From NCBI GenBank assembly GCA_044226625.1, contig JBGAGQ010000105.1, forward strand, positions 1 to 14,486: DNA of 14,486 nucleotides. Direction: 5' to 3'. Each line of letters begins with the position of its first letter. Within the stretch, counting starts at the first letter, position 1. Made by a program: the position numbers and the translations under genes. This DNA comes from Thermoanaerobaculia bacterium (lineage in GTDB: Bacteria > Acidobacteriota > Thermoanaerobaculia > Multivoradales > UBA5704). The notes below the pieces were generated by a model that made no database searches, was not told where the DNA came from, and was given only the letters and a program-made list of their open reading frames with translations. Shown piece after piece: positions 1-14,486 of the stretch.

Positions 1-185
1 GGCGCGACGAACAGCGCGAGCGCCAGCTCCGAGTCGAGGCCGATCGTCGGCGCGCCGGGGATCAGCGCTGCGACGGCGCCCGCGAACGCCACCAGCGCGG
101 GGTAGGGGGCGCCGAGCTTGCGCGACAAGGCGGCGAGCGCGGCGCCGGCCATCAGGAGCGCGATGACGATCTCGAAGACTTTCAT
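1..185 (-). CDS. Na+/H+ antiporter, CPA1 family (5' part, runs off window edge)
   Basis: Not in the ORF track. Hand translation from ATG at 185 gives MKVFEIVIALLMAGAALAALSRKLGAPYPALVAFAGAVAALIPGAPTIGLDSELALALFVA, which fits the N-terminal pattern of bacterial CPA1 antiporters (xxPYPxxLxxxG ... LDPELxLxLFxxP). It starts 13 nt after the GNAT stop. Confidence 0.85.
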   Translation of the reverse strand, partial: MKVFEIVIALLMAGAALAALSRKLGAPYPALVAFAGAVAALIPGAPTIGLDSELALALFVA

Positions 186-198
186 CGCCCGGCTCGCC

Positions 199-741
199 TC
201 AAGCGTCCGACTCCCGCGTCATTTCGACCATGGTGCGCCGGAAGCCGGCGCGCTCGAACAGCCGCTGCGCGGTCTCGTTCCGCTCCGCGGTCGACAGGAC
301 GACGCGCGGCGCCCCCCGCTTCGCAAGCTCGGCGAGCGTCGCATCGAGCAGCGTCCGGCCGATCCCCCGGCCGCGAGACGCCGGGTCGACCACGATGTCG
401 TAGAGCACGCCGGCCGGACCGCGGAGCGACATGTAGTCGGTCCCCTCAATGCCGGAGTAGGTGTAGCCGACCACCTGCCCCTCGTGCTCGGCCACGCGGA
501 TCAGGACGTCCGGCTCCGCGAGCTGCGTTCCGAGATAGGCGCCGTACCGCCGCGCCGTCTCCGAGGTCTCGGGGAGGAAGCGGAGCGGATCGAAGCCGTG
601 ATGGAGGCGCACCAAATGGGCGCCGAGCCGGCCGATCGCCTCGAGGTCCGCGGGGGTCGCGGGCCGCAGGACGACCGCTGGATCCGCGGCAGGCGGCGTC
701 GGCGGTTCGGGGGGTGGTGCGCCTGGTGAACTCGCCGGCAT
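199..741 (-). CDS. GNAT family N-acetyltransferase
   Basis: Shows LRPATPADL at the domain start, acetyl-CoA motif A IVVDPASRGRGIGRTLL, and C-terminal NETAQRLFERAGF. It has a Pro-rich N-terminal extension. Confidence 0.93.
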   Translation of the reverse strand: MPASSPGAPPPEPPTPPAADPAVVLRPATPADLEAIGRLGAHLVRLHHGFDPLRFLPETSETARRYGAYLGTQLAEPDVLIRVAEHEGQVVGYTYSGIEGTDYMSLRGPAGVLYDIVVDPASRGRGIGRTLLDATLAELAKRGAPRVVLSTAERNETAQRLFERAGFRRTMVEMTRESDA

Positions 742-747
742 TGGATA

Positions 748-776
748 ACGATACGGGCCGAGGTCCGCCGAATCAA
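748..776 (-). promoter_or_regulatory. sigma70-type promoter for a leaderless GNAT transcript
   Basis: Minus strand reads TTGATT (776-771), 17 nt, TATCGT (753-748), 6 nt, then ATG (741). There is no Shine-Dalgarno sequence. Confidence 0.6.
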
Positions 777-3001
777 CGTGGCTGGGTTGCCGGGGCGGCG
801 GGTGCTGGAGCGGCGGGTGCCGGCGCGGCGGTCTCCGTGGCGGCGATCCCGGAAGCTTCGCCTCCGGACAGGCAGCGCATCGGCACCGGGCGTTCGAGGG
901 GGTCGCCGGAGAAGCCGACGACGAACAGGCCGACGGTGAGCTCCCTCGTGTCCCGCGAGCCCGGCATGGTCTCGCTCGGGCGCCAGACGGGATCGGCGGT
1001 GAGGACGATCACCACCGACGAGCCGTCGGGGGCGAGGGGCTCGGTGAGTGGGAAGCGGGCGAGCTGTTCGCCCCCCGCGGGATCGAAGCGGAACGTTCCG
1101 AGCGTCCGCCCTGCCGCTTTCGCCGTGAGCGTGAACGTCGGCTCGGGGCGGGAGAGGGTGCTCGGCGGAGGCATCCAGGCGCGGACGATCAGGTCGCCGG
1201 GTGCGGCCTTGAGGCGCAGGCGGGCCGTCGGGCCCATCCAGCGGAACGGCGGCTCCCAGGTGTAGAGGCCGAACAGGGCGACGTCGTCCCGCGGGGAAGC
1301 TCGGAAGTCGGCCACGTGCGCCGCGGCGGTCGGGGCCACGAGGCCGCTCGGGGTCGCACAGACCGGCACGGTCGCGGCGCCGACGGCGTCGGCCCAGCGG
1401 TCGAGCACCTCGTTCTCGCGCCGGAGATCGTCGGCCGAGACGCCCGGAACGATTCGGGTTCCCGGCGGCGCCAGGGCGAAGCGCTCGCCGGCGATCGGCC
1501 GCGGGAAGTGGGTGCGGAAGATCGTCGAGAACGCGAGGCTGCCGTCGTGGATTCCAGGGAAAGGGAACAGGCCGTCGGTGAGCGTCCAGGGCGGTGCGCC
1601 GGGCCGGGCAGCTTCCGCTTCCAGGAGATGTGAGAGCACCGCGGCGGCGCGCCAGAAGGCGGGCGAGGCGTCGTGCGGTGGGGAGGGGAGGGTCTGGCGG
1701 AAGCTCGCGGCCTGGCCGAGCACGAACGGGATCGCGACCAGCAGGACCGCGATTCGGTCCCACGAGAACGCCGCCGCGAGTCGGCTCCGCGGGGACGGCG
1801 TCTCCCCGCCGGGTGCCGGAGAGCCCCGGAAGCGAGAGGCGATCCGCGTGGCGAGCGCGTCGAGCAGCAGGCCGAAGGAGAGGGCGAGCGGCGCGGTGAA
1901 CGGGTAGTAGTAGCGGTTCGAGTTCGGCAGCGCGGCGAAGGTCAGGTCCGGACGGTTCAGGCCGACCGCGAAGGCGAGCGCTGCCGAGCCCGCCCAGAGC
2001 GAAAGGAGCAGGTCGCGTCCGGTGCGTCCGGAGCGCCAGGCGCGCCAGAAGGCGAACGCCGCGAGCAGCCAGCCCACGACGGACGCCGCGGCCCGCCAGG
2101 AGACGGGCGGGATCAGCACCCCTCCCGCCGTGGTGAGGAACTGTCCCGGGGCGCTCGCGAGGATCGCGAAGAACGCCGGGAGGCCGGAGAGCGAGGGGGA
2201 GGGGAACGGGCGGTTCGCGTAGGCGGCGTAGTCGGCGCGCATGAACACGAGAACCGCGAGCCCGGCGAGCGGGAGCGCGAGCGCGGTCCGGCGGGCGAGG
2301 GTCCGCGCGCGGGACTTCTCTCCGAACGAGGCGAGGACGAACGCGAGCCAAGGGGCCGCGAGCCCGGGGAGCGCGCCGGTCGTGGCCGCGAGACCGCCGA
2401 TCGAGAACAGGGCGGTTCGTCCCGGCGACGGCGGGGCGCCGACCCGATAGAACCGCGTGAGCCCGAGGAGCACGGCGACCCAGGCCCCCATCACGACCGC
2501 TCCCGTCGGGTACCAGACGGCGCTGCCGGCGAAACCCGCTCCCGCGGCGTAGAGAAGGGTCGAAGCGAGCACGCCGACGCGGCCCGCGCCTGCGGCGAGC
2601 GCGAGCCGGCCGACGGCCCAGGCTCCCGCGGCGTGGAGGGCGAGCAGCGCCAGGTGGAAGAACCGGGCGTCGGCGCCGAAGAACCAGGTGCTCGCCGAGA
2701 AGAGGAGCCGCCAGGCGGGGATCAGGTGCTCGTTGTGGGGGAGGAAGAGGAGGTCGACGAGGCGATAGGCGCCGAGCCGCCAGAGCGCCACCACGTCGAG
2801 CACGTCCAGGTCGTCGAAGCCGTACGGCGCTCCGATCGCGAGCCATCCCGTGCAGAGGGCGGCCGCGAGGGCCCACAGGTAGAGGCGTCCGGTGGAGGGC
2901 CGATCCGGAGGCGCCTCGGAAGGCGGCGCTCCGTCGTGTCCGGAAGGCGAGCCGGCGGCCTTTCGAGCCGAGGGGTGCGACGCGGGCCGGTCGGCGATCA
3001 T
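773..3001 (-). CDS. Polytopic membrane protein, probable GT-C superfamily glycosyltransferase with C-terminal extracytoplasmic domain
   Basis: It has many hydrophobic segments, an acidic FDD after TM1 followed by LFLPHNEHLIPAWRL, and a later SNRYYY motif. The soluble C-terminal part contains GLYTWEPPFRWMG and ends DTRELTVGL plus an Ala/Pro tail. It lies divergent from a sugar-nucleotide/GT2 operon. Confidence 0.65.
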   Translation of the reverse strand: MIADRPASHPSARKAAGSPSGHDGAPPSEAPPDRPSTGRLYLWALAAALCTGWLAIGAPYGFDDLDVLDVVALWRLGAYRLVDLLFLPHNEHLIPAWRLLFSASTWFFGADARFFHLALLALHAAGAWAVGRLALAAGAGRVGVLASTLLYAAGAGFAGSAVWYPTGAVVMGAWVAVLLGLTRFYRVGAPPSPGRTALFSIGGLAATTGALPGLAAPWLAFVLASFGEKSRARTLARRTALALPLAGLAVLVFMRADYAAYANRPFPSPSLSGLPAFFAILASAPGQFLTTAGGVLIPPVSWRAAASVVGWLLAAFAFWRAWRSGRTGRDLLLSLWAGSAALAFAVGLNRPDLTFAALPNSNRYYYPFTAPLALSFGLLLDALATRIASRFRGSPAPGGETPSPRSRLAAAFSWDRIAVLLVAIPFVLGQAASFRQTLPSPPHDASPAFWRAAAVLSHLLEAEAARPGAPPWTLTDGLFPFPGIHDGSLAFSTIFRTHFPRPIAGERFALAPPGTRIVPGVSADDLRRENEVLDRWADAVGAATVPVCATPSGLVAPTAAAHVADFRASPRDDVALFGLYTWEPPFRWMGPTARLRLKAAPGDLIVRAWMPPPSTLSRPEPTFTLTAKAAGRTLGTFRFDPAGGEQLARFPLTEPLAPDGSSVVIVLTADPVWRPSETMPGSRDTRELTVGLFVVGFSGDPLERPVPMRCLSGGEASGIAATETAAPAPAAPAPAAPATQPR

Positions 3002-3055
3002 CGCCGGCTAGGATATCTTTCGCCGAGCCGTATCGGAGAGAGGAACCCCACACGC
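3002..3055. promoter_or_regulatory. Compact divergent promoter region with RBS for the dehydrogenase
   Basis: A 54-nt gap with an AT-rich core TAGGATATCTTT (3009-3020). This gives TAnnnT boxes on both strands: + TAGGAT and TATCTT; - TATCCT, 8 nt before ATG 3001. A purine-rich GGAGAGAGGA precedes ATG 3056. Confidence 0.4.
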
Positions 3056-4306
3056 ATGCCAGAAGAAATGCCCACCCCCGCCCAGGACGCCCCCGGAAGG
3101 CCCGTCTTCGACCGGGACGTCTGCGTGATCGGGGGCGGCGGACACGTCGGGCTGCCGTTCGCGATGATCTGCGCGGAGAGCGGCTTGAAGACGGTGATCT
3201 ACGACACCGACCGCGAGAAGGTCGCCCGGATCGCCGCGGGCCAGATGCCCTTTTTGGAAGACGGGGCCGACGAGCTGCTGCCGCGCGTGCTCGCGAGCGG
3301 ACGGCTGGAGGTCACCGCCGATCCGGCGCTCGAGCGCTGCCGCTTCCTGGTGATGATCATCGGCACGCCCGTCGACGCCCACCTGAACCCGAGCTTCTCC
3401 GCGCTCCAACGCGCGATCGACGGCTGCCGGGACCAGTTGCGCGACGGCCAGATCCTGATCGTCCGGAGCACCGTCTTTCCCGGTACGAGCGAGCGGCTGG
3501 AGCGCCATCTGCGCGAAGATCTGAAGCTCGACGTGCACGTCGCCTGCTGTCCCGAGCGCGTGGCGCAGGGCAAGAGCCTGGAGGAGTTCCGGACCCTGCC
3601 GCAGCTGGTCTCGGCGTTCGATCCGGCGACGCTCGAAGCGGTGAAAGGGTTGTTTTCCCGCTTCTGCCCCGAGCTGGTCGAGATGAAACCGGCGGAGGCC
3701 GAGCTGTGCAAGCTGATGACCAACGCCTGGCGCTATCTGCAATTCGCGGCGGTCAACCAGTTCTACATGCTCGCCTCGGACCACGACGTCGATTTCGAGC
3801 GCATCCTCCACGGCTGCCGTCATCACTACCCGCGGATGAGCGGGATGCCCGGGCCGGGGCTCACCGCCGGTCCCTGCCTGGTCAAGGACACGCTCCAGCT
3901 CGCCGCCTTCAGCAACAACCAGTTCGTGCTCGGCCACGCCGCGATGCTGATCAACGAGGGGCTGCCGGCCCACCTGGTCAAGCTCGCGCGGCGCGCGACG
4001 CCGCTCGCCGGCAAAACCGTCGGCATCCTCGGCATGGGCTTTAAGGCGGAAAGCGACGACCCGCGCGACTCGCTCTCCTACAAGCTCAAGCACCTGCTCG
4101 CGCTCGAGGCGGGCAAGGTGCTCTGCCACGATCCGTACGTGCCCGACGCGCGCCTCGTGCCTCTCGATCAAGTGATCGAGGAAGCCGAGGTGATCTTCGT
4201 CGGCGCGCCCCACCGCGACTATCGGACGCTCGAGATCCCGCCCGGAAAAGTGGTGGTCGACGTCTGGAGCTGCCTCCCGTCCTCCTCCCACGACGCCAAG
4301 GAGTAA
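3056..4306 (+). CDS. UDP-glucose/GDP-mannose dehydrogenase family nucleotide-sugar dehydrogenase (WecC/WbpA-like)
   Basis: Real portion of the 1673..4306 ORF. Motifs: VCVIGGGGHVGLP (Rossmann), IGTP, RSTVFPGT, CPERV, AELCKLMTN, catalytic Cys in GPCLVKD, and GMGFKAESDDPRDS. Start is 3056 (alternative 3068). Confidence 0.92.
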   Translation: MPEEMPTPAQDAPGRPVFDRDVCVIGGGGHVGLPFAMICAESGLKTVIYDTDREKVARIAAGQMPFLEDGADELLPRVLASGRLEVTADPALERCRFLVMIIGTPVDAHLNPSFSALQRAIDGCRDQLRDGQILIVRSTVFPGTSERLERHLREDLKLDVHVACCPERVAQGKSLEEFRTLPQLVSAFDPATLEAVKGLFSRFCPELVEMKPAEAELCKLMTNAWRYLQFAAVNQFYMLASDHDVDFERILHGCRHHYPRMSGMPGPGLTAGPCLVKDTLQLAAFSNNQFVLGHAAMLINEGLPAHLVKLARRATPLAGKTVGILGMGFKAESDDPRDSLSYKLKHLLALEAGKVLCHDPYVPDARLVPLDQVIEEAEVIFVGAPHRDYRTLEIPPGKVVVDVWSCLPSSSHDAKE

Positions 4307-4310
4307 CCGC

Positions 4311-5333
4311 TTGAAAGTACTGGTCACCGGAGCGGCCGGATTCATCGCCGGCTATCTGATCGAAGAGCTTCTGTCCCGCGGCTTCGAGGTCGTCGGGCTC
4401 GACAACTATTCGAAATACGGCCCGCTCGAAAAGAGCTACAGCGGCCACCCGAACTATCGGTTCGTCGAAGGGGACGCCAAGGACGCGGACCTCGTCGCCG
4501 ATCTGCTCGCGGGCTGCGACCATTTCGTCGCGGGCGCCGCGATGATCGGCGGCATCGCCTACTTCCACACCTTCGCCTACGATCTGATCGCGGAGAACGA
4601 GCGGATCACCGCGGCGAGCTTCGATGCCGCGATCCGCGCGTTCAAGGCGGGGAGCTTGAAGAAGATCACGGTGCTCTCGAGCAGCATGGTGTTCGAGAAC
4701 GCGACGAAGTTTCCGACCCCGGAATCGCATCTTTACGAATGCCCGCCGCCCACCTCGACGTACGGCTTCCAGAAGCTCGCGTGTGAGTATTTCGCCCGCG
4801 GCGCGCGGCTTCAGTACGGGCTGCCCTACACGATCTGCCGGCCGTTCAACTGCGTCGGAACGGGGGAGCGGCGCGCGCTCTCGGACGAGGAGGTCCTCTC
4901 CGGCAACGTCAAGCTCGCGATGAGCCACGTGCTCCCCGACCTGATCCAGAAGGTCTTGAAGGGACAGGATCCCCTCCACATCCTCGGCGCGGGCGACCAG
5001 GTACGGTGCTACACCTACGGCGGCGATCTCGCGAAAGGGATCGCTACGGCGATGCTCCATCCGGCGGCCGACAACGAGGACTTCAACCTCTCGACGCCGG
5101 TCGCGACCACCGTGCTCGAATTGGCCGAGGCGGTCTGGAAGAAGATCCACGGGCCGGACCAGCCGTTCCGCTACGTATCGGACGCGCCGTTCACCTACGA
5201 CGTCCAGATGCGGGTGCCGGACGTGACCAAGGCGAAAGAGGTGCTCGGCTTCGAGGCGTCGACCTCGCTCGACGCTGTGCTCGACGAGGTCGTGCCGTGG
5301 ATCCGCGAGGAGCTCCAGTGGGGTCGGATCTAG
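4311..5333 (+). CDS. NAD-dependent epimerase/dehydratase (extended SDR)
   Basis: Motifs VLVTGAAGFIAG, catalytic SSS and YGFQK (YxxxK), RPFNCVG, GDQVRCYTY. TTG start with GGAG RBS, 4 nt after the upstream stop. Confidence 0.93.
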   Translation: MKVLVTGAAGFIAGYLIEELLSRGFEVVGLDNYSKYGPLEKSYSGHPNYRFVEGDAKDADLVADLLAGCDHFVAGAAMIGGIAYFHTFAYDLIAENERITAASFDAAIRAFKAGSLKKITVLSSSMVFENATKFPTPESHLYECPPPTSTYGFQKLACEYFARGARLQYGLPYTICRPFNCVGTGERRALSDEEVLSGNVKLAMSHVLPDLIQKVLKGQDPLHILGAGDQVRCYTYGGDLAKGIATAMLHPAADNEDFNLSTPVATTVLELAEAVWKKIHGPDQPFRYVSDAPFTYDVQMRVPDVTKAKEVLGFEASTSLDAVLDEVVPWIREELQWGRI

Positions 5334-6061
5334 CGAGCGCGCCGCGCGCCTCGATCGTCGTCCCGGTGTTTAACGAGGGGGCGAACATCGCGGCGTTCTG
5401 CCGGCGGGCGATGGAGGCGTTCTCCGCGGACGTCGAGATCCTGATCGCCTACGACTTCGACGGCGACGATACGCTTCCGGCGCTCGCGGCGCTTCCGGAG
5501 GAAGAAAAACCGCGCGGCCTGCGGCTGGTGAAAAACGACCTCGGGCGCGGCGTCCGCTACGCGATCGAGGCGGGCATGCGCGCCGCGCGCTCGCCGGTCG
5601 TCGTGGTCTCGATGGCCGACCTGTCCGACGACTACGCGAAGCTCGAGGAGATGATCCGCCGCGCGACCGCGGGCGCCGCCGTGGTCGTCGCGAGCCGGTA
5701 TACGAAAGGGGGAGCGCAGCACGGCGGCCCGTGGCTCAAAGGGCAGCTCAGCCGCGCCGCGGGGATCTCCCTCCACTACCTCGCCGGCCTGCCGACGCGC
5801 GACCCGACGAACAGCTTCAAGGCCTACCGCAAGGATTTCCTCGACCGCACCCCGATCGAAAGCCCGGCGGGCTTCTGCCTCGCGCTCGAGCTCACCGCGA
5901 AAGCCCATTTCGCGGGAGAGCGCGTCGAAGAGATTCCGGCGGAGTGGTGGGACCGCACCGCCGGAGAGAGCCGCTTTCAACTCCGCAAATGGCTGCCGCT
6001 CTACCTGCGCTGGTACTTCTGGGCGATCCGGCAGCGGTGGGCGCGCCGTTCGCCTGGCTAG
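5318..6061 (+). CDS. Glycosyltransferase family 2, polyprenol-phosphate glycosyltransferase (DPM1/ArnC-like)
   Basis: Motifs SIVVPVFNEGANI, VVASRYTKGG, DPTNSFKAYR, EIPAEWWDRTAGESRF. GTG at 5318 is preceded by GAGGAG and overlaps the epimerase 3' end. The ORF-track start at 5006 is too far upstream. Confidence 0.9.
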   Translation: MGSDLASAPRASIVVPVFNEGANIAAFCRRAMEAFSADVEILIAYDFDGDDTLPALAALPEEEKPRGLRLVKNDLGRGVRYAIEAGMRAARSPVVVVSMADLSDDYAKLEEMIRRATAGAAVVVASRYTKGGAQHGGPWLKGQLSRAAGISLHYLAGLPTRDPTNSFKAYRKDFLDRTPIESPAGFCLALELTAKAHFAGERVEEIPAEWWDRTAGESRFQLRKWLPLYLRWYFWAIRQRWARRSPG

Positions 6062-6447
6062 GGCCGGCACGGTCGGCCGCAGCCGAGCGGCTCGGGCATC
6101 GCGATACGTTCGGCGCAGATGTCCATCTGGTGACCGATCGAGAGCAGCTCCACCTTGAGGTAGAGATAGGTTCCGAAATAGCAGACGTTGTCCAGTTTTT
6201 GGATCGCCCGGTAGCAGCCCTCGAACAGCTGGAGCGTACGGCGCAGGTTGAAGCACCCCTCGACGTCCAGGCAGGAGAGCTGGTTACGCCGGGCGCACTG
6301 GACCGCCACCTCCTCACTGATCGCGGCGAAGATCTCCGCGGGACATTGGGGTGGGGGCTCGCCGAAATCGCCCGCGTGGGCCGGGGCGAGGAGGCCGGTG
6401 CCCAGGAGGAGGAGGCAGAAGAGGGCGGCGGTTCGAATGCGCGGCAT
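6058..6447 (-). CDS. Small secreted Cys-rich helical protein (129 aa), Ntox16-like domain
   Basis: Last 129 codons of the 6058..8466 ORF. ATG 6447 has the RBS GAAGGAG. The signal peptide MPRIRTAALFCLLLLGTGLLAPAHA ends in AxA. The mature part has 9 Cys (C-x15-C-x7-C-x5-C-x12-C-x10-C-x21-C-x11-C-x3-C). The gene is well supported; the Ntox16 resemblance comes from recalled Cys spacing only. Confidence 0.8.
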   Translation of the reverse strand: MPRIRTAALFCLLLLGTGLLAPAHAGDFGEPPPQCPAEIFAAISEEVAVQCARRNQLSCLDVEGCFNLRRTLQLFEGCYRAIQKLDNVCYFGTYLYLKVELLSIGHQMDICAERIAMPEPLGCGRPCRP

Positions 6448-6497
6448 GGCGTCTCCTTCGAGGTTTCCGAGGCGTCGATCGAAGAATGGCGAGAGGC

Positions 6498-9014
6498 TCA
6501 TCCCGCGAGCCCGGCGGCGCCCAGGGGCGCGAGGAAGCGAAGCATCAGGATCAGTCGAGCGAAGGCTGCCACCGCCTCGACCAACGCTTCGAGGATCTGG
6601 GGGAGGAAGATCGCCGTCGCGATCATGATCGCGAGCAGGGCCGTCGCGAACTGGATGATGTGGACGGGGACCCACGCCGGCGCGAGCTCCTTGATACAGC
6701 GCACGAGCGCGCCGCCGGCCGTGCCGCCCGAGATCAGGTAGCCGGCCGCCCCGGTGAAGGGGTCTTCGATCACGTAGCCCGCGCCTTTCCAGATCCCCAG
6801 GTCGACGTTCCGCTCGGGGACCAAGGCGATGCTCCCCTGGGAGACCGCGTTGGCGACCTCCGCCTCCACGGTGGCGGAGAGCTCCAAGTGCGGCAGGACC
6901 GCGGCGAGGTTCTCCTGCGTGATCCGGTAGAGCGGAATCCCCTGCGCCGCGGCGGCGCCGAGCAGGCTCACCGCCGAGAGGCCGCCGGTGCCGGATTCGC
7001 GGTCGGCGGGAGGATCGAGGCGAGCGTAGATCGCCCCCTCGAGATACGAAGCGATGAAGCCGGTCTGGCGGATCGCCTGGTGGGCTAGGACCGTGGTGGG
7101 TGCCGCGACGTCGACGCTCAGGAGCTGGAGATCCATCGCGTGGCTCTGGTAGGTGCCGGAAAACGGCACGCCATAGAGCGTCGAGACGGAGATCGGCGCC
7201 GAGAACACGCCGACCGACGGCTGCACGACGAGCCGCGCGCCGATCGCCCGCGCCGAGATGCCCGCGACGTCGGCGAGCGCCGCGAAATACTGCAGGCTGG
7301 CCTGGTGCAGGAACTCCGGGGCGTCGGCGACCGGATGCGCCGCGAGCCGTTTTTCGGCGACCGAGCTGCGGATCTCTCCAGCTTGCGCGCCGACTACGAT
7401 CTCGTCGCCCGCGGCCACCGTGAACGGCACCCGTTCGGTTCCGGACGGCGAACGAAGGGAGGCGTCGAGGTAATAAGGCGAGCCCATCGGAACGGCCGCG
7501 CCGGTCGCGAGCACCACGCCGTCGACCTCGATCCGCGGCGTGACGCGGACCAGGTAGATCGGCAGCGAGGACGCTCCGCTCGTCCGCGCCGTGGTGAGAA
7601 TCTGCTCGTCGAGAGCGGACGCCGGTACGAAGCGGACGCCGAGCCGGCGGCTGCCGAGCGACGGGAACGAGATCGAGGCGGAGAGCGCCGCGTGCCCCGT
7701 CGAACGATCGATCGCCGACGCGAAGCCTTGGACCACGATCGAATGGCGAAGGCTCGACGGGAGCGCGGCGTAGCGCGCCTCGGTCCACTCGACCCGGTAG
7801 GGGAGCGACGCGGGAAGGATCGTGCGGTTCTCGGCGATCGGCGATTCGCCGCCCGCGATCCCTTCGACCGTCCCCGGGACCTGCTGGCTCTCCAGGAAGG
7901 CGAACGTGTCCTGAAGCCAGGTTTCGATCCGCGGGCCCAGGAAGTGGTCGTCGAGGCCGCTCACCTTGCCGAGCGGTGCGTCGACCATGAACAGCGGGTC
8001 CGTGGGGGAGACGATGCCGTCGAGCGTCGGCGCCCCCTCGCGCGAAAGCGGCGGGGTGATCCGGTGCTCCTTCCAGGAGGCGTCGAGAGCGAGCCAGGTG
8101 TCCCGCTCGCCGTTCGTCGCGCCGCGCCCGGGCACGTAATCGACGAACGCTTCGACCCAGGCATGCTGGAATTGCAGCCGATCGTCCGCGCCGCCGTCGC
8201 TCCGGACGCTGGCGGCGATACCCCCCGCCCGGGCGAGCTGCTCGGCCTGACCGGTGCTCTCCAGGCCGCCGAAGGCGTTGCGGACGTCGGCGCCGTCGGC
8301 GCTCACCACCCCCGTCACGTAGCGCGCCGGGATGCCGGCCGCGCGCAGCAGGGCGACCAGGAGCGTCGCGGTGTCGAGCGGGTTGCCGCACAGCCGCTCG
8401 AGCGTGGCCGCCGAGTCCTGGGTCGCGCCGTAGGTGGGGAGGAGCTCCACCTCGCTCTTCACCCATTCGTAGATCCGGCGCGGATCGTTGCCGAGCGCCG
8501 CGGCGCGTGCCCGGATCTCGGGCGTGAGCCGCACCTCTTCGGTCTCCGCGAGATCCGCCGCGCTCGGCGGCGCGGCGCGGAGGATGCCGGCCGCGGTCGC
8601 GACGCGCGACGACTCGCCGAGGGGGCGCGGGTCGGCCTTGCGGGCGCGGAACGGCAGGCGCTTCGGATCGAGCGGGCGTTGGACGAGCTCGCGGTCGGAG
8701 TCGACGGCCTCGCCGCGCGCGGCCGCCGCTTCGAAGGACTTCACCGCCCCGAAATGGCGGGCCAAGACGGCGGGCGGGAGCTTTTCCCGCCGCGCCCAGG
8801 CTTCAACCGCCTCGAATGCGGCGGGCGCGCCGGCCGGCCCGAGCGAGCCGTGCGCCTCCCCGGGGGCCATCGCTTCGGCGCGCGTCGTCGGGCGGGGCTT
8901 GAGATCCTCCGTCGCCCGCGCCATCGCCCACCCCTCGCTCCCCGTGCACCAGGCGAGGCAGGCCGCCACCAACGCCGCGGTCGAGCGGCGGAACGATCGA
9001 TCGTTGCATCGCAT
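6498..9014 (-). CDS. Secreted transglutaminase-like (papain-fold) domain protein, catalytic Cys absent, hydrophobic C-terminal tail
   Basis: RBS AAAGGA and an N-terminal signal-like segment. Transglutaminase-core motifs: IYEWVKSEV, GNPLDTATLLVALLRAAGIPARYVTG, HAWVEAFV, WLALDAS. Late motif WKGAGYVIEDPFTGAAGYLISGGTAGG, then about 70 mostly hydrophobic residues. Confidence 0.88.
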   Translation of the reverse strand: MRCNDRSFRRSTAALVAACLAWCTGSEGWAMARATEDLKPRPTTRAEAMAPGEAHGSLGPAGAPAAFEAVEAWARREKLPPAVLARHFGAVKSFEAAAARGEAVDSDRELVQRPLDPKRLPFRARKADPRPLGESSRVATAAGILRAAPPSAADLAETEEVRLTPEIRARAAALGNDPRRIYEWVKSEVELLPTYGATQDSAATLERLCGNPLDTATLLVALLRAAGIPARYVTGVVSADGADVRNAFGGLESTGQAEQLARAGGIAASVRSDGGADDRLQFQHAWVEAFVDYVPGRGATNGERDTWLALDASWKEHRITPPLSREGAPTLDGIVSPTDPLFMVDAPLGKVSGLDDHFLGPRIETWLQDTFAFLESQQVPGTVEGIAGGESPIAENRTILPASLPYRVEWTEARYAALPSSLRHSIVVQGFASAIDRSTGHAALSASISFPSLGSRRLGVRFVPASALDEQILTTARTSGASSLPIYLVRVTPRIEVDGVVLATGAAVPMGSPYYLDASLRSPSGTERVPFTVAAGDEIVVGAQAGEIRSSVAEKRLAAHPVADAPEFLHQASLQYFAALADVAGISARAIGARLVVQPSVGVFSAPISVSTLYGVPFSGTYQSHAMDLQLLSVDVAAPTTVLAHQAIRQTGFIASYLEGAIYARLDPPADRESGTGGLSAVSLLGAAAAQGIPLYRITQENLAAVLPHLELSATVEAEVANAVSQGSIALVPERNVDLGIWKGAGYVIEDPFTGAAGYLISGGTAGGALVRCIKELAPAWVPVHIIQFATALLAIMIATAIFLPQILEALVEAVAAFARLILMLRFLAPLGAAGLAG

Positions 9015-9038
9015 GTCCGGTTCTTCCTTTCTGGGACC

Positions 9039-12000
9039 CTAGTTGCAGCGGGTCGAGTCGTAGAGCGCGCCCTGGTCGCCGCAGGCGCCGTGGCCACCGT
9101 TCGAGTGACGGACGAAGACGAGGACCTCCCCATCGCACGATCCCCCCTTGGGATCGAGCGCGCGGAAGCGGATGTGGTAGACCCGTCCGTCGCCGCCGCC
9201 GCGCCGCTCCGAGCGGACCTCGGCGATGGGGGTGCCGAGGCCGCGGCCGGCCGGGCAGGTCGAGCCGTTCGAATGCGGATCGGTCGGCTCGTCCTGGCGG
9301 ATCGACACGATGCCCACCGTGAGCGGGTCGCCGTCGGGATCGGTGAGGCCCTGGATCGAGATCGGGCGGAAGTTGTGGTTCGGCGGCCAGAGCGAGCTTT
9401 CCGACGGGCGCGCGGCCGAGCAGACCGGGTTGCGGTTGAGAACGGCCTTCACCTCGAGCGTTCCGCTCGCGAGCGTCTGGCGCGCCTCGCTCCCCGGAAC
9501 CCGGACCGAAAGCACCGCGAGGTAGACCTTCGGCGCGAGGCCGGCGGTCGACAGCGGCAGCGCGTCCGAGCGGGTGCCTCCCGGCGGGATCGAGACGGTC
9601 TCGACCGCTTGCGTCGCGACCGCGCCCGAGGCGGGATCGACCAGCGCCACCTCGACCGCGAGCCCGTCGACCGTCGCGTTGCCCTGGTTCAGAAGACCGA
9701 CGCCTGCGGTCGCCGGAGTGCCGACGAACACGGACGACGGGGAGATCGCGAGCGAACCGGTGAGACCGGCGCCGGTCGCCGCCGAGCTCTCGACCTCGAA
9801 CGGCCGGGAGCAGAGCGCGATCGGCGCGGCGCTCGGGTTCCCCCCGGGGATGATCGAGGCCTCGGCGAGGTAGCGGCCGGGCTCGAACGCCGCGAGGCTC
9901 ACGTCCTCCGTCGCGTCGACCGAGCCCAGGGGCGCGATCGGATCGAGCGGAAGGAAGGTGGAGACGAGGGGGACTCCTCCGGCGATCGGCCGGATTTCGA
10001 ACGCCGCCGCGAGCCCCTCGAACGGGGTGCCCGTCGTGAGGTCGTGGGTCCGGACGACGAGCCGGGCGAGATCGGTCGGCGCGTAGCTCGGCCGGTCCGA
10101 GAAGATCGAGCAGGAGACGAGAGTCGCCGGGATCTCGTCCGGGGTCGCCGCGTTGCAGTCGTCGTTCTTGCCGTTGCCCGGGATCTCCGGCGCGGTCAGG
10201 TTCACCTCCGGATCGTGATCGTCGCAGTCGACCCCTTCCGGATCGCCGTCCCCGTCGGCGTCGACCGGCGGCGGCGGCACCGCGAGGCACTGATAGGAGA
10301 CGGGGATCGTGCCGAGCGAGAGGTGCGAGGCGGCGTCGGTGAAGCGGAGCGTGAAGCTGCCGCTTCCCGGCGACCCGGAGCCCGCGAGCGTCACATCGAA
10401 ACGCGCGGAGCCGCCCGGGAGCACTCCGGGCCGGAGCGCCGGAGCGAAGGCCACGGAAACGCCCGACGGCGTCGCTTCCGCCGCGATCGAGACGTCGCGC
10501 GAGTGCGCCTGGCCGCCTGCCCGATCGACGGTTTTGCGGATCGCGTCGGCGATCAGGGTGGCGCCCGCGTCGGCCCCGAACCGGAAGTTCGGCACCAGCG
10601 GAACTCCGTCCGGGCCGAGCGTGCCGGTCGCCTTCGCGATCGCCGAGGTGAAATGGACGGGGCTGTTGGTGCCGACCGTGGGATTCACCTCGGCGGGGTT
10701 GGCCGGGAAGATCAGGCCGATCACCGAGATCCCCCGGCTCACCAGGTCGTCGACCGTCCCCGGTACGGTCGAGGCGCCGCGCGGAGCGACCGCGTCGGCG
10801 ACCGTGTTCGCGTCCAAGGTCAGCGCGTCGGAGACGAACCCGATCCGCCGCCGGGGCCCGAAGGAGACGTCGTCGATGCAGGTGAGCGGCCGGTTCGACA
10901 CGACGACACCACCCGCGCCGACGATGCTCGTCGGGATGGTCGTTCCCGCGGCGTACGGCGCCATCGGGCACCAGTCGGAGAACATCACGACGATCGGCAG
11001 GGCGCCGTCGCGAAAGCCGACGCCGCCGCGCGTGCCGGAGGCGGGGGCGACGTTCGAGCTGAAGGCCGGAATGTCGCCGCTCACCCCGGGAGAGTTGATC
11101 GCGACCAGGCTTCCCGCCGGTCCGCTGTCGAGCGTCGAGCCGTTGCCGTTGCCGTCGAAGCCGGCGCCGGTGGCGATCTGGTGGAGCGCCTCGTGCGCGG
11201 CGAGCGGTCCGCCGCCGGGCGGCTGGGGCCGGTTGATCGCCGCGGAGATGAGATCCGAAAAGCCGGCGATCTCGGGCGTCACGATCGGCTGGACCAGCGT
11301 GAACGCGCGCCGGGTATCGACGTCGGCGAAGCTGTCGAACGCGGGCTGCGGTCCGCCGAAGTTCCCGTAGTGGCCCAGGCCGAATCCCACCGAGAGGCCG
11401 GCCAAGGTGGTTTGCACCCGCGGCACCGTTTGGGTGAGCGCGGCGACCAGGCCCGCGTAGTTGCTGCCGACCGAGAAATTGAAATGGCTGGTGAGGAAGA
11501 AGACGTCGACCTTGTCGATCGCCGACCCGGTCGGGAGGGTGAGCGTCACCGGCACCGTCTGCGGCTGCCCGGCGCAGAACGCGGAGGTCGAATCGAACGA
11601 CAGCGTCGGCGGATCGACCACGCCGGTCGAGGCGCACTCGTTCGTGTTCAATCCGCAGGTGGCGTTGCAGGCGAGCGCGCCGCCGCCGAGCCCGAGGCTT
11701 TCGCAGGTTCGGCCGCCGAAGTCCGGGCCGTCGCACAGCTCCCCCGGCCGGTTGACCACGCCGTCGCCGCAGAACGGCGCGACCGCGCAGGCGGAGGTGT
11801 CGAAGCCGCAGGTCGCGCTGCAGGAGAGGGTTCCCTCGCCCAGGCCGAACGAGCCGCAGGTCCGTCCGCCGAGGTCGGCGCCGTCGCAACGCTCGAACGG
11901 CGGTTCGGCGATCCCGTTGCCGCAGAACGGCACGGCGGACAGGGCGCGCAGGGCGCGCAAGGCGAGCGCGGTCGTGAACGGATCGCCGCCCCAGGAGCCG

Positions 12001-12830
12001 TCGATCCGCTGCGCCGCGAGCAGGTACGCGGTGATCGGCCGCGGGTCGACGGTTCCCGCTCCGCCGTCCACCCGGAGCGCGCCGGCCGCGGCGAGCCCGA
12101 GCGCGGCGGACGCCGTGCGCAGCACGGACGCGGAGCCGGCGTCGGCCGGGCCGAAGCTCCCGTCCGGATTCCGGAGCGACGCGAAGTAGCCGACGGCGTT
12201 CGTGATCCGCGGCTCGACGAAGAACTGGCCGGAGAAACGGCTGAGCGCCGAGAGCGCGATCCCCGTGCAGTAGACCTCGCTGTCGGCCGGCGGGTCGTCG
12301 GTCGAAACGCAGGGCCAGCCGCCGTCGGCGTTCTGCTGGGAGAGGAAGGCGAGGAAGGCCTCGGAGAGCTCGGGCAGCGCGAGCACCGGCCGGTCGGCGA
12401 ACGCCTCGAACGCGAGCGCCGTATCGATCGGGTCGCGGCCGTAGCGCGCGGCGAGCCCCCAGCCGCCTTGGGCAGCGGCGTCGTTCGCGAGCGCCGCGGC
12501 AAGCGCCGAGACGTCGCGTCCCTCCCGGCCGAGCGCCACGATCCGCCGCGCCCGGTCGTCGCTGTCTTCGATCGGTGTGAGGGTCAGGTGATCGCCCGCC
12601 GCCGCACGCGCCCCGGCCGAGCTCGCCAGCTCCTGGAGCGCGCGCAGCGCCTCGGTCGTCGCCTGGGTCGCGCGAACCTCGCCGCTCTCCCAGCGGCCGT
12701 CGGCCTGCTGGGACGCTTCCAGGAAGCCGATTCCGAGGCTTTCCTGCGCCCCGATCGGCGCGGCGAGGAGAGCCCCGCCGAGCAACGCTCCCCAAAACCT
12801 CCGTCGTCCTCTTCGTTCCGCCGTACGCAT
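9039..12830 (-). CDS. Large secreted multidomain protein: prenyltransferase/squalene-cyclase-like QW repeats + 2 Cys-rich repeats + vWA-like domain + MopE-type metal-binding motif + Ig/CARDB-like domains + LWPPNH domain
   Basis: RBS GGGAGG and a signal peptide. QW-like repeats QQADGRW, AAQGGWG, QQNADGGWP, LRNPDGSFG, AQRIDGSWG. Two CG(N/D)G..E.CDG repeats. vWA-like strands VDVFFL, VGFGLGHY, GFRDGALPIVVMFSD. Motif DADGDG..DCDD.DP.VN..APEI.GNG.NDDCN. CARDB-like LLNQGNATVDGLAV. C-terminal LWPPNH...RSERRGGGDGRVYHI. Confidence 0.88.
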   Translation of the reverse strand: MRTAERRGRRRFWGALLGGALLAAPIGAQESLGIGFLEASQQADGRWESGEVRATQATTEALRALQELASSAGARAAAGDHLTLTPIEDSDDRARRIVALGREGRDVSALAAALANDAAAQGGWGLAARYGRDPIDTALAFEAFADRPVLALPELSEAFLAFLSQQNADGGWPCVSTDDPPADSEVYCTGIALSALSRFSGQFFVEPRITNAVGYFASLRNPDGSFGPADAGSASVLRTASAALGLAAAGALRVDGGAGTVDPRPITAYLLAAQRIDGSWGGDPFTTALALRALRALSAVPFCGNGIAEPPFERCDGADLGGRTCGSFGLGEGTLSCSATCGFDTSACAVAPFCGDGVVNRPGELCDGPDFGGRTCESLGLGGGALACNATCGLNTNECASTGVVDPPTLSFDSTSAFCAGQPQTVPVTLTLPTGSAIDKVDVFFLTSHFNFSVGSNYAGLVAALTQTVPRVQTTLAGLSVGFGLGHYGNFGGPQPAFDSFADVDTRRAFTLVQPIVTPEIAGFSDLISAAINRPQPPGGGPLAAHEALHQIATGAGFDGNGNGSTLDSGPAGSLVAINSPGVSGDIPAFSSNVAPASGTRGGVGFRDGALPIVVMFSDWCPMAPYAAGTTIPTSIVGAGGVVVSNRPLTCIDDVSFGPRRRIGFVSDALTLDANTVADAVAPRGASTVPGTVDDLVSRGISVIGLIFPANPAEVNPTVGTNSPVHFTSAIAKATGTLGPDGVPLVPNFRFGADAGATLIADAIRKTVDRAGGQAHSRDVSIAAEATPSGVSVAFAPALRPGVLPGGSARFDVTLAGSGSPGSGSFTLRFTDAASHLSLGTIPVSYQCLAVPPPPVDADGDGDPEGVDCDDHDPEVNLTAPEIPGNGKNDDCNAATPDEIPATLVSCSIFSDRPSYAPTDLARLVVRTHDLTTGTPFEGLAAAFEIRPIAGGVPLVSTFLPLDPIAPLGSVDATEDVSLAAFEPGRYLAEASIIPGGNPSAAPIALCSRPFEVESSAATGAGLTGSLAISPSSVFVGTPATAGVGLLNQGNATVDGLAVEVALVDPASGAVATQAVETVSIPPGGTRSDALPLSTAGLAPKVYLAVLSVRVPGSEARQTLASGTLEVKAVLNRNPVCSAARPSESSLWPPNHNFRPISIQGLTDPDGDPLTVGIVSIRQDEPTDPHSNGSTCPAGRGLGTPIAEVRSERRGGGDGRVYHIRFRALDPKGGSCDGEVLVFVRHSNGGHGACGDQGALYDSTRCN
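11634..11924 (-). repeat. Two tandem intragenic Cys-rich repeats (46-aa unit, 153-nt period), myxobacterial Cys-rich-repeat-like
   Basis: CGNGIAEPPFERCDGADLGGRTCGSFGLGEGTLSCSATCGFDTSAC (11924-11787) and CGDGVVNRPGELCDGPDFGGRTCESLGLGGGALACNATCGLNTNEC (11771-11634), with six aligned Cys each. Confidence 0.9.
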
Positions 12831-12837
12831 CTGCCGA

Positions 12838-12870
12838 TCCTCCCGAACCGAATCCGTGCCGTTCGGGGGA
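12838..12870 (-). promoter_or_regulatory. Stem-loop overlapping the RBS of the 1263-aa gene
   Basis: Minus-strand RNA reads UCCCCCGAAC-12 nt-GUUCGGGAGGA. The 7-bp core CCCGAAC/GUUCGGG is perfect, and the 3' arm runs into the GGGAGG Shine-Dalgarno. Confidence 0.4.
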
Positions 12871-12918
12871 AAGGCGCAAGGGCGAAAAAAAGAGGGCCAT
12901 CGGGTTGGCCGCGAGACC

Positions 12919-12927
12919 TGCTAGTTT
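12919..12927 (+). promoter_or_regulatory. Extended -10 element for a leaderless DUF4262 transcript
   Basis: TG-C-TAGTTT, then 6 nt (CGGCCG), then ATG 12934. There is no Shine-Dalgarno. Confidence 0.5.
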
Positions 12928-12933
12928 CGGCCG

Positions 12934-13410
12934 ATGAGCGACGCGATCGAACGAAAGCTACGCGAAGACGTCGAGGAGCATGGCTGGCACGTGCTCAACG
13001 TCCTGTCGGAAGGCGGCACGAGTCCGGGCTGGAGTTACTCGGTCGGCCTGTTCCATACCTTCGGTCATCCCGAGATCGTGGTCGTCGGGCTGCCGCCCGA
13101 CACGGGGCACGCGATCCTCAACGACGTGGGCGCCGCGATCCGCGCGGGGCGCCGGTTGGAGGACGGGACGGTCGACGCCGGTTTTCTCGAGGGATACGAC
13201 AGCCTCTTCCGGCAGGTGCCCACCTCTCGATACGAGAGCCACTTCGGGCGCGCAATCGATTTCTACGGCGGGACGGACTTTCCCGTGCTCCAACTGGTCT
13301 ATCCGGACCGGGAGGGGCACTGGCCGTGGGAAGAAGGGGTGGCGGCCGGCTTTCGGGAGGCGCAACCGGTCCTCGCGCTCGAGCCCGGCGCGGGAGCGGC
13401 GGCGACCTAG
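12934..13410 (+). CDS. DUF4262 domain-containing protein
   Basis: Family pattern: VEEHGWHVLNV ... WSYSVGLFHTFGHPEIVVVGLP ... LQLVYPDREGHWPWE. Confidence 0.88.
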   Translation: MSDAIERKLREDVEEHGWHVLNVLSEGGTSPGWSYSVGLFHTFGHPEIVVVGLPPDTGHAILNDVGAAIRAGRRLEDGTVDAGFLEGYDSLFRQVPTSRYESHFGRAIDFYGGTDFPVLQLVYPDREGHWPWEEGVAAGFREAQPVLALEPGAGAAAT

Positions 13411-13497
13411 CAGGCGGCTCAGAAACTCCCCCCACACGTCGCAGAGGTCCCGAGGACGACCCCTCGTGCGACGAAGGAGTTTTCAGCAGCCTGCTGG
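13407..13497. mobile_element. MITE-like / IS-end-derived palindromic element (~90 nt)
   Basis: Imperfect terminal inverted repeats AGCAGGCGGCTCAGAAACTCC (13409-13429) and GGAGTTTTCAGCAGCCTGCT (13476-13495). Inner arms CGTCGCA-GAGG and CCTC-G-TGCGACG. The ends are CTAG and CTGG. Confidence 0.55.
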
Positions 13498-13519
13498 AGA
13501 GGGGAGCGTGCCTACGCTC

Positions 13520-13565
13520 GAGATCCGGGGCGAGCCGAGCGCGCGGCTCGCCCCGGGTTTCTCTT
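13520..13565 (+). terminator. Intrinsic terminator hairpin between convergent genes (possibly bidirectional)
   Basis: Perfect 13-bp stem CCGGGGCGAGCCG (13525-13537) / CGGCTCGCCCCGG (13544-13556) with a 6-nt loop. It is followed on + by GTTTCTCTT and lies just past the stop of the minus-strand gene. Confidence 0.75.
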
Positions 13566-14486
13566 ACTGGAAGTAGCCCACGACGTCGAGCACCAGATGC
13601 GCCGAGCCGGACGGCAGGCCGGCGAAGACGTCGAAGGCGCCCTGGCCCGACAGCGAGACGATCGCGTTGTTCGTGCGCACCTGGCTCGGCGCGAAGTTGA
13701 TCGCCGAGATGCCGGCGATCGAGGCGCCGGAGGGACCGATGCTCACGCTCCCGGCGGAGGTCGGGCCGACCACGGTCAGGTTCACCGCGATCGCCTGGGC
13801 GCCGATCGGCACGCCGCACTGGTCGAACGCGTTGAAGGCACGGGTGGCGTTCGCGGCGAGGGCCGGGCCGCCGTACGGGCCCGCGGCGTTCCGGGTGTCG
13901 ATCAAGCGGCACGGCGGCACGTTGAAATAGTTGAGCGCCGCCGGCCCGGTCGCGTTGAAGCTCGCGGTGTAGGTGGTGGGGGAGGCGGGGGTGGAGATGG
14001 CGTGCGACTGCGCACCCGCGTCCGACCAACTGGCGAACGCGTAGGCCGTGCCGCCGGAGTTCTGCGGCGACGGGGCGTTCACGTTGAGCGTCCACGCCTG
14101 CCAGGCGTTGATCGTCGTCGGGCCGAGGAGCGTAGTGCCGTTCACCGTCGTCGTGAGCCCCGGCGGGCTGGTCGCGAAAGTGGTCGCGACGCGGTTCGGC
14201 TGGAAGTCCAGATGCGCCGAGCCGGTCAAGCCACCCGGGTCGGTGGCGACGAGGTCGATCTCGACGAAGCTCGTGTCGAGCGCGGGGACGTCCTCCGGCG
14301 CCGGGGCGACGAACTGGACGTTATTGCCCGTGGCGGGACCGAACAACGGATGGGTGTGCTCGTTGTGGTGGAGGCGTACGGTCCAGGTGAGGGCGCTGCC
14401 GGGGAGCGTGCCGCTCTCGGCATCGGTGCCCAGGCCGTTCAAGGTGATCGTCTGGCCGACGAAGAAGCGGTCGGACGACGTGGGCG
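13564..14486 (-). CDS. 3' part of a secreted protein (PKD/Ig-like region as in PQQ-dependent sugar dehydrogenase-like proteins) with C-terminal PCRLIDTR beta-sandwich domain
   Basis: The frame stays open to the window edge (..PTSSDRFFVGQTITLNGLGTDAESGTLP..LTWTVRLHHNEHTHP). It continues with YAFASWSDAGAQSH and ends in a domain running from PPCRLIDTR through AIAVNLTVV and NNAIVSL to HLVLDVVGYFQ. The catalytic domain, if any, is outside the window. Confidence 0.82.
   Translation of the reverse strand, partial: PTSSDRFFVGQTITLNGLGTDAESGTLPGSALTWTVRLHHNEHTHPLFGPATGNNVQFVAPAPEDVPALDTSFVEIDLVATDPGGLTGSAHLDFQPNRVATTFATSPPGLTTTVNGTTLLGPTTINAWQAWTLNVNAPSPQNSGGTAYAFASWSDAGAQSHAISTPASPTTYTASFNATGPAALNYFNVPPCRLIDTRNAAGPYGGPALAANATRAFNAFDQCGVPIGAQAIAVNLTVVGPTSAGSVSIGPSGASIAGISAINFAPSQVRTNNAIVSLSGQGAFDVFAGLPSGSAHLVLDVVGYFQ

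Follow-up and report, generated by a model that had tools for sequence, protein, structure and literature searches.

The three adjacent genes A, B and C, found in a 14,486-nt stretch of DNA from a Thermoanaerobaculia bacterium (contig JBGAGQ010000105.1; hereafter the window), are best read as a probable operon of Sec-exported proteins that derives from a widespread A+B module. With confidence only slightly better than even, we propose that this locus goes back to a contact-type toxin system that was domesticated and is no longer toxic, and that it may now serve adhesion or recognition. The features that bear on this proposal are listed in Table 1.

Table 1 Features of the three-gene block and its flanks (window positions).
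Feature	Position in protein	Window coordinates	Strand	Description
GT2 glycosyltransferase gene		5330..6061	(+)	convergent with C
Gene C		6058..6447	(-)	ORF, 129 aa; exported stand-alone Ntox16-family protein
YLYL	C residues 94-97	6157..6168	(-)	site of the family [DNE]xxH motif
Gene B		6498..9014	(-)	ORF, 838 aa; exported, predicted membrane-anchored, Cys-less transglutaminase module
B tail	B residues 783-838	6501..6668	(-)	hydrophobic helix and amphipathic Arg-bearing helix; probable membrane anchor
Boundary motif GAAGYLISGGTAGG	B residues 755-768	6711..6752	(-)	end of the conserved module
B core	B residues 165-312	8079..8522	(-)	transglutaminase-fold core; P212 replaces the catalytic Cys; H284 and D311 kept
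Gene A		9039..12830	(-)	ORF and translation, 1263 aa; exported giant modular partner
A C-terminal part	A residues ~857-1263	9042..10262	(-)	MopE-like motif (weak match), then conserved beta-rich C-terminal region with LWPPNH motif
A middle module	A residues 415-850	10281..11588	(-)	exchangeable; may be an integrin-beta-like vWA without MIDAS, unproven
A Cys-rich repeats	A residues ~301-400	11631..11930	(-)	DUF4215-like; weak match, E 0.0055
A N-terminal part	A residues 30-300	11931..12743	(-)	alpha/alpha-toroid-like, QW-type repeats; best-conserved part of A
DUF4262 gene		12934..13410	(+)	divergent from A

The three genes are separated by gaps of 24 nt (A-B) and 50 nt (B-C), and a simple pattern scan detected no terminator-like site in either gap. 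A purine-rich, RBS-like motif lies 6-8 nt upstream of every ATG, namely GGGAGGA (7 nt 5' of the ATG) for A, GGAAGA for B and GAAGGAG for C. Each translation, as read by eye, opens with basic residues, then a hydrophobic run and a site resembling AxA. The ORFs, motifs and translations agree with the original prediction of co-oriented genes that each carry an RBS and an export signal, and the predicted opposite-strand flanks are present beyond C (GT2) and beyond A (DUF4262). C and the GT2 gene have no other ORF between them, and the module contains no candidate immunity ORF. No T5SS, T6SS or T7SS marker adjoins the three genes, nor does the contig carry genes for an outer-membrane route; A, B and C show Sec signals only, and the host is a diderm. 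B and C are each single-copy in the genome, and the window locus holds no orphan cassettes. The host is a soil-type bacterium.

The core of B matches Transglut_core of Pfam with an E value of 6e-16. The model of B (pLDDT 86, pTM 0.87) gives Z scores of 13.8 against 3isr and 6.7 against TgpA in structure comparison. Specifically, the canonical Cys column is occupied by Pro in window B and by Ala, Asp, Ser or Pro across the family, and by Cys in none of 90 aligned homologues; the homologue search with B yielded 101 proteins. N211, D214 and D311 are found in all 90 aligned homologues, and H284 in 88 of them. The Pfam match, the likeness to 3isr and the Cys column bear out the earlier claim of a transglutaminase without Cys, and the core of B is, as judged from alignment and model, a transglutaminase fold that lacks the nucleophile Cys and retains an invariant Asn/Asp/His/Trp/Asp pocket. 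This pocket could remain catalytic via another mechanism. The core fold is common to B and two periplasmic transglutaminase-like proteins of solved structure, 3isr from Cytophaga hutchinsonii and TgpA from Pseudomonas aeruginosa (6g49/6g4h). Unlike the putative protease 3isr, which in the alignment has Cys, presumably the catalytic one, B has Pro at this position, and unlike both structures it carries an extra region of ~450 residues (320-776). This region, queried only inside the whole 838-residue model, gave no Foldseek or wider match beyond the transglutaminase core. NCBIfam contains no family for B or C, and the ESM Atlas returned 'hypothetical protein' clusters only, at <0.9. A lipoprotein N-terminus (VAAC lipobox) was considered for B and rejected, since its Cys is unconserved in the family consensus.

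The conserved N-terminal module of B comprises ~650 residues and ends at the boundary motif, in which G755, G763, G764 and G767 vary little or not at all across the family. B-family sequences diverge beyond the GAGAYLISGG boundary, and orphan cassettes run through the motif. The boundary is followed by RHS repeats, by hydrophobic segments leading to Ntox16, DNase or Cys-rich tips, or by hydrophobic tails accompanied by orphan cassettes. Toxin-type tips (Ntox16, DNase_NucA_NucB and DUF6310) occur in 3 of the 33 members scanned, one fused B-Ntox16 protein being P0061, and Transglut_core is combined with RHS repeats in 7 of the 11 long members scanned. In proteobacterial members the hydrophobic tails vary and small membrane proteins follow; in these loci, orphan C-terminal cassettes alternate with small membrane-protein genes, and orphan cassettes together with small 2-TM genes are present in L022, L016 and L044. 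The proposed resemblance to polymorphic toxins is supported by this hypervariability and these tips, while the RHS-bearing members contradict the suggestion that the system stands apart from Rhs.

A hydrophobic segment occupies the tail position in 85 of 90 B homologues. The tail of window B is 74 aa long, hydrophobic and conserved among the six closest proteins, and the model places helices at 787-808 and 814-831. Window B shows no RHS match and has neither a fused toxin nor an adjacent immunity gene. The predicted variability of the C-terminus and cargo holds for the B family at large and fails in the window clade, where the B tail and C are conserved. Since the ~30 nearest B cluster representatives all have hydrophobic tails and no toxin domain, 'disarmed' may for B of this clade instead mean 'never armed'. 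A GlyGly-CTERM-type sorting signal (ISGG plus TM) was also tried for this region and discarded, because RHS-bearing members extend >1000 residues past the motif.

Tabulation of homologue neighbourhoods shows that an A-like gene adjoins a B-like gene in 64 of 78 related loci from many phyla, as expected from the anticipated recurrence of a large upstream gene. The pair is found in Acidobacteriota, Myxococcota, Gamma- and Betaproteobacteria, Nitrospirota, Bacillota and others. In the reciprocal search, for which the A toroid (residues 30-300) served as query in a class sample of 201 genomes, B was also present in 13 of the 14 genomes with the toroid, and ten A-B pairs (eleven including the window) share a contig with spacing consistent with direct adjacency. 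RHS-bearing B forms are likewise paired with A (L036, L057 and L064). B is patchy in the class (19 of 201 genomes), and a search of one genome from the same genus, 98% complete, did not find it; such a distribution is as compatible with an accessory conflict system as with a housekeeping function. C joins A and B in five loci only, the window and four relatives, with the order A-B-C in the window and A-C-B, with C intact, in L001 and L096. In L084 the same GT2 and epimerase genes come after A-B-C, and identity to the window amounts to 73% for A, 65% for B and 54% for C, the fastest-evolving of the three; the B tail and C are kept in place, unswapped, both there and in L097. What recurs in general is the A-B pair, to which C is only an occasional addition; the pairing is a more general new point than the split C of the window. 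Among metagenome contigs, an alignment of six close B proteins retrieved 6 loci and a single B query none. A locus search with an A alignment was seeded on the promiscuous MopE-like motif, and the 74 loci returned contained no full-length A beyond the three already known, which made it of no use as a reciprocal test.

The N-terminus of A matches SQHop_cyclase_C of Pfam at 26.5 bits (cut-off 26.1) and the QW-type pattern is matched three times, at residues 36, 159 and 269, in line with the QW repeats predicted for A. A-like partners in other loci match Prenyltrans or TED_complement. The Cys-rich repeats follow a recurring C..CGDG..N..E.CDG pattern in the alignment. In L001, L003 and L096 an IgGFc_binding-type module takes the place of the middle module, and in A-like proteins, which reach ~7000 aa, NHL, FG-GAP, IgGFc-binding, vWA and cadherin-like modules are found. 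No vWA family matches window A even at E<=5, and the middle-module profile found no match in the PDB. In L010, whose A orthologue is 45% identical across the whole protein, the orthologous module scores 22.8 bits against vWA_SIBA-E, under the cut-off of 27, and carries FDDTGSF at the position of TSHFNFS in window A. A pattern search of the whole protein found D-x-[ST]-x-S nowhere in A. Of the vWA domain without MIDAS that had been described for A, the lack of the MIDAS motif was confirmed; the vWA identity was not directly confirmed, the L010 match being its one, indirect, support. Towards the C-terminus, residues ~900-1130 are matched in many loci by tblastn, and the equivalent regions of partner proteins match MG2 or CARDB. 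Bacterial alpha-2-macroglobulins combine a TED toroid with MG domains, and A-like partners resemble them in their toroid-type repeats and MG2-, bMG3- and CARDB-like beta domains. Unlike alpha-2-macroglobulins, A has no thioester motif (C.EQ, pattern search), its toroid is N-terminal, and its middle modules are highly exchangeable.

C has a sole Pfam match at E<=10, to Ntox16 (PF15523), with 14.2 bits and an E value of 0.055 against a cut-off of 25. In the alignment of C homologues, 14 of 15 members match Ntox16 at E<=0.1 (best 8.2e-12), and comparison with the P0061 Ntox16 tip by hhalign gives an E value of 9.4e-5 and a probability of 59%. These homologues came from an exhaustive HMMER search; a word-based protein search recovered C alone. 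The model of C (pLDDT 86.6 overall and >93 across the mature part) is a three-helix bundle with helices at 37-50, 65-90 and 95-116, eight Cys are invariant, and comparison with the PDB yielded nothing at E<=0.001, generic helical bundles only. Ntox16 is characterized as alpha-helical with a conserved R and [DNE]xxH in a table of Zhang et al. 2012 (PMC3482391). Y94 and L97 of C occupy the D/N and H positions of the alignment, where distant members read GGD..H or GGN..H. P0106-P0117, the copies in L001 and L096 and the P0061 tip all retain [DNE]xxH; window C, P0103, P0104 and P0105 have lost it. C is alpha-helical like Ntox16, and its Cys pattern and helices align with those of the P0061 tip; unlike Ntox16 tips, it is free-standing with its own signal peptide, scores below the cut-off and lacks [DNE]xxH. 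These alignments identify C as a diverged stand-alone member of the Ntox16 family in which the motif is apparently lost. The original view of C as an Ntox16-like protein without its His motif agrees with them, its 'split' state finds its counterpart in the fused P0061, and 'disarmed' fits the lost motif, the missing immunity gene and the preserved synteny. Since Ntox16 is a predicted toxin for which no bench test was found in the literature searched, where a single paper mentions it, loss of the predicted motif need not mean loss of activity. A complex prediction of B 60-776 with C 26-129 (score 0.03, mark 0.32) is uninformative in either direction.

The claim that no characterised system resembles this locus did not survive, since the kind was described computationally by Zhang et al. 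(PMC3482391). According to that paper, 'inactive transglutaminase' N-terminal domains occur on Sec-route polymorphic toxins, always precede RHS repeats, and were proposed to anchor toxins through peptide binding rather than catalysis. Window B shares with this module the succession of a signal peptide and a transglutaminase fold minus a triad residue, and members of the B family likewise bear RHS repeats and a range of C-terminal toxin domains. Unlike that module, window B and most near-length homologues have a hydrophobic tail and no RHS. The alignments place B in the inactive-transglutaminase module, a kind already in print on computational grounds; the giant partner gene, the boundary motif and stand-alone Ntox16 genes are not mentioned in the passages of PMC3482391 that were consulted. 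An 'inactive transglutaminase' gene in J Bacteriol 2025 (PMC12096838) was set aside, as it belongs to a seven-TM-fused family that differs from B's. B relatives in Moraxella, Acidovorax and other Proteobacteria resemble classical Rhs/CdiA loci, in that a full-length gene is succeeded by a gene for a small membrane protein and then by truncated cassettes that have the module end in common and different tails. Differences from Rhs/CdiA loci are the absence of adjoining T5SS, T6SS or T7SS markers, a giant modular partner exported via Sec, and the lack of cassettes in the window.

The clear toxin-locus hallmarks elsewhere in the B family also allow the locus to be seen as still antagonistic, with C or the B tail acting as a functional toxin that A and B help to deliver, and with self-protection located elsewhere or unneeded. 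Within the class, a classical RHS toxin of 2981 aa (G075) ends in an Ntox16 tip, the occurrence of B among relatives is patchy, the proteobacterial tails vary in a toxin-like manner ahead of small membrane proteins, and C evolves fastest of the three genes. However, C is without the [DNE]xxH that its distant stand-alone homologues and P0061 keep, no candidate immunity ORF is present in the module, the B tail and C stay in place in L084 and L097 instead of being swapped, and orphan cassettes or second copies of B and C are absent, so that we regard ongoing antagonism as decidedly unlikely. A and B might instead form a complex for envelope protection or structure, with no link to antagonism, in which A is alpha-2-macroglobulin-like, B is a membrane tether and toxin tips are secondary in some lineages. 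Matches of A-like partners to TED_complement, MG2, bMG3 and CARDB point in this direction, but the MG2 and TED matches lie mostly under Pfam cut-offs, A lacks CxEQ, and its toroid is not embedded among MG domains. The ~30 closest B relatives do carry anchors only, and proteins with Sec signals alone would by default reside in the periplasm of a diderm; against this, A also accompanies B forms that bear RHS, and A middle modules are swapped among close relatives like binding specificities. We judge such a complex to be unlikely. That A, B and C are mere neighbours among secreted-protein genes with no joint function is very improbable, given the frequent A-B adjacency across phyla, the two-way association within the class sample, the presence of C inside the module in two orders, and the short gaps, in which the simple pattern scan saw no terminator-like site.

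Under the preferred reading of a domesticated, non-toxic descendant, the B module, which elsewhere bears polymorphic toxin tips, would in this Thermoanaerobaculia lineage have a conserved hydrophobic anchor in place of the toxin. The Ntox16-type domain would have become the separate signal-peptide gene C, with the predicted catalytic [DNE]xxH gone and no immunity gene beside it. A is the near-constant giant partner of B, with a conserved toroid-like N-terminus, an exchangeable binding-type middle and a conserved Ig/MG-like C-terminus. We infer that B is held in the membrane through its C-terminal helix, and that its transglutaminase-like pocket may bind a peptide or envelope ligand without cutting it. 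B would dock A, and A would supply the binding specificity, while C may be a disulfide-stabilised, non-catalytic passenger or ligand of the A-B complex. A wider proposal, possible but doubtful in our estimation, is that A and B together make up a hitherto unrecognised, Sec-dependent platform of two components that displays or delivers polymorphic toxins, with A as the target-binding or translocating partner docking on B and the B tips RHS-caged, hairpin-tethered or separately encoded; the window would then have kept the platform as a recognition or adhesion device, its weapon inactivated.

What is new here is a split, probably disarmed form of a computationally described kind of toxin carrier. 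Ntox16 occurs in a natural series, fused to B (P0061), split with the motif intact (L001 and L096) and split with the motif lost (the window clade), which is useful for studying the domestication of conflict systems. The C group consists of small, secreted, disulfide-rich Ntox16 members that should express easily. More generally, polymorphic toxins with a Sec signal alone have no known route to their targets, and the near-constant giant A beside the inactive-transglutaminase class is a concrete candidate for the missing delivery component, testable in carriers that can be cultured, among them Archangium, Methylobacter, Cellvibrio and Acidovorax.

The window is the entire contig C116 of a genome assembly of 6.6 Mb in 133 contigs and has a G+C content of about 72%; the closest relatives of gene B are named in the sources as Acidobacteriota or Thermoanaerobaculia. 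Genes A, B and C are separated by gaps of 24 nt (A-B) and 50 nt (B-C), and each possesses an RBS-like motif 6-8 nt ahead of its ATG (GGGAGGA, GGAAGA and GAAGGAG, respectively). The N-termini of all three translations, read by eye, consist of a basic stretch and a hydrophobic stretch leading to an AxA-type site. The longer ORFs that overlap these genes are the usual high-GC artefacts. The three-gene secreted module of the original prediction was confirmed as observed, with the exception of the vWA call in A.

Features of the module and its flanks in the window
Feature	Position	Strand	Remarks
Gene A	9039..12830	-	1263 aa, ORF
Gene B	6498..9014	-	838 aa, ORF
Gene C	6058..6447	-	129 aa, ORF
GT2 glycosyltransferase	5330..6061	+	convergent with C
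NAD-dependent epimerase	4311..5333	+	in sugar-nucleotide run beside module
DUF4262 gene	12934..13410	+	E 3.5e-46, divergent from A, function unknown

A pattern scan of the window found no sigma-70-like promoter and three terminator-like sites, a count not above that of shuffles, with none of them in the A-B or B-C gap. A terminator-like hairpin with a T-run is located at 12895-12910 (-), between the divergent A and DUF4262 genes and about 60 nt upstream of the A start; it could end minus-strand transcripts arriving from further upstream. Beside the module lies a sugar-nucleotide gene run (1673-6061, +) comprised of UDP-glucose/GDP-mannose dehydrogenase domains, the epimerase and GT2. Gene calls are ambiguous at 773-4345, where two minus-strand ORFs (742 and 445 aa) lack a family match and the plus-strand frame 1673..4306 that overlaps them contains three UDPG_MGDP_dh domains within its last 400 residues.

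Gene B contains a Transglut_core domain at residues 165-312 (Pfam, E 6e-16) and has no match in NCBIfam. Searching a large protein collection, we obtained 101 B homologues at E<=1e-3 among 8000 scored candidates, of which 90 were aligned and 11 short or partial ones omitted (P0030, P0047, P0050, P0059, P0078, P0082, P0089, P0092, P0095, P0096 and P0101). The AlphaFold model of B built from the 90-homologue alignment is confident (pLDDT 86, pTM 0.87), and its core matches the solved protein 3isr (Z 13.8, 152 residues aligned, rmsd 3.5) and further TglA, LapG, TG3 and TgpA. Residues 320-776 gave no structural match, a result of little weight since they were searched only within the whole B model. 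P212 of B aligns with the Cys position of 3isr, and this column holds no Cys in any of the 90 homologues (Ala in 75, Asp in 7, Ser in 5, Pro in 3), while the pocket columns N211, D214, W286 and D311 are kept in 90/90 and H284 in 88/90. The B family is therefore uniformly Cys-less, yet its pocket is strongly conserved.

The conserved module of B ends at the boundary motif GAAGYLISGG-TAGG (residues 755-768), beyond which the homologues diverge. Tails of at most 100 aa occur in 40 of the 90, and at least one hydrophobic 19-mer directly follows the motif in 85. A Pfam scan covering 33 of these proteins, namely the 31 whose tails are longer (roughly 140 aa and above) together with P0003 and P0009, found toxin-type tips in three: Ntox16 in P0061 (E 1.3e-12), DNase_NucA_NucB in P0081 and DUF6310 in P0085; the remaining 30 showed nothing above noise except the transglutaminase core. 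An unannotated Cys-rich tip, CNCPP...HWHY, is common to 7/90 homologues and sits after 2-3 hydrophobic segments and an AYA-like site. Its carriers are P0033, P0034, P0035, P0038, P0041, P0046 and P0049, in which the Cys-/Pro-rich stretch (CNCPP...HWHY...GGC) takes up the C-terminal ~75-90 aa, and no Pfam family matches it. The 74-aa tail of the window's B is modelled as two helices, one hydrophobic (787-808) and one amphipathic and Arg-bearing (814-831), and it is nearly unchanged across the five proteins with 65% identity to this B.

To place B in its genomic setting, we used 78 B-related loci, drawn from the best 80 of 158 confirmed stretches (pattern scan, one genome per species), whose hosts include Acidobacteriota, Archangium, Methylococcaceae, Cellvibrio, Alcanivorax, Moraxella, Acidovorax, Nitrospirota, Bacillota and others. 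RHS repeats are present in 8 of 11 long ORFs that group with B; seven of these eight also carry Transglut_core, six of them with DUF6531 in addition, which refutes the earlier setting of this locus against Rhs systems. Truncated B copies lie downstream of the full-length gene in three loci (L022, L016 and L044); these match the final ~100-200 module residues, span the GAGAY.ISGG motif and then run into different hydrophobic tails. In a further locus, L047, a B-like fragment whose position overlaps the main gene's frame at its end has the GAGAY.ISGG motif and gave no alignment to the main gene. Behind each full-length B-like gene or cassette comes a small ORF, in most cases predicted to have two TM segments. 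Orphan cassettes and immunity genes are classically arranged in this way. The Moraxella macacae locus (L022:7050-17431) comprises a full-length B-like gene and then at least four truncated cassettes with differing hydrophobic tails, several of which precede a small ORF predicted to hold two TM segments; a transglutaminase-core fragment is also found there.

Such proteins are already in print. The text of Zhang et al. 2012 (PMC3482391) describes a transglutaminase domain missing triad residues directly after a signal peptide, states that RHS repeats 'always' follow it, proposes it as a peptide-binding toxin anchor, and in Table 1 places it under the Sec/T2SS route. B matches this description and so belongs to a kind already described computationally; the original prediction erred in treating the locus as without a known counterpart. 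The short hydrophobic-tailed forms and the boundary motif of the B family are, in contrast, absent from the description in that text. Our search of the literature on polymorphic/Rhs toxins with transglutaminase domains found no bench work on the inactive-transglutaminase kind.

Next, we clustered the 78 loci (from the best 80 of 158 stretches) by crude ORF calls and all-against-all BLAST. Two large clusters emerged, B-like in 78/78 and A-like in 61/78 loci, and every other cluster was confined to at most 3 loci. A tblastn search with A added L001, L021 and L060, which had been missed because high G+C spoilt the ORF calls, so that 64 of the 78 loci contain an A-like gene; several of the 14 without one are contigs under 5 kb or begin at B. 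In nearly all cases the A-like gene shares the strand of B and is its direct neighbour, mostly on the upstream side; a large upstream gene that recurs had been anticipated in the original prediction. It lies downstream of B after one small ORF in L007, L013, L018, L027 and L075, and directly downstream in L010.

In a reciprocal test on 201 evenly drawn genomes of the class, the B profile matches 19 genomes in 13/80 genera, and the toroid of A (270 aa, E<=1e-8) matches 14 genomes, 13 of which are among the 19. Ten A-B pairs share one contig (eleven including the window), and their spacing fits direct adjacency, since A-like open frames reach about 7000 aa. The A-like partners in G089, G093, G166 and G181 lie in open frames of ~5900-7200 aa, far above the window's A. 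Searches for B were negative in one same-genus genome (98% complete) and in the two other same-family genomes covered.

Among 11 A-like partners, Pfam gave toroid-type hits (SQHop_cyclase or Prenyltrans) in 7, one of which also hits TED_complement, with MG2 hits in 6 and CARDB hits in 4; their middles are very diverse, including CarboxypepD_reg arrays, NHL propellers, FG-GAP, IgGFc_binding, VWA, and He_PIG or cadherin-like domains. The window's A shows SQHop_cyclase_C barely above the cut-off, three QW-type motifs, Cys-rich DUF4215-like repeats and a MopE-like motif, and it lacks a CxEQ motif. An alignment of six orthologues demonstrates that the middle module is swapped: the window, L084 (a metagenome contig) and L010 carry one type, and L001, L096 (a same-order genome) and L003 another, with IgGFc_binding in L003. 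In the same-genus locus L097 (G041:C83), the A orthologue matches in two pieces in different frames meeting at residue 684 (around 12991-12998), the result of either a frameshift or a misassembly.

The window's C has no Pfam match at E<=0.01; its only match at E<=10 is Ntox16, at 14.2 bits against a cut-off of 25. A word-based protein search with C returned no relative, and an exhaustive HMMER search returned 15 proteins at E<=1e-3. P0109 (817 aa, matched only over residues 16-39) was left out of the alignment, in which the window's C and the other 14 share eight invariant Cys. Ntox16 is matched at E<=0.1 by 14/15 members of this alignment (best 8.2e-12), and the C profile can be aligned to the Ntox16 tip found at residues 978-1060 of P0061, a member of the B family (E 9.4e-5, probability 59%). 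The model of C is a confident three-helix bundle (pLDDT 86.6), for which no solved structural relative was found. Zhang et al. (PMC3482391) give the Ntox16 signature as 'R, [DNE]xxH', and distant stand-alone C homologues carry CW.GGD..H or GGN..H. Neither motif residue is present in the window's C, which has Y94 and L97 there, or in its three nearest representatives.

The gene order A-B-C is shared by the window, L084 and the same-genus genome G041 (L097), and the order A-C-B with an intact motif occurs in L001 and the same-order genome G193 (L096). Searching six-frame ORFs of L001-L113 with the C HMM, we found a C-like gene in one of the 78 species-level B loci (best 80 of 158 stretches), namely L001. 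C-like sequence is present in 7/201 class genomes, three times within A-B modules and three times terminating long frames where the genome has no B match; in G075, one of these last three, it ends a 2981-aa DUF6531-RHS-Ntox16 protein. This rarity indicates that C is a lineage-specific third member and A-B the general unit, so the three-gene unit was drawn too broadly. Identity to the window is 73% (A), 65% (B) and 54% (C) in L084, and 67-73%, 65% and 60% in L097; by these comparisons, C is the fastest-evolving of the three genes yet not replaced. The same GT2 and epimerase genes follow C in L084 as in the window, and the block has thus been inherited in place. In L001, whose stand-alone Ntox16-like gene has the intact motif, B is immediately followed by an ankyrin-repeat gene (10218-10709, +; Ank, E 4e-19), a possible immunity candidate that is absent from L096.

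What is established is the anatomy of the module, the families to which B and C belong, the residues they have lost, the association of A with B and the toxin-locus hallmarks of relatives; how the module works is inferred. B would be exported and held in the membrane through its tail, its Cys-less pocket would bind rather than cut, and it would dock A, whose exchangeable modules would determine the binding target. The weapon of armed relatives would be the tip past the boundary motif, either RHS-caged, tethered behind a hydrophobic hairpin or itself hydrophobic. In fused forms, a second hydrophobic segment that ends in an AxA-like site stands ahead of the Cys-rich tip and would return this tip to the non-cytoplasmic side of the membrane, which the signal-peptide-bearing C should also reach, so the 'split' would preserve topology.

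The window's clade has the tip as a gene of its own, which lacks the motif whose catalytic role is predicted and has no adjacent immunity gene; we read this locus as a probable domesticated derivative for binding or recognition. The original prediction of a polymorphic-toxin-type locus, split and possibly disarmed, was right in its main line. Against the domesticated reading, none of the ~30 nearest relatives of B carries a toxin tip, so that B of this clade may not have been armed at any time, and the patchy distribution of B suits a conflict system.

Together, the window's locus is a fresh variation on the computationally described inactive-transglutaminase toxins. The giant partner gene does not feature in the passages of Zhang et al. 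(PMC3482391) on these domains, nor in what our literature search returned; the supplements of that paper may list such neighbourhoods. More generally, a giant gene is the near-constant companion of inactive-transglutaminase toxins in many phyla.
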